Virus record (IMG/VR): IMGVR_UViG_3300034524_000181
Coordinates: 23,060-87,059 of that record
Length of the DNA stretch: 64,000 bases
Origin: a virus
Reading direction: 5' to 3' (one strand)
Both the position numbers and the translations under genes were made by a program. Shown piece after piece: positions 1 to 64,000 of the stretch. Position 1 is the stretch's first letter, and every line of letters begins with the position of its first letter. The notes below the pieces were generated by a model. The model searched no databases. It saw nothing but the letters and a program-made list of their open reading frames with translations, and was not told the DNA's origin.

Positions 1-969
1 AAAATTTGTTATAGGATACACACTTTCGCCTCTGGTGCGGTAATACCTGCCCTCATGTTCAAAGATAACTGACTCGCTTTCGCGGCTGTATACGTTCTCT
101 GTAACTTCAATGGCCTTATCCAGTGTCTCCTGCCCATATGTTGCTCCACTTGCATGATGTACCGTATCCCACTTTTCCCGGAATAACCCGGAATTTCTAA
201 ACAGCCTGTCCATCTGCTCTTTGTTTTTGCCTGACCAAAAAGCCAGCATACAGCAAAGAGCAAGGTCGGCTTCGGACTGGCTCGGATACCCTGCTTCCTG
301 CCATTTTCCTTCCCATAGCAGATCAAATTCCTTATGGTTTTCGGCTGTACGGGCTTTCTCCAGAATTTCTTCATCTGTAAGCGGCTCTAGCTTAACCACC
401 TTACTGTCTTTCTTGCTTTTTCCTCTCCGTTTTTTACTTTTGATATAATTCTCATGTATCCAGGCCAGTGCTCCGTTATCTTCGGCAATGCTATCAGGAG
501 TCCCGGGCAACGGGTCGCCGGTCATTGTGAAGTACCTGCTGTGAGCATACATTTCAACGCCGGTTTTTGTGTTTTTATTGCCTTTGGCAGGCATCTCCCC
601 TTTATAGAAGATATGAAGCCCGGTTCCTGAAGGACTGATTTCCGTATAGGACGGAAACCGCTCAAGGATATCCTTGGCGGTATCGCTTAATTCCCCAGTA
701 TTTTTGTCGCGGCAGTGATCGATGTCAACTCCTACTAAGCCTCCGCCTTTTGCGAATACAAAACCCAATCCGGTATAGAGATATTGTTCTTTAGCCGCAA
801 TCGCATCGTCAAGGGTCGACCAATCGTTTGGATTAGTGCTTGAGGCTTTTCTGCCGGTTAAGGGATTGTAAGGGATTTTACTGTCTTTTCCGTCCTTCGT
901 GTTGGGTTCCAGACGCCAGCAGATCCATTGCTTCCGGTTTGCCAATTCTTTAGGGAATGAGATGCTCAT
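1..969 (-). CDS. Phage primase-polymerase (NrS-1-like PrimPol) N-terminal part; runs off the window edge
   Basis: Manual translation from ATG 969: MSISFPKELANRKQWICW...GVDIDHC...YTEISPSGTGLHIF...VEMY...RYFTMTG; DxD and SxSGxGxH AEP motifs; ATGA overlap with upstream gene. Confidence 0.8.
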   Translation of the reverse strand, partial: MSISFPKELANRKQWICWRLEPNTKDGKDSKIPYNPLTGRKASSTNPNDWSTLDDAIAAKEQYLYTGLGFVFAKGGGLVGVDIDHCRDKNTGELSDTAKDILERFPSYTEISPSGTGLHIFYKGEMPAKGNKNTKTGVEMYAHSRYFTMTGDPLPGTPDSIAEDNGALAWIHENYIKSKKRRGKSKKDSKVVKLEPLTDEEILEKARTAENHKEFDLLWEGKWQEAGYPSQSEADLALCCMLAFWSGKNKEQMDRLFRNSGLFREKWDTVHHASGATYGQETLDKAIEVTENVYSRESESVIFEHEGRYYRTRGESVYPITNF

Positions 970-1391
970 TTACACCGCACCTCCTCGCATCGTTCATTAA
1001 AATACCGGATCGGAATGCTGCGCTGCTTTGCCTTTTCAATCTCAATGGACATCCCTTTAGTAATTTTTCTGCCAAATACCCACACTTCTGAGCACTTTGA
1101 CATCAGTACCATGCCAAAGTACAAGCCCAGATTTCGCATTTGTTCATCATCGTCGTCCATAAACTGCGGAAACAAGAGGTGCGGAGCAATAGGTATGCAA
1201 TTCCTGCTCACTGCAAAGCGGCAATACCCCTGAGCCTTACGGATATTGCGTTCAGTGTCCCCGGCATATGGGCTGCAGATAAATACCATCGGTCTGTAAG
1301 GCGCTTTCCTGGCCTCTCGCTCAATCCTAAGCAGTGCTTCATAAGGTGTGGGGTCGTAATATCCTTCCGCGTTAAACTTGCTGATACTCAT
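966..1391 (-). CDS. DUF4406/DUF7768-like phage protein (nucleoside deoxyribosyltransferase-like fold)
   Basis: FICSPYAGD...PIAPHLLFPQFMDD...CSEVWVFG...GMSIEI; paralog of 50903-51337. Confidence 0.7.
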   Translation of the reverse strand: MSISKFNAEGYYDPTPYEALLRIEREARKAPYRPMVFICSPYAGDTERNIRKAQGYCRFAVSRNCIPIAPHLLFPQFMDDDDEQMRNLGLYFGMVLMSKCSEVWVFGRKITKGMSIEIEKAKQRSIPIRYFNERCEEVRCK

Positions 1392-1406
1392 GGTATTACC
1401 CCCTGC

Positions 1407-2228
1407 CTATGCGCTTTTTTGTTCACGTTCGATTACAGGCAATATACCTTTCTTGTTTTTAAGAAGGTCATAGATAAACAGCCTTCCTTTTTGTGTCCAA
1501 TATGTGTGCATTACGCTTCTTTCTGCATCAATAGCATGGGTCTTGGATTGCGTGTATCCTTGATCGGCGTACTCCTGATATAAAAGCCAGCAGTTTCCCA
1601 TTTTGTACTGTACCCCAAGTTCATGAAGCAGCTTATTGAAAGCGCGGCCAGACATTCCGTAATCCTTGGCAATCTTGCTGATCGGAACAAGGCTTTTATT
1701 TTGCAATATGAGATCATAATAGCTCGCCTTGGGCTTTAGCTCGCTGATAATCTGTTTATTCTTTGCATTTTCTATTTCTAAAGATTTCCGTCTGTCGCGT
1801 TCTGCCTTTAGTTCAGAGAAAATCCTGATACCATACTCCGGATTAGAAATCATCTCTTCGATAACTTTATCTGTAGCATAAACTCCATATTTTCTGATCG
1901 TGGGCAGCACTTCATCAAAGACCCATCTTTCAAAGCGTTCAGCAGCAGAAAGTTTACTACGTATAATGAGACGATATAGATTTCCCTCGGTAATATAAGT
2001 CCGTTCAACATGCTGTTCAGTCGAGATACCATATTGATTTGTAGTTAAGGTGACCCCGTCGTGTTTCACGACCCCGTCTGGTTTGCAATGGCGTTGTATC
2101 GCATCACGAGGGTTACTATATCCTAGCATCCTTGCACAATCCGTTGCAGGAAAGTATTCCTTTCCATCAATAACGAGTACTTTAAGTTCTCCAAATTCTG
2201 TATTCTTAAAAACCTGTAAATTAGTCAT
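1407..2228 (-). CDS. Phage antirepressor (Bro-N + KilA-C/ANT)
   Basis: FKNTEFGELKV...EGNLYRLIIRSKL...FERWVFDEVLPTIRKYG; C-terminal KPKASYYD...WTQKGRLFIY. Confidence 0.9.
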   Translation of the reverse strand: MTNLQVFKNTEFGELKVLVIDGKEYFPATDCARMLGYSNPRDAIQRHCKPDGVVKHDGVTLTTNQYGISTEQHVERTYITEGNLYRLIIRSKLSAAERFERWVFDEVLPTIRKYGVYATDKVIEEMISNPEYGIRIFSELKAERDRRKSLEIENAKNKQIISELKPKASYYDLILQNKSLVPISKIAKDYGMSGRAFNKLLHELGVQYKMGNCWLLYQEYADQGYTQSKTHAIDAERSVMHTYWTQKGRLFIYDLLKNKKGILPVIEREQKSA

Positions 2229-2232
2229 AATA

Positions 2233-4155
2233 TCAATCCTCCATTTCTTTCATTTCTCCAAAATTTCTTCCTACCGAAGCCTCTGCCACGATAGGTACAT
2301 CAAATTCAGGGAAGGGTTGTGTTTCCATACACTCTTTTATAAAAACAACTGCTTCGTCCACCTTGTCTTCCGGTAATTCAAAAACCAGCTCGTCATGTAT
2401 CTGCAGCATAGGTTTCAGCCAAAGCCTTTCGGGAAGTCCACTGATGATGCGCCCACAGGCAAGCTTTAGAATATCTGCCGCTGTACCTTGAATAGGTGTA
2501 TTTAATGCGCACCGCTCGGCAAACGACTTCTTGCCCCAATCTGATGACCGAATTCCCAGCAAGTATCTTCGCCTGCCCAGCCATGTTTCTGTATAGCAGC
2601 TTACAGCAGCCCGCTTTTTTACCTCATCCTGCCATTTGGCAAGACCGGGGTATCCGGATTTCAAGTTTTGAATGATGGTCTCACATTCGGACAAAGTTGG
2701 GTTCAGCCCAGCTTTAAATTTAAGTGTTCTCTGTAAGCCAGTAGGAAACAGGCCATAGAACACACCGAAATTGCAGTTCTTTGCAATGGTCCTACGCTCT
2801 TTATAATGTGGAGCATTTTTGTCTGCTGCCTCCTCAAAAGGAATGCGGTAAATAACAGAAGTGGTCTGAGCATGGATATCACCGCCAGTACGATAGGTTT
2901 CCAGCATACGTTTGTCCCTGCAATAAAATGCTCCGACGCGCAGTTCTATCTGTGAAAAGTCAAGGGATAAAAGAACCTTTCCGGCTGGCGAAATGATAAA
3001 TTTCCGTACGCCTATTGGGTCATTATCTTTCTGCGGGCAATTCTGCATATTCGGGTTTCTTGACGCAAATCTGCCTGTCTCTGTCCCCAGTGGCATAAGG
3101 TCCGGATGAATCCTGCCGGTATCCTCATCAATAAATCGAAGATACCCGTCTATATAGGTGGATTTGAGTTTGCCCCATTTGCGGTACTCTTGCACCAGAT
3201 CAAATAAGCGAGCAAGTTCAGGCCTGTTGGATTCACACCATTCTTTTAATAGGATCATGGTTTCATCATCGGCAGCTTCCTGATGTTTTGCGGTCGTTTT
3301 CATTACCGGAAGACCGAGATCCACAAAAAGATATTTTTTAAATGCTGAAGTTGAAGCATTTGCCCCAATCTCTACATTGCCGATAATTCCGGCAATCTCT
3401 TTTCTGATACTGACAATCTTTTCTGCGGCTTCCGCTTGTTTCTTCAGCATGGCTGACTTATCCACCAATATGCCGTTATACTTCATTATCCCGACATATA
3501 CTGATGTAGGCGATTCTACCTCTTCCACAATAGTTCTGTGTTTGGGTAAAAATCTATCAAACCACTGATTGAAAACATGATACAAGCGAAGAGTGTAGTC
3601 GCTGTCAGCACAAGCGTAGCGGACAGTCTTCTCATCCTGAGGGTTCAATTTATCGAAAAACCGACCTTCAGTAACCGTTGAGAATTCTGTCATTTCTGCT
3701 TTGCAGAGTGCAGGCGCAAGCGTTTTAAGTCCGCTGTCAGCAAGATTTCTGAACTCCCACTTGCTTTTTAATGTAAGTTGTGATGCTGCAATCGTGTCAT
3801 AGCAAGGCTTTTGAAGGACGATACCTCTTGCGTAAAGGAACATAGACTCAAAAGCCAGATTATGAGCAACTTTTATTACATCTTTTGATTCGAATAGTAA
3901 TTTCAGATAATCCCATATTGCCGCCTGGTTCTCTGCATTTCGCCCGCTACGATGTTTAAGTGGAACATATATAGCAGTCCCTTCTGATACTGAAAAACTG
4001 ATCCCTGTAATATCTGCTTTATGAGCATCCAGAGCTGCACTTTTATCGTTCCTCCATTTATCGTGGGGTGACGTTTCAAAGTCGAAAGCAAATAGGACAG
4101 TGTTTTTCAGATACTCTTTTATTTCAGACAGCATATAAACACATTTGTATCCCAT
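2233..4155 (-). CDS. Family A DNA polymerase with 3'-5' exonuclease domain (phage)
   Basis: DFET exonuclease motif, TGRFASRNPNMQN, DFSQIELR, KNCNFGVFYG, QIHDELVFE. Confidence 0.93.
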   Translation of the reverse strand: MGYKCVYMLSEIKEYLKNTVLFAFDFETSPHDKWRNDKSAALDAHKADITGISFSVSEGTAIYVPLKHRSGRNAENQAAIWDYLKLLFESKDVIKVAHNLAFESMFLYARGIVLQKPCYDTIAASQLTLKSKWEFRNLADSGLKTLAPALCKAEMTEFSTVTEGRFFDKLNPQDEKTVRYACADSDYTLRLYHVFNQWFDRFLPKHRTIVEEVESPTSVYVGIMKYNGILVDKSAMLKKQAEAAEKIVSIRKEIAGIIGNVEIGANASTSAFKKYLFVDLGLPVMKTTAKHQEAADDETMILLKEWCESNRPELARLFDLVQEYRKWGKLKSTYIDGYLRFIDEDTGRIHPDLMPLGTETGRFASRNPNMQNCPQKDNDPIGVRKFIISPAGKVLLSLDFSQIELRVGAFYCRDKRMLETYRTGGDIHAQTTSVIYRIPFEEAADKNAPHYKERRTIAKNCNFGVFYGLFPTGLQRTLKFKAGLNPTLSECETIIQNLKSGYPGLAKWQDEVKKRAAVSCYTETWLGRRRYLLGIRSSDWGKKSFAERCALNTPIQGTAADILKLACGRIISGLPERLWLKPMLQIHDELVFELPEDKVDEAVVFIKECMETQPFPEFDVPIVAEASVGRNFGEMKEMED

Positions 4156-4212
4156 GCGGTTCTCCTTTCCGCCCTATCGGAGATGGAAGTTACTCTCCGA
4201 TAGGGCCTTTGA

Positions 4213-4713
4213 TCACTTAAGCGGCTCAGTAATTTCACCTGATTCAGGGTCTACGGTTATTACGTCTTCACTGACAGGTTCAGTATCATGGCCTACGCGG
4301 GTACTGAATGCTTTGACCTGTTCGGAAAGCTTGGCTATCAGTGCATATTCGTCAGCGGTCAGATCCCGATCTACTGCAAACTGAGCTTGGGAATAGGTGA
4401 TACCGCTTGAATTGGTCGCCTTTTTCAAAGAAAAGCGAGTAACAACGCTGTTTGATTTTTTGCCTTTAGAAAGCAGCCTTTTGATGTAACGAGAGAACTC
4501 TTTCAACGATCCTGTGGGCAAAGAGAGTATCAACGGGAAAATCTCCCCTTCACGCAGTACATATATCCTGCGGCGGTTCTTGCAAGCTTTGCTGCCGTTT
4601 TCCCCCGAACCAAACTGATTATATGGACATTTGGCACAGCTTCCTCCGGGGTCTCCTTCGCCGGTTATACCATCAAAGCTTCCGCAATCCGGTGGGTTAC
4701 TGCCTCCGGTATG
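4213..4713 (-). pseudogene. 5'-truncated phage hypothetical protein (Cys-containing)
   Basis: Frame stays open upstream of 4533 ([14 protein letters not shown]...[12 protein letters not shown]...[10 protein letters not shown]) until it runs into antisense ilvB sequence at ~4711; no start or RBS seen. Confidence 0.6.
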
Positions 4714-5685
4714 CCTGTAGCAACTACCTTAATGGGCTTAGGCGGTTTTCCTTCAACCCACCCCTTGTATACAGGATTGGTTGGAATGCATGGTACAAAA
4801 ACTTCAAACCTTGCGGTTTCCAATTGTGACTTATTTATTGCTGTCGGCGCAAGGTTTAGTGATAGGGTAATAAGCGATGTAAAAAGATTTGCACCCAATG
4901 CAAAGATCATGCATATTGACATTGACCCGGCCGAAATAGGAAAAAATATTACTGTCCAGTATCCGATGGTTGGGAATATTAAAAAAATACTGCACAAACT
5001 AAATCAGATGATTGATGAAAACTAAAGAAAAGAATGGATTGAACAAATTCAACTTTGGAAAGAGCAGTATCCGCTCTCCTATGATAAAAATTCATCATTA
5101 AAACCCCAGTTTATCATAGAAAAAATATATGAGCTTACAGAAGGAAAGTCCCTTATTACAACGGAAGTAGGTCAAAACCAATTGTGGGCTGCCCAATATT
5201 ATAAATACACCGGACCCAGGACCTTTATATCCTCAGGCGGGCTAGGAACCATGGGTTATGGCCTCGGAGCATGCATTGGAGCACAAATTGGCAGACCGGA
5301 TAAAAAGGTATTTAATATTGCAGGGGACGGAAGTTTCCGCATGAACTGTAATGAACTTGCTACAGCTGTTGAATACAAATTACCTATTGTAGTGGTAATA
5401 TTAAATAATCACGTACTTGGAATGGTAAGGCAGTGGCAGGATCTCTTTTACGGCAGCCGTTTTTCATGCACTACCATCGATAGGGGAACCGATTTTGTAA
5501 AGCTTGCGGAAGCCTATGGCGCGAAAGGAATACATGTTACCAGCAATTATGAAGTGGAGGATGCAATAAAAGAAGCACTGGCGTCATCTGGTCCGGTAGT
5601 AATAAATTGCGAAATAGACAGGGATGAAAAGGTATTTCCAATTGTACCACCCGGTGCACCCATTGTGGAAAGCATTGTTGAATAA
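4711..5685 (+). pseudogene. ilvB: Acetolactate synthase large subunit, 5'-truncated, with in-frame TAA at 5023-5025
   Basis: [33 protein letters not shown], then same frame after TAA: EVGQNQLWAAQ, SGGLGTMGYG, GDGSFRMN, LGMVRQWQ. Confidence 0.9.
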
Positions 5686-5709
5686 AATAATAGTCAAATT
5701 AAATAAACC

Positions 5710-5748
5710 ATAAGGGGCAGACACAGTTGTCCGTCCCTTATTTTTTAT
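5710..5748 (+). terminator. Intrinsic terminator after ilvB
   Basis: TAAGGGGCAGACA-loop-TGTCCGTCCCTTA followed by a T-run. Confidence 0.6.
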
Positions 5749-5814
5749 GCATTTTAACGAGGTAGGTAGGACATAGCCATATATTTTTTTTGGCGCACAA
5801 AAGAATTCAAAAGG

Positions 5815-5843
5815 TTGCAATCTCTTATAAATAAAAGTATAAT
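5815..5843 (+). promoter_or_regulatory. SigA-type promoter upstream of the corA leader
   Basis: TTGCAA-17 nt-TATAAT. Confidence 0.65.
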
Positions 5844-5912
5844 ATCATTAGGTAATTAAATAAATTTTTAAAATAAAAAAACACAAGATTTAAGTAAAGG
5901 ATGGTGATGTTA

Positions 5913-6065
5913 ATGGATACGGATCCTTATCCGAACCAAAGCAGTATGTATAGAAGTTTTTGCAAACAATATACATACGAGATGTATAAAAAAATTCAAA
6001 AGGGTTTGGCAGAGGAAGAGTATTTTTTGACATTGCCAGAAATAATTTACTTTAATACCGTATAG
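5913..6065 (+). CDS. Putative 50-aa leader peptide of corA (MDTDPYPNQ...)
   Basis: Open frame preceded by AAGGATGGTGA; overlaps hairpins 5944-5978 and 6012-6100. Confidence 0.35.
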   Translation: MDTDPYPNQSSMYRSFCKQYTYEMYKKIQKGLAEEEYFLTLPEIIYFNTV

Positions 6066-6191
6066 TGGTGGGTTAGGTTGTCAAAAAGCTACTCTTTCTC
6101 GTCATGCACAAGTTAAATGCACTTTAAATGATGTAGTCAATAGATCCACGAACTGCAATTTAAAACAGACTAAGAGAATGGGGGTAGCAGA

Positions 6192-7124
6192 ATGCTATGT
6201 GTATACAAGACGATAGATGGAAAGATTCAAGAAATGGACAGGATTGAAGAGGGTTGCTGGATTAATCTAGTATCTCCGACTGAAAGTGAGATTGATAGCG
6301 TAGTGCAAGCACTTAATGTAGATCCCGGCTTTTTGAGAGCTGCGTTGGATGATGAAGAGGCATCGCGAATTGAATCGGAGGATAACCAAACACTTATTAT
6401 TATCGATATTCCATTAGCGCAACAAGATGAGGATACAATTTACTTTTCCACCATACCCTTAGGTATAGTTATTACTGATAAAAATATAGTTACCATATGT
6501 TTGAAGGAAAATTCCATAATTAATGAATTTTCAAATGGTATTGTAAAGTCCGTTTATACGAATATGAAGACGAGATTTGTCCTGCAGATATTCTTTAGAG
6601 TTGCAACCCGGTTTTTACAGTATCTTAAGCAAATAGATAGAATAAGTAACGAAGTGGAGAATCAGCTTCATAAATCTATGAAGAATAAGGAGCTAATCCA
6701 ACTGCTTGGACTAGAAAAAAGCTTGGTTTACTTCTCCACATCCTTAAAAGCTAATGAAATTACAATGGAAAAGATTCTAAGAGGTAGAACTATTAAGCTT
6801 TACGAAGAAGATCAGGACTTGTTGGAAGATGTAATTATTGAGAACAAGCAGGCTATCGAGATGTCTAATATATATAGCAGTATATTAAGCGGTATAATGG
6901 ATGCCTATGCATCTATAATCTCAAATAATTTAAATATAGTAATGAAGTTTTTAACATCCGTAACGATTGTACTGTCTTTGCCAACGATGGTAGCGAGTTT
7001 TTATGGTATGAATGTTGAGCTGCCGTTTCAGCATTCGCCCCATGCCTTTTTGTTTACCATATCGTTGTCCCTTGTATTGGTATGTACAGCTACATTCATT
7101 TTGGTAAAAAGAAAAATGTTTTGA
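6192..7124 (+). CDS. corA: CorA family Mg2+ transporter
   Basis: 310 aa; YGMNV signature; two C-terminal transmembrane helices. Confidence 0.95.
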   Translation: MLCVYKTIDGKIQEMDRIEEGCWINLVSPTESEIDSVVQALNVDPGFLRAALDDEEASRIESEDNQTLIIIDIPLAQQDEDTIYFSTIPLGIVITDKNIVTICLKENSIINEFSNGIVKSVYTNMKTRFVLQIFFRVATRFLQYLKQIDRISNEVENQLHKSMKNKELIQLLGLEKSLVYFSTSLKANEITMEKILRGRTIKLYEEDQDLLEDVIIENKQAIEMSNIYSSILSGIMDAYASIISNNLNIVMKFLTSVTIVLSLPTMVASFYGMNVELPFQHSPHAFLFTISLSLVLVCTATFILVKRKMF

Positions 7125-7130
7125 AAATAA

Positions 7131-7240
7131 TTGACTTTTTAGGAGATTTGACGTATACTATTGATTAAGTTAGTTTAAGATGAGTTGAGTAATTGTATAA
7201 GCTGAGATGAGTTTAGATGAGATGAGCCTATAACCGAGTT
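7131..7240 (+). promoter_or_regulatory. SigA promoter followed by a TRAP-like (G/U/A)AG repeat leader
   Basis: TTGACT-17-TATACT (7131-7159); 12 NAG triplets at 7167-7238, most separated by 2 nt. Confidence 0.6.
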
Positions 7241-7250
7241 TTTTGAAATA

Positions 7251-7290
7251 ACAGCGGTAGGGTTTTTCGTCCTACCGCTTTTTGTATTTT
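7251..7290 (+). terminator. Intrinsic terminator/attenuator
   Basis: AGCGGTAGG-loop-CCTACCGCT followed by TTTTGTATTTT. Confidence 0.75.
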
Positions 7291-8775
7291 GGCTCTTTGT
7301 CAATAGTTGGGGTGGGATTTTTTGCAATCCCGCTCCATTACTATTTTTAGCCCTAATTTTGTGTTATGAATGAGATGGATAGAGATATACGTGTTTTAGG
7401 GTGCACTTAATAAACCTAGCTAAAATGTAGGCTTTTTACAGGTATTCACTTTTAAGATGTTTACCTAGTACAGTGAAGAATCCTATTGCGAAATCTATAA
7501 AAGTTTTTAAGTCCAAAAGATATTCGCTTTAACACCTTGATCTTATTGTTGAAACCTTCAGTTGGGCCGTTAGTATAACCATATTTAAAAGCATTTTTAA
7601 TTTCTTTATGCCATCTTCTATATGTATCTGCACACTTCTCAAACTCTGGTATTCCAGAGCTTTCTGCATTTTGAATCCACTTAGCTAATTCCATACATTG
7701 GTAGGAATATTTATCGCTTTGGCAGATTTCATAAAACCATTCTTTAAGTTTATGGGCAATACGTAAGTCATCATTATATAAAAGCATTAAATCAACAGCT
7801 TCTTTATTCTCATCCTTAAGTTTGTGATAGCGGGTTAAAATCAGTTTTCTACTCCGTTTATAGTATTTTCTAAGAGTAGTAGTCATAGATTTCTGTATGC
7901 GTTTTCTCACATTTTCAATAGCCCAAGTTACATGCCTAATAAAGTGGTATTTATCAATAATAATTATGGCTTTAGGGAAAAATACTTTAGCTAAATCAAC
8001 GTAAGGTTGCCACATATCACATACAAAGAATTTAACCTTATTTCTTTCCTCACGAGAAAATCGCTTGAAATAACTCACAAGATCACTTTGACATCTATCA
8101 GGAATAATATCTAAAACTTTGTTCTTTTCGCCATCAACAAGAATACATTGATACTTTCCAGTCTCTGCATTACCCTTAAATTCATCAATACAGAGAACCT
8201 TAGGTAGTGTAGGAATACCATAATTAATATGATTAAAAATACGAATAACAGTAGAAACAGAAACATTAGCAGATTTAGCCACAGAAGTTAGACTAGTTAG
8301 CTTAGTAAGCTCTTGGCAAACAAAAAATGCTAATCGATTAGTCATGCGTTGATAACGAGGCAGAAAGTTATATGACTCATAAAACCTCTTTCCACAAGAG
8401 CAAACATACCTTCTTTTGCGAAGTACAAGGTAGGTATGCTTAAACTGTAAAGGTAAATCCTTAATTGTTTGTTCTCTATAATCATGAATTCTAGAGGTTT
8501 TAGAGCCACAAGCAGGACAAGTATGTTTTCGTGGCTCTGTTGTAATATAGATCTTAACAAAAGAATCACCATGTGATATTTTAGTTACTTTAATCCCTTT
8601 TAAATTTAATAATTGTGTGATAAAATTAGATTGCACTTGTGAATAAACCTCCTTTTTATGTTTGTTTGAGCAATTAACATTTTAGCAGGTTTATTTCACG
8701 AGTGCATTTTATTTTTAGGGAAAAATAAATGTTGGAGTACATTTTTTTATACACCCCAACATTTATTATAGATCC
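7291..8775 (-). mobile_element. ISL3 family insertion sequence
   Basis: Imperfect terminal IRs GGCTCTTTGTCAATAGTTGGGGTG / GGATCTATAATAAATGTTGGGGTG; no matching target duplication. Confidence 0.88.
7461..8636 (-). CDS. ISL3 family transposase
   Basis: CPACG zinc finger, IDEFKG, CDMWQPY, IDKYHF, TNGPTEGFNNKIKVLKR. Confidence 0.95.
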   Translation of the reverse strand: MQSNFITQLLNLKGIKVTKISHGDSFVKIYITTEPRKHTCPACGSKTSRIHDYREQTIKDLPLQFKHTYLVLRKRRYVCSCGKRFYESYNFLPRYQRMTNRLAFFVCQELTKLTSLTSVAKSANVSVSTVIRIFNHINYGIPTLPKVLCIDEFKGNAETGKYQCILVDGEKNKVLDIIPDRCQSDLVSYFKRFSREERNKVKFFVCDMWQPYVDLAKVFFPKAIIIIDKYHFIRHVTWAIENVRKRIQKSMTTTLRKYYKRSRKLILTRYHKLKDENKEAVDLMLLYNDDLRIAHKLKEWFYEICQSDKYSYQCMELAKWIQNAESSGIPEFEKCADTYRRWHKEIKNAFKYGYTNGPTEGFNNKIKVLKRISFGLKNFYRFRNRILHCTR

Positions 8776-9015
8776 TTTTTACATTCGCCTAAAGTTAATG
8801 GGTATGAGCAACTACAGATATTTATTGAGCCGAAAGGTACCCACCTTGTCAAAAATGATAGTTGGAAAGAAGATTTTTTATTGCAACTTGAGTCAAATGC
8901 GATTCCTATAGTTAAATTTGCAGACGACAATAATTACAGGATTTGGGGATTCCATTTCTTTAACAGGGATTTAAGACGTAAAGAGTTTGATGAAGATATG
9001 AACCGACTTTTATAA
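8776..9015 (+). pseudogene. 3' fragment of a type III restriction endonuclease (Res) gene, cut by ISL3
   Basis: FLHSP...QIFIEPKGTHLVKNDSWKEDFLLQLE...* resembles the PD-(D/E)xK C-terminus of type III Res; starts exactly at the IS end. Confidence 0.6.
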
Positions 9016-9162
9016 TATATCGCATTGATATAAGTTATTGATAAGTTTTTATTTGATTTACATCCATCCTGTATCCTCAACCCCCTATAAAAAAGGGGGT
9101 TATCTAATCTGGTAACTCAACTATTAATTTTCAGGGTGGTTGATATGTTCCCGTAAACAATA

Positions 9163-9239
9163 AAATAAGGGTTTCCTGACATTGCCACATCCGGCAAAGT
9201 GGCATGGAAAAAAGCTAAATGTCTGGAAACCCTTTATTT
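9163..9239. repeat. Inverted repeat next to the att region
   Basis: AAATAAGGGTTTCCTGACATT ... AATGTCTGGAAACCCTTTATTT. Confidence 0.6.
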
Positions 9240-9256
9240 ACAAGCTTTTCAGTTCT

Positions 9257-9400
9257 TTATTTCTCCACCCTTGACATCAATGTCACGCACTCCACATGGC
9301 TCGAGAGGATAGAACGAATGTCATTTGAGTATGTCCGTTCTCGGAAACATATCCACTGCATTTTTGGCACTATCGGTAGACGGGAACATGTCAACCAGCT
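9257..9400 (-). other. rlmD: Attachment-site region: 3' remnants of the 23S rRNA m5U methyltransferase gene
   Basis: Minus-strand fragments encode LVDMFPST, AVDMFPRT and SHVECVTLMSRVEK*, matching the RlmD/RumA C-terminal motif VDMFPxTxHVE. Confidence 0.7.
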
Positions 9401-9435
9401 ATAGTCTGCTAGTTAGATAGAATTTCAATAATTTT

Positions 9436-10051
9436 TTACAAATCAAACAAATCATAAACAGGTGGTTCGAGTCTATCCCAGTAGTCTCCTTCAGCTTCAA
9501 ACAAAGTTGCTATTCCAAACTCTATTGCACCGAATTCATTACGTTTGTATTCTTCCCAATTATCCCATGCTTCAGGGTTTACAACAATATTTTCACTAAT
9601 CATGGGTAACAAATTATTGATATATATTTTCTTCTTTTCTTCTGGCAAACTCAAGAGTTGCTGTTTATACTTTGCAAATAAAGCATCATTTTCCTTGAGC
9701 CAAGATATAATGCAATATGTTTTCTCGCCTTCTGGAAACACCATAACAAAAATATGCTTTGCTGAAACATTAGGATTTAGCAAGTTTTGTATTTTGTTCC
9801 CTTCCAAATCATGTGTCATAGCTTCAAAACCAGTACCCGCAAATCTAACTGGTTGATCAAACTCCCACACAACACTAGAAAGCACATCATAGTTACCAGT
9901 CAATAAAGCAGTATCAAAGATTTTTTTAACATTCTGAAAATCATCAATTGCCATATGCATTCCACGATATGGATTATCTTCATCTGGTATATCTGCTAAT
10001 GACGGTTTTATTTTAAACATGTACCTTTCTATGTTAACAACTTCTTGCTTT
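9436..10051 (-). pseudogene. C-terminal part of the interrupted SEC-C domain gene
   Basis: Frame extends upstream of Met 10020 as KQEVVNIERY and joins ...EYHKK of 13058-13528 across a shared AAAG. Confidence 0.7.
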
Positions 10052-10063
10052 GAAATGAGTCAT

Positions 10064-10105
10064 AAAGCAACTTCACTTTCTTTATTGAGAGCGAAGTTGC
10101 TTTTG
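10064..10105. terminator. Terminator after the P-type ATPase gene
   Basis: AAAGCAACTTC...GAAGTTGCTTTT hairpin. Confidence 0.65.
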
Positions 10106-10144
10106 TTTAATTTAGGTTTTTGAGGAAAACCAAACTAAAATATA

Positions 10145-12682
10145 CTAACTGTTTTTATTTAAGTTCATATTGTTGAAAATTTTTACAATTTCATACCAAA
10201 GAACTGATACAGCTGCAATACCTACGGCTATAAAGAACTGTGATAATGATAATGGTGCAAGATTTAGAATTCTGTTAAGAGGAGTGTAAAGCATTAACAA
10301 AAGACCTGCAACAGTACCAATAATAACAGCCCACATAACTTTATCTTTAATTAGATATTTCATCGTCTTAAATGCATTATCATAATTTGAACTGTTTACT
10401 TGAACTAAAAATAAATTTGCAATCATTATAATACTAAGTCCCATTGTTCTCGCCAATTGTGGATTTTCAGGTTGTTGTTTAATAAGCATATAATATGTTC
10501 CAAAAGAAGCTATGAATATAGCCAGCCCCTGTAGAATACTTTTTGTCAATACTCCAGCTGTAAGAATTTTTTCATTAGGATCCCTTGGTTTTCGATCCAT
10601 TATGTTACTTTCAGCAGGCTGACGTTCTAAAACAATAGAACAAGTTGGGTCAATAATAAGCTCTAAAAGCACAACATGCACAGGAAGCAATAAAAGACTT
10701 GCAGGACTAATATTTAAAAGAGGTGCAAACAGTGATGCAAATGCAATAGGAATATGAATAGTAAATACATAACCTATAGCTTTTTTGATGTTATCATAAA
10801 TTCTTCTTCCATCTTCAATTGTATGAACAATTGTTGAAAAGTTATCATCCATCAAAATTAAATCAGCAGCTTCTCTTGCAACCTCAGAGCCACGCTTGCC
10901 CATTGCAATTCCTATATCTGCATATTTAAGAGCTGGAGCATCATTCACACCATCACCTGTCATGGCAACAACTTCACCATTTTCCTTAAATGCTTTAACT
11001 ATGCGCATTTTATGTTCCGGCAAAACTCTTGAAAATATATTTGCATCATGGACACGTTCCATAAGTTCAGAATCTGTCATATTGTTCAGTTCATCACCAG
11101 TAATAATATTATCGCTGTTTTTCATTCCAATTTGTTTTGCAATGGAACTTGCCGTGATTCCATTATCACCAGTAATCATTACTACACGAACCCCTGCTTT
11201 ATTACACATCTTGATATCTTCTTTCACAGATTCTCTTGGAGGATCAGCAAGACCAATTAAACCTAAAAATGTTAACTTGCAATCAGTAATATTATCAGGA
11301 ATGTCAGATTCACTCTTTGGATTCATTGTACCAACAGCTATTACTCTTAAACCTTCCCTTGACATTTCATTTATTTTATTTTCAATTTGCTTTCTTTGTT
11401 CGTCTGATAATTTGCATATAGTCAATATACTTTCAGGCGAACCTTTTGCTGCAATAACAATTTCTCCATCATGTCGCCAAACATGCCCCATCATTTTAAG
11501 TTCATTTGTAAATGCATATTCGGATATCAGTTCACCACCAAATAAATGGTCTTTTGAAATTCCAATGCTTTCACAATGTAAAAGCATTGCCTTCTCCATT
11601 GGGTCATATGCATCTGTTTCACAGCCAAGCCCCATAATTTCACATAAGTTATAATTATCATCATCAATTGCCCAAGTATCCTGAACAGCCATTTTGTTCA
11701 TTGTAATCGTACCTGTTTTATCTACACAAAGAACTGATACAGCACCTAATGTTTCAACAGAAGAAAGCTTGTGAACAAGAGACTGTTTTTTAGCAAGACG
11801 CCATGCACCCATAGATAAGAACACTGTCAATATAACAGGAAATTCTTCAGGTATCATAGCCATTGCTAAAGTTATTCCTGATAAAATACTTTCAATAATT
11901 CTATCTGTAAATTTATGATCCGGAATATTGAAATAAATTATTACTGTAACAAGAATAAATAAAATACCTGCTATTATTGCACATGTCTTAACAATGCTGT
12001 TTGTTTGCTTTTCTAAAGGCGTTGGACTGTCTGGAGCAGATGCTACATTAATACCTATTTTACCATACTCTGTATTAGAGCCTATTTTATCTACAAGAAT
12101 TGTAGCACTTCCTTGCGTAACGAGAGTACCTGCATAGCAGTAATCCTTGCGCCAATAATCTGTATTATTTTTATCGGCATTATCAACAGTCACTTTCCAA
12201 ACACCTACAGATTCACCTGTAAGAGATGATTCGTCAACACAAAGATCACTTGCCTTGATAACCTCACCATCAGCAGGAATTTTAACGCCTTCGTTGATTA
12301 TCATTAAATCAGTTGGGACTAAGTCTTCACTTAAAATTGTCTGCTCTTTTCCATCTCGAATAACTATTACATGTGGAGCTGATAAATCTTTAAGTGCATT
12401 TAATGTTTTGTCTGTCTTCCATTCCTGAATTATTTCTATACTGATGATACCAATTACAAAGATTAGCATAATCACACCATCTCGTGGTTCACCTAATATA
12501 AAATAGATGATTGATGCAACAATTAACAATAAAAACATCGGCTCTAAAACAATGTGAATAACCTTGCTAATAAAACTTTGTTTTTTTACAGTTGCCAGTT
12601 CGTTTTTACCAAACTGTTCCTGCAACTTTTTGGCTTGCTCACTTGTCAAGCCTTCTAAATTTTGATTTTTTTGTTCTGTCAT
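10145..12682 (-). CDS. Cation-translocating P-type ATPase (P2-like)
   Basis: TGES, PEEFP, DKTGT, KGSPE, DPPR, MITGD, TGDGVNDAPAL motifs. Confidence 0.95.
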   Translation of the reverse strand: MTEQKNQNLEGLTSEQAKKLQEQFGKNELATVKKQSFISKVIHIVLEPMFLLLIVASIIYFILGEPRDGVIMLIFVIGIISIEIIQEWKTDKTLNALKDLSAPHVIVIRDGKEQTILSEDLVPTDLMIINEGVKIPADGEVIKASDLCVDESSLTGESVGVWKVTVDNADKNNTDYWRKDYCYAGTLVTQGSATILVDKIGSNTEYGKIGINVASAPDSPTPLEKQTNSIVKTCAIIAGILFILVTVIIYFNIPDHKFTDRIIESILSGITLAMAMIPEEFPVILTVFLSMGAWRLAKKQSLVHKLSSVETLGAVSVLCVDKTGTITMNKMAVQDTWAIDDDNYNLCEIMGLGCETDAYDPMEKAMLLHCESIGISKDHLFGGELISEYAFTNELKMMGHVWRHDGEIVIAAKGSPESILTICKLSDEQRKQIENKINEMSREGLRVIAVGTMNPKSESDIPDNITDCKLTFLGLIGLADPPRESVKEDIKMCNKAGVRVVMITGDNGITASSIAKQIGMKNSDNIITGDELNNMTDSELMERVHDANIFSRVLPEHKMRIVKAFKENGEVVAMTGDGVNDAPALKYADIGIAMGKRGSEVAREAADLILMDDNFSTIVHTIEDGRRIYDNIKKAIGYVFTIHIPIAFASLFAPLLNISPASLLLLPVHVVLLELIIDPTCSIVLERQPAESNIMDRKPRDPNEKILTAGVLTKSILQGLAIFIASFGTYYMLIKQQPENPQLARTMGLSIIMIANLFLVQVNSSNYDNAFKTMKYLIKDKVMWAVIIGTVAGLLLMLYTPLNRILNLAPLSLSQFFIAVGIAAVSVLWYEIVKIFNNMNLNKNS

Positions 12683-12771
12683 AATAAGTTACCTCCAGTT
12701 TTTGCTTTTTAAGCATTATTAAGATAGCTCTATGGCATTGCAAATTCTAATTATATGTTTCAAATAAGTAT

Positions 12772-12815
12772 AAAAAAACACACCTATGAAACATTTTACT
12801 GTCCCACAGATGTGA
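12772..12815 (-). terminator. Riboswitch expression-platform terminator
   Basis: CACATCTGTGGGACA-GTAAAA-TGTTTCATAGGTGTG followed by T7; overlaps the aptamer 3' end. Confidence 0.7.
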
Positions 12816-12887
12816 AATAATTCAATCTGCTGCTGTTTCCAGCCCGGCCCCACGAACAATATTGTTCATCGCCTGCTCAGTTTGTAC
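12797..12887 (-). ncRNA. NiCo (czcD) riboswitch
   Basis: GTACAAACTGAGCAGGCGATGAAC...GTTCGTGGGGCCGGGCTG...CAGCAGCAG...CTGTGGGACAGT matches the NiCo four-way junction consensus as I recall it. Confidence 0.85.
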
Positions 12888-12921
12888 CGTAGATTTATAT
12901 GCAGTGCAAAGAGATTTTTAT

Positions 12922-12950
12922 ATTATAATATATGAAAATTATTTTGTCAA
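12922..12950 (-). promoter_or_regulatory. Consensus SigA promoter for the riboswitch-ATPase unit
   Basis: TTGACA-17-TATAAT on the minus strand. Confidence 0.8.
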
Positions 12951-13057
12951 GTGCAATTCAATTTCCATTTTATATTATCCAATAATCAGGTGCTGATTAT
13001 ATATGTTGCAATTACAGTATTTGTTTACATTTTTTATATTAAAGTCATATTGTTGCC

Positions 13058-13528
13058 TTATTTAAGAATTATCTTTTTATGATATTCAATGGCAAAACAT
13101 CTATATGTATAAAGGAAAATATGCTGTATGCTTTTGTCAAACATTCCATCCTCGATAGGTTGAAATACCGTCTTATCGTGATATCCACAAAATCCTGTAA
13201 AAACAGTTGCTTCTTTTCTACCGTACACAGTCATTGGCGCAAATGGATTGTCCGATTTTGGACAAGGCATATACACTATACCATTAGAAGATAAACGCTT
13301 GATTATTTTATTGTTTTGGATTGAATGTGCCCCGATTATTTTTTCAGAGCATTCGTCTGATTTAGGATGTAGACATCTTTTAATTCTCGATTCTTTTCGC
13401 ACTTTTTTATAGGTTTCTAGAAGATTAAGTGGATTAGAATAGTAAACATCATCAGCTTTTCCAAGACAACATTTTTTATATTTTTTGCCGCTACCACATG
13501 GACAAGGATCATTTCTTCCTATTCTCAT
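13058..13528 (-). pseudogene. N-terminal part of a SEC-C motif protein with possible HNH-like Zn motif, interrupted by an insertion
   Basis: [18 protein letters not shown]; AHSIQ...FCGYHD; stops 4 codons after the junction at 13073. Confidence 0.75.
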
Positions 13529-13636
13529 TATTTTTCACCTTCATTCGCAAATAGTACTAAACAAACCGTCGTGTCTTTCAACAGATTCTGAACTCCAGTT
13601 ATCCTAGTGTCTATAATAACATCTGTACTCAAAAAT

Positions 13637-14455
13637 CTATATTTCCTCACAACTGGTTATTTGCTCAGGCGGAATATCTATTTCGTCTTTTATATATAAG
13701 AACACTTCAGAAATCAAATTATTATTAGCTCGATCAATCGCACGGCTTACCATCCACCGTTTTATATGTACAATTTCCTCATCTGTCAGTTCTTCTTGAG
13801 TATCATTTAAGTCAAAATTGAACCGATGGATTTGATCTATCGTTGCGTAAAAATTCACTTTATAGCCTTTACTACGTTTAGCCCATTCTTCCTCCATCTT
13901 TTTCAAATCCGGAAAAGCAGCGGAAAGTTTCATCAAAAATTCTGGTCTTTCATGAATATTTGTTCCATAGGAAAAAATATCATCATTCATCATAAATCCA
14001 TTAACGCAATAGTCGTAATAAACTCGATGTGCAATCGGCTTGAGATATTTCTCCGGAGACATTGAATAATCATTATTCCTATACCAATCATAATCCACAT
14101 TGTACTCTTTACCTTTATAGAACAATAAACGTCTTTCCACATCAAAAAATACGCCATTGGATTTTAGCATTCTGCTTAATAGAGTATCCCCAGATAAAAC
14201 CTTTTGGAGATTCTTTAAGCCTTGACTATGAATTTCTCCGCATTCATCTAAAGACCCTATAACATGAAATCCCCATATTCTAATAGTATCCATATTGATG
14301 TTATTTACCTTTGCTGCATTGCGATCCCAAAATTTTTCAAACTCATTATTACTATTGATAATAAGCTCTTCAATATATTCTTCTCCAGACATATTAAAGA
14401 AAGTAAGTAAAAAATCATACGCTCTATCAGGTGTTCTCAAGTCAAAATCATACAT
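13637..14455 (-). CDS. Hypothetical cargo protein, possible ADP-ribosyltransferase-like fold
   Basis: 272-aa ORF with RBS; FHV...I...GL and C-terminal IPPEQI patterns. Confidence 0.6.
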   Translation of the reverse strand: MYDFDLRTPDRAYDFLLTFFNMSGEEYIEELIINSNNEFEKFWDRNAAKVNNINMDTIRIWGFHVIGSLDECGEIHSQGLKNLQKVLSGDTLLSRMLKSNGVFFDVERRLLFYKGKEYNVDYDWYRNNDYSMSPEKYLKPIAHRVYYDYCVNGFMMNDDIFSYGTNIHERPEFLMKLSAAFPDLKKMEEEWAKRSKGYKVNFYATIDQIHRFNFDLNDTQEELTDEEIVHIKRWMVSRAIDRANNNLISEVFLYIKDEIDIPPEQITSCEEI

Positions 14456-14476
14456 TTAACTACCTACCTTCTATAA

Positions 14477-14977
14477 TCATAGCTTTGGTTTTGGCAACTT
14501 AATATTAGTGTTACCACCAAGAATGCTTGCGCCTATACCAACAACTGTAAAGACTGCCAATGTGCCTAACGAAATCATTCTCCAGTTAAATCCTTTGTTT
14601 TCTGTATCCTTACTTTCGGCCATTTTTGCAATTTCCATCATTTTTTCGATGTAATATTTTTTCTCCTCGAAAGGCAAGTCACCCTTCGCCAAACAAGTCT
14701 TTAAGGCATCAATGACTTCATTGTATATGTCATAGCACTGCTTGCTACTCGCTGAATTTCCATCCAGTGTTTTTTCCATGACACTTCTATAATCTTTCAG
14801 CACTTCCAAAGCCATTTTTGCAAACTCTGGGAATTGCTCTAACGCTTTCTTTGCAACTTCTGGCTCCATATTCTGCAGCATGGATGCAAAAGTCATAATT
14901 TTATCTTTTGTAATATACCGAAAATCCGGAATATTCAATTGTTGTAAAACTTCTCGTTCTGTTAATTGATTACTCAT
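14477..14977 (-). CDS. Hypothetical protein with a C-terminal transmembrane helix
   Basis: 166 aa; hydrophobic ISLGTLAVFTVVGIGASILGG. Confidence 0.65.
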   Translation of the reverse strand: MSNQLTEREVLQQLNIPDFRYITKDKIMTFASMLQNMEPEVAKKALEQFPEFAKMALEVLKDYRSVMEKTLDGNSASSKQCYDIYNEVIDALKTCLAKGDLPFEEKKYYIEKMMEIAKMAESKDTENKGFNWRMISLGTLAVFTVVGIGASILGGNTNIKLPKPKL

Positions 14978-15018
14978 TATGTAATCCCCCTATCTTATTA
15001 AAGCATAAATTTGCTCCC

Positions 15019-15531
15019 TTAATCACAAAAACTCGATTTGTATTTCATTAGCGTATCTTCAACCTCATGCCAGATAGTTACCGTTTCACCGTCATCCTCA
15101 AATACTTTACCGTGACTTTTAGGTCCATCCAACTTCATCTGTGAGTAATTATTCTTAAAAGTTGGCACGTACAGTTCCGGGTTGTTTTCTTCACTGCATA
15201 AGCGTTCCATCATATCTATGGTAGCACGACCTGTGGCGGCAACCGCCTTAAAATAAGCACGGATGATCTTGTGGTTATATTGATTCGACTTTATAGCCCA
15301 TACTGGGATTCGTTGATTTGCTTTTCCGTAAAAATCCCTGTTTGTATCTTCATTCTGTCTTGCTATTGTTTTTGGGTTATAGGCTTGTGATGCTTTTTCA
15401 AAGGTTTTTGCAATATACCAACGCATACAGCTTTCCACTGCAACATCTTGTATTTCATTTGTTAAATTCAATGCGATGCAGAATTTCTCATACACATCTG
15501 CATCCACTGTAAAGGTCACGCTCTTATTCAC
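15019..15531 (-). CDS. Hypothetical cargo protein, possible N-terminal ribbon-helix-helix
   Basis: 170 aa; GGAGG RBS; N-terminal SVTFTVDADVYEKF. Confidence 0.6.
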   Translation of the reverse strand: MNKSVTFTVDADVYEKFCIALNLTNEIQDVAVESCMRWYIAKTFEKASQAYNPKTIARQNEDTNRDFYGKANQRIPVWAIKSNQYNHKIIRAYFKAVAATGRATIDMMERLCSEENNPELYVPTFKNNYSQMKLDGPKSHGKVFEDDGETVTIWHEVEDTLMKYKSSFCD

Positions 15532-15666
15532 CGTCTACACCTCCACTATTTACTCTATTACAAATTATACCACTAATTTGTAAATACTAATAAACTAATT
15601 TGTATTGACTCATTAAAAAACACCCTGCATTTCAGCAAGGTGTTAGATTCTAATAACTATTTCTAT

Positions 15667-17238
15667 TCAATTTTCAATGTCTATACTAATGCCTGACTTA
15701 AATTCCACTTCAACCCTGCCATCGTGAATCGTAACTTTTTCAATAAGCCTCCTTACTAACTGTTCATCATATTCCTCTAACTCGCAGGATTGCTCATTAA
15801 AGAAATCAGTCATTTCAGCTATTCGTTGCCTTTTCCCTTCTCGCTCTGCATTCTCTACAAGTGCATTTTGCTTTAACTCCCGAAGTCGATAAATTTCATC
15901 AGCCACATCTTCATAGTCATTCTTGGATTTTGCTTGTATAAGGAGCTGTTGTTGTAACTCTTCCAATTTTCTATCAATATCATCGGTGGCATTATCATTT
16001 TTTTCATTAAGTACGGTAGCTATGTTTTTCTGCAAGGTTGAGAGGAAAGGCTCTTTGTTAGCCAAAAGTTCGTTAATAGCCCTGACCACTGCTGTCTGTA
16101 ATGTCTCCTCGTTTATGGTAGGGGCCGTACATTCAGATCCTTTTTCCTCTAAACGGCTGACGCATCTCCAAACAATAGACTTGTAACCTCGGTTATTCCA
16201 GTGTACTCGTCGGTAAATATCACCGCATTGCCCGCAGTAAACAATACTCGATAAGGCATATTTACTACTATAGACTCGCTTTTTACCGCCCTTACCGCCT
16301 CGGAGATTCGCTCTTCGAACCATCTCTTCTTGAACCTGCATAAAAAGGTCACGGGGAATGATAGGTTCATGGCTGTTTTCCACATAATACTGGGGAACAA
16401 TACCATTATTCTTGACACGCTTTTTGGAAAGGAAGTCAACCGTATAGGTCTTTTGCAAGAGTGCATCCCCGATGTATTTTTCATTCTGCAGTATCTTTTT
16501 CAGTGTTTCAGGTCTCCATTTTGCTTTGCCTGCCGCTGTTAGAACACCGTCTGCTTCCAGTCCTCTTGCTATTTGTAAAAGGCTCGCACCCTCAAGGTAC
16601 TCCCTGTAAATCCGTTTAACAACCTCAGCACCCTCTGGGTCAATCACCAATTGCTTATTTTCATCTTTGGTGTATCCAAGGAAACGCTTGTGGTTGACCT
16701 GAACTTCACCTTGCTGATAGCGATACTGAATACCCAGCTTAACGTTTTGGCTTAAGGACTGGCTTTCCTGTTGGGCAAGGGATGCCATAATGGTCAGCAG
16801 GACTTCACCCTTAGAATCCATGGTGTTTATATTCTCTTTTTCAAAGAACACAGCGATGTTTTTATCCTTTAACTGACGGATGTATTTAAGGCAGTCCAAC
16901 GTGTTTCTGGCAAATCGGCTTATGGATTTTGTGATGATCATGTCAATATTGCCTGCCATGCACTCTTCAATCATGCGGTTGAATTCATCACGCTTTTTGG
17001 TATTTGTACCTGTGATACCGTCATCCGCAAAAATCCCTGCCAATTCCCATTCCTTGTTCTTCTTAATATAATTTGTATAATGCTCAATCTGAATGTCATA
17101 GCTCGAAGCCTGCTCCTCACTATCCGTTGAAACACGGCAGTAAGCAGCCACTCGAATTTTGGGTTTGCTTTCACTATTTTTATTATTTCCGACTCGTTTA
17201 ATTGCTGGAATCACTGTTACATTCCTACTTACCGCCAC
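15667..17238 (-). CDS. Large serine recombinase
   Basis: [18 protein letters not shown], recombinase domain, Zn ribbon (CGQCG...WRC). Confidence 0.95.
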
Positions 17239-17241
17239 TGG

Positions 17242-17655
17242 TTACACCTCACTTTCTATCAAACTGTAAGCATATTCTGCCTGCTTGTATGGGTCTTCAT
17301 ATTTTTGCACCAGAGACTTTGCTTTGAACTTTACAGGATAATCCGTTTTTGGTTCATCTTTAGGCTCCCATATCCTTCCTAGCTTTTCTGCTCGTTTTCG
17401 TCTTTCTACTCTGGCTTTTTCAAAGGTCTCCTCATCAATAATTGGAGGGTAGAATTCATCGCCAAGGTAGTGCTTATTCTGCAACATCTTACTTACTGTG
17501 GCATGGTAGCAGTCTATCCCAGCTTTTTTAGCAGCACCCTTCAAAGAAAGTCCTGCCAAGTATCCTGAAAATAATTCTTTTACCCGCTCCGATGCTATTT
17601 CATCCACAACAGCCTTACCGTTTTCAATTCTATATCCATAGGGTATGTGACCCAT
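17242..17655 (-). CDS. Small recombinase-domain protein
   Basis: HIPYGYRIENG...LQNKHYLG...YPPIIDEETF. Confidence 0.85.
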   Translation of the reverse strand: MGHIPYGYRIENGKAVVDEIASERVKELFSGYLAGLSLKGAAKKAGIDCYHATVSKMLQNKHYLGDEFYPPIIDEETFEKARVERRKRAEKLGRIWEPKDEPKTDYPVKFKAKSLVQKYEDPYKQAEYAYSLIESEV

Positions 17656-19221
17656 CTAATTCACCAACCTTTCCTTCAATGTGATTCCGCATTTTAATTC
17701 AAATCCAACTATCTCTCGTGAATAAACAATAATCTTCTCTGCGTAATTTTCAAACAGCTCATCCTCATAGGTTTTGAGCATTTTGGACTTAGTGGTAAAC
17801 TTAAGCAGACGGTCAACCTCGTCTACTTTTGCAAAATTGCCATTGATGGAACGAGTAAGTTGATCCTTTTCAGCAAGAAGTCTTTCTCTTTCTGCTTCCA
17901 GTGAAATCTTTTCTTTATTAAACAGAGCAGGTTCCAGATATCCTTTGGCCAGTAAACCTGTCAGCATCTGGCTCTGCTCCATGTTGTTTTCAATCTTAGT
18001 TTCCAACTCTTCAATTCTGAGAAAACTCGCTGCACTATTCTGGTTACGTAACCCATCCAAAAGTGGTTTTAATATGAACTTCTGACCGAAAATGAGTTTA
18101 TTCATCATCGTAACAAATGCCGTCTTTATATCATCATCTCGAATGAACTGCATAGAACATTCCGTTATCTGGCTTATATGCTTGCTACAGCACCAAGCAA
18201 TGTATTTTCTTGTTCCAGACGAATGAATCCGTCTTTTAAAGGTACTGCCACATTCCGAGCAGATAATTTTGCTGGAGAAAGAATATCGGTTTTGATATTT
18301 GTTATTGCGCTTTTCGATGCCTTTTTCCTTTGCTCTCTGAGTGAGAATGGCATCCACAGCTTCAAAATCTTCATGGCTGATAATTGCCTCATGGTGGTTT
18401 TCTACTAGATACATATTTTTCTCACCATAATTGGTGTGCCTGTTAAAATGGCGGTCAGTATAGGTCTTTTGCAAAATAACATCGCCAGTATATTTTTCAT
18501 TGGTCAGAATCCCTCGAATGGTAGTAGCCGTCCAACGACCACCTCTTTTTGATGGAATACCCTTTTGATTAAGATCATCTGCAATTTTCTGTGTACCTTT
18601 TCCCGATAATACCTCTGCAAAAATATACTTCACAACTTCAGCCTGCTTAGGGTTTATCACCATTTGACCATCAATGTTGTCATAACCATATGGTGGATAT
18701 GAAATCTTAAAAGTTCCGTTCTGAAATCGTCTTTGAATTGCCCACTTAGTATTTTCCGAAATGGAAATGGACTCACTTTCTGCAAGCCCACTTAATATAG
18801 AAAGCATCAACTCACTTTCCATTGATTGGGTATTGATATTCTCTTTCTCAAAATAGATGTAAATACCCAGGTCCAACAGTTTACGAACCATCTCCAAACA
18901 ATCCGTAGTGTTTCTCGCAAACCTACTAATGGACTTTGTAATAATTAAGTCAATCTTCTTATTTTCACAATCTGACAGCATTCTGAGAAGTTCCGTTCGG
19001 TTTTCTTTTTTGGTGCCACTAATTCCCTCATCATAATACAAGCCAACATACTCCCATTCTGGGTTTGCCTTTATGTAAGTCTCATAATGGGATTTTTGTG
19101 CTTCTAGGCTCACTAACTGTTCATCACTGTCCGTAGAAACACGACAGTATGCGGCCACTCGTAGTTTAGGTTTGATAATCGATGCAACCTTATTTCCTTC
19201 TATTTTCGTTATCTTTTTCAT
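17656..19221 (-). CDS. Large serine recombinase
   Basis: [24 protein letters not shown] Zn ribbon; start refined by GGAGGTGA RBS. Confidence 0.95.
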   Translation of the reverse strand: MKKITKIEGNKVASIIKPKLRVAAYCRVSTDSDEQLVSLEAQKSHYETYIKANPEWEYVGLYYDEGISGTKKENRTELLRMLSDCENKKIDLIITKSISRFARNTTDCLEMVRKLLDLGIYIYFEKENINTQSMESELMLSILSGLAESESISISENTKWAIQRRFQNGTFKISYPPYGYDNIDGQMVINPKQAEVVKYIFAEVLSGKGTQKIADDLNQKGIPSKRGGRWTATTIRGILTNEKYTGDVILQKTYTDRHFNRHTNYGEKNMYLVENHHEAIISHEDFEAVDAILTQRAKEKGIEKRNNKYQNRYSFSSKIICSECGSTFKRRIHSSGTRKYIAWCCSKHISQITECSMQFIRDDDIKTAFVTMMNKLIFGQKFILKPLLDGLRNQNSAASFLRIEELETKIENNMEQSQMLTGLLAKGYLEPALFNKEKISLEAERERLLAEKDQLTRSINGNFAKVDEVDRLLKFTTKSKMLKTYEDELFENYAEKIIVYSREIVGFELKCGITLKERLVN

Positions 19222-19273
19222 CGCCTCACCTCCTTCTTGGTAGGTCACATATTACCTCTGAACGCCCAGTATA

Positions 19274-19519
19274 TCAAGGAATATCGGGCATTATCTGTGC
19301 TAACATAGGTGAGAAAGTTTCGCGGTTTAATAGCATAATTTTGTTGAACTCTTCCTTTGAAATAAGACCCTTATCAAGCATTTGATGTAATAGCTTTTCC
19401 GCCCTATAATAATCAAATTCTCTTTGAAGAGCCTCGGCACTTAGATATTTCCTTTTTGGATTTAATAGTAGATCCTGTTTATCTGTAATTTTAGTAATCT
19501 GCATATAGGTAACCTCCAT
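19274..19519 (-). CDS. SHOCT domain protein
   Basis: MLDKGLISKEEFNKI. Confidence 0.75.
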   Translation of the reverse strand: MEVTYMQITKITDKQDLLLNPKRKYLSAEALQREFDYYRAEKLLHQMLDKGLISKEEFNKIMLLNRETFSPMLAQIMPDIP

Positions 19520-19635
19520 TTCTACAGGTAGACCCCTGCACCTATATGCAAAAAAATTCGGTGATTCGAACCCCTAAAAAAGCAAAAGACCCGAAGAGCT
19601 GTTACACTCCTCGGGTCATTAAAATTAGCTGTTCG

Positions 19636-20337
19636 TTAACCATACTTAATAAAGGCATCGGTAAAGCCAGCTTTCTTAGCTTTGGCAAGTTGCGCTTCCG
19701 CATTGGCTTTTACAGAATAGGCACCGATTTGAACACGATAATATTTCTTTCTCTCCTGTTCTGCAGGCTTCTCTCCTTCACTTAATAGCTTTTTCACATC
19801 CGCTCTGAAGGTATCCATGCTTTTTCCATGCTTTGGAAACCAGTTTCTCGGATCTCCATGATTACTTGCGATTCCTTTTTGATATCCTTCATAGTGGCCA
19901 ATAACATCTTTTTCGGTCAAGTTATAGAGCTTGCAAAGATACACACACAGTTCTACCGCTTCCTTATAAACTGCATTAAAATACGAGGCATCGGTCAAAC
20001 CGTCCTCGCAGATTTCAAAACCAATATGAGTATCATTTGCCTTTCCACCTGTATGCCATCCACGATGGTCCCATGGCAGAGTTTGATAAGTGGCAATTGA
20101 ACCATTCTTAAGCTTTCCAATGAAAGCATGGACGCAAACCTGTCTTCCGTCAGGTCTATCCTGATTCCAGTGATTATTGTACTGATTTACACCTAATAGA
20201 CCATCATCCGGTCCAACGTATCTACGAAGATAAGGATTGTTGGCACCGGTGCTATGAACCATGATACCTTTCGGTGTAATCTTTTTTCCTGCCTTATAAC
20301 ATGCATTTTCAGTCAGAATAAGTTTTCTTAGATTCAT
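19636..20337 (-). CDS. Endolysin: N-acetylmuramoyl-L-alanine amidase + SPOR domain
   Basis: IMVHST, WHTG, GFEICE, HGDP; YRVQIGAYS. Confidence 0.92.
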   Translation of the reverse strand: MNLRKLILTENACYKAGKKITPKGIMVHSTGANNPYLRRYVGPDDGLLGVNQYNNHWNQDRPDGRQVCVHAFIGKLKNGSIATYQTLPWDHRGWHTGGKANDTHIGFEICEDGLTDASYFNAVYKEAVELCVYLCKLYNLTEKDVIGHYEGYQKGIASNHGDPRNWFPKHGKSMDTFRADVKKLLSEGEKPAEQERKKYYRVQIGAYSVKANAEAQLAKAKKAGFTDAFIKYG

Positions 20338-20744
20338 TGTTCCTTACCTCCTTTATTATGCAACTGAACAAGAATATCTTTTAATTTTTCTGGTATTGGT
20401 AGTCCTAATCGACCAGCATTTTCTAGCATAGATACACCTTCATTGGAGCAATAGAAAAAGATGATAGCAGTCCGAAGCACGCTCCCATCTCCAATCAGAT
20501 TTGTATCAATCAAATGTCCAACTCCAACTAGAATAAAAATAAGTACTTTTTTGAATATGCCCTTAAACCCTATTTCACTTGATAGTTTCTTTTCAACAAT
20601 GGCACACATGACACCGGTGATATAATCAGCCACCATTAATGCCACTAATGCATATAAAAATCCATCAAAACCTCCTAAAAACCATCCTAAAAGTCCACCA
20701 AGTACAGTAAACGCAGTTTGTATCCAACTCCAAATTTCCTTCAT
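20334..20744 (-). CDS. Phage holin (toxin secretion/phage lysis family)
   Basis: DYITG, LSSEIGFKG, NEGVSMLEN, GLPIP. Confidence 0.9.
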   Translation of the reverse strand: MKEIWSWIQTAFTVLGGLLGWFLGGFDGFLYALVALMVADYITGVMCAIVEKKLSSEIGFKGIFKKVLIFILVGVGHLIDTNLIGDGSVLRTAIIFFYCSNEGVSMLENAGRLGLPIPEKLKDILVQLHNKGGKEQ

Positions 20745-20825
20745 TATTTTTACCTCCTTCATGATTGGTGCATATATAAAAAGAGTGTCTGCATTATCGC
20801 AAACACTCTTGGTTCAGTGTGTTAA

Positions 20826-23297
20826 TTATATTTGTTTAGGTAAGGCTTCCCATAACCTCATATCCTCCTGTCCCAGAGACCATATCGCAATCCCCCTAAG
20901 CTTCCATCGATACGCTGCCTCATTTGCCCAATAGACTAGGCTATCCACGTCTTGGTAGTAAAGAATTGAGAAGCCATCAGCATCCCCGAGAAATAGGCGT
21001 GAAATCCATACATTAATGTCCTTAGGCACAATCTTTACTGAATAGTCATTTCCACAGACCAATGATAAAAGCTCTGAGTGAAAAAAATCATAATCCATGG
21101 AAATATCCTGACTTCTTGTTGAAGCTTCCTCCACATCACTGTTAACTGTAAAAACCTGAAACTCACTATCCCATGTAACACCAGTTCTTTCTAGTCTCCC
21201 ATACTCCGTTCTAGTTCCATCTGGGAAGATTACATCAAATCTTTCATAAGGTTCATAAGTCCAGGCATCTCCTAATCTTATTAATTCACATAGAATACGT
21301 CCATCCGATTGAATTCCGGCATAACCACCTGAATAACCATCAAGCGACGCTGTGAATCGCAAAATACTACTTGCTCCAGAATAAACCCTTACAGAATTAC
21401 TACGTATCCTCATTTCAATGGTGTACATTCTTGGATTTGAGCGAAGATCTGATGATGGAGTTTTAGAAATTTCGGTTGCATAGCTTCCGATTAGAGTAGA
21501 ACCATTATATAGTTCAATACGCTGTGAATTAATATTTAAACAGCAAAAGAGTTCTCCACAAAAAATGCCAGCTCGACCACTTCCATCTGAAGGAAAAGCT
21601 AATCTCGCTCTTAAATGAACATCTGAGAAACCATTATATTTCCACGCCAACCTCCCATGTCCATCAAGCTGTGAATAAGGGCGAGTAGCTGGATCATTCT
21701 TGTTCTGCCACACCTCCCACTCTCCGCTTAATGTTGTCCAATAGCTGGATGGAAGCGGATTTTCATCTCGAAAGTCCTCATACCAAATTAGTGCTGAATC
21801 AGGCTTTCTACGAAGTACTTCCGTTGTCAATTTAAATCCCCGATCGGGCTGAACCATTAAACCGTTCACATCTTTAAACTGGCGAGGGGATAACATGAAG
21901 TCAGCCTCTCCAGCAGAAGGCTCTTCACTAAAGCTTGAACATACCCGAAATCCATAGAACTGTACTCCTGTTACTGAGGGACTAACTGTGACAGTATGAG
22001 TTCCAGCTGAAAGATATACACTCGAAGCCAAAGAGCTCCAGCAAGTTGTTCTCCAATATGGCCACCATAACCTACTCTCACTAAATACCTTATTTATTCC
22101 GTCAAGCGAAACATGGATAGTATTCTTGTCCCAAAAAGGAAAAGAAAAGCGAATAGCTACATCATAAAAACCAGCAGATTCTATTTCAAATTCGTAGGTG
22201 GCTTCACCTTCATCTCCAAGTGTAATAAATTGAGATGAAACTGATACATTACCAAAATAATTATCAGGTGTTCCACCACTACGGTCTATAAAGATTGTGC
22301 CAAATTCAGTTTTTTGTTGCTTACTATAGGCGGTCAAATATCTGCGACGACTATAGGATTCCTCAAGTAATGGGTATGTTCTTGAAACAGCATCCCAGCC
22401 TTCCATGTAGTCATACACATGTGGTAACGCCCAAGGAACCTTATCATAATCATCCCAATACGCAATGATTGGAATCATTGGTTGAGGTGGCCCGTCATCA
22501 GTAAAGTTATATCCTCCTGTCATCCAAAGCTTTGCTGCATAATAAGTGTTTGAAATCCCACGATATGTTATTCCAAGGTTCTCTGGTGTATCATGTATCC
22601 TCCAGTTCCAGCCATAGGCGGGCAATCCCAAAAATATTTTTTCAGGATTCATAACCCGAACAGCATAATCATAAATACCTTCCAACCAATCCCTCGGAGA
22701 AACCGGTCCCGGAGCAGAACCAGCCCATGCCATGCCATAACTCATAATCGCTGCCGTATCACAGTACGGATTTAAGTCTTCATAGACACACCAATTTTCG
22801 CCACCAACCGAGCCTTGTACTCCCGTCATTCCTGGTAAACAAATATTAACGAGTTTAGAAGAATCATAGGCTTTGACAGTATTATATATGTCACGAAATA
22901 GGGCATTGGCAGCATCCTTGTTCTCGTAGCCACCTCCACGTTCCAAGTCTATATCAACCCCTGCACACCATGGATACTTTTCCATAATGCGAATGATCTC
23001 AGTAAGAAATTTATCCTTCGCACCACTGGTATTATTTCTAAGGGCAGTAAAAATAGAAGCTGTACCATGATTCATAATAGTCAGTAGCCATTTGATATGA
23101 GGCCAACGGTTAATATAGGTAAGCATACTGGATATGCTTGTTCCTGTTTCTGTTATTGTCCCGGTGATATCCACTTCAAAAGTAAAAATACCCACCGTAT
23201 CAATTCGATCACCATAGTCTCGTAATGCTTGATACATGCGGGTATTCCCCATGAAACTCCAGACCATACAACGCTTACCTTTTAAATAGTCAATCAA
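20826..23297 (-). CDS. Tail-associated glycoside hydrolase family 18 protein
   Basis: GVDIDLE catalytic motif, MSYG, KIFLGLPAYG, C-terminal GIAIWSLGQED. Confidence 0.85.
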   Translation of the reverse strand: MIDYLKGKRCMVWSFMGNTRMYQALRDYGDRIDTVGIFTFEVDITGTITETGTSISSMLTYINRWPHIKWLLTIMNHGTASIFTALRNNTSGAKDKFLTEIIRIMEKYPWCAGVDIDLERGGGYENKDAANALFRDIYNTVKAYDSSKLVNICLPGMTGVQGSVGGENWCVYEDLNPYCDTAAIMSYGMAWAGSAPGPVSPRDWLEGIYDYAVRVMNPEKIFLGLPAYGWNWRIHDTPENLGITYRGISNTYYAAKLWMTGGYNFTDDGPPQPMIPIIAYWDDYDKVPWALPHVYDYMEGWDAVSRTYPLLEESYSRRRYLTAYSKQQKTEFGTIFIDRSGGTPDNYFGNVSVSSQFITLGDEGEATYEFEIESAGFYDVAIRFSFPFWDKNTIHVSLDGINKVFSESRLWWPYWRTTCWSSLASSVYLSAGTHTVTVSPSVTGVQFYGFRVCSSFSEEPSAGEADFMLSPRQFKDVNGLMVQPDRGFKLTTEVLRRKPDSALIWYEDFRDENPLPSSYWTTLSGEWEVWQNKNDPATRPYSQLDGHGRLAWKYNGFSDVHLRARLAFPSDGSGRAGIFCGELFCCLNINSQRIELYNGSTLIGSYATEISKTPSSDLRSNPRMYTIEMRIRSNSVRVYSGASSILRFTASLDGYSGGYAGIQSDGRILCELIRLGDAWTYEPYERFDVIFPDGTRTEYGRLERTGVTWDSEFQVFTVNSDVEEASTRSQDISMDYDFFHSELLSLVCGNDYSVKIVPKDINVWISRLFLGDADGFSILYYQDVDSLVYWANEAAYRWKLRGIAIWSLGQEDMRLWEALPKQI

Positions 23298-23875
23298 AGG
23301 CGCTCACTTCCTTCCTGCATTTCTTGAAACTCAAATAATACCCGGGCTGATTTTCTGTCTTCTAGCTTTATCACATGTTTGCTATCACCGGATGCTGTAT
23401 ATTGAAAAAAACCTTCCTTATCAGTTGGGTTTCCGTTCTTTAAACACTGCCTAGTTGATGCTAGTAGCGAAAAGGTATCACCTGGACTAACTGCCTCATT
23501 AAATATCACCTTGTGCACCCCTGCTCCTTGAGACAATTGGATACTGCCTGCAGCCATATTTTGGTTTGGATAAATATGACAGTCAAGGCCAGCGGAAGTT
23601 GAACCCAGATTGAAGAGAATAATCGTCTCTCCGCTTCGAACTACTCCATTATAAAAGCGAACAGGAACAATTGTCTCATTCTCTCGATATTTTTGCAGCA
23701 TGCTCTCTGTGTTAGTTGTATAACCAGTAAGGTGATTTCCTTCCTGTGCTTGAATATCAGTAAAATATACCGTACCTGTACAATCTTCAAGAAGTAAATT
23801 CACTGTTACGCTTACTACTCGTTTATCCTCTTTACAATGAATCGTCTCGGTAAATCTGGTAAATGCAACTGACAT
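23294..23875 (-). CDS. Putative tail protein
   Basis: 193 aa in the tail module; N-terminus paralogous to 23885-24079. Confidence 0.7.
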   Translation of the reverse strand: MSVAFTRFTETIHCKEDKRVVSVTVNLLLEDCTGTVYFTDIQAQEGNHLTGYTTNTESMLQKYRENETIVPVRFYNGVVRSGETIILFNLGSTSAGLDCHIYPNQNMAAGSIQLSQGAGVHKVIFNEAVSPGDTFSLLASTRQCLKNGNPTDKEGFFQYTASGDSKHVIKLEDRKSARVLFEFQEMQEGSERL

Positions 23876-23884
23876 TTACACCAC

Positions 23885-24079
23885 CTACCCATCCAGCGTC
23901 CATTGTATTTCTGACACATGACCAACCCAGCCCGTAGCAACAGAGCCACCTTGCAAAAGCATATCCGTAAAGAATACCTCACCAGTACAATCAGTAATGA
24001 AAAGACGGATGGTAAGCGACTTTATCTTGCCAAAACCTCTCGGTGTAATAGCATGAGCTGTCTGTGAAAAATAAGCCAT
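23885..24079 (-). CDS. Small putative tail protein
   Basis: 64 aa with GGAGG RBS; DCTGEVFFTD motif shared with the next gene. Confidence 0.65.
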   Translation of the reverse strand: MAYFSQTAHAITPRGFGKIKSLTIRLFITDCTGEVFFTDMLLQGGSVATGWVGHVSEIQWTLDG

Positions 24080-24094
24080 ATCGCTACCTCCTTC

Positions 24095-26617
24095 CTAATA
24101 GAGATCAATAAACCTAGTTTCTGTCGAACCGTCCTCATATTCAATGACAACTTCAATTCCAACTTTTCCGTTTGGCCCTTTCTGTAGATTTTCCGATGCA
24201 ATCTGCGCTGAAAATGTGTAACTCTTTCTACTAGCAGGATACACAGTCTGTGATAGACTTTTTGTCATTCCTAAAACTCCCTCAGCTTTAAAAGAAGCTG
24301 ATCCTGATACCCCATTATTAGGGTCCACTGTAAAACCTGAACTTAACCAATAGGTTAACCCGTCATCAGCTCGTGAATTTCTTAGATGATTAAAAGGAAC
24401 TAAGTCTTTTACTTCCTGACGGTCAAGAACATCAGCTGAAGATAAAATATCAGCAGCTTTATCCCAAACAGCAGATGAATCCCCCAGTTCTCTTAACGTT
24501 GTTGATAGCTCCAGCACTGTTTTCCATGGTTCTTGGAGATTATATTGTCTGCGTACCACACGAGTTTTGACAGATAAATTCAAATCTCTATCATCCACAG
24601 TTACTATATCACCTAGTTTCCATGCCTCATGCTCATATCCTGTCAACACTGATAAGTCCATTGCAGAGAGAACATATGAGATTCGTGGCTTCGCATACTG
24701 AGCTAAGCGCATATTAGCGAACTCAAGCAGCTGATAAGGGTTGCTGATTGATGAAGCATCCAGCGTTCCTACTCTAACTTCTGATGAATAGCTATAATCC
24801 TCAACATACTCTTTATTACCATTGATAGAAGCAAATGTTATACCATCTTTTCCATAAGCATAAAGGCGAGTGATTAGACTTCTAGTATCCACTACGCGCT
24901 GTATACTTTTCATGTTCTTTCTATAGCAAAATAATGCCCCACTATCAGTACCTCCAAATGTCAAGAGATGTACCAAACGATTGGCACTATCGAAAATCAA
25001 GTCGCCTCCATGAATATTCTGTATTGTTCGTAGGATAGCTAATGCATTCTTTTCTGTTGATTGCCATGTACGTTTAGTATTTACAGTTACGTTTCCTAAT
25101 GACCAGCCAGTATTAAGTAAGGCATAGCGCATAGGGACTTCTGGTGTCTCTGCAACAAATTCCATGGGTTCTTTTTCAGCACTAAAAGAAAGATCATAAA
25201 ATGCTGCTTCCGCATATACTTGAGTTACAACTCTTCCATCGGAGCTTTTCTCATCTGTTATAGTTCGAATACGATAAACATCATTAACAATCTGCACCTG
25301 TTTTTCATTGTCTAATGTCTCTCGCTTGGAATCATGAAATGGCAGTTTAAACTCCAGAATATCAGCGCCATTTACTTCACTTGTTACTACAATATCAAAG
25401 GCATTTTCTAACACTGCTTCCCAAGCCCCGTTAGTATCCAACACAACTGGTCTTGCAAATCCAAGTCTCTCATAAGGAGGTTTTGGTATATCATGTAGTT
25501 GTATTTCAAGAAGTTTAGGAGTTCTACTGGTGTCTTGAGTAGATAATGTAATTCGATAACGAATATATTCTCTGTTTGGAGATTGTAATTCCCCACTTGT
25601 TCCAATAGCCTGCCATTCAGTCCAACTAGACAAATCATCTGATGTAGAAGTTTCAACTAAGCTTATCGATGTTATACCTGCAATGTATTCACTTGTAACT
25701 GATACTCTACCCGTTCCAGAAAGCCCACAGGCAGCTGCTATCGAATAAAACTGGCCACTTTGTGCATAGACTCCGCTTGTTGCTTTTAGTATGACAGAAC
25801 CAGGGTCCACAAGAGCATCAACATCAGCAGTGCTGTCTCCACCGTTTGCCAAAATTGAAGATTTAAAATAGAAAATAAGATCCTCCATGGTAAGCGAAGA
25901 ATCTTTTTCATAGAACCAGTCATCAAATCCTCCTGCGTAATAATAGGTATTTGCATGCATCCCCATCACAATGTCCGCAACACAGGATTGATTTAAGTCT
26001 CCCGTGAATGTTCGAACTGGAGATTGCCAGACAGCCCCATCACTTCGATCGCAAAGTAAGTTCTGTACCCTTTTGCTGTTTACCTCAATGATTGATGCAA
26101 TAAAGTACCACCCGTTATTCTTTAGGGGAATAGTAGGTGTTTCTGTCTGGTCATATATCAGGGAGCCGGAAGAATTATACAGCATTAATCGCAACCTTCC
26201 CTGAAATAAAGAAACATAAAAAATTGGTTGGCCAGGGCCTTGTCTAGTATTGAAAATCGGGATATACGTCTGCCCCACAGAATAAGTAGTTGGGTTTATC
26301 CATCCACCAACAACAATCTTTTCACCTAAATCACTAAAAAAGCTACCATCATTGGTAGCCACTAAATGCGTCTTTTCACTTGTTGGATTAATGATATTCT
26401 GCCTAAAATATCTTCCTAATCTACCAGATGATAAGTTGGCTGATGTGCCTGACCATCCGGATACAAAGAAGTTTCTGTTATGACCAGAATCATCTGCAAG
26501 CATGTTATTGCTATCTGGTGTAGCTTCATTAAATCGCCAAAGAGCAACTGTCTTCTCGCTTACAGGAAACTCACCTGTAAAATCTGTCTGTGATGTTAAG
26601 ATTGATTTAATTGCCAC
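24095..26617 (-). CDS. Tail spike/Tal-like protein (LamG-like + prophage endopeptidase domain)
   Basis: ALWRFNE LamG-like start; ITRLYAYGKDG, LGDIVTV; follows Dit. Confidence 0.8.
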   Translation of the reverse strand: MAIKSILTSQTDFTGEFPVSEKTVALWRFNEATPDSNNMLADDSGHNRNFFVSGWSGTSANLSSGRLGRYFRQNIINPTSEKTHLVATNDGSFFSDLGEKIVVGGWINPTTYSVGQTYIPIFNTRQGPGQPIFYVSLFQGRLRLMLYNSSGSLIYDQTETPTIPLKNNGWYFIASIIEVNSKRVQNLLCDRSDGAVWQSPVRTFTGDLNQSCVADIVMGMHANTYYYAGGFDDWFYEKDSSLTMEDLIFYFKSSILANGGDSTADVDALVDPGSVILKATSGVYAQSGQFYSIAAACGLSGTGRVSVTSEYIAGITSISLVETSTSDDLSSWTEWQAIGTSGELQSPNREYIRYRITLSTQDTSRTPKLLEIQLHDIPKPPYERLGFARPVVLDTNGAWEAVLENAFDIVVTSEVNGADILEFKLPFHDSKRETLDNEKQVQIVNDVYRIRTITDEKSSDGRVVTQVYAEAAFYDLSFSAEKEPMEFVAETPEVPMRYALLNTGWSLGNVTVNTKRTWQSTEKNALAILRTIQNIHGGDLIFDSANRLVHLLTFGGTDSGALFCYRKNMKSIQRVVDTRSLITRLYAYGKDGITFASINGNKEYVEDYSYSSEVRVGTLDASSISNPYQLLEFANMRLAQYAKPRISYVLSAMDLSVLTGYEHEAWKLGDIVTVDDRDLNLSVKTRVVRRQYNLQEPWKTVLELSTTLRELGDSSAVWDKAADILSSADVLDRQEVKDLVPFNHLRNSRADDGLTYWLSSGFTVDPNNGVSGSASFKAEGVLGMTKSLSQTVYPASRKSYTFSAQIASENLQKGPNGKVGIEVVIEYEDGSTETRFIDLY

Positions 26618-26621
26618 AAGC

Positions 26622-27395
26622 TCACCTCCATCTGCTTTTAGCCATAATCTTCAGCTCCGAAAAAGTTGCTCCCGCCACTGAAACTGTTATTTCATTTTCA
26701 CCTTTGTGCAGTATAGGAAAGTTAAGCTCATCCAAGCCTGCAAGCCCATTTCTAAGTGTATTTCCGTTTGCATCGGTAATTTTTGCAGTTACTAATCCAC
26801 TATCAATGACAAGCACTTCATCTGCTGCCAAAGCCCCAAATACTCGTAGTTCTTCGCCATTTGTCGTAATAGAAATGTAGGTGGATGATGAGCTGCTGAT
26901 TATCCCCTTAAGTTGATAAACCGGTTCTGAATCCGCATTCCCAGTTAACCTTTTAATTTCATGAGCACCAACACTGGAAATCGTAAATTGTTCATCTATC
27001 AGTGCATAGGCGTGTGGATCTGGACAAATAAATTTTAATTCAAAGGCTCCAGCAGTTCTAAGTAATCTCTCACAATCTACTTGTTCAGTAAGCCGAGCAT
27101 AAAAGTATCGATCGGGAATATCCTCTAATACAAGCTGCTTGAGACCATTCATTGGATTAAGCCATTCTGCAATAGAGTCTAAAACGCTCACTAAATCTGC
27201 AAAACTCTTTTGAGGATATACATTACAGCTGATTGTTATGATCCGCTCTGAACTATCACAACCAAAATCTGCAACTCCCGCCTTTCCTGGAACAACCTCA
27301 TACGAATTTCGTAGAGCGGGCGATGCCTGCCACCTTGTAAGTTTTGCTTTTATCTTCATATTTTTTGAATTGATACCATTATAAACGAAGCCCAT
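26622..27395 (-). CDS. Distal tail protein (Dit)
   Basis: GFVYNGINS...FICPDPHAY...FPILHKGENEI. Confidence 0.8.
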   Translation of the reverse strand: MGFVYNGINSKNMKIKAKLTRWQASPALRNSYEVVPGKAGVADFGCDSSERIITISCNVYPQKSFADLVSVLDSIAEWLNPMNGLKQLVLEDIPDRYFYARLTEQVDCERLLRTAGAFELKFICPDPHAYALIDEQFTISSVGAHEIKRLTGNADSEPVYQLKGIISSSSSTYISITTNGEELRVFGALAADEVLVIDSGLVTAKITDANGNTLRNGLAGLDELNFPILHKGENEITVSVAGATFSELKIMAKSRWR

Positions 27396-27408
27396 ACATC
27401 GCCCTCCT

Positions 27409-29967
27409 TTATGCAGTTATAAATCTTCCTTGAGCTCGTGATCCTGTTTGCATTAAATTATATAGCTCCTGTGAAATCTTCCGAATGTCGTCCTCACTTC
27501 GAACAATCATCTGCTGTATCGTAATTAATGAACCTTCAAAAGTTCCATAGCTGCTACTAATGCCAGCTCCATTCATATTCAGATTGGAGTTGATGTCAAA
27601 ATCAGTAGGGATAGCATTTTGCATATCCTTACTAACACTATTCATTGCTTTTTCAAAACCAACACCAATACCCTCTCCAAGGTTTTCGCCTATACCAGCA
27701 AATAATGTAGATGGTGAATGAATGCCAAAGAAATTTTTTATTTTATCGACAACACCACCAAAAAAGCCTGAAATTTTATCCCAAAGCCAGGCTCCAGCAT
27801 CTGAGATACCCTGCCATAATCCTTTGATCAAATTGGTTCCAACCTGAGCCATTTGCCAAATTGAGCCTGTAAACCCTTTAACCAGTGCTGTAATAATTTG
27901 AGGTACAGCTTTTACAACCTCTACAATAATCGTTGGAAGGTTCTTAATCAGTGAAACTAACAGCATGATTCCCGCCTGAATAATCTGAGGTATGCTGCCA
28001 ATAATAGCATTCACAAGAGAGGACACAATCTTTGGTATAGCAGTAATAACAGTCGAAATGATCTGTGGAAGATTTTGAACCAGTGCTACTAACAATTGCA
28101 CTCCGGCATCAATAAACTGCGGAATTGAGCCCAAAATCGCTGTTATTAGCCCGTCGACAATTTGCGGAATTGCTTCTACAATTACTGTGATGATTTCTGG
28201 TAAAGCTGAAATTAAAGATGTTAGAAGTTGAATACCCGCTTCGATTATTTGAGGTATTGCACCAATAATAAAATCTACTATCCCAGTAATAATGACCGGC
28301 AATGCTGCAATCAACACTGGAAGAGCATCCAAAATACCCTGAGTTAGTCCAAGTACAAGCTGAAGTGCCGCCTCTAGGATCATTGGTAGGTTATCCAAAA
28401 GTGCCTGCACAATTTGTATCACTGCTGATACCGCAGCCGGAATTAACTGTGGCAGTGCTTCTGCAATTCCACTGACAATAGTTCCGATCATTTGTACTCC
28501 TGCCGTAACAAGTGCTGGTAAAGTTTCAATGATTCCATTGACTAATGTCATCAGTAGTATGACAGCCGCCTCTGTTATCTTCGGTAATGCAGAGGTAAGT
28601 CCTTGAACTAGAGAAATAATTATTTGAGAAGCAATATCCACTACAATTGGCAACTGCTCAGAAATAAATTGAACTGCTTCTTCTAAGATTCCACCAAAAG
28701 CATCAATTAAGCCTTGAACACCATCTTTCTCAAAGGCTTGAGATAATTCATCAATCCAACCATTAACCATCGGAAGAACAGTTCCAGAAAGCATGGTTGT
28801 TAACCCTTCAGCAAGCTGCCCCTTTAACGAAGCAACTCCATCCTCAAGAGTTGCCATTTGCCCAGAAAAAGTTTTGGATTGTGCTTCCATTGAACCATAG
28901 AAACGCCCACCTTCTGATGTTGCTGATGCAAATGCCTCCGCAACCATGTCTGCTGAAATTGCCCCTTTTGACATTTCCTCCTTGAGTTCACCGATGGATT
29001 TTCCGGTCTTACGTGAAATTTCCTCTAATGGGTTAAAGCCTGCATTAATCATTTGCATTAGGTCTTGCCCTGTTAACTTACCGGTTGAGGACATCTGTGC
29101 AAATGCTAAAGTTAAACTTTTGAATTTTTCGGCATCCCCCTGAGATATATCACCCAACTGTTTCATTCTTATTTGAGCTTCTTCTGCAGACATTCCAAAG
29201 CTCATAAGAGTTTGGGCTGATTGAGCAAGATCTTGCATTCCAAATGGAGTAGCCGCTGCTTCCTTTTTCAGATCATTCACTAACTTTTGTGCTTTTGCCT
29301 CATCGCCCAGCATGGTAGTAAACGATGCAGTATAACTTTCCATTTGAGCGTTGTATTCAACGCCATCCTTCATCGCACCCACAAATGCTTTTCCTATTCC
29401 CGCAATAGCCGAGCCTAATGCTTTTACTCCACCGATTATGGCATCTGATAGCAGATTTGCTTTAAGTACATCTCCCAAAACAGAGGTTTTCTTAGTGGCA
29501 TCATCCATTTCATTGCCAACATCATCAACATTATCAGCAAGTTCATCGGCTGCATCAGCAGCATCTTCCATGTTGTCAGCACTTTCATCTGTAGCATCGG
29601 AATGATCACGCAAACTCTTATTGTTATTTTCAAGTTCTCGTTCCATGCCATTGAGCTCAGCCAAAGCTTTATTTAATTGAATCTGCCAATTTTGAGTTCT
29701 ACGATCATTTTCTCCGAAAGAAGTGGAGGCATTATCTAGTGCAGATCGTAGTGTCTCTATCTTTTCTTTTTGTGCATCGATCGTTTTTTCTAATATTTCA
29801 TTACGCGCTGTTAAGGCTTGGATGGACTTATCATTTTTATCAAACTGGGAGCTGATTAGAGCCATCTCACTACCTAAGACTTTAAATGCCTGGTTAATAT
29901 CACGAAGTGCATTTTTAAATTCCTTTTCGCCTTCCACTCCGATTTTTAAACCGAAATTATCTGCCAA
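27409..29967 (-). CDS. Tape measure protein
   Basis: TTG start with AGGAGGAGG RBS; TPF tape-measure motif; amphipathic repeats; FGIHSPS. Confidence 0.92.
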   Translation of the reverse strand: MADNFGLKIGVEGEKEFKNALRDINQAFKVLGSEMALISSQFDKNDKSIQALTARNEILEKTIDAQKEKIETLRSALDNASTSFGENDRRTQNWQIQLNKALAELNGMERELENNNKSLRDHSDATDESADNMEDAADAADELADNVDDVGNEMDDATKKTSVLGDVLKANLLSDAIIGGVKALGSAIAGIGKAFVGAMKDGVEYNAQMESYTASFTTMLGDEAKAQKLVNDLKKEAAATPFGMQDLAQSAQTLMSFGMSAEEAQIRMKQLGDISQGDAEKFKSLTLAFAQMSSTGKLTGQDLMQMINAGFNPLEEISRKTGKSIGELKEEMSKGAISADMVAEAFASATSEGGRFYGSMEAQSKTFSGQMATLEDGVASLKGQLAEGLTTMLSGTVLPMVNGWIDELSQAFEKDGVQGLIDAFGGILEEAVQFISEQLPIVVDIASQIIISLVQGLTSALPKITEAAVILLMTLVNGIIETLPALVTAGVQMIGTIVSGIAEALPQLIPAAVSAVIQIVQALLDNLPMILEAALQLVLGLTQGILDALPVLIAALPVIITGIVDFIIGAIPQIIEAGIQLLTSLISALPEIITVIVEAIPQIVDGLITAILGSIPQFIDAGVQLLVALVQNLPQIISTVITAIPKIVSSLVNAIIGSIPQIIQAGIMLLVSLIKNLPTIIVEVVKAVPQIITALVKGFTGSIWQMAQVGTNLIKGLWQGISDAGAWLWDKISGFFGGVVDKIKNFFGIHSPSTLFAGIGENLGEGIGVGFEKAMNSVSKDMQNAIPTDFDINSNLNMNGAGISSSYGTFEGSLITIQQMIVRSEDDIRKISQELYNLMQTGSRAQGRFITA

Positions 29968-29993
29968 GATTACCTCCTCCTTTCGTTGAAAAA

Positions 29994-30203
29994 TCAAATC
30001 CCATAAGGAATAATGTCATCGATATAAAGTTCCCGCTTCGGTTTTGACATCCCAAGGAACTGCTTATGACACTCCCATAAATCCATAAGCAAGCCAATAG
30101 GTGTAAGCCATGTTTCCTCTTCAGTGCGATTTAAATGAACAGTTCCGTAATATAAAAGCCGGGTAAAGAGTTCATTCTCATTTACCCGGTTTGCACGTTT
30201 TTT
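29994..30203 (-). CDS. Tail assembly chaperone extension (gpT-like), expressed by -1 frameshift
   Basis: A AAA AAC slippery site at 30197-30203; -1 frame open as RANRVNENELFTRLLYYG...DDIIPYGI*. Confidence 0.7.
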   Translation of the reverse strand, partial: KKRANRVNENELFTRLLYYGTVHLNRTEEETWLTPIGLLMDLWECHKQFLGMSKPKRELYIDDIIPYGI

Positions 30204-30565
30204 GAGTCATCTTCAGACTCAATATTCCTTTTTGTTCCCTTGAACATAGCTTCTGTTAGAGCACTCTTATATGTCGCTAGTTCCAAAGGAGAAGTAAGAA
30301 GCTCAACTTCTTCTTGAGTAAGAAGCGGCTTTTTGTTATCTGGATTTCGCAGGTTATGAATGAGCAGGCTCTGATTGGCCATTAAAGTTATCAGCCAGAC
30401 TATTTCATCCAGTGCCATTTCGAAGTTCTCAGACTTCATCAATTTTTCACCCAAATTTTCAAGGCCACCATATCTACCCGCAATTTCTTTCGTGGCTTTA
30501 GTAGTAAGAATAAGTTCATACTCCTGCCCGCCAATATTAATCATTGCACTTCGTTCTTTATCCAT
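30182..30565 (-). CDS. Tail assembly chaperone (gpG-like)
   Basis: Position between major tail and tape measure genes; ends ...SKNVQTG. Confidence 0.8.
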   Translation of the reverse strand: MDKERSAMINIGGQEYELILTTKATKEIAGRYGGLENLGEKLMKSENFEMALDEIVWLITLMANQSLLIHNLRNPDNKKPLLTQEEVELLTSPLELATYKSALTEAMFKGTKRNIESEDDSKNVQTG

Positions 30566-30577
30566 TTCAATTCCCCC

Positions 30578-31180
30578 TTACTCTCCAATTCCACTAGAAG
30601 CTGCGAATGTGGGCTCATACACTTCGTTGAACCAGCTATTAATAACCGTTGAAGTTACCCCTTCATCACCCTCGTTAACTTCCGCCTTCCATGGATGCTT
30701 ACCTTGACCATCTAGCTTATTTCTTCGAAGCACTGTTCCTTCGATAGTTGGGGTTGAAAAAGTGATACTATCGCCTTTTGTCGCTAAGTTTGTTGCAGGA
30801 ATTCCAAACTTCACACGATACAGCCAAAAGTATCGGTATTTACCGTTTGCTTTTTGTGCTCTGAAGCCAATCGCAACTGGAGCTCCACCATCCTCACTGG
30901 TTGAGATGAGCACATGATTGTCATCAATGGTAGCTCCTGTTAAATCTCCGGCAGCTGCTACACCTATATCATCAATACCGAGTGTAAGGGTACCGCTTTT
31001 AAATTCTTTTACAATCTCAGCAGCACCATCATCTGCATAAAGAGTTGCCTCAGCAAGCTCAACGGAAAGTTCTGCACTGATTGCTTTTGCCAGAGGTTTC
31101 GGTGTTTCATAGGTTTCATCACCGTTTATGTCTTCAGTGATTTTTGCATAATAAAGCCTATCAAGACCTATCGTAGCCAT
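30578..31180 (-). CDS. Major tail protein (phi13 family)
   Basis: ATIGLD.LYYA, LYADDG, YFWLYRVKF. Confidence 0.9.
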   Translation of the reverse strand: MATIGLDRLYYAKITEDINGDETYETPKPLAKAISAELSVELAEATLYADDGAAEIVKEFKSGTLTLGIDDIGVAAAGDLTGATIDDNHVLISTSEDGGAPVAIGFRAQKANGKYRYFWLYRVKFGIPATNLATKGDSITFSTPTIEGTVLRRNKLDGQGKHPWKAEVNEGDEGVTSTVINSWFNEVYEPTFAASSGIGE

Positions 31181-31183
31181 TTC

Positions 31184-31537
31184 TTATTCCTCCATTTCCA
31201 ATTGAAATTCATATGATTTAGCCACATCTATGGCATAATGGTGATAATCGGTATCATCCTCATGTCCAATGTACCGACGGTCCGTTATAGTAAAATCCGC
31301 ACCCAAAAGAGTGCGGACAATAGTGTTTTTTATAGTTGTATAATTTCCTTTTACAAATAAGGAAAGTCTAGCTTCCTGTACTTCATATCCTGGTGCATTA
31401 TCAGCATGAACTTCGAATAAATCAATAAGTGGTGTAATTACAATATAAATATCAGGAGGAACACCAGAAAACCGTCCTGTCTCTACTGGAATATTGCACA
31501 TATCTGCAATGAATTTGAGTTCATTTAATATACTCAT
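31184..31537 (-). CDS. Putative tail terminator
   Basis: Position; YIGHEDDTDYHHYAID. Confidence 0.7.
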   Translation of the reverse strand: MSILNELKFIADMCNIPVETGRFSGVPPDIYIVITPLIDLFEVHADNAPGYEVQEARLSLFVKGNYTTIKNTIVRTLLGADFTITDRRYIGHEDDTDYHHYAIDVAKSYEFQLEMEE

Positions 31538-31965
31538 AAGTTTTCTACCTCCTGCTCAAACCTTTTCTTCATAGCGTCAATACATGCTTTTCTTGACGCA
31601 CTTCTTGCAGGCTTTAAAAATGGTTTTGGTGGCTGACCTGATTTTCCATATTCAATAATATTGGCTATCTTGGCATTACTTTCGCCATTTCTTCGTGGCT
31701 CCTTGAAACCCACCTTCACGTTAAAATTTCCATTCCTATCTACTTTTGCCGGAGACAGTCCCAGGGAATTGACAAGCTCACCAGTAGACCGACTTTTCTC
31801 TTTTGTTCCACTACCAACTACAGCTTTCAAATTTGACATTACCTTTTCTAAAACAATTTCTCCGCCTGACTCAAGTACTTTTGGAATAATTTCATCCGTC
31901 TTTTCTCCCAGTCTTGATAGTTTTAGAAGGAACTCCTCAGGCATTTTAACTTGTACTTTAGCCAC
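31534..31965 (-). CDS. HK97 gp10 family protein
   Basis: STGEL, IIEYG, PPKPFLKPA. Confidence 0.85.
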   Translation of the reverse strand: MAKVQVKMPEEFLLKLSRLGEKTDEIIPKVLESGGEIVLEKVMSNLKAVVGSGTKEKSRSTGELVNSLGLSPAKVDRNGNFNVKVGFKEPRRNGESNAKIANIIEYGKSGQPPKPFLKPARSASRKACIDAMKKRFEQEVENL

Positions 31966-32293
31966 TTGACCCCACCACCTTTTTTGCCAAAACTTCAATA
32001 TATATGCCTCTGCCTTTTACATCTTCAACATTTGTAATCTCATAACGACCATCACTACACACAATCACCGTATTGGTAGACACCTCAACATCAGGTATCT
32101 TACGAAAGCAAAACAGAGCAGTCGCTTCAGAAAATACTGCTCGATTGGCCCATTTTTTATTACCATGACGTTCTTCTTTATAAGCACGAACAGAAGCAAG
32201 GATGATATCCTTAGATTTACCGAAACCTTCACTGTCTCTCGTTGTTTCAACGGATATGATATCAATAAAGGTGTTCATCTTACCAAAACTCAT
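31958..32293 (-). CDS. Head closure / head-tail adaptor protein
   Basis: Position and MSFGKMN...YEITNVEDVKGR. Confidence 0.8.
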   Translation of the reverse strand: MSFGKMNTFIDIISVETTRDSEGFGKSKDIILASVRAYKEERHGNKKWANRAVFSEATALFCFRKIPDVEVSTNTVIVCSDGRYEITNVEDVKGRGIYIEVLAKKVVGSSG

Positions 32294-32296
32294 ACT

Positions 32297-32617
32297 CTAC
32301 ACCTTCCAATCTCGGTCAAGTCTAAGCAGTAAATTTACAGTGTTCCAAACTTGTTGGCTTGCCTGGACGTTATCAGCAAAAAAGCCGCCAGTACTGCCAT
32401 CTCGACTTTCATAGAAGTGAGATGATAACATGATGACGGCTTGCTCTGTAGTTGGTGGCATTTCATTTTCAGAATAATGTCCTTCTGGTAGGTGCTGATA
32501 ACTCTCGGCATAAGCGATAGCGGTGTTGATATACATTTGAAGAAGCTCATCATCGCGTTCATGCTCGAGAATTAAGTTAGCTTTTACTTTTTCAAATAGA
32601 GTCATAACCGTCACCAT
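32297..32617 (-). CDS. Head-tail connector (gp6-like)
   Basis: VKANLIL...DDELL...QAVIMLSSHFYESR. Confidence 0.85.
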   Translation of the reverse strand: MVTVMTLFEKVKANLILEHERDDELLQMYINTAIAYAESYQHLPEGHYSENEMPPTTEQAVIMLSSHFYESRDGSTGGFFADNVQASQQVWNTVNLLLRLDRDWKV

Positions 32618-32624
32618 CCTTTTT

Positions 32625-32846
32625 TTAAGGCGTATCCGCAGTCATGATTCCTGCGGCTTTAAGCTTACTTAGTAAGGCATTAAAGTCTGTCACCAAAGCT
32701 TCTACAGTTTCCGCAGTACTTGCTGGTTGATTATCAAGAACAGGGAGCCCAGTTACTTTGGCTCCCTCTTCAATTACAAGCTCTCCACCTATAACTGTCT
32801 TTTCCCCGCCTTGTTCGGTGTAGTTCTTTGCGTTATAGCTCATCAT
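32625..32846 (-). CDS. Head fiber/decoration protein
   Basis: DFNALLSKLKAAG motif, directly downstream of the capsid gene. Confidence 0.7.
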   Translation of the reverse strand: MMSYNAKNYTEQGGEKTVIGGELVIEEGAKVTGLPVLDNQPASTAETVEALVTDFNALLSKLKAAGIMTADTP

Positions 32847-32858
32847 TTACACCTCCCA

Positions 32859-34058
32859 TTAAGCCTTCTGCTGAAGAACTTTGATGGCTTCAGGTAAGAT
32901 AAGCTTTCCATCTACACGCTGGCTCGCAAGGAAACCAACCTGCCCTGTGGTTGCAAAAAGCTCGTTTAAACGTTTGAAAGAACGTCCCTGTCTATCGGCA
33001 ATCCAATAATATCCGAAATCACCGAAGGCAATAGTTTTAGCTCCAGCTTCAATAGTAGGAGCATAAGCTGAAGTATAAACCGGACGATTTAATAAAGTAT
33101 CTGGAGTACCTGCTGTTAAAGAAGGCTGCCACAGATATTGACCTTGACCGTCTTTCAGCTTACGGATTGCCTTTACTGTTGCATCATTCATCAGGAATAC
33201 CGCGTTCTTTCTATATGGCGCTTTTAATGAGTAAACAAGATCGATAATCTCATCTGCAGTAATAGCAGTTGCAGACCCTGCTGTCACTCCAAGCTGTGCT
33301 CCGCCTGTTGCGTTGAAAATACCAGTAGGTTTTCCATCTCCATCTCCAACTAAAAAAGCTTCTTCTTCCTTAGCACCGATTCTACGGGCAAATTCAGTGG
33401 AGATATAATTCTCCAGATCAAATACACTGTCATTGAGAAGTTCATCAGAAACTTTAATCATTGTACCCAGCTTGTAAGCACCAATAGATGTCTGACCGAA
33501 TACAGAATCACTCTCATCAAACTCCTCACCTTCGTCAAGCTAAGCAGCTGTGCCTTTGGTCACCACAACCGGGATTTTACGATCACCACTTGAAGTTTGA
33601 ATAATCTTTGCAAGTTTACGGAATACATTCTCTTCCTCAAGAGTTTGAACCAAGGTGCTCTCAAATTCATCAGGAACAAGGTATCCTCCCTCAGAATCAG
33701 TGCCTACAGATAAGGCGTTTAACACATCATGACGAGGGTTTTTGCTACGCATTACGTTCCAGAATGCTTTCCTATATTCATCACTGGCTCTTCCGGTCTT
33801 TGTATCCATCCCTGGAACAGCTGGCTTTCCAGTAAGAGGCATATTTACTGGCTTATTAAGCTCTGCTTCAAGAGCCTCTTGACGTTCCAATCTTGCTATT
33901 TCCTTACCGAGATTAATAATGTCTTCTTCCATTTTGTCATAGGTTGCTGCATCTTCTGCGGATACAAGCCCATCACTACCACGCTTTGAATCAAGAAATG
34001 CCTTTGCTGCTTCCCATGCTTTTGCGCGTTTTTCACGCAGTTCAAGAATTTTACTCAT
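32859..34058 (-). pseudogene. HK97-type major capsid protein with in-frame TAG at 33540-33542
   Basis: GGYLVP...KGTAA*LDEGEEF...; two ORFs in the same frame; stop falls where a Trp is expected. Confidence 0.88.
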
Positions 34059-34069
34059 TTTTATTCCTC

Positions 34070-34750
34070 CTAATATTTCAATAAATTAAGCCGCTCATAA
34101 AGCGGCTCTACTGACTGTTTTACAACTGGTTTTTGAAGTTTATTCATTAGTGAATTGGTCACTGCTCTTCTGCTGAATACAAAGCTGTCTTGTAGTGAAC
34201 TCTCTCCTGGTTTGAACATAATGTCATCTGCAAAACCAAGCTCAACTGCCTTATTGGCGTTTAGCCAAGTTTCAGCATCCATCAGGTGCGACAACCTTGT
34301 TCTAGATAAGCCGGTTTTAAGCTCATATGCATTGATGATGCTCTCTTTCACTTCATCAAGCATTTGGATTGCTTTTTGCATCTCCTCACTATCGCCAATA
34401 GCTATGGTAAAGGGATTATGGATCATCATCAGTGAGGTAGGAGACATTAAGACTTCCGTCCCTGCCATAGCGATGACAGAAGCAGCTGATGCAGCAATAC
34501 CGTCAATCTTTACAGTGACGTTTCCTTTATAATCCATTAGCATGTTGTATATCTGAGATGCTGCAATACAATCACCACCAGGAGAGTTAATCCAAACTAC
34601 TATGTCTCCTTCACCACTCATTAGCTCTTCTCTAAAAGCAGCTGGGGTAACATCATCCTCAAACCAACTCTCCTCGGCAATTGCACCGTTTAGATAGAGG
34701 GTTCGTGTCTGTGTATCTGTGTCGCGAACCCAATTCCAAAATTTCTTCAT
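34070..34750 (-). CDS. ClpP-type head maturation protease
   Basis: INSPGG, AASAASVI, MIHNP, ETWL. Confidence 0.92.
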   Translation of the reverse strand: MKKFWNWVRDTDTQTRTLYLNGAIAEESWFEDDVTPAAFREELMSGEGDIVVWINSPGGDCIAASQIYNMLMDYKGNVTVKIDGIAASAASVIAMAGTEVLMSPTSLMMIHNPFTIAIGDSEEMQKAIQMLDEVKESIINAYELKTGLSRTRLSHLMDAETWLNANKAVELGFADDIMFKPGESSLQDSFVFSRRAVTNSLMNKLQKPVVKQSVEPLYERLNLLKY

Positions 34751-36012
34751 TCAGGTTTTCCCTCCAATCCTTCTTTATTTGCGAAAATACCCGCATCTTC
34801 AAGTTTGGTCATATTGCCATTGATTAGATATAAATCTCCTCCAAGCTCTGGTGGGATTCGATCAAGGTTCTCAAGCTCCCTAATATCATTGGCACTCATC
34901 CAGCCGTTCTGTCTCGCGGTTGCATACCCATTCATTCGAGAAACATAATCACCTCGAAGCAGTCCATCTACATTGAACTTGGCAAAATAAAGTTTCTTTT
35001 CATCTGGCCTTAAAAGTGCTCGGCTGATGGTCTGCTCCCAACGAATCACCCAAGGATCTAATGTGTATTTCACAAACTCCAGTGACTGTTGCTCAATATT
35101 AGAAAAGCTCGATTTTTCCAAGTCTCCTACCATATGTGGAGGTACGCGGAAAATTCGAGCGATTTCATTAATCTGAAATTTTCTTGTTTCTAAGAACTGA
35201 GCTTGTTCTGGTGAGATACCAATAGGCTGATACTTCATTCCTTCTTCAAGCACCGCTACACGATGAGAGTTACTGCTTCCCTGATAGGCTGCATTCCAAC
35301 TATCCCGTACTTTTTGAGGGTCTTTAATGGTACCTGGATGCTCAAGTACCCCTCCTGGAGCAGCTCCGTTAGCAAAGAATTTAGCTCCATATTCCTCACA
35401 AGCAATTGCCATACCTATAGCATTCTTAGCCATTGCAATCGGCGAATAGCCCACTAGTCCATCAAAGCCTAAGCCAGGTATATGAAATACATCACTTGGT
35501 CTAAGTGTGACTGTCATACCTTTCATCGTAGGTGCTTCATCAGAATACTTAGTATAAGTATAATAAAGAGCGCCACTGGAATCCCGATCCACCGACATTC
35601 GATTAGGCATTAACGGATATAGTGCTATGACTTCGCCTTTGCCATTTCGAATAATTTGTGCATAGGCATTACCCCATAATAAAAGATGAGTCATTAACGT
35701 TTCTCGGAAAACGAAAGAACTCATCTCTGGATTTGGCTCATCATGTAATAAAAAATACAGTGGATGAGAAAGTGCTTTCTCCTTACCACCGCTATCAGTG
35801 TGTTTATATAAGTGAAGGGGAAGTCCTGCCACAGCTTCTGCTAGTATTCTTACGCAAGAATAGACCGCAGTCATTTGCATTGCTGTATGCTCGTTTACTG
35901 GTTTACCGCTTGTTGTACCACCAAAAAAGAAGCTGTAATTGCTCCCTATGGTTCGGTTCTGAGGTTTATCACGTGCTTTGAAAATATTCGAAAACAATCC
36001 CATCTGCATCAC
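34747..36012 (-). CDS. HK97 family portal protein
   Basis: VYSCVRILAE, LLWGNAY, GLVGYSPI, IARIFRVPP. Confidence 0.95.
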   Translation of the reverse strand: MMQMGLFSNIFKARDKPQNRTIGSNYSFFFGGTTSGKPVNEHTAMQMTAVYSCVRILAEAVAGLPLHLYKHTDSGGKEKALSHPLYFLLHDEPNPEMSSFVFRETLMTHLLLWGNAYAQIIRNGKGEVIALYPLMPNRMSVDRDSSGALYYTYTKYSDEAPTMKGMTVTLRPSDVFHIPGLGFDGLVGYSPIAMAKNAIGMAIACEEYGAKFFANGAAPGGVLEHPGTIKDPQKVRDSWNAAYQGSSNSHRVAVLEEGMKYQPIGISPEQAQFLETRKFQINEIARIFRVPPHMVGDLEKSSFSNIEQQSLEFVKYTLDPWVIRWEQTISRALLRPDEKKLYFAKFNVDGLLRGDYVSRMNGYATARQNGWMSANDIRELENLDRIPPELGGDLYLINGNMTKLEDAGIFANKEGLEGKPE

Positions 36013-36021
36013 TCTCCTTTG

Positions 36022-37629
36022 CTACAAAATAAGAAGCCCTCGACCGTCATAAACAGAATTTCCTGATCCACCTTTGCGGATTGCTCGGTCAAGAGCCATA
36101 ATGGTAGCGACAGCTCCATCGATTCTTTCAGTTGATTTTTCTTTATCAGGCTTGATATTCCCAGCAGGATCAGTACGTATAAAGATATTATCCATCATCC
36201 ATCGCAAAACCGGATGTCCACCATGGGCCAGTTTCTCCTCTAAGGTAAGCTTCATTAATTCCTTTGTAGGTGGACTCATATCTTTAAATCCCTGACCAAA
36301 AGGAACTACCGTAAATCCTAGGTTTTCTAGGTTCTGAGTCATTTGCACAGCTCCCCAACGGTCAAAGGCTATTTCTCGGATGTTATATTTCATACCAAGT
36401 TCTTCAATAAAACTTTCAATGTAACCATAATGCACCACATTTCCTTCAGTGGTGTGTAAAAACCCCTGTTTCTCCCATACGTCATAAGGTACATGATCAC
36501 GCTTTACCCTTTGATCCAGATTATCTTCCGGAATCCAGAAATAGGGAAGGATGATATATTTATCTCCCTCATACTCAGGCGGGAAGATAAGAACAAATGC
36601 TGTAATGTCAGTGGTAGAAGATAAGTCCAAACCACCATAGCATGCACGCCCTACAAGGCTTTCTGGGTTTATAGTAAATGCACATTTATCCCACTTTTCC
36701 ATAGGCATCCAGCGTACCGACTGTTTAACCCATTGATTTAAACGGAGTTGTCTAAACAGGTTCTCTTCTGCTGGATTTTGCTTTGCACTTTCACAAGCAA
36801 TATGAATCTTTTCTATGTCAACGGTAATGCCCATTGAGGGGTTGGCTTTCGCCCACACCTTTGGATCGGTCCAGTCATCATTCTCATCAGCACCATAAAT
36901 AACTGGATAAAATGTAGGGTCAACCTTTCGCCCTTCAAGGATGTCTTTAGCCTTTTGATGCACCTCGTAACAAATGGAGTGTGTATCATTTCCGGCAGTC
37001 GTAATTAAGAAATACAGTGGCTGCTTTCTTGCATCACCAGAGCCATGAGTCATGACATCGTAAAGCTGTCTATTTGGCTGAGCATGAAGTTCGTCAAATA
37101 CCACACCATGCACATTTAGTCCATGCTTGGTATATGCCTCTGCAGATAAAACTTGATAGAAACTACCTAGAGGTTTATAAACAAGTCGTTTTTGCGATAG
37201 TACCGGTTTAATTCTTGCTTTCAGAGCTGGACATTGTTCTACCATATCCACTGCTACATCAAAAACAATGGAAGCTTGCTGTCTGTCAGATGCACATCCA
37301 TATACTTCACCACCATGCTCAAAATCGCCACAAGTAAGCAGTAAGGCAACCGCTGCTGCAAGTTCAGATTTTCCTTGCTTTTTAGCGATTTCGATATATG
37401 CAGTATTAAATTGACGGTAGCCATTGGGCTTTAAAATTCCAAAAACATCGCGGATAATCTGTTCCTGCCAGTCTATCAATTCAAATGGCTGCCCATACCA
37501 TTCTCCCTTGGTATGCTTTAAGCAATTAATAAAAGACACCGCATTATCTGCAGCGTCCTTATCATATACCGAACCATCCGCCTTAAAGATGGTCGGCTTA
37601 TATTTTTTTAGTTTACGTATAGCCGCCAC
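36022..37629 (-). CDS. Terminase large subunit
   Basis: AKKQGKSE, VFDELH, GLDLS, IDGAVA. Confidence 0.95.
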   Translation of the reverse strand: MAAIRKLKKYKPTIFKADGSVYDKDAADNAVSFINCLKHTKGEWYGQPFELIDWQEQIIRDVFGILKPNGYRQFNTAYIEIAKKQGKSELAAAVALLLTCGDFEHGGEVYGCASDRQQASIVFDVAVDMVEQCPALKARIKPVLSQKRLVYKPLGSFYQVLSAEAYTKHGLNVHGVVFDELHAQPNRQLYDVMTHGSGDARKQPLYFLITTAGNDTHSICYEVHQKAKDILEGRKVDPTFYPVIYGADENDDWTDPKVWAKANPSMGITVDIEKIHIACESAKQNPAEENLFRQLRLNQWVKQSVRWMPMEKWDKCAFTINPESLVGRACYGGLDLSSTTDITAFVLIFPPEYEGDKYIILPYFWIPEDNLDQRVKRDHVPYDVWEKQGFLHTTEGNVVHYGYIESFIEELGMKYNIREIAFDRWGAVQMTQNLENLGFTVVPFGQGFKDMSPPTKELMKLTLEEKLAHGGHPVLRWMMDNIFIRTDPAGNIKPDKEKSTERIDGAVATIMALDRAIRKGGSGNSVYDGRGLLIL

Positions 37630-37699
37630 CTCCTTATGGATACGAAAAAAGGAACCCCCTAAGAGTTCCTTAATATTTTATATAGTTGATTAGGCTATT

Positions 37700-37885
37700 T
37701 TATTTTGTTTTGTCTTCCCCTGTCAGAATAAAATGGACATATGCTTCTTTATCCTTTTCAAGGTAATCTACTAGCTTACTATAGCCTTCTCTTAAAGCAA
37801 TGCTAGTCACAATCGGGATATCAAACATATTTGTTTCACCTGAATCTCGAATGGCAAGTATTTGTTTTTTTATGGTTTGGTACAT
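37700..37885 (-). CDS. DUF5049-like protein
   Basis: QILAIRDSGETNMFD...YVHFILTG. Confidence 0.75.
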   Translation of the reverse strand: MYQTIKKQILAIRDSGETNMFDIPIVTSIALREGYSKLVDYLEKDKEAYVHFILTGEDKTK

Positions 37886-38331
37886 TCATTATCCTCCTCA
37901 AAAGAATCCGCTACCGCTTTACGCAGAATCTCCACATCAAAACCTGCACTTTTATAGCCGTCTAGAATGGTGCTGTAATAATAACAGCTTGGCTGGCCTA
38001 ATGGCCTTCCTTCATTCATGATGTAGACCATAGCCTGAACAGTTTTACCATTCAATCTCACTTTAATGGTTTCTTTACGATATAAAAATGGCCATCCTTC
38101 ATAGCGGTCAAGAGCCGCTTCATCTGCCGGTGTGATATCCCAGACTAACACTGGAACACTTTCGCCTTTGAAAGGCTCTATGGTTGCCACTGCTCCCGCG
38201 TGTGATCCTCTAAAAAGCAGCCGATAACCTTTTATTATACTTGCCCCAACTACCTTGGCTGTGGGGCATCTGTTTGCCATTTGCTCCAGATTAAGATTAG
38301 AACCATAGGCAAGATATAGTTTGTTACTCAT
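37870..38331 (-). CDS. Gamma-glutamylcyclotransferase family protein
   Basis: YLAYGSNL, LDRYEG. Confidence 0.9.
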   Translation of the reverse strand: MSNKLYLAYGSNLNLEQMANRCPTAKVVGASIIKGYRLLFRGSHAGAVATIEPFKGESVPVLVWDITPADEAALDRYEGWPFLYRKETIKVRLNGKTVQAMVYIMNEGRPLGQPSCYYYSTILDGYKSAGFDVEILRKAVADSFEEDNECTKP

Positions 38332-38368
38332 TGCTTTCCTCCTTCCTAGTTTAGGGCCTTAGGGCAGC

Positions 38369-39268
38369 TCAAGCCGCCCGAAACCGCCAAGCTGCATAAC
38401 CTGAAAGCGCTGCTGTTAAATGCTCTCTGCAGTTTTTGAACTCTTCTCCTATAAAACCAATACGGTTTAGGTAGGTTCTCATGGCAAACTTTTCATTTTC
38501 TACTTGAGGCTTCTTCGCAGAGGCAAATTTTTGTGTTAAAGCTTGGTTGTTTAAAGCTAAGGCAAGAACAATATAGCTTCTTACCTTGCCTGCGTGCAGC
38601 TCGCTGTTAAAGCCTCTTAGCTCAACCGTATGATTCCCAGTAAAAAAGCTATGTAGATTAAGGAAATGGTATCTACTATTGTGATAATGTGTACCCCTGC
38701 TTTCGCTGTAGCCTTCATACCAAATGTCCTCAATCTGTCTCATGGTTGTTGGCTTTTTGTGGTTCATCTTCTCAACTAAAATGCTATCCATCTTCTTGCA
38801 GTAGCGCATTCGCTCTGGCGCAATCTGTAGTGCTTTATAAAAAAGATCGTTTTTACTTGCAATAATATTTACAAAGTTTCGGATGCTTCTTGGTGTATGA
38901 TTGGAGCCATCTAAATGAATGTGAATTCCACAAGAAGTGTTTGTAAAGGCTCCAGCCTTTCGAAGCTTTCTTACTAGCTCCTGCAAAGTTTCAATGTCCT
39001 CCCGGTAGGTTAGGATTGGGCTAACCAGCTCAACGCTATAATCTCTACCTGCAGCTACTTTTCTTCTACCTTCTTTTCTTTGGCAGTTGATGCTCCCATC
39101 GTACATAAACTTCCACACGCGCCCATCTGGAGCTTTTACCTTCTTGGTGTCGTAGTAAGTCCCGCCTTCACTGTAATTGCCTTGCAAAAATTCTGCAGCG
39201 ACCCTGGCTGCTTTTTCTCTTGTAATTCCTGTAAATTCAATTTTGATTCCGAATTTTGCGCTTAACAT
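38369..39268 (-). CDS. Amidoligase family protein (COOH-NH2 ligase type 2)
   Basis: FGI(K)IEF, DGSI, ELVSPIL, SCGIHIH, TVELR. Confidence 0.88.
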   Translation of the reverse strand: MLSAKFGIKIEFTGITREKAARVAAEFLQGNYSEGGTYYDTKKVKAPDGRVWKFMYDGSINCQRKEGRRKVAAGRDYSVELVSPILTYREDIETLQELVRKLRKAGAFTNTSCGIHIHLDGSNHTPRSIRNFVNIIASKNDLFYKALQIAPERMRYCKKMDSILVEKMNHKKPTTMRQIEDIWYEGYSESRGTHYHNSRYHFLNLHSFFTGNHTVELRGFNSELHAGKVRSYIVLALALNNQALTQKFASAKKPQVENEKFAMRTYLNRIGFIGEEFKNCREHLTAALSGYAAWRFRAA

Positions 39269-39402
39269 CGTACCTCACTCCTTTTAAAGTGTGTTTATCC
39301 TTTCGGCATGTACATATATCACTCTAAAAGGCTTAAATAGCAAGACAATTCTTCAATATAAATCTACATATTTACTGCCATATTGGGCTTAAAAGTGTAT
39401 GT

Positions 39403-39630
39403 TTACTCTTCGATTTTCTTGTATAAATCCTCTCCAAATACCACTCCTAGGGAACTGCCTGAATCCCAACTGACGTGGATGGTACCCATGTCATCAACAC
39501 TAGTAACCGTACCTTTAGCCCCAGGCTGAAGCTTGGTATAAGGGTCATTCATTTTAAGTAGCATGACACGAGTTCCTGGAGTGTAATAACTTCTAAGTTG
39601 CTTTAGCATTTCTGGGTGAATGATATTCAT
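39403..39630 (-). CDS. DUF4314 protein
   Basis: PGTRV.L..MNDP...GTV..VDD.GTIHVSWD.GSSL. Confidence 0.85.
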   Translation of the reverse strand: MNIIHPEMLKQLRSYYTPGTRVMLLKMNDPYTKLQPGAKGTVTSVDDMGTIHVSWDSGSSLGVVFGEDLYKKIEE

Positions 39631-40418
39631 TATTCACTCACCTCCTCATGCTTAGCAGTTCCGCTTTTGAAAGCAGAGCTACCCAACAGTTTGGAGAGAA
39701 GAATCTTTCGTTCTGTTTTGTATTCTGGCCCGATAAAGCCAAGTCTTAGAAGGAAACAACGGAAAGCGTACTTTTCATTCTCCACTGATTTCTCGGTCGA
39801 GTTGACGCGGGTCTGCTTCTTTGCCATTTCACAAAGTGCTGTTACAAAGTGGGTATAAGCCTTAACCTCCTCTGCGGAGCACTCACTCTGGAACCAAGGG
39901 AAGGTTATAAATTCCTCATTTATGATAATGGGAATAGAATCAGTATCAAGTGCTTTCTTTATAAGGGTTTCTTTGCTTTCTACCAATCCTTTTAGGTTAC
40001 CAAGTGCAGTTTCGCTAAAACCCTCCCTCGGCATTTGAATAATCAAACTAATAGCTTCTTCGGTTTCATTTGATTCGCTGTATACGGGAGATTCTTCGTA
40101 ATCATTATATGGGCTTACCCTTCCACCAAGAGCCGCTTCATAGGGAATTTGAATATTTTCAGGAACAAGCTCTGCTTTTGGAAGTGGTGTGTCATATTCT
40201 TCCGTAGCTGCCTTGAAGTCATGAAAGCTTAATAGAGCATCAACCAGTTCAGAATTATCTGGTCCTCTGACTACTCCATTTTTGTCAATATTGTAGTCTG
40301 CCACCTCATATGCAAATGTAGGTGCTCCAAGATATCTTACAGGAGCATTCAGTTTTTGGCTGATTGCGTTGACTAACTCTTTTCTTTTTGCTCCTGTGAC
40401 ATTATAGTTTATCTGCAT
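39630..40418 (-). CDS. Conserved prophage 'virulence-related' hypothetical protein
   Basis: YLGAPTFAYE; C-terminal ENEKYAFRCFLLRLGFIG domain shared with the amidoligase C-terminus. Confidence 0.7.
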   Translation of the reverse strand: MQINYNVTGAKRKELVNAISQKLNAPVRYLGAPTFAYEVADYNIDKNGVVRGPDNSELVDALLSFHDFKAATEEYDTPLPKAELVPENIQIPYEAALGGRVSPYNDYEESPVYSESNETEEAISLIIQMPREGFSETALGNLKGLVESKETLIKKALDTDSIPIIINEEFITFPWFQSECSAEEVKAYTHFVTALCEMAKKQTRVNSTEKSVENEKYAFRCFLLRLGFIGPEYKTERKILLSKLLGSSAFKSGTAKHEEVSE

Positions 40419-40518
40419 TTTTATACCGCCTTTCTATTTTCGGTACATACATATATCACTCTAAAGGCTGTTAATATCAAGTCATTTAGGGCATCTTTCT
40501 GTAGAAAATACTGTTCCA

Positions 40519-42684
40519 TTAATCGGCGGTATTCCGTGCAGATAACACAATGCCAGTCAGCACAAAACAGACGCATGGAAGTGCTACACCATTACCCCAC
40601 ATTTTGTACTCAGCTGAATCGGAATGGGGGTTGTTAAGCCATTTTATAATTTGCTTTCTTGTTTTTGGCTTGCTGCTTTTACCTATGATTTTGCGATGGG
40701 TTTCCCAAACCTCCGTCCAGAATGAAATTTCATCTTCTGTAGGATTTTCCGTCCCAAGGTCATCACACCAATCATCAGGAAAGCCTTGTAATCTTGCACA
40801 TTCCGTTGGTGTAAGCCTTCGAACAATATAGTCTGGTTCAACCAATCCATTTTGGTATCCTGAATTAGTTCCATTGATTATCGTATTTGAAGTACCGTCC
40901 TGCCTGTAGTATTGACTTTCAGTTTTCATCTGAGGATAAAACGAAGCTGGGTGTGCCACTGCTCCAGGTCCTTTTGCCGTGAGTGTAGGTTGCTGCTCTT
41001 CATCTATAGCAGGTTTATATAGCGCGTTCTTTCCTTGGTTAAAAGCTGCCCTATCAATACCGTAAGATGGCTGAGTCACAACAGGGGCATCCTTATAATC
41101 TCTCGACAATAACGTTGGCGCTTTATCTTCTTCAACCTGGGCATAGGCTCCAGTAGTCATGGCATAGGCAACAGCATGACGATCAGCGGTATTAAGTGTA
41201 AAAGAAACATCCTCATCTATACCGCTTCCTTGGGGACCATTTTTATCCTCTCTTCCAATCATCGAGCCTTGTAGAGCAACTACTACCATGCCACCTTGAT
41301 TACACCCTGGATTTCCTCCATTGGCATCAATGGTTCGAGAAGTATCCGCTTCATATATACCGCTATGTGGATTGCTTGACAGCATGGAGTTGCTCTTATC
41401 AGAACAGATGCCATATGCGGTAGGTACAAAAACGGTCTGGTCATTATTGCATCCAAGAGTGGCAGACTTATCATCCTGTATCAAAGCCCCCTTACCACCA
41501 CCTTCACAGCCAGAGCGGATTTTTAATGTTTTAGGTGTATTCATAATAAGAGGTACATTCCCACCGCCAGTTCCCATACGAGAGGTTAGCGTCTGTACTT
41601 TATTATCCTCTGAGAGTTTTACACGACTATCAGTTGGATGATTTTCAATAACAACAGCCGTTTGGTTATCTCCCATGTTTGCACGAAGGGATCCACTTAA
41701 ATTTTCATCAGTATGGCCACCAACTCGAGAAGCAGCGCCCGGTTCAAAGGACATGACTGCACCTGGAACAACACCTGCTCGAAGGGTAGGGGAACGTTCT
41801 TCCTCATATCCTACACTTCGACTCTTGGCGCTGTGTTCGGTACAAAATCCGCTTGACTGCATGACGCAAGGCTGATGTCCGTGTTCCTCCGCTCGAAGTG
41901 TTGCGGTAATATCCTCCGAAACAGACATCACTTTCTCGCCTTGGTCATTTAAACAAGTTATGCTATCGCCTGTTTTTCCAGTGCTGTTTTTAGCATTTCC
42001 GGCAGTTCTTTGCCACGGGCTGCCGCTCGGCGTAAAATTCCTTGGCATGCCTTCGGACTCAAATAGTATTTCTCCGGCACATCTGTCTGCAAAATCTGCG
42101 ACAAGGTAGATTCTACGACGACGCTGGGGGACTCCGAAATATTGCGCATCGATAGTTCGGTAAGCCACACTCCATCCGTCTCCCATATAGATGTCAGCGT
42201 ATGGCCATCGTCCTTTTTCAGGTAAAGGCACTGAGGTGTTCGGCTCTTTGACACCGATGACCGCTTCGAGGACTGCCCTAAAGTCCTCCCCTTTATTTGA
42301 CGAGAATGCGCCGGGGACATTTTCCCAGACTGCATACCTTGGATATTGTCCATTGGTCTTACACCTCATTTCCTTGATAATTCTTATTGCTTCATAAAAA
42401 AGGACGGATTGTTCTCCGTCCAGACCAGCTCTTTTACCCGCCACACTCATATCTGTGCAGGGAGAGCCAAATGTTATGATGTCTACAGGTGGAAGCTCCG
42501 CACCATTTAATTTGTTTATATCCCCATAGTGTTTCATCTGTGGGATGCGTTTGGTCGTAACTCTTATAGGAAACGGCTCAATTTCAGATGCCCATAAAGG
42601 CTCAATGCCACAGATCAGACCGCCTAGAGGAAAACCTCCGCTCCCATCAAAAAGAGAACCGAGTGTCAATTTACTCATCTGCAT
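40519..42684 (-). CDS. DNA (cytosine-5) methyltransferase with a long multi-repeat variable region
   Basis: LFDGSGG, GSPC, WENVPG, QRRRRIY, RRLTPTECARLQGFPD, WGNGV. Confidence 0.93.
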   Translation of the reverse strand: MQMSKLTLGSLFDGSGGFPLGGLICGIEPLWASEIEPFPIRVTTKRIPQMKHYGDINKLNGAELPPVDIITFGSPCTDMSVAGKRAGLDGEQSVLFYEAIRIIKEMRCKTNGQYPRYAVWENVPGAFSSNKGEDFRAVLEAVIGVKEPNTSVPLPEKGRWPYADIYMGDGWSVAYRTIDAQYFGVPQRRRRIYLVADFADRCAGEILFESEGMPRNFTPSGSPWQRTAGNAKNSTGKTGDSITCLNDQGEKVMSVSEDITATLRAEEHGHQPCVMQSSGFCTEHSAKSRSVGYEEERSPTLRAGVVPGAVMSFEPGAASRVGGHTDENLSGSLRANMGDNQTAVVIENHPTDSRVKLSEDNKVQTLTSRMGTGGGNVPLIMNTPKTLKIRSGCEGGGKGALIQDDKSATLGCNNDQTVFVPTAYGICSDKSNSMLSSNPHSGIYEADTSRTIDANGGNPGCNQGGMVVVALQGSMIGREDKNGPQGSGIDEDVSFTLNTADRHAVAYAMTTGAYAQVEEDKAPTLLSRDYKDAPVVTQPSYGIDRAAFNQGKNALYKPAIDEEQQPTLTAKGPGAVAHPASFYPQMKTESQYYRQDGTSNTIINGTNSGYQNGLVEPDYIVRRLTPTECARLQGFPDDWCDDLGTENPTEDEISFWTEVWETHRKIIGKSSKPKTRKQIIKWLNNPHSDSAEYKMWGNGVALPCVCFVLTGIVLSARNTAD
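41958..42353 (-). CDS. Nested alternative-frame ORF, putative beta subunit of the C5 methyltransferase (M.EcoHK31I-like)
   Basis: 131 aa on the same strand in a different frame; ESPSV.VESTLSQILQ..VPEKYYLSPKAC.GILRRA. Confidence 0.55.
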   Translation of the reverse strand: MDNIQGMQSGKMSPAHSRQIKGRTLGQSSKRSSVSKSRTPQCLYLKKDDGHTLTSIWETDGVWLTELSMRNISESPSVVVESTLSQILQTDVPEKYYLSPKACQGILRRAAARGKELPEMLKTALEKQAIA

Positions 42685-43912
42685 TCACCTCCGGCAGGTC
42701 ACAATATCTGATTTTCGAACCATCTCTTAAAACAAACACACCGTCTGAGTTTCCAACTTGTTCAATATACCTTTTTACAATAACATCACAGTACTTTTCA
42801 TCCAGTTCAATGGTGTAGCAGATTCTATCTGTCTGCTCACAGGCAATCAGTGTGCTTCCTGAACCACCAAAAGGATCAAGCACGATACAATTAGAAAGGC
42901 TTGAATTCAAAATAGGGTAGGCCACAAGTGCAACTGGCTTCATCGTAGGATGATCACTGTTTTTCTTCGGTTTCTCAAATTCCCAGATGGTGGTCTGCTT
43001 TCTATCGGAATACCAGTTATGCTTGCCTTTCTTTTTCCACCCAAAGAGAATAGGTTCATGCTGCCACTGATAAGGAGAGCGACCGAGAACAAGGGACTGC
43101 TTTTTCCAAATACAAGTACCGGAAAGATAAAATCCTGCATCGGAGAATGCTCTTCTAAAATTGAGTCCTTCGGTATCCGCATGGAATACATAAATAGGGG
43201 CGTCCTTCGCCATTACTGCTTCGGTGTTCTGAAATGCTGCAAGCAGGAAATCGTAGAACGCTTCGTTAGCCATATTGTCATTTTTGATTTTTCCAGCAGT
43301 GCCTTCATAGTTAACATTATATGGAGGGTCCGTAACTACCAAATTAGCAGTTTTCCCATCCATCAAGACATTAAAGGTGTCTTTCTTTGTACTGTCTCCG
43401 CAGACTAATCGATGCTGCCCAAGTAGCCAAATATCCCCTAAATGCGAAACAGCGGGCTTTTTCAGCTCGCTGTCTACATCGAAATCATCTTCTTTTATAT
43501 TATCCTTAAGGGAATCCTTGAAAAGATCCTCCAACTCTCCCGGGTCAAAACCTGTCAAAGACACATCAAAGTCTGAAGCATTTAAGTCCGTGATGAGAAG
43601 TGCTAATTTGTCTTTATCCCAATCACCACTTATTTTATTTAGTGCAATGTTCAGCGCCTTCTCCTTTTGCTCATCCATTTCAACAACTACGCATTCTATC
43701 TCATCCATGCCCATACTCAGCAGGATTTTCAAACGTTGATGGCCTCCAATGACTCTGCCTGTAGTCTTATTCCATATTACGGGTTCTACATATCCAAACT
43801 CCTCAAGGGAGCGTTTAAGTTTCTCATATTCCGGATCACCCGGTTTTAAATCCTTCCTTGGGTTATATTCAGCGGGGATGAGTTGTTTAGTTTTTATCTT
43901 CTCTATCAACAT
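42671..43912 (-). CDS. ParB-like N-terminal domain + DNA amino (N6A/N4C) methyltransferase
   Basis: YNPR, GGHQR; TDPPY, HPTMKP, DPFGGSGS. Confidence 0.92.
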   Translation of the reverse strand: MLIEKIKTKQLIPAEYNPRKDLKPGDPEYEKLKRSLEEFGYVEPVIWNKTTGRVIGGHQRLKILLSMGMDEIECVVVEMDEQKEKALNIALNKISGDWDKDKLALLITDLNASDFDVSLTGFDPGELEDLFKDSLKDNIKEDDFDVDSELKKPAVSHLGDIWLLGQHRLVCGDSTKKDTFNVLMDGKTANLVVTDPPYNVNYEGTAGKIKNDNMANEAFYDFLLAAFQNTEAVMAKDAPIYVFHADTEGLNFRRAFSDAGFYLSGTCIWKKQSLVLGRSPYQWQHEPILFGWKKKGKHNWYSDRKQTTIWEFEKPKKNSDHPTMKPVALVAYPILNSSLSNCIVLDPFGGSGSTLIACEQTDRICYTIELDEKYCDVIVKRYIEQVGNSDGVFVLRDGSKIRYCDLPEVNADE

Positions 43913-45068
43913 ACTTTTCCACCGCCTTTCTAAATTCACTGTACTTATTTACATCCTCCCACGGGAATAGACAACTATTAAAGTGACCATAAACAGCTGT
44001 ATCAGAGTAAATCACATTTCTAAGACGTAGATTTTCAATAATGGCTGCAGGTCTTAAATTGAAAACTTCCTGTGCAGCAAGAGTTAATATTTCGTCAGAA
44101 ACAATACCTGTGCCAAGGGTATTTACATAAAAGGCTACAGGATTTGCCTTACCAATGGCATAGGATATACTAACTTCACATCTCTTTGCATAACCACACC
44201 AGACGATATGCTTTGCAATGTACCGAGCCATATAGACACCGCTTCGGTCAACCTTGGTGGGGTCTTTACCACTAAGTGCGCCACCTCCATGGGATGCAAG
44301 TCCTCCATAGGTATCAACCATAATTTTTCTACCAGTTAAGCCTGTATCGGCAGCGGGACCACCTTCGACAAATCTACCAGAGGGGTTAATGAGAAGTTCT
44401 GTTTCATCATCAAATGGGAAGTCCTCAAAGCACTGCCATAGGACATTGTTAAGGATATCTGTCTTTAGTTCTTCCTGTGTTTTATTCTTATCATGCTGTA
44501 CCGATATCACAATAGTCTTTATTCGCACTGGAGTGTCTCCTTCATATTCCACCGTCACCTGCGCTTTACCATCTGGGTGGATACCTTTTATCAGTTTCCC
44601 TTTTCGGCAATCATCCAGTCTCTTTACAATCCTGTGAGATAGTACAAGGGGTAGGGGAAGCATTTCTCCTGTTTCCTTTGTAGCATAGCCATACACAGTT
44701 CCTTGGTCTCCAGCACCTATCGAACCATACTGTTCGTTTATCCCATTTCTTACTTCCAGTGCAGTATCCACGCCAGTTGCAATATCTACACTTTGTTTGT
44801 GTACAAATACATAAATCAAGAATTTAAGAGGGTTGTATCCAATCTCTTTAAGGACATTCCTAACAATGTATCGGATGTCTATTTTCTCGCTGCAGGAGAT
44901 TTCGCCCGCCACGATAATTTTCCCTTTGGTTGCCATTACCTCACAAGCGACACGTGATGCTTTGTCTTTACGTAAACATGCTTCTAAAATGCTATCTGCT
45001 ATGATGTCGCATAGTTTATCAGGATGTCCAGCACATACACTTTCAGCTGTTAAATATCTTTTACTCAT
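43887..45068 (-). CDS. metK: S-adenosylmethionine synthetase (prophage-borne)
   Basis: ESV..GHPDK, GAGDQG, GGP.ADTGLTGRK, GGGALSGKDPTKVDRS. Confidence 0.95.
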   Translation of the reverse strand: MSKRYLTAESVCAGHPDKLCDIIADSILEACLRKDKASRVACEVMATKGKIIVAGEISCSEKIDIRYIVRNVLKEIGYNPLKFLIYVFVHKQSVDIATGVDTALEVRNGINEQYGSIGAGDQGTVYGYATKETGEMLPLPLVLSHRIVKRLDDCRKGKLIKGIHPDGKAQVTVEYEGDTPVRIKTIVISVQHDKNKTQEELKTDILNNVLWQCFEDFPFDDETELLINPSGRFVEGGPAADTGLTGRKIMVDTYGGLASHGGGALSGKDPTKVDRSGVYMARYIAKHIVWCGYAKRCEVSISYAIGKANPVAFYVNTLGTGIVSDEILTLAAQEVFNLRPAAIIENLRLRNVIYSDTAVYGHFNSCLFPWEDVNKYSEFRKAVEKYVDREDKN

Positions 45069-45085
45069 TATATATCTCCTCATCT

Positions 45086-45637
45086 TTATTTTCCTCTGCG
45101 GGCAGTCAACAGTCGTTCCATCACATCATCCTGTGGATTTGCACCGGAATACTCTGTCGCACAGTTTTCACGAACGATCTGATATATTTCCATCCAGAGC
45201 CTGTTTGTCTGGCTCATAAAGTTCTGACTCATAGCTACATAAGGACTTTGAATAGCATTGCCGGTAGTTGGGTGCTTGGCAAGAAAACCAAACTCGGTTA
45301 CCGCTTCCTCACACTGTATCCATCTGGCTGCACTCATGGCATATCGTTCTAGAAGCTGTGGAAGCACCAAATGGGCACAGCCTCGCTCCTCAAGCCATTT
45401 CCAAGTAATTTCATAAATCTCACTGGCTACTAGGGTTTTCCCGTCCTTTTGCACTGCTGAGAGCATGGCCCTTGGCTTTGGCATTTCCTGCCCCTTTAAG
45501 TCAGCGGTATTTTTGAAGTCGATGATTTCTAGCTTTCTCTTGCCGGGATTTCCCTCAGCAATTTTATCTATAAGTGCTTTCTTTTTCTGACCAGATCCAA
45601 TACGAGCACCACCTCGATTTGTACCATCTTTGGCCAT
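45086..45637 (-). CDS. Terminase small subunit (P27 family)
   Basis: MAKDGTNRGGAR.GSG.K, GNPGKR, HPTTG...SPYV. Confidence 0.85.
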   Translation of the reverse strand: MAKDGTNRGGARIGSGQKKKALIDKIAEGNPGKRKLEIIDFKNTADLKGQEMPKPRAMLSAVQKDGKTLVASEIYEITWKWLEERGCAHLVLPQLLERYAMSAARWIQCEEAVTEFGFLAKHPTTGNAIQSPYVAMSQNFMSQTNRLWMEIYQIVRENCATEYSGANPQDDVMERLLTARRGK

Positions 45638-45749
45638 TAACTCACCTCTTTTCTTATTAGGGGTTATTACCCCGTTTGAAACTGCGACTTTTTGCACGAA
45701 GCCCCACGCCCGTTGTCCGCTTAAAAAGCTGTAGAGATTTGACTCCCCC

Positions 45750-46109
45750 CTACCGGGATGGCCAACGGTCTCCATCTCTTGCTGTGATGGCAGAGTGGCA
45801 AGGAGTACAAAGAGCCATTAAGTTGCTTTCATCGTGTGTCCCACCTCGTGCCAAGGGAAGGATATGATGCACTTCAGCTGCTGGTGTCAGCTTTCCTTGT
45901 CTTTTGCACTCTTCACATAGGGGATGAGCTGTAATGTAACGGTCACGTATTCTTTTCCACGCACGACCGTAACGTTTCCTCGTCTCAGGATCTCGTTGAT
46001 ATTTTTCATAACGAGAAGCTTCCTTTTTGGCATGCTCCGGACAAAAACGTCCATCTGTCAGTTCCGGACAACCAGGAGAAGAACATGGTCGTTTTGGTTT
46101 CTTTGGCAT
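45750..46109 (-). CDS. HNH endonuclease (terminase-associated)
   Basis: CEEC...VHHILPL..GG.H...NL..LC..CH. Confidence 0.9.
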   Translation of the reverse strand: MPKKPKRPCSSPGCPELTDGRFCPEHAKKEASRYEKYQRDPETRKRYGRAWKRIRDRYITAHPLCEECKRQGKLTPAAEVHHILPLARGGTHDESNLMALCTPCHSAITARDGDRWPSR

Positions 46110-46228
46110 TTCGTACCTCCTTTGGACATGCAAAAAGCCCCCGCGGTATTTCCACGAAGGCTCTCTACAATTTTTCACAATACCATTGTATTATGGATTT
46201 CTAATAAAATCGTCCATGATATTACTCA

Positions 46229-46687
46229 TTACTTTCCATAGAGTAGTAGTGCTAGATGCTGAAGCGCTCGATTCTTTTTGTTGTATGCAGAAGAACGTTC
46301 AATATTGAAGTGATCACAAATGTTATACACTGCATCAATCTGCTTTTGTTCATCATCCAAATAAAACTCCTTTAACACATACTGCTCATCTTCTGTTAAA
46401 GCATCCCACGCCGGTTGAAACCAGTCCATGTATTCCAGTGCTTGACGATAACGTTCTTTCAATACATCAATTTCATTGATGCAGGCAATGAGCCTTTTCT
46501 CTCCAGCTTTTGGATCATGGGTCGATGGCATGCCATTTAGAACTGGAGAAGCTGGGGAACTCATTTCTTCGTTGAGGGTTGCAATGTCCTCATCAGTATG
46601 TTCTATGATGTACTTCATACTGCTGTAATCTTTTAGGGCGTTAATTGCCGCTGCTCTTTTATCTAAATATTGCCAGACAATGTTCAT
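46229..46687 (-). CDS. Phage late transcriptional activator (ArpU/RinA-like)
   Basis: Position before the packaging genes; C-terminal HTH-like ICDHFNIERSSAY. Confidence 0.6.
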   Translation of the reverse strand: MNIVWQYLDKRAAAINALKDYSSMKYIIEHTDEDIATLNEEMSSPASPVLNGMPSTHDPKAGEKRLIACINEIDVLKERYRQALEYMDWFQPAWDALTEDEQYVLKEFYLDDEQKQIDAVYNICDHFNIERSSAYNKKNRALQHLALLLYGK

Positions 46688-46691
46688 TTTA

Positions 46692-48041
46692 TCAGACCTC
46701 CTTTAGTGTGGCTTTAACCGCATCTATCAGTGCGGATTGAGTATTGTTTTTATCATTTAGGGCTTTCATTACACGTTCATCAATGGTGCCTTTGGAAATC
46801 AGGTGATGGATCACTACCGTTTCTTTTTGTCCTTGCCGCCAAAGACGGGCGTTGGTTTGCTGATAAAGCTCTAGGCTCCAAGTTAGACCAAACCATACAA
46901 GAGTTGAACCTCCAGCTTGCAAGTTCAGTCCATGTCCTGCTGATGCTGGATGGATAGCTGCAATAGAGATTTCTCCATCATTCCACCTCTTAATAGAATC
47001 GCTAGTGGATAACACCTCAACCTCAAAGCGCTTTTGTATTCGTGACAAATCATGCTTAAACCAATAAGCAATTAGAACTGGCTTGCCATTAGCAGCTTCG
47101 ATTAAGTCTTCCAGTGCATCCAGCTTACGGTCATGTATATGAAGTACTGTACCTTGATCATCATAGACTGCTCCGTTGGCCATTTGCAGTAGTTTTCCCG
47201 AAAGAGCTGCTGCATTGGCTGCAGTAATTTCCTCACCTTTAACCGTTGTAATTAAATCACGCTTCATAATGTCAAGGTTTTTCATTTCTTTTTCAGAAAG
47301 CTTTACATCTACTTCGTTTATAACCAGCTCCGGCAGCTTCAGGTAGTCTGTCCCTTTCATGCTAATAGTGATGTCAGATATTAGCCTATAAATTGCTTCT
47401 TCTGCTCCCGGTTTTGGCTTGTAGGAGAAGATCACTTGTTGATTACGTTTATCTGGTACAAAGTAATCCTCTCGATATCTGCCAATAAACCTGCCTAATC
47501 GCTGCCCCATATCTAATAAGCGATACTGTGCCCACAAATCCATCAATCCATTGGAGGATGGGGTTCCAGTAAGTCCTACTATCCTATTTACCTTTGGCCT
47601 AACTTTCATTAAACTTTTAAATCTCTTGGCTTGATGAGATTTAAAAGAGGACAGCTCATCAATTACCACCATATCAAAATCAAAGGGAATTCCACTTCTT
47701 GAAATTAGCCATTCCACATTTTCTCGATTGATAATGTAGACTTGAGCTCTTTTCATAAGGGCTGTTTTTCTCTGAACCTCCGAACCAACTGCTACGGTGT
47801 ATTTAAGCCCCTTTAGGTGATCCCACTTTTCAATCTCTGCAGGCCATGTATCTCTGGCAACTCTTAGCGGTGCAATAACCAGAACCTTACGAACAAGAAA
47901 ACTGTCCAGTGTTAAATCAAAGATGGCAGTTAAAGTTATGACACTCTTACCTAATCCCATATCTAAGAGCACTGCTGCTATAGGATGATTGAGGATATAC
48001 TCAGTGGCATAAACCTGATACTCATGAGGCTTGTATTTCAT
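46692..48041 (-). CDS. SNF2-like helicase
   Basis: DMGLGKS, IDELS, LTGTP, GHGLNLQ, RLWRQGQ. Confidence 0.92.
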   Translation of the reverse strand: MKYKPHEYQVYATEYILNHPIAAVLLDMGLGKSVITLTAIFDLTLDSFLVRKVLVIAPLRVARDTWPAEIEKWDHLKGLKYTVAVGSEVQRKTALMKRAQVYIINRENVEWLISRSGIPFDFDMVVIDELSSFKSHQAKRFKSLMKVRPKVNRIVGLTGTPSSNGLMDLWAQYRLLDMGQRLGRFIGRYREDYFVPDKRNQQVIFSYKPKPGAEEAIYRLISDITISMKGTDYLKLPELVINEVDVKLSEKEMKNLDIMKRDLITTVKGEEITAANAAALSGKLLQMANGAVYDDQGTVLHIHDRKLDALEDLIEAANGKPVLIAYWFKHDLSRIQKRFEVEVLSTSDSIKRWNDGEISIAAIHPASAGHGLNLQAGGSTLVWFGLTWSLELYQQTNARLWRQGQKETVVIHHLISKGTIDERVMKALNDKNNTQSALIDAVKATLKEV

Positions 48042-48303
48042 GAAGTATCCCTCCAATCTGATCTATATGATCCAGGCAGAACACCAAAAAACCAAGTGCT
48101 TCTAACTGTCTTTTTCGCTTTTCCTGTAGAGGCCTTAAGGTTTTACCTGGTGCTTTTACCTCTACAAAAGCAACTTTTCTATTAGGTAATAGAATCAATC
48201 TGTCTGGCATTCCATCAAAACCTGGTGATACAATCTTAAGTGCAATGCCGCCTATATCTTTTACTGATTTTATTAGTTGCTGTTCAATCAATTTCTCTCT
48301 CAT
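48022..48303 (-). CDS. VRR-NUC domain nuclease
   Basis: GMPDRL...FVEVKAPG...LQ. Confidence 0.9.
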   Translation of the reverse strand: MREKLIEQQLIKSVKDIGGIALKIVSPGFDGMPDRLILLPNRKVAFVEVKAPGKTLRPLQEKRKRQLEALGFLVFCLDHIDQIGGILHEIQAS

Positions 48304-48309
48304 AAATCC

Positions 48310-48577
48310 TCCATGTTCCCTAAATCCAAAAAGTCTCTATACGCGCGTATATACGCGTTTGTAGGTAATTTCTTCTTTTTGTCTTTAGGATTATTTTTAA
48401 TAATAATTATTGGAACAATGGAACAGAGGTTATAAAGTAGCCTACTTTACAAGGGGCTGCCGCCTGTTCCGATGAGGTGTACCAAATGACCATTTTTGTT
48501 TCACCGGAACAGGTAAAATTTGTTCCAGAGAAAAAATTGTTCCATGTGTTCCAAACTAAATTATTCTTTGGGAACAT
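48310..48577. repeat. Putative replication origin with TGTTCC/GGAACA iterons
   Basis: About nine TGTTCC/GGAACA copies in both orientations, TATACGCGCGTATA palindrome, AT-rich tract, next to the primase-helicase gene. Confidence 0.45.
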
Positions 48578-50906
48578 AAACCCATTGTGGTCCATAAAGC
48601 GGGATTCGTTCTTTTTTCACGAGACCTGTCCAGCCTCCGATACTTGCCATAATCGCCGATATTTCATTACCATCCACCCTTCGCAGGTTGGCTCGATCCT
48701 TTCCAAAGCACTCACACCAAATTTCCATATTAGAAACCGATTTTCGTTTCCAAACACCAACCCTCTTGCTTTCACCAAACTCAGTTCCATTGATATAGGC
48801 TCGGCGTTCATATAAATCCATGGTGTCCCAATCTTCAGGTAAAAGCATGTCAAGGTACTCTCGTACTAAACCTTCACGCTCATCGGATTCCATGGCTTCC
48901 CGCTGTTCTTCTTTTGCAAGCTTCTCAAGACTGGCATCAAGGTACAATTTTTCTCCAGCTTTCACAAAGGTAAGAGTTTCAGCCCATATCTGCAGAATTT
49001 CATCCTGCTCTAACTGCCATGACTTTTTTGTACCATTTCCCGGAGTCTTTACCGGCCAGAAACGACGGTTTCCTGTGGTATCCCGCAAATAGCCTTTTTC
49101 AGCATTAGTGGTACCAAAAAAGACACATTGTCTTAAGTGAGGAGTAGCTCTCTTGCCAAAGCTGGCTCGATAAATATCATTCTGGCGAGATAGGAAGCTT
49201 CTAAGTGTTTCCACTTCAGCTTTTTTCAGTCCAGCCAGTTCTCCAATTTCTAAAATCCAGTAACCCTGTAACTTTTCTGCGGCGGTCTTATCCTTGGTAT
49301 CTGATAAGCTCAAACTATCAGAAAACCAGTCTCCACCTAACTTGGCTATAAGAGTGCTTTTTCCAACTCCCTGCGGCCCATTTAAAACCAACATGGAATC
49401 AAACTTGATACCTGGAGTCAGTACACGAGAAATAGCTGCACATAAAGTTTTTCTTGTCACAGCTCGAACATATGGGTTATCTGATGCACCTAGATAATCG
49501 ATTAGCAATGTATCTACTCTAGGTACCTTATCCCATTCAGGAAGAGCCTCAATAAATTCCCGAATCGGATGATAAGATCTATCGTCAGCGACCTTCGCTA
49601 CCGCTACATCATAGTTTCTTGCAGAAAAGGTTCCGTAGTGGGTGTCAATGTAGCTGATTAGCTGTGCATCATCTGCATCTCTCCAGAACTTCGATGGATG
49701 CGGCCAAGGAACATCACCTTTAATTTCGAGACTATCAGATAGCTGATTAAACACTATGCTTTTTAGGTTGGGATCATTTTCAAGTATCAAAATCAAATTT
49801 CTAAGCGTATTTTTAACCGTTCCTGTCTTATCAAGCTCCAGCTGCTTTTCCCAATCTTCATCAATAAACTCTTTTTCAGCCTGAGCCTTTCGTTCTTCAG
49901 CAAACTGCTCTTTTACCCGTTCATCCTCTAATGCCAAATCTGTCATGGCTCTAAATGAAGGTAGTTTACTTGGCGGTGCATTTTCTGTCACCTTTTCATC
50001 TAGTTCCCGAAATTTATGCACTCGGACCAAATCAAATGCGTTTAGCAGCATTCCACATGCTGGATCAGTAGCATGATGGCTATAAGCAAATTTACCATCA
50101 TAGATTACCAAACCCGCTGAAGAATCTGCTGGAATATAATCAAATCGTCCATTCATGGTACTAGGTTCATATACATCAGGTAGAAATTCTTCGATGGCTT
50201 CTTCAATGTTATAGGCTCTGCAAAATGCTCCTATAACCCCTTCTTTAATTAATGGATCTGCTTGTTTAGTTATTTTCCTTTGTACAACCTCAGATTGTCG
50301 ACTTGAGACTGGCCACATTGAAGTGTCCCGCCAGTCTACATATTTTGATAGATAGATATCTGGGTCCAATAGTTCACCGTCTTTCTCTTTAAATACAAAC
50401 TCTCCATCTGACGGTGTAGAAGGCCAATACATTAGTCTTGAAGGTTCATAAGTGGTGTCATCGAATAAATCAATCCCAATCTCCTTTGCAACCATCCGAC
50501 CAAGGGCTGGGTATTCATCCTCTGTTACTTCTCTTTTAAGTGGAATAATAAGTCTTAATCTTGGTGCATCTGGTGTATGTTTATGGGTAGAATAGATGCA
50601 GCATTTGAAATCATGTAACGCTTCAATTTGCTCCCAAACCTCTGGTTTGGCATAATCCATATCTAAAGTCAGAAGGGAACGGGAGAGGACATAACCATTT
50701 CTGCGTTTTCCTTCACGAAGGGCTCCTCCCACAAATCCTCCTACATCTTTTATTGAGTCCTGTTGAGCGCGACTCATTTTTCGGAACTCAGATACAGTTT
50801 CTGTTGTTCGTATGGTAGATTTAACTCGTGAGATAAAGTCCTCCCATGTGATATCTTTGTTCTTCCACTTTTTATCCATTCGGCTGTTACCGATTGCAAT
50901 TTTCAT
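48561..50906 (-). CDS. Virulence-associated E (VirE/VapE) primase-helicase
   Basis: LTLDMD, STHKH N-terminal primase motifs; GPQGVGKS Walker A; TGNRRFWPV. Confidence 0.9.
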   Translation of the reverse strand: MKIAIGNSRMDKKWKNKDITWEDFISRVKSTIRTTETVSEFRKMSRAQQDSIKDVGGFVGGALREGKRRNGYVLSRSLLTLDMDYAKPEVWEQIEALHDFKCCIYSTHKHTPDAPRLRLIIPLKREVTEDEYPALGRMVAKEIGIDLFDDTTYEPSRLMYWPSTPSDGEFVFKEKDGELLDPDIYLSKYVDWRDTSMWPVSSRQSEVVQRKITKQADPLIKEGVIGAFCRAYNIEEAIEEFLPDVYEPSTMNGRFDYIPADSSAGLVIYDGKFAYSHHATDPACGMLLNAFDLVRVHKFRELDEKVTENAPPSKLPSFRAMTDLALEDERVKEQFAEERKAQAEKEFIDEDWEKQLELDKTGTVKNTLRNLILILENDPNLKSIVFNQLSDSLEIKGDVPWPHPSKFWRDADDAQLISYIDTHYGTFSARNYDVAVAKVADDRSYHPIREFIEALPEWDKVPRVDTLLIDYLGASDNPYVRAVTRKTLCAAISRVLTPGIKFDSMLVLNGPQGVGKSTLIAKLGGDWFSDSLSLSDTKDKTAAEKLQGYWILEIGELAGLKKAEVETLRSFLSRQNDIYRASFGKRATPHLRQCVFFGTTNAEKGYLRDTTGNRRFWPVKTPGNGTKKSWQLEQDEILQIWAETLTFVKAGEKLYLDASLEKLAKEEQREAMESDEREGLVREYLDMLLPEDWDTMDLYERRAYINGTEFGESKRVGVWKRKSVSNMEIWCECFGKDRANLRRVDGNEISAIMASIGGWTGLVKKERIPLYGPQWVYVPKE

Positions 50907-51337
50907 AAACTGTCAACCTCCTGTAACTTCTCATTAAAATATCTGATCAACTGTTTACGTTTCTTTGCTTTTTCAATTTCCTGTGCCATCCCCTTTGAAA
51001 TGGTGTCACCAAATACCCATAGTTCATTACATTTAGCGAGTAAAACCATATTCATAAACATAGCTAGTTCCCGCTCCTGTGGAATGTCATCATCCATAAA
51101 CTGAGGAAATAGCAAGTGAGGAGCAAGAGGAATACAATTTCTCTCCAGTGCAAACCTACAGAAAGTTCGTGCCTTTTTTACATTTATATCAATATCCCCT
51201 GAATAAGGAGAACAAATATATACAAGAGGTTTAAAGGCAGAATTTCTTTCTGCCTTCTCCGCTTTAATAACATTAGTAATTGCAGCATAAGGAGTAGGAT
51301 CATAATAGCCCTCGGAATTAAATTTACTTGTGGTCAT
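50903..51337 (-). CDS. DUF4406/DUF7768-like phage protein
   Basis: YICSPYSGD, APHLLFPQF, CNELWVFG. Confidence 0.7.
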   Translation of the reverse strand: MTTSKFNSEGYYDPTPYAAITNVIKAEKAERNSAFKPLVYICSPYSGDIDINVKKARTFCRFALERNCIPLAPHLLFPQFMDDDIPQERELAMFMNMVLLAKCNELWVFGDTISKGMAQEIEKAKKRKQLIRYFNEKLQEVDSL

Positions 51338-51542
51338 AGCATTCTTCCTCTCTTACCTTTTTGCTACATTCACTGCAATAAATAGATGTGCTATATAAAT
51401 CTCCCTCACCATCTGCAAATACTTCTGAAAGGTCAACATTTACTTCACATTCACAACTTGGGCAAATGCAAAATACATTTTCATCATTTATTTCAACCAC
51501 TATTTCCATAGCATCGCTAATTTTTTCTTTAACATAAAACAT
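51324..51542 (-). CDS. Small Zn-finger hypothetical protein
   Basis: CPSC...CSEC. Confidence 0.6.
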   Translation of the reverse strand: MFYVKEKISDAMEIVVEINDENVFCICPSCECEVNVDLSEVFADGEGDLYSTSIYCSECSKKVREEECYDHK

Positions 51543-51557
51543 TGATTTTTCCCCCTT

Positions 51558-52226
51558 TTATATTTCCTTGTCCTTTAATTTTGTAACGTACCATTCAAGG
51601 TAACGCTTACGCTGCTCATAATCAGGTACAGCTACAAGCAAACCTACATCAACTTTTTGTAGGGTTTCAAGCATACTTATTTGCTCATCGCTCAGATATG
51701 GTCTAATGCTTTTCCCTTTTTCTATTCCGTTTACCAGTCTGAACTGCTTTGCTGACATTCCAATTACAATGCGGTTTAGCATATCACACTCATTACTGAA
51801 GTGATAAGGTTTAGGATTGTCATGCAGTAGCTTGATGTTTTCTGTCAGTAAAGGGAACTCCTTACGAGCCGAAACAAGAGTTTTAATGAACTGCTCCATT
51901 TTATTAAAGCGTTTGATGTATAATTCTTTGAACTTCATTGCTTTCTGCCCTGTATATCCCATGACCAACATAGTGAACCCATCACGGGTCATGGCATAGG
52001 CCTTTTGCTTTCTGTTCCAACCATCTGTATATGAGATTGGCTCAAAATTGAGCCGAGCAAATTCTTTACTCAATCCAGATTTGGGGTCAGTGATTTTGGC
52101 AATGTCACGAAGGACATTTTTATGTTCTTTTTCAAAACGCTCTGCCACATATAGGCTATCTACTCTTGCAGTATCCTTTCTGTCAGCGAAAATTCCATAT
52201 TTGTCCTTGGGTATCAATTCTTTCAT
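51558..52226 (-). CDS. Rha family phage regulatory protein
   Basis: DSLYVAERFEKEHKNVLRDI, MTRDGFTMLVMGYTG. Confidence 0.9.
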   Translation of the reverse strand: MKELIPKDKYGIFADRKDTARVDSLYVAERFEKEHKNVLRDIAKITDPKSGLSKEFARLNFEPISYTDGWNRKQKAYAMTRDGFTMLVMGYTGQKAMKFKELYIKRFNKMEQFIKTLVSARKEFPLLTENIKLLHDNPKPYHFSNECDMLNRIVIGMSAKQFRLVNGIEKGKSIRPYLSDEQISMLETLQKVDVGLLVAVPDYEQRKRYLEWYVTKLKDKEI

Positions 52227-52313
52227 AAGAGAACCTCCTGCTTATAGTTGTAGAGCAATAAAACATGCCCTCAGCTATAAGCAAAAAAAGAGAAGGCATC
52301 GAACCCCCTCAAC

Positions 52314-55175
52314 TTAATCTTTTTTATAAAAATTACATTCAAACCCATCTGCACGAAGCAAAAGTCCCTGAGCCCAAGGCGGTGTTTGTCCCATAAGAGC
52401 ACAAATATCTGGAACGGATGTTTCTATTGGAACCTCCAAAACTACCTCATCATGGACATGCATTACAATATCAAAACCATTTTCATTCAATCTTCTCATG
52501 GCATAGCAAAGAATATCTCTCGAAATAGCCTGGACGATATTCTCTACAAACTTAGGGCCATAACTTTCAATACGCTCCCATTTCTTTGTGCCGCCAACAC
52601 CCTCATAAGTCACTGCTTCACTGCCAAAGCTGTTAATACCTATTCTTGGCTTGACATAAGTAAGTTGTCTGCCAGAAGGAAGCCATATTAAAAGCATCCC
52701 GCTACGATACTCAAAACGGATACGGTGGGTTTCGGTTCTACACCTTTCTGTTACAGCTTCTTTGACAGCACGATCAACATCCCACCAAAGTCTAACAATA
52801 TTAGGATTTGCATTCCTCCAAGCATAGACTAGCGGTTTTAATTCTTCTTCGGTAAGACCCATGTCAAGTGCACCCATTGCTTTTAATGCACCTACTGACC
52901 CTCCATAGCCACAGTTATGAACTAACACATTTGAAACAGTAAATCTATGATTCTTACCTGCATTTAATATGTCATAAACTCTAACCTTGCTTGGATTAAT
53001 CTCCAGTTCTTTCTCTGTTCTATAACTGCCATTTCTGCTGATGCTATAATTTCTTCTCTTGTCATGCCATTGGATATCATCCTTGTAACAACACTTCTTG
53101 CATAGGGCCAATTTTCTTGTTTGAAATCTGGGATTACTGATATTCTTCTGTTGGCTTGATTTATACTTCTTGGAACAAAACGAATATTGCCCTTTTCGTA
53201 ATTTCCGTCGTTGTCTATCCTGTCCATCTCTAAATCTTGGCGTACATTTTCTACATTTTTCAATATCCATATCCCCGCACTGAGAACTGAGGGAAAATTG
53301 AATTTTATACCCCTTCCCCCATATAAATGGTAATTCCTTGCCTTTGGATTCTCGCAACGCTGCTTTGCGGCAGCAAGTCTTTTCTGTAGCCACAAAGGTA
53401 TCTTCCTTTGTTGAGAGCATCTCTGGCAGCCTTTTGATTTTCCAGATTTTAAGCTGTTTAAATTTTGCCACTGTATACTGTGACAACCTGTGCATTGTGT
53501 TAGGACATAGCAATGATTCATCTTTGCATTCCATCTTTTCTGTGCACTTATTATTTTCACCCAGCCGTATTGCTCTCCTACCATTTCCGGTTTGTATGAG
53601 ATGTGCTTTGCAGGTGGCAGCTTCTCCAAATTGTATTGGCCTCGATTTCCCTTTGACCCATACAAGATGGTCTTTTGTAGCTGTAAGTCCTCCATAAGTT
53701 ATAACCTCCTTTTCACCTTTTGAAATGACACCATCATGTTTTACCCAATCTTCACCATCCCACAATTTATGTTTTGTTGTAATATCTTGAATTGGAACAA
53801 GTCCTTTATCCGTTAACACAAGACTATTATGTGCTATACAAGCCAGTTCTGCCTGCTTACCTTTCTGCCTTAAATGTCCGTTAACGCCATTCTTCTCAAC
53901 AGGAACATTAAACATTTGCGATGCTGAAGCACAATAAATGTCTCCGCCATTTGCAAACACTTCATTTCTCCATGTCTCCCCAGCAAGCCAAGCAATTACT
54001 CTAGCTTCTATTGCACTAAAGTCAGCAACGATAAACTTATATCCTTTCTTTGGCACAAAAGCGGTTCGGATTAATTCAGACAAAACTCCCGGAATAGAGT
54101 CATACAATATTTCCAAGGCATCAAAATGGCCACCTCTAACCAATCGACGTGCCTGTTCCAGATCCGACAAATGGTTCTGAGGGAGATTTTGAACTTGTAT
54201 AAGCCTTCCTGCAAATCTACCGGTTCGATTAGCACCGTAGAATTGTAGTAGTCCCCGAGCTCTTCCGTCAGTGCATACAGCATTTTCCATAGCGGTGTAT
54301 TTCTTTACACTGGATTTAGCTAGTAACTGTCTCAGTTCCAGTACTTCACTCAGATGTTCTGGAGCTTCCTTTAATAGTGCCTTAACTGATGCCTTATCAA
54401 GACTGTCTGTTTCCAGACCATTTTCTGATAGCCAGGACTTCATTTGAACAACTGAATTAGGATTTTCAAGTTCAGTTAGTTCTTTTAGTCTGCTTGTAAG
54501 CTCTTCTCGGGTTTGCTCATCACATTGGATAGCTTGCCTTACCAATTCCAAATCCAACTGAATACCTCGATCATTGATTTGCTGGTCTAGAATATAGTTC
54601 TTCCACTCCTCTTCCGGCATAGGAAATTTTTGAAGCTTTGCCTGTATGGAAAGTTCAACTTCAACGTCTCGAAGGTTATATTCTTTGAAGCTATTCCACT
54701 TCTCTGGAGCATGTTCAGGTAAATTTCGTGTACGACCACCATTCGCCCCTGTTGGTTTGCATGGAACTGAAAAATATCGGATGAGCTCTTTACCTTCTGT
54801 CAGCTTTTTCTTATCTGCTCCTGTTACAATTGCTGCCCCTTCCAAAGATAGAGGAAGTCCAAGATACGCAGACCATACCATCGTACAACGCCAAGAATCA
54901 GGTTCTAGGTGAATACCAAAGTGTTTAGATAAGCAAATCCGTTCAAACTGCGCATTGAATGCCCATTTGGTAACATTATTATCTAAAATCGCTTGCTGTA
55001 TTTCTTTAGGTATTTTTTCGCCACAAGCGAAATCCACTACTTGTACCGGCCCAGCATCTACACTGTAACCGAAAAGTAAAATCTCAAAATCCGGTGCTTC
55101 AGCGTAACGATAGACCCCGCTTTTGGCGAGGTCTACGCTACTATATGTTTCTATATCTATGCTGAGGGTTCTCAT
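52314..55175 (-). CDS. Phage family A DNA polymerase containing an intein
   Basis: DIET, RTGRFAG, DFSAIEAR, KGKQAELA[intein]CGYGG, HVHDE. Confidence 0.93.
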   Translation of the reverse strand: MRTLSIDIETYSSVDLAKSGVYRYAEAPDFEILLFGYSVDAGPVQVVDFACGEKIPKEIQQAILDNNVTKWAFNAQFERICLSKHFGIHLEPDSWRCTMVWSAYLGLPLSLEGAAIVTGADKKKLTEGKELIRYFSVPCKPTGANGGRTRNLPEHAPEKWNSFKEYNLRDVEVELSIQAKLQKFPMPEEEWKNYILDQQINDRGIQLDLELVRQAIQCDEQTREELTSRLKELTELENPNSVVQMKSWLSENGLETDSLDKASVKALLKEAPEHLSEVLELRQLLAKSSVKKYTAMENAVCTDGRARGLLQFYGANRTGRFAGRLIQVQNLPQNHLSDLEQARRLVRGGHFDALEILYDSIPGVLSELIRTAFVPKKGYKFIVADFSAIEARVIAWLAGETWRNEVFANGGDIYCASASQMFNVPVEKNGVNGHLRQKGKQAELACIAHNSLVLTDKGLVPIQDITTKHKLWDGEDWVKHDGVISKGEKEVITYGGLTATKDHLVWVKGKSRPIQFGEAATCKAHLIQTGNGRRAIRLGENNKCTEKMECKDESLLCPNTMHRLSQYTVAKFKQLKIWKIKRLPEMLSTKEDTFVATEKTCCRKAALRESKGKELPFIWGKGYKIQFSLSSQCGDMDIEKCRKCTPRFRDGQDRQRRKLRKGQYSFCSKKYKSSQQKNISNPRFQTRKLALCKKCCYKDDIQWHDKRRNYSISRNGSYRTEKELEINPSKVRVYDILNAGKNHRFTVSNVLVHNCGYGGSVGALKAMGALDMGLTEEELKPLVYAWRNANPNIVRLWWDVDRAVKEAVTERCRTETHRIRFEYRSGMLLIWLPSGRQLTYVKPRIGINSFGSEAVTYEGVGGTKKWERIESYGPKFVENIVQAISRDILCYAMRRLNENGFDIVMHVHDEVVLEVPIETSVPDICALMGQTPPWAQGLLLRADGFECNFYKKD
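52914..53840 (-). mobile_element. Intein (309 aa) in the DNA polymerase O-helix/motif B region
   Basis: Starts CIAHNSLVLT, block B TKDH, block F/G VYDI...FTVSNVLVHN, +1 Cys; removal restores KQAELA-CGYGG (644-aa extein). Confidence 0.92.
52964..53695 (-). CDS. HNH-type homing endonuclease in an alternative frame inside the intein
   Basis: AAGGAGGT-8 nt-ATG; CTGC...CQRC, KQRCENP, YGGRGI, DRIDNDGNYEKGN motifs. Confidence 0.8.
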   Translation of the reverse strand: MEDLQLQKTILYGSKGNRGQYNLEKLPPAKHISYKPEMVGEQYGWVKIISAQKRWNAKMNHCYVLTQCTGCHSIQWQNLNSLKSGKSKGCQRCSQQRKIPLWLQKRLAAAKQRCENPKARNYHLYGGRGIKFNFPSVLSAGIWILKNVENVRQDLEMDRIDNDGNYEKGNIRFVPRSINQANRRISVIPDFKQENWPYARSVVTRMISNGMTREEIIASAEMAVIEQRKNWRLIQARLEFMTY

Positions 55176-55732
55176 GATAAAAAGTCATCATCCACGTCAG
55201 TGGCAAAGTCATCAGCTGCATTAGTTCTTCCACCCAAAGGCTCACCATCGCGGATTTTTTGAATATTTCCAAGACCACATGCTATACCCTTATTCCCATT
55301 GGAGTTAAAGGCATAAAAGTTGATACTTACTCTTGCATAAACACCGGAGTATACTTCTGAACGCTCAAGGATTGGATTGATATTTTTATCTACAATTTGT
55401 GGAGGGGTATTGCTATTGGCATTGATAAAATAGCTATTTGCATAAGCTTCATCATCTGGACGATCAATATCTCCGTCACGTAGAGGAAGCTTTAACGCCG
55501 CTTTATTTGGAATCTTACTACCGAATTTACCTTTACCTTCTTCTATTGCAGCATTCACCGCTTCATTGATAGCGCTTAAGGTTTTAGTATCACTCTTAGG
55601 AATAATCAGGCTCACACTGTATTTTTCAGCACCGCCATTGATTGATTTAGGTTCCCACACATTAGCATAAGAAAGTCTGACAACTCCTGTAACTACTTTT
55701 GTTGGATTTGTTCTTTTTGCTGTTTTTGACAT
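55172..55732 (-). CDS. DUF2815 phage ssDNA-binding protein
   Basis: RLSYANVWEP, KYSVSLII, LRDGD, YSGVY, GLGNIQK; acidic tail. Confidence 0.88.
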   Translation of the reverse strand: MSKTAKRTNPTKVVTGVVRLSYANVWEPKSINGGAEKYSVSLIIPKSDTKTLSAINEAVNAAIEEGKGKFGSKIPNKAALKLPLRDGDIDRPDDEAYANSYFINANSNTPPQIVDKNINPILERSEVYSGVYARVSINFYAFNSNGNKGIACGLGNIQKIRDGEPLGGRTNAADDFATDVDDDFLS

Positions 55733-55737
55733 AATTT

Positions 55738-56865
55738 TTATACCTCCATAAAATCATTTTTTGCTGATGATGTGTTCATTTCAGGACGCTTATCTGAAAC
55801 TGGAACTAGCGTCGGTTTGCCTGGTGGCTTCATAACTAGCTCACCAAGGATTTCATTAAATTTTGACTTGCCCATCAATTTTTCCATTTCGGTAATGGTA
55901 ATGAGACTTTGCTTGTATATATCTCGGTATCCTTCATTCTTTGCTGCTTCTGCGACTGCTTCTTCATCTTTATATTTACGGTTGGAGCGACCTTCGACTA
56001 CTTTAAACCCTGGCCACTTCTTTCCATGATTAACTGCTGCATCCGTCGCATAGGTTATAATCTCATTTGCCCAGTTAGTGAGATCACCGATAGAAGATAA
56101 AATGTCAGCAATCTCTTCATCAGATAAAAGTGGTGGTAGAGCAAACTCAAACGTAGCCAGTTTCATTTTTGCTTCTGCTCTTGCTCTACATTTCACAGCT
56201 GCTCTGCAAAATTGACACTATTCACCGGGACAGTAGTTGCCGTCACCATTGAAGGCTAATTCAGCTTTAGGTTTTAAAACTTCATCAACCCACTGATACA
56301 AGTTTTCTTTTGAGACTGTGGATGTACTGTCATTTTCTCGACGGGGTTGATAAATTGTCATTGAAACCATCTCGATATCATAAATGCCATCAAATAGATC
56401 CAGTGCACCAAGGGCATAAAGTTTCATTTGAGAATTGTCTTCTGCACTGACTAAGACACCCTGACCATACTTAAAATCAAAAATGTTAAGAGTTCCATCA
56501 GCTATAATTAAACAATCCCCGGTTCCAAATCCCTCAGGTACATACTTTGAAAAGTCAAGCCGCTGTTCTATCAAGATTAGGGGATCACTACAAATTTGCT
56601 TAGCTTGCTCAATCACTTCAAGTACAAACTCCACGTAACCATCGGTATAATTGTCCATCTCATCTGAGTCGTATGGAGAGACCGGCTTTTTTGATCTCAT
56701 CTTAAGTGCCTTTCGGAGTTTGTGTTCACTTAATGCATGAGCTGCTGTACCTTCAGCTGCAGCCTCACCACTGTTGTCATCAAACTCCTGTTCTAGCCTT
56801 GCCGATGGTGTACAGTTCATCCAGCGATGAGCCCCTGACGCGGAGAGAATTGCATGTTTACTCAT
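55738..56865 (-). pseudogene. DUF2800 (Cas4-like PD-(D/E)xK nuclease) with in-frame TAG at 56218-56220
   Basis: HAILSASG.HRW..C, FGTGDC, DFKYG, PGE*CQFCRA; same frame continues to the end. Confidence 0.85.
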
Positions 56866-57179
56866 TTCAACTCCTCCGCATCAGCAAGAATGGCAGCATA
56901 CTTACTTGGATCAATCTGACTAAGTTTTGATGCACCATACTTTTCTAGAAGACCTCTAACCTGAGCAGTAAATCCATCATGACTTTTCTCCGCGAGCACC
57001 GCTCTTACTTCTTCTAAGGTAATTTGCTTTTCTTCAGGCTGTTTTTCATGTTTTGGCTGCTCTGACTTTTTATCCTCCTTAGGCTCATTACTTCCAAGGG
57101 CATCAGCTACAGCCTGAACACTATCTGCCAGTGCTCGAAGATCTGACACTACATCAAGAAGGAGCTTAATCTTACTCAT
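56862..57179 (-). CDS. Conserved phage protein (often annotated rrp5-like)
   Basis: ITLEEVRAVLAEKS...LEKYGASKLS. Confidence 0.7.
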   Translation of the reverse strand: MSKIKLLLDVVSDLRALADSVQAVADALGSNEPKEDKKSEQPKHEKQPEEKQITLEEVRAVLAEKSHDGFTAQVRGLLEKYGASKLSQIDPSKYAAILADAEELK

Positions 57180-57381
57180 GTCCTACACCTCCTTCCTTTA
57201 TTTCCTTAATTTCTACCGTCTCAACTGAGTCACCTGGAGTAATTACTAACAAACTGACTTTCTTTCCAAATAGGAAATCAAGCATTCTAGTTCGGATAGT
57301 CTTACGACTACTTTGAATGACGGAGCTTTTTTCGCCATTTGGCGTTGCCACATTAATAGTGACTTTATGTTTTAGGCTCAT
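57172..57381 (-). CDS. Hypothetical phage protein
   Basis: 69-aa ORF with RBS inside the replication operon. Confidence 0.65.
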   Translation of the reverse strand: MSLKHKVTINVATPNGEKSSVIQSSRKTIRTRMLDFLFGKKVSLLVITPGDSVETVEIKEIKEGGVGHE

Positions 57382-57492
57382 ATTTCCTCTCCTTTCGGGG
57401 GCAATTTATCTCCCCTCACCGATAAGCGAAAAAGAGAGTTCTTTCGAACCCCCTTTCAGAAAAGATTTTTTAATAGATTCTTTAGAACCCAA

Positions 57493-57987
57493 TTAGGATA
57501 GAATTTTTCTAAGTCTTTCATGAAGCTTCTTAAGGCGGCCGCGAATGGCAGCTTCTGTCACACCTTCTTCTGCTGCAATGTCAGTGTTGGATCGTTTCTC
57601 AAGATATACTTTTTGGAAAAGTTCTTTCTGTTGTGGTAAAAGAGACTCCATTGCCTTTGTTAACTTATCCAACATATCTTGATAATCGGCTTCATATTCA
57701 GCTTGTATGATTAGCTGTTCTGGATTCACAGTATCATCTGCAAGATATTTATTGCGGTCATTGGCTGCTTCCTCTTCTCCGTCATAATAAGCATCCAGAT
57801 GTGTTTTCACTCGATAATCATAGCGACGCTGCTCGTCCACTTCGTCATCATCCATAATGTGCAAAAGCTCGATGTCCGCTTCGGTGACCCCATTCTCACC
57901 CGGGGTAATCACAATCTTTGTTCCTTCAGCTGTGTAATAAATGTAATTAGTTCTCTTCTTTTTGCTTGTTTTGTACGCTCTTTTCAT
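57493..57987 (-). CDS. Sigma-70 region 4-like (ECF-type) phage transcription factor
   Basis: LLPQQKEL...DIAAEEGVTEAAIRGRL HTH. Confidence 0.8.
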   Translation of the reverse strand: MKRAYKTSKKKRTNYIYYTAEGTKIVITPGENGVTEADIELLHIMDDDEVDEQRRYDYRVKTHLDAYYDGEEEAANDRNKYLADDTVNPEQLIIQAEYEADYQDMLDKLTKAMESLLPQQKELFQKVYLEKRSNTDIAAEEGVTEAAIRGRLKKLHERLRKILS

Positions 57988-58022
57988 AATTTGACTCCTT
58001 TGGTTTTCAAAATTTAGCTTTG

Positions 58023-58122
58023 AAATCCGCGGGAGCCGCTCATTATCCGTGAGACAAAAAAAGACGGCAGTGGAATACCTTTTCAGGTATTCCGCACTGC
58101 CGTCTAGCGGTCTCGCGGATTT
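58023..58122 (-). terminator. Strong terminator hairpin enclosed by an outer inverted repeat
   Basis: AGACGGCAGTG..GGAATACC/GGTATTCC..CACTGCCGTC + T7; outer AAATCCGCG...CGCGGATTT. Confidence 0.65.
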
Positions 58123-58151
58123 AATATTTACTTCATTAAAAAGCAGATAAG

Positions 58152-58298
58152 CTAATTTTTAAGATTTACTACTTCTGTAGTGCCATCTGCATTTCTTTTG
58201 ATTAATGTAATACAGTCTTTGATTTTGATTTCTACAGTACCAGTAGCTTCATCTACTCTACAAACAAGTTTTCCATCAAGGTTTCTCACTTCACTCAT
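58152..58298 (-). CDS. Small hypothetical protein (48 aa)
   Basis: MSEVRNLDGKLVCRVDE...; purine-rich upstream region; below the ORF-track cutoff. Confidence 0.5.
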   Translation of the reverse strand: MSEVRNLDGKLVCRVDEATGTVEIKIKDCITLIKRNADGTTEVVNLKN

Positions 58299-58401
58299 CT
58301 TCTTTTCATCCTTTCTCCTCTTTTGATAACAGGTATTTATGTGTATTTATGAGTATTTAATTTGATATAAGCAGTTTAAATTTCTATTACAGGTAAAGGA
58401 A

Positions 58402-58430
58402 TTGAATTATACTTATTTAAGTGATATAAT
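58402..58430 (+). promoter_or_regulatory. SigA promoter (extended -10) for the divergent defence operon
   Basis: TTGAAT-17-TATAAT with TG extension. Confidence 0.65.
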
Positions 58431-58618
58431 TTATAAAATGTAGTTAGCAGAATCAATGGTTTATCAGGGTTGTCTTTTCGGGGAATAGCATCGCTCAAAG
58501 ACCATAGTCACAAAATAAAAAATCCTTTTCCTGTAATGCTTACAAGAAAAGGATACAAGCTTTAGACCTATAAGTATTTCCCCTCGGTTTGACCTATTTT
58601 TGACCCTTTTTTGACCTT

Positions 58619-59662
58619 ATGGTTCTGCAGAAAGGGATGGTCGTCGTGGGTAAATTATGCTTTGGTTCATATGCTAAAATTGTTCAAAAATCAATTAAAG
58701 AGCCTAATAGTCAAAAACGTGTTGCTGAATTGTTACTAGGTCTAATTACTGACAATGAAGATGTTACAAACCAAGAAGGTGACCCTTTTGTAGTTACTGA
58801 CAAGCTTGCCAGTGACTTATTTAACTGCAAAATTAATATGCGTAAAAAAATTAAAGAAGCATCTAGCTCCCAATTAATTGTTAATTCTGCTCATGACTAT
58901 TTTGAAGATGTGGTCATGCCTGAAATTATGCCTGAAATGATACAAGACATGATTGCTGAATTAGTAGACCTCATATCAAGTGACGATAGTGTTCCTCAGG
59001 ATAAAAAAGATGAATTCTTAAAATTTGCTAATCCGACCTCCATTCATGTCTTTTTGTCTGACTTATTTTTGTACGTAATAAAAAAGGATAATAAAATTTC
59101 TAAGAAGTCACCAGCTCCCTTAAATAGTAAAATGCCTTCTGTTCTTAGTGATGTAAAAAAGCTAAAGGAGCCTATTGAAAAAATCCCTCCTAGACAACCA
59201 GAACCTATTACACCACCAGAAGAAATAGAAAATCATGAGATGGTTTACGTCAGAGAATTATTAGCCGCTTATGCTGATGCTGAAGGTATTGATGAGTTGC
59301 CAAAAGAATCCTTAGAAAGTTTTCCAAAGTATGAGAAGGACTTTAAGCGTAGGAGAAAAGACTACTATGCAGCTGAAAGTATTAGACGTGGTGCAAGAGA
59401 TGTATTCGGAGAAACGAATCCGGATCATTTTGAAATATTAAAAGAAGAAACATATGACGGTGTCATAGATGTTTATGAAAATGAGTATCCTCATGGTCTC
59501 GCTAGGCTAAAAGGGGTTATGTCTCAAGCAACTCTTATTCGAGTTGATAAATGCGTATATAGCCAAATTCCTAATTGGATCGGCGCTAGTGAAAAGAAAG
59601 GTGTCTGCCACATTCTTGTAAATGACGGCAAACTTAGGGGGTGGGTTGAAACCGATGAGTAA
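58619..59662 (+). CDS. ABC three-component (Lamassu-like) protein with C-terminal CTD
   Basis: C-terminal YV.ELL.AY...R..YY.AESI...KKGVCHILVNDGKL.W resembles ABC-3C CTDs; first gene of the triad. Confidence 0.7.
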   Translation: MVLQKGMVVVGKLCFGSYAKIVQKSIKEPNSQKRVAELLLGLITDNEDVTNQEGDPFVVTDKLASDLFNCKINMRKKIKEASSSQLIVNSAHDYFEDVVMPEIMPEMIQDMIAELVDLISSDDSVPQDKKDEFLKFANPTSIHVFLSDLFLYVIKKDNKISKKSPAPLNSKMPSVLSDVKKLKEPIEKIPPRQPEPITPPEEIENHEMVYVRELLAAYADAEGIDELPKESLESFPKYEKDFKRRRKDYYAAESIRRGARDVFGETNPDHFEILKEETYDGVIDVYENEYPHGLARLKGVMSQATLIRVDKCVYSQIPNWIGASEKKGVCHILVNDGKLRGWVETDE

Positions 59663-60104
59663 GTTGTATAATACGCCATTCGAAGCATCACTACGTATAT
59701 TGCTTATACTAGAGTCTTCAAAAAATCAGAACTTTAGTTTGGACTTGCTTACTGCCATAGATTTTATTTCACTTTACGGAAGAGATTTTGGTCTTTCTAA
59801 TGAAAATCTGCATGGAGATAATAGTTATAAGTTCAGTGAATTCGCCTTGCGCCGCGAACTCATAAAAACAGCAATTAAGCATCTTGTTCTTGATGACCTC
59901 ATAAAAGTTAGCTCGACCAAACAAGGTTTTACATATTCCGCTAATCAAAAAGGCTTAAATTTTAGCGAACATTTATCAAGTGATTATGCTAACACATATC
60001 GTCAAGCTGTTTATTTAGTAAGGGGATTTATATCTAATAAAACAGAGCGTGAAGTTTTAGAATATATAAATAAACGCTCCATATATTCGTTGCGGGAGGA
60101 TTAA
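59655..60104 (+). CDS. ABC three-component middle component
   Basis: YNTPFE.SLR.L..L...DF...YG......NLHGD. Confidence 0.75.
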   Translation: MSKLYNTPFEASLRILLILESSKNQNFSLDLLTAIDFISLYGRDFGLSNENLHGDNSYKFSEFALRRELIKTAIKHLVLDDLIKVSSTKQGFTYSANQKGLNFSEHLSSDYANTYRQAVYLVRGFISNKTEREVLEYINKRSIYSLRED

Positions 60105-60108
60105 TGAA

Positions 60109-61887
60109 ATGACTAACTTATATATAAAAAAGCTAATTGTTTCCGGTGGTGGTAAAGAGCCTTCTGTTTTGGAATTTGATGAAGGATTAAATATTATATG
60201 TGGACCATCGAATACTTGAAAAAGTTATATCTTAGAATGTATCGACTACTTATTTGGCAGTGATAAAATTCGTTTTGATAGAAGCACCGGCTACAATAAT
60301 ATCAAATTAATTGTTGCTACAGAAAGCGGTAGTATTACATTGGATCGTGAATTAGATTCAAATAAAATTAGAGTTCATAGCGACAATCACAAGATTGAAT
60401 CTGGAGAATATAGAACTAGTGGAAAAAAGAATATCAGTGATGTATGGTTAAGTCTTATAGGTATTGATGAGGAGCGTTTTATTATAAAAAACTCAAGGTA
60501 TGATAAACAACGTCTTACCTGGAGGACTATTTCACATATGTTTCTCATTAAGGAATCTATTGTTTTTCAAGAAGCTTCTATTATATTGCCAAGGCAAAAT
60601 ACAGCACATACCGCAGCTCTTTCTACCCTCTTTTTCTTAATTACTGGTCAAGATTTTGCTGAATCCGACCCAAAGGAAGAAAAAAAGATAAAAGAAGCTA
60701 GAAAAAAGGCTGTTGCTGATTATATTAATAAAAGGTTAAATGATTTTGCTGAACGTAAAAATGAGCTTAACAAGCTTCCAGTTGGAGATGAAGAGTACCT
60801 TCAAGAAAAAGTAGAAAATATACTTGTTGAAATCGCTAAAACAGAAGAAAAAATTGCTGATTCAGTTAACCGCAGCAAACAACTTCTAAAGGAAATTTAT
60901 GTTGTCAGCGATCAATTGGCTGAATGTAATACGTTGTATAACCGGTATAAGGCTTTGAAGACTCAGTATGCATCTGATATTAAAAGATTAACTTTTATTG
61001 TTGAAGGAGAGCTGCATAAAGGGAAAATGCATGCAAATTCTAAATGTCCTTTCTGTGACAGCAGTATATCCTCTTCTCAAAAAGAAGCTTCTTATGCTGA
61101 AACATCACATGCTGAGCTACATAGGATACAACTTCAATTAGATGATTTATTAGAAGCTGAGCAAGATCTAATAAAAGAACGGTCTACACTAGAATCTAAA
61201 CTTGCTAGATTAAATAATGAAAAATCAGATGTTGAATTACTCATTAATGATGAATTAAAACCCAAAATTGCTGGGCTTAGATCAACTTTATATGATTATC
61301 GAAGAGCCATTGAAATTCGAAATGAATCAGTTGTTATTACCAAATATGAAACAACAATGAAATCCGAATTGTTTGAAGCAATGATGGAAGATGAATCAGC
61401 GGTAGAGTTTAAAATCAAGAACTACTTTAATAGCGATATCATAGCAACATTGGACATCTATCTAAATAGAATCCTAGAAGCTTGTAAGTTTGATGGTTAT
61501 AGCTCTGCTTATTTTGATTCAAGTTCCTTTGACATATTTATCAACGGAACTCCCAAAGACACATATGGCAAAGGATATCGCGCTTTTTTAAATACTGTAC
61601 TTGCCATTTCGCTTATGGAGTATTTAACCGATAAAGGTAAATATGCACCTGAGCTATTGATTATTGACACCCCTATTCTTTCTCTGAAGGAAAAAGAAGA
61701 TGGTGTGGCATCTGACACAATGAAAGCTGCATTATTCCAGTACCTATTAGACAACCAAGGTCATGGTCAAGTTATTATTGTAGAAAATGATATTCCTGAT
61801 TTAGATTATAGCAACGCAAATGTGATTCAGTTTACTAAAGATGAATCGTATGGTCGTTACGGATTTTTGAATGATGTACGCCAATAA
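60109..61887 (+). pseudogene. ABC three-component SMC-like ATPase with TGA in Walker A (60217-60219)
   Basis: GLNIICGPSNT*KS (expected GxSNTGKS), coiled coil, CPFC hook, GKGYRA signature, LIIDTP Walker B. Confidence 0.82.
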
Positions 61888-61910
61888 GAAATGAAATGGA
61901 GGCTTATTTA

Positions 61911-62123
61911 ATGAGCAAAGATCAAAATATAGAAAAATGGTCTTCAATGGATATTATTACAGATTATCTGGGTGTAAGTCGTGAAACTGTACTGCAGTGG
62001 ATCAACAATCGCAACATGCCAGCCCATAAGGTAGGTAGACTATGGAAATTTAAAATTTCCGAAGTTGATGAATGGATTCGGTCCGGTGGTGCAGCTGAGA
62101 AAAGTGAAACAGATGATGTTTAA
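61911..62123 (+). CDS. Excisionase-like HTH DNA-binding protein
   Basis: YLGVSRETV..WI....MPAHKVGRLWKF..SEVDEW. Confidence 0.85.
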   Translation: MSKDQNIEKWSSMDIITDYLGVSRETVLQWINNRNMPAHKVGRLWKFKISEVDEWIRSGGAAEKSETDDV

Positions 62124-62174
62124 GAAGCCCTTTAGCATTATAAGTATTTCATTATTTGAAAGGAAGTGTTTTAT

Positions 62175-64000
62175 ATGGATAACCAAACCTATAATTCAAT
62201 ATTAAACTTTATTTGGCAATAGCAGACGACTGTCTACGAGATGTATATGTACGAGGTAAATATAGAGATGTAATCTTGCCTATGACAGTAATCCGTAGAT
62301 TAGATGCTGTATTAGAGGAAACAAAACCTGCTGTTCTTGAAATGAAAAAGAAACTAGACGAGGCAGGCATCACCAATCAGACTGCTGCACTATGCAATGC
62401 TGCTGGACAGTCATTTTGCAACAGTTCACCTTTTTGCTTGCGCGATTTAACCTCTAGAGCAAAAAATCAAACTTTAAAAGCAGATTTTATAGCCTATTTG
62501 GATGGCTTCTCTCCTAATGTTCAGGAAATTTTAGATAGATTCAAATTTCGCAATCAGATAGACACTATGATTGATGCAGATATACTTGGCGCTGTTATAG
62601 AAAAATTTGTTTCACCTACAATTAACTTAAGCCCTAACCCTGTTTATAAAGATGATGAAAAGAAGGAAATCCGTTTACCTGGTCTTGATAATCATACCAT
62701 GGGGGTAATTTTTGAAGAACTTATTCGCCGCTTTAATGAAGAAAATAATGAAGAGGCAGGAGAACACTTTACCCCTCGTGATGTTGTCGAATTAATGGCC
62801 GATCTTATTTTTGTACCAGTAGCGGATAAAATTATGGATGCAACTTACTCTTGCTACGATGGGGCTTGCGGTACAGGTGGTATGCTTACCGTAGCCCAAG
62901 ACCGTCTGATGGAACTTGCTGAAAAAGCTGGTAAGAAAGTATCTATTCATCTTTTTGGCCAGGAAATAAATCCTGAAACGTATGCTATAGCTAAGTCTGA
63001 TTTATTATTACAAGGACAAGGAGATCAAGCGGACCATATTGGGTTTGGTTCCACCCTTTCTAACGACCAATTTCCTACCTACCAGTTTGACTTCATGCTA
63101 AGTAATCCGCCATATGGCAAATCGTGGAAAGTTGACGCAGATAAACTCGGTGGCAAGAAAGATATTATGGACAGTCGTTTTGTGACCAACTTTGCTGATG
63201 ATCCTAATTTCAGTATGATTCCAAGAACAAGTGACGGACAGTTACTTTTCCTACTAAACAATGTTGCAAAAATGAAGAAAACTACCGAGTTAGGTAGCCG
63301 TATCGCAGAAGTGCATAACGGGTCTTCCTTATTTACCGGTGATGCCGGACAAGGTGAAAGTAATGCCCGACGCTTTATGATAGAGAACGACCTTGTAGTG
63401 GCGATTATTGCCCTACCAGACAATATGTTCTATAACACAGGAATTGGCACTTTTATTTGGATTCTTTCTAACAATAAAGCTGAACACAGAAAGGGTAAGA
63501 TTCAACTTATAGATGCTACTTCATTAAAGTCGCCTCTTCGTAAAAACTTAGGTAAAAAGAATTGTGAATTGACTCCTGAAATCAGACAACAAATTTTGGA
63601 GTTATATATGGCTTTTGAGGAAAATGAGTATAGCAAAATTTTTGATAACAACGAGTTTGGTTATTGGAAAGTAACTGTTCTTCGCCCTGCATACAACGAA
63701 GATGGCACTATTCAAAAAGATAAAAAAGGAAAACCTGTTGTCAATAAAGAGCTAACAGATACAGAACAAATACCTTTTATCTATGAAGGTGGCATCGAAG
63801 CATTCTTTGAAAAAGAAGTAAAGCCCTTTGCTCCCGATGCATGGATTGACGAAAAGCAGACAAAAATCGGTTATGAAATTAGTTTTACAAAATATTTCTA
63901 TAAACCGATTCAGCTAAGAACACTAGAAGAAATAACAGTAGACATTCGTTCACTCGAAGAAGAGACAGACGGATTACTTGCTGAGATTATAGGGGGTTGA
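62175..64000 (+). pseudogene. hsdM: Type I R-M methyltransferase subunit M, apparent 1-nt frameshift near codon 14
   Basis: MDNQTYNSILNFIW then frame change to IADDCLRD; GEHFTPR, DGACGTGG, NPPY. Confidence 0.85.

Follow-up and report, generated by a model that had tools for sequence, protein, structure and literature searches.

Certain inteins of actinobacteriophages carry an endonuclease VII-like homing endonuclease 'in reading frame 3' and, going by the accessible text of the preprint that reports them, the first description of such inteins dates from 2025 (bioRxiv 10.1101/2025.01.02.630785). Its authors propose that a free-standing endonuclease gene invaded an intein; the route from such a nuclease to a canonical bifunctional intein is put forward there as a hypothesis only. 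The 'hidden HNH' of the mycobacteriophage ShiLan methylase is likewise an out-of-frame HNH gene within an insertion that is open in the host frame, with homing inferred from its distribution; in the available portion of that report there is no detectable splicing domain or ribosome-binding site, and leaderless GTG initiation is proposed (PMC11855218). In the fractured genes, as covered in the accessible part of their description, the inteins are split and their endonuclease slot holds an ORF of its own, kin to free-standing genes, with the host gene in two ORFs that are rebuilt by trans-splicing (Dassa et al. 2009, PMC2677866). Inteins are also mentioned in Jerseyvirus, with no out-of-frame gene in the accessible text (PMC8425127).

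The sequence window analysed here is the whole of a 64,000-nt stretch from IMG/VR virus record IMGVR_UViG_3300034524_000181 (positions 23,060-87,059 of the record), and all of the features described are on its minus strand. A family-A DNA polymerase precursor of 953 aa is encoded at 52314..55175 (Pfam DNA_pol_A, E 4.3e-20; 'DNA polymerase I' in the annotation of relatives). It is a prophage gene, and a terminator-like hairpin, from a consensus scan only, lies directly 3' of its stop codon (52290..52310). The N-extein (53841..55175, 445 aa) ends ...RQKGKQAELA in the motif B region, and the C-extein (52314..52913, 199 aa and the stop) starts with the +1 Cys (CGYGGS...), encoded at 52913-52911. 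Between them is a class-1 intein of 309 codons and 927 nt in frame 0 (52914..53840; CIAHNS...VLVHN), the removal of which gives a computed polymerase of 644 aa. Cys1 is the TGT at 53840-53838, block B is 'TKDH', block F is 'VRVYDILNAGKNHRF' and the terminal 'VHN' ends at 52914. Cys1 is invariant in all 20 aligned inteins, as are T55, H58, H308 and N309 in alignment A2. The class-1 features of Cys1, +1 Cys, TxxH, terminal His-Asn and HINT fold are all present in the window intein, and the re-derived positions match those given for the polymerase, the intein and its splicing residues and block F by the first-pass annotation. A split intein or fractured gene is ruled out by the single continuous 953-aa ORF, which differs from the accessible description of fractured genes in that frame 0 is unbroken (PMC2677866).

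The intein frame is predicted to fold only at its two ends. The N-terminal splicing part (53583..53840, aa 1-86, blocks A and B) has pLDDT values of 84-92, and the blocks within the C-terminal splicing part (52914..52994, aa 283-309, blocks F and G with the terminal His-Asn) have values of 74-90. The model is a HINT splicing domain, with Z 15.5 to the Mtu RecA intein (2imz; rmsd 2.8, 120 aligned), 15.1 to gp41-1 (6riz) and 14.7 to NpuDnaB (4o1r); every one of the 30 chains matching at Z of at least 8 is an intein or a hedgehog/BIL-type domain. Residues 87-282 (52995..53582), with pLDDT below 50, are predicted to be a 196-residue unstructured spacer, open and unconserved. This is the K/R/C-rich centre without an endonuclease motif that had been picked out from the sequence, and its frame-0 identity among alleles is just 0.35. 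As a disordered spacer, the middle of frame 0 would need only to stay open, and it can be seen as the shadow of a gene nested in another frame.

That gene is a 243-aa ORF in frame +1 (52964..53695), running from an ATG at 53695 to a TAA at 52966-52964, nt 146-877 of the intein, with its stop in block F (ATA TTA AAT). A Shine-Dalgarno sequence, AAGGAGGT at 53704..53711, is 8 nt before the ATG and encodes Lys-Glu-Val in the intein frame. This ORF, its upstream signal doubling as K-E-V and the position of its stop had been proposed before and were all re-derived. The product, an HNH_3-like putative homing endonuclease, has a leader (aa 1-37), a beta/CxxC..CxxC domain, a core at approximately aa 97-186 containing KQRCENPK/YGGRGI and DRID..N, and three C-terminal helices. 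Both defining traits given in the accessible text of the actinobacteriophage preprint are found here, a same-strand ORF in another frame between the splicing blocks and an in-frame middle with no recognisable structure, and the sporadic distribution is shared as well (bioRxiv 10.1101/2025.01.02.630785). The full HINT intein in frame 0 and the Shine-Dalgarno and ATG of the nested gene distinguish it from ShiLan, as far as the accessible account of that system goes (PMC11855218).

The nested protein had been called an HNH-type endonuclease, which stands in part. It matches PHROG 374, 'HNH endonuclease', at E 1.5e-21, and four further PHROGs with HNH or restriction endonuclease names, all with E no higher than 5.5e-10. 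Searches of Pfam and NCBIfam with the nested protein of the window gave no matches; HNH_3 is matched weakly by 5 of 32 members of its family (best E 0.0028). There is no invariant or nearly invariant His in the 32-sequence family alignment A1. A profile search of PDB sequences returned I-HmuI alone (PDB 1u3e), at a weak E of 0.16, in an alignment that sets the nested core ...DRIDNDGNYE.GN.RFV....N..N against ...DHKDGNKDNNLSTNLRWVTQKINVEN and places the invariant Arg R159 at the 'DH' general base His of I-HmuI. An invariant KQRCENPK..YGGRGI module, a motif that also served as a search seed, is additional to what is seen in I-HmuI. The model of the nested protein (pLDDT 81.8) has a beta-beta-alpha element at 156-181, comprising strands 156-159 and 171-174 and helix 176-181. 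Foldseek found nothing in the PDB at E of 0.001 or below, the best VIA-align score, Z 5.3-5.4 to PacI, is equalled by an unrelated axonemal chain (Z 5.4), and Z is 2.7 for I-HmuI. Modelling of the two products therefore bears out the intein and leaves the fold assignment of the nested protein weak; since the catalytic His is not conserved, the protein is classed as HNH_3-like rather than as an established HNH enzyme.

Relatives were gathered as 80 complete inteins from 80 loci, found mostly by similarity to the nested protein and thus biased toward intact nested ORFs, which represent 57 distinct sequences, 52 of them long alleles of at least 250 aa. In all 57, frame 0 has no stops and the longest alternative ORF is in frame +1. 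Across the overlap core, identity is 0.64 in the nested frame, 0.35 in the intein frame and 0.33 in the unused third frame. For the first 47 intein codons, which are not overlapped, the frame-0 identity is 0.69 against 0.33 in the other frames, and for the last 17 codons it is 0.84 in frame 0 against 0.47 in frame +1. Conservation is thus found in the intein frame at the ends and, judged by these identities, the nested frame is the only one conserved as a protein in the intein middle. Selection against stops is evident in the codons. In the 52 distinct long alleles, a codon ending in T before a codon that begins with AA, AG or GA occurs in none of 3606 nested-gene codons, compared with 2395 of 9545 elsewhere, and this absence keeps the intein frame free of stops. 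When the nested ORF of the window was permuted synonymously, frame 0 was never stop-free in 5000 trials (mean 13.1 stops), nor was it with extein codon usage (0/5000, mean 24.5 stops), and loci L001-L003 likewise gave 0/5000. The per-frame identities and the stop-avoidance codon rule agree with the earlier proposal that some 730 nt are constrained in two frames. The out-of-step layout is confirmed to be real and maintained by selection on both frames.

An artefact of assembly or sequencing would require the same offset to arise in 57 distinct alleles from independent assemblies. The point had been raised that raw reads or homologues might reveal compensating indels; the offset is common to all of these alleles, and the contigs of four runs from four studies (X1, X2, X4, X11) on the relative L155 have L155-type sequence throughout, with no indels in the intein. 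Sequencing error is rejected, with the same 927-nt allele occurring in 8 loci and frame 0 open in the 57 distinct inteins. It might also be suggested that these 927 nt are a group I intron carrying an HNH ORF, since the record of Sodalis phage SO-1 labels the nested gp39 'type I self-splicing intron'. However, frame 0 holds every intein block and folds as HINT, and a group I intron is rejected as there is no Rfam match at E of 1 or below on either strand of 52300-55200. We regard artefact and intron alike as having a negligible chance of being correct.

The start signals of the nested gene are mostly retained among relatives, as the first-pass annotation had required for its reading: the +1 ORF is kept, with its ATG in 45 of the 52 distinct long alleles and a Shine-Dalgarno core no more than 20 nt upstream of the start in 43. 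Both sit in conserved intein codons, so the intein frame accounts for part of this conservation. At the Glu codon that forms the Shine-Dalgarno, 40 of 45 alleles use GAG, compared with 56 of 217 Glu codons nearby, and at the Tyr codon of the start signal 45 of 52 use TAT, compared with 62 of 103 elsewhere; this bias argues for translation of the nested gene. In the other 7 of the 52 alleles ACG replaces the ATG, making another start necessary there. A consensus scan, from which nothing firm can be drawn, found 5 promoter-like sites upstream of the nested ORF, where shuffled sequence would give 8.9, and none of the 5 is well placed; their being no commoner than in shuffles fits translation from the polymerase mRNA.

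Not all alleles have retained the nuclease. Five loci (L004, L018, L054 and L174/L175), representing 4 of the 52 distinct long alleles, have a broken nested ORF and an open frame 0, which makes the nuclease dispensable after fixation of the intein, and five mini-inteins of 135-168 aa have lost the nuclease gene (L007, L153, L161, L181, L182), although such counts overstate the number of independent events because the alleles are related and not independent samples. These losses, together with the lack of a conserved catalytic His, could be taken to mean that the nested ORF is a decaying relic of an endonuclease, once in frame or free-standing, that is no longer made, the functional part being the mini-intein alone as a fixed, vertically inherited passenger. 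Such a relic would not be expected to show a +1 frame conserved as protein well above the other two frames, and down to 40% identity in distant hosts, nor the codon bias at the start signals, nor the recent transfer described below. We consider this explanation improbable, if the least improbable of the alternatives.

Evidence for movement comes from the flanking sequence. In comparison with L011, nucleotide identity is 66.7% in the N-extein, 96.1% in the intein and 72.7% in the C-extein, tapering over approximately 100-200 nt on each side; with L032, identity is 100% in the intein and 75% in the C-extein. Inteins this similar across exteins of 67-75% identity need recent transfer, and from these comparisons the unit looks recently mobile. 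Among the best 80 N-extein relatives in IMG/VR (66-97% aa identity), the intein is present in 2 and the site is empty in 75, of which 74 have Leu at +1 (KIAELA|LGYGGS) and one has Cys there; one more is otherwise interrupted and 2 are without a call. By sequence, a homing-type signature is therefore present in the sporadic occurrence of an element far more similar than its flanks. The nested protein is 63-68% identical in four named phages, and its closest outgroups are free-standing phage genes. Those outgroups, the unstructured in-frame middle and the Shine-Dalgarno codon bias all fit the earlier suggestion of a free-standing endonuclease lodged in a mini-intein.

The 927-bp insert is best read as one mobile unit coding in two frames, with a probability of roughly 0.85. 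Frame 0 would be a class-1 mini-intein of about 113 HINT residues split by the 196-residue disordered spacer. After translation of the 953-aa precursor, the intein would excise itself and restore polymerase motif B (KQAELA-CGYGG). The 243-aa gene in frame +1 would be independent of it and belong to a phage 'HNH endonuclease' family with kinship to HNH_3/I-HmuI; ribosomes would initiate internally on the polymerase mRNA, at the Shine-Dalgarno and ATG that this gene has within intein block B. Its product would most likely nick or cut intein-less polymerase alleles at the motif B site, and repair of the cut allele would copy the whole unit in, which is homing. We infer that the intein splices, that the nested gene starts at this ATG and that its product is a nuclease acting on this site; the host gene is the replicative polymerase, and the insertion is in motif B.

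Homologous units with an out-of-frame nuclease are also found in an SF2 helicase gene (L055), at a second polymerase site (L153), and four codons upstream of the motif B site, at an offset of +2, in Jersey-like Salmonella phages and Sodalis phage SO-1. In SO-1 (gp38/gp39) and the Jersey-like 'intein-containing DNA polymerase precursor' (NC_013600, PP932687) the intein is 37-38% identical over 60 aa and the insertion is GKA|C...AHN|CELG; the nested gene is 33-34% identical and likewise lies in a different frame from the polymerase, whose own frame is open. The Salmonella records leave this gene unannotated, where the SO-1 record says group I intron. In the main texts of the openly accessible literature, no paper was found on the polymerase motif B lineage or on the Jersey-like nested gene. 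The occurrence of out-of-frame units at four places, motif B included, is the basis for seeing the two-frame intein-nuclease unit as a stable mobile module of long standing, complete in itself, rather than a transient intermediate, which we hold only tentatively, at slightly under even odds.

In one cluster, P0005, comprising seven proteins on 54 contigs, the nuclease core is in the intein frame. It is sister to the out-of-frame L155, with which it pairs (100/99) in a tree within a 51-row clade of the +1 frame (50 out-of-frame rows and P0005); the tree is midpoint-rooted, is flagged for long branches at L055, L180 and the free-standing rows, and is used only for this pairing. Runs of A6 in the L155 lineage coincide with the frame-switch points of the in-frame proteins. 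From the seven protein sequences, the core seems to have been shifted into frame by A6 to A5 at entry and A6 to A7 at exit. The IMG/VR relatives of the P0005-type polymerase (L150-L152) have empty sites, and a metagenome scan for P0005-type DNA found the out-of-frame sister L155 and the mini-intein L161. Four other proteins, P0001-P0004, run once from one frame into the other and may be broken genes or assembly errors. The A6 runs exactly at the switch points are what would be expected if the endonuclease were made as an intein fusion, through ribosomal frameshifting or transcriptional slippage from frame 0 to +1 and back, and not from its own start. In the window intein, runs of A or T do not exceed 5, a length reached by just one; a conserved ATG with a Shine-Dalgarno lies upstream, and the first 37 codons of the nested ORF would be superfluous. 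A slippage product is thus very improbable, and independent initiation of the nested gene is preferred. If the shift into frame is as it seems, P0005 would illustrate, in nature, how a free-standing nuclease can become part of a canonical bifunctional intein.

Alternative-frame endonucleases in actinobacteriophages, mentioned in the first-pass annotation, are in print, so the intein of the window is not a new kind; with its origin model already published too, the current understanding of inteins is unchanged. The differences from the preprint, as far as its accessible text extends, are an HNH_3-like 'DRID' family in place of an endonuclease VII-like nuclease, the +1 offset in motif B of a family-A polymerase (its supplements may list more host genes), and a ribosome-binding site and stop-avoidance codon rule that are unmentioned there (bioRxiv 10.1101/2025.01.02.630785). 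The hosts differ from the actinobacteriophages of that text as well: this lineage is found in prophages of Bacillota and other gut or anaerobic bacteria and in Jersey-like Salmonella phages, and is large and mostly unannotated. Out-of-frame endonuclease inteins now extend beyond the actinobacteriophages, including to the well-studied Jersey-like phages of Salmonella. The absence of T-ending codons before AA, AG or GA is a clean, countable signature of dual-frame selection with which annotation pipelines could find overprinted genes. Nested, in-frame, nuclease-deleted and empty-site alleles within one lineage provide testable material for two questions: by what steps inteins gain their endonucleases, and in what way a gene lying within an essential one is translated.

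The DNA polymerase gene of the window is a family-A ORF of 953 codons on the minus strand (52314-55175; Pfam DNA_pol_A, E 4.3e-20), with a terminator-like hairpin after its stop codon. Between ...RQKGKQAELA and CGYGGS... it is interrupted by a class-1 intein of 309 codons (52914-53840, minus strand), which has Cys1, a block B with TKDH, block F (VRVYDILNAGKNHRF), a VHN terminus and a +1 Cys. An ORF of 243 codons is nested within the intein on the same strand at an offset of +1, running from an ATG at 53695 to a stop at 52964, inside block F. A Shine-Dalgarno (SD) sequence, AAGGAGGT (53711-53704, minus strand), is located 8 nt upstream of this ATG and encodes Lys-Glu-Val in the intein frame. 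There is a single copy of the nested gene in the whole 87,059-bp IMG/VR provirus record, of which the window is part. Re-reading of the ORFs and blocks found all of the coordinates in the first-pass annotation (intein, nested ORF, SD and the stop in block F) to be correct, and each of the intein hallmarks that it listed (Cys1, TxxH in block B, block F, His-Asn and +1 Cys) is present. Its proposal of a nested endonuclease in the +1 frame of the same strand, with its own SD, is supported by the ORFs and by frame conservation.

The first-pass annotation also held that about 730 nt are constrained in two frames, which is supported by a permutation test and by stop-avoidance counts. When the nested codons were permuted synonymously with the protein fixed, frame 0, the polymerase and intein frame, gained a mean of 13.1 stops and was stop-free in 0 of 5000 permutations; with codons drawn from extein usage, the mean was 24.5 stops, again with 0/5000 stop-free. 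This is because the natural sequences follow a strict rule. A stop in frame 0 requires a nested codon ending in T followed by a codon beginning AA, AG or GA, and no nested codon before these dinucleotides ends in T. In the window, T-ending codons occupy 0 of the 81 such positions and 50 of the 162 others. Across 52 distinct related inteins of at least 250 aa, the counts are 0/3606 before AA, AG or GA versus 2395/9545 elsewhere.

Identity in each frame was determined from a gapless alignment of the window intein with those of three related loci (L001, L002 and L003), all four being 927 nt. The nested frame is conserved in the core and the intein frame in the splicing parts. Identities in frame 0, frame +1 and the third frame are 0.69, 0.33 and 0.33 for the N-terminal splicing part, 0.35, 0.64 and 0.33 for the core overlap, and 0.84, 0.47 and 0.48 for the C-terminal splicing part. 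In the short overlap at block B (nested residues 1-37) they are 0.62, 0.68 and 0.60. Selection on the central part of the intein frame therefore only keeps it open, and its few conserved columns (e.g. ...LRESK...) are a by-product of the nested KQRCENPK motif.

Of the 52 distinct alleles, 45 retain the nested ATG and 43 have an SD core no more than 20 nt upstream of the start. Since the bases of the SD and the ATG also encode conserved intein residues, synonymous choice was examined. The Glu codon of the SD is GAG in 40/45 alleles, whereas among the remaining Glu codons of the first 44 intein positions GAG accounts for 56/217; the Tyr codon from which the first two bases of the ATG come is TAT in 45/52 alleles and in 62/103 cases elsewhere. 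Seven alleles have ACG at the ATG position, with further ATGs upstream in the same frame. A consensus scan found no convincing internal promoter upstream of the nested ORF. Together with the start-signal data, this makes internal initiation on the polymerase mRNA the most likely means by which the nested gene would be translated.

A structure model of the in-frame product, based on a 20-sequence alignment, has pLDDT values of 84-92 for residues 1-86 and 74-90 for the blocks covering 283-309, with residues 87-282 below 50. The confidently modelled residues form a HINT domain, which matches the splicing domain of the Mtu RecA intein (Z 15.5), gp41-1 (Z 15.1), and NrdJ-1 and NpuDnaB (both Z 14.7), with 30 chains at Z of at least 8. 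The model of the nested protein has a mean pLDDT of 81.8 and consists of a beta-rich domain with CxxC..CxxC, a long helix bearing KQRCENPK, a beta-beta-alpha unit at 156-181 and three C-terminal helices.

The HNH-type identity originally given to the nested protein stands in part. Among PHROG profiles it matches PHROG 374, 'HNH endonuclease' (E 1.5e-21), along with several others whose names refer to HNH or to a restriction endonuclease. The protein itself has no match in Pfam or NCBIfam, and no conserved His was found anywhere in the family alignment. Pfam HNH_3 is weakly matched by 5 of the 32 family members. The family profile is weakly similar to I-HmuI (E 0.16), with an invariant Asp-Arg set opposite the Asp-His of I-HmuI. 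In fold searches the best match is PacI (Z 5.3-5.4), level with an unrelated chain. Free-standing phage homologues, such as the 'HNH endonuclease' of Staphylococcus phage S-CoN_Ph1, share the KQRCENPK..YGGRGI..DRID..N core. The nested protein is therefore labelled here as HNH_3-like and a putative homing endonuclease, rather than a proven HNH enzyme. In PacI, itself of the HNH type, the general base is a residue other than His, which would make the invariant Tyr166 of the nested family a residue of interest.

In tblastn searches, the nested protein has 63-68% identity within the single 'DNA polymerase' CDS of Gardnerella phage vB_Gva_AB1 and of Streptococcus phages Javan255, Javan101/104/107/113 and PhiSdyV1524. 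Further relatives came from scans of GTDB genomes, IMG/VR and metagenomes, with record titles that name Soehngenia longivitae, Clostridium homopropionicum, Ruminococcus callidus and Acidaminococcus hominis, and MAGs labelled Ectobacillus, Desulfitobacteriia, Spirochaetales, Alistipes and Selenomonadaceae. A complete intein is present at 80 loci, representing 57 distinct sequences. Frame 0 is open in all of them and the longest alternative ORF is in frame +1 in 57/57, most loci having been gathered by nested-protein similarity, which favours intact nested ORFs and makes no selection for an open frame 0. Three loci, with the record titles Ectobacillus sp. MAG (L009), Soehngenia longivitae (L010) and Desulfitobacteriia MAG (L023), have a 927-nt intein identical to that at 52914-53840 and N-exteins 91-96% identical in protein, which suggests either a prophage of wide host range or mis-binned contigs.

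The intein is more similar between loci than its surroundings. Compared with a prophage in Clostridium homopropionicum (L011), nucleotide identity is 66.7% in the N-extein, 96.1% in the intein and 72.7% in the C-extein, tapering over approximately 100-200 nt either side of the intein; for another locus, L032, the values are 93%, 100% and 75%. The 80 IMG/VR polymerases closest to that of the window by N-extein (66-97% aa identity) comprise 2 with the intein, 74 with an uninterrupted KIAELA/LGYGGS, one (L103) that is empty with Cys at +1, one (L147) that is otherwise interrupted and 2 that are unresolved. This sporadic spread and the tapering identity form a pattern typical of homing driven by an endonuclease, with co-conversion, and it argues that the nested gene, or another part of the unit, is active now or has been recently. 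In L147, motif B is broken after ...AELALG by another short insertion (around 3840-4000), with the C-terminal part in another frame and a serine-recombinase-like ORF downstream.

Decay of the nested gene is also seen. Among the 52 distinct long alleles, 4 (from five loci) have a nested frame cut short by a premature stop. Most of the nested gene is also missing from five mini-inteins, which are 135-168 aa long. Frame 0 is open in all of these alleles. In Streptococcus phage PhiSdyV1524-fexAoptrA (L004:2501-3088) the nested gene stops prematurely after ...SQKY (195 aa) with the intein frame open, and a neighbouring gene is annotated 'toxin TenpN protein'.

When proteins that contain the nested sequence within a longer chain were sought, the P0005 cluster was found, with 7 proteins of 955-962 aa from 54 contigs. 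In all 7, the intein frame enters the nuclease frame between ...NNFFGK and RYVGKRHRPYVLTQC... and exits between ...WPYAKK and DSTKQ.... The core is in frame in P0005 and P0007-P0012, out of frame in the sister allele L155 (2001-2930) and deleted in L161 (2001-2417), a 139-aa mini-intein of the same lineage. In L155 the layout is the usual out-of-frame one, and each of the two switch points coincides exactly with a run of AAAAAA. Judged from protein sequences alone, the in-frame form probably arose because one A was lost at entry and one gained at exit. In the tree of nuclease sequences, P0005 and L155 are paired (100/99) inside the +1-frame clade (51 rows including P0005), so the in-frame state looks derived. 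Contigs from four sequencing runs, aligned to L155, all had the L155-type sequence and showed no indel within the intein. Three loci with exteins 95-97% identical to L161 (L150-L152) have empty sites with Cys at +1. In these, as in L103, the empty motif-B site reads ...LA CGYGG, with Cys for the usual Leu, which is what precise intein loss would be expected to leave. Four other protein clusters (P0001-P0004) join the frames only once, either as N-extein, intein N-part and nuclease (766-771 aa, and a 484-aa fragment) or as nuclease, intein C-part and C-extein (461 aa). They could represent broken polymerase genes, forms resembling split inteins, or errors of assembly.

Homologous units are found at other sites. 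In Jersey-like Salmonella phages, including vB_SalP_LDDK01 (L005:2274-3170), and in Sodalis phage SO-1 (L006:2256-3152), a homologous intein and nested gene (33-34% identity) are located four codons upstream in motif B, with the nested gene in the +2 frame; stop-free permutations number 0/5000 and 2/5000, so here too frame 0 is open against expectation. The SO-1 record does annotate the nested gene (gp39) but treats the element as a group I intron ('type I self-splicing intron'), apparently in error. The nested-protein tblastn listed 149 records with an organism name beginning Salmonella. An SF2/RadD-like helicase gene on a GC-rich viral contig (L055:1698-4424) has an intein at 2766-3677 (ASEKPD/C...VHN/CLILDV) with a +1-frame nested ORF at 2848-3669, its protein 40% identical; the two-frame unit is therefore in more than one host gene. 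A second intein in the family-A polymerase, GGKLAEN/C...LVHN/CVQAIARD (L153:1194-2108), contains a +1-frame homologue, which resembles the free-standing type (CRCVCG..SCGC). L153 also carries a 157-aa mini-intein at motif B, and L150 has a mini-intein without nuclease (3232-3645) at the second site.

Gosselin and colleagues (bioRxiv 10.1101/2025.01.02.630785) describe inteins of actinobacteriophages in which the endonuclease is not encoded in the frame of the intein, being endonuclease VII-like 'in frame 3' or antisense LAGLIDADG or VSR-like. They propose that free-standing endonuclease genes invade inteins and speculate that indels could later bring them into frame. An out-of-frame HNH in a methylase insertion without a splicing domain is described by Arsenault et al. 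(PMC11855218). On the novelty that the first-pass annotation left to be checked, the alternative-frame arrangement is in print for actinobacteriophage inteins, and the literature searches found nothing on this polymerase lineage. The element in the window is real, mobile, coded in two frames and kept by selection, and it belongs to a kind first described in 2025; the mechanism proposed for it is well supported by the sequence comparisons. The most rewarding points to follow up are the chemistry of a nuclease family that lacks a conserved His and the lineage with the inferred frame capture.
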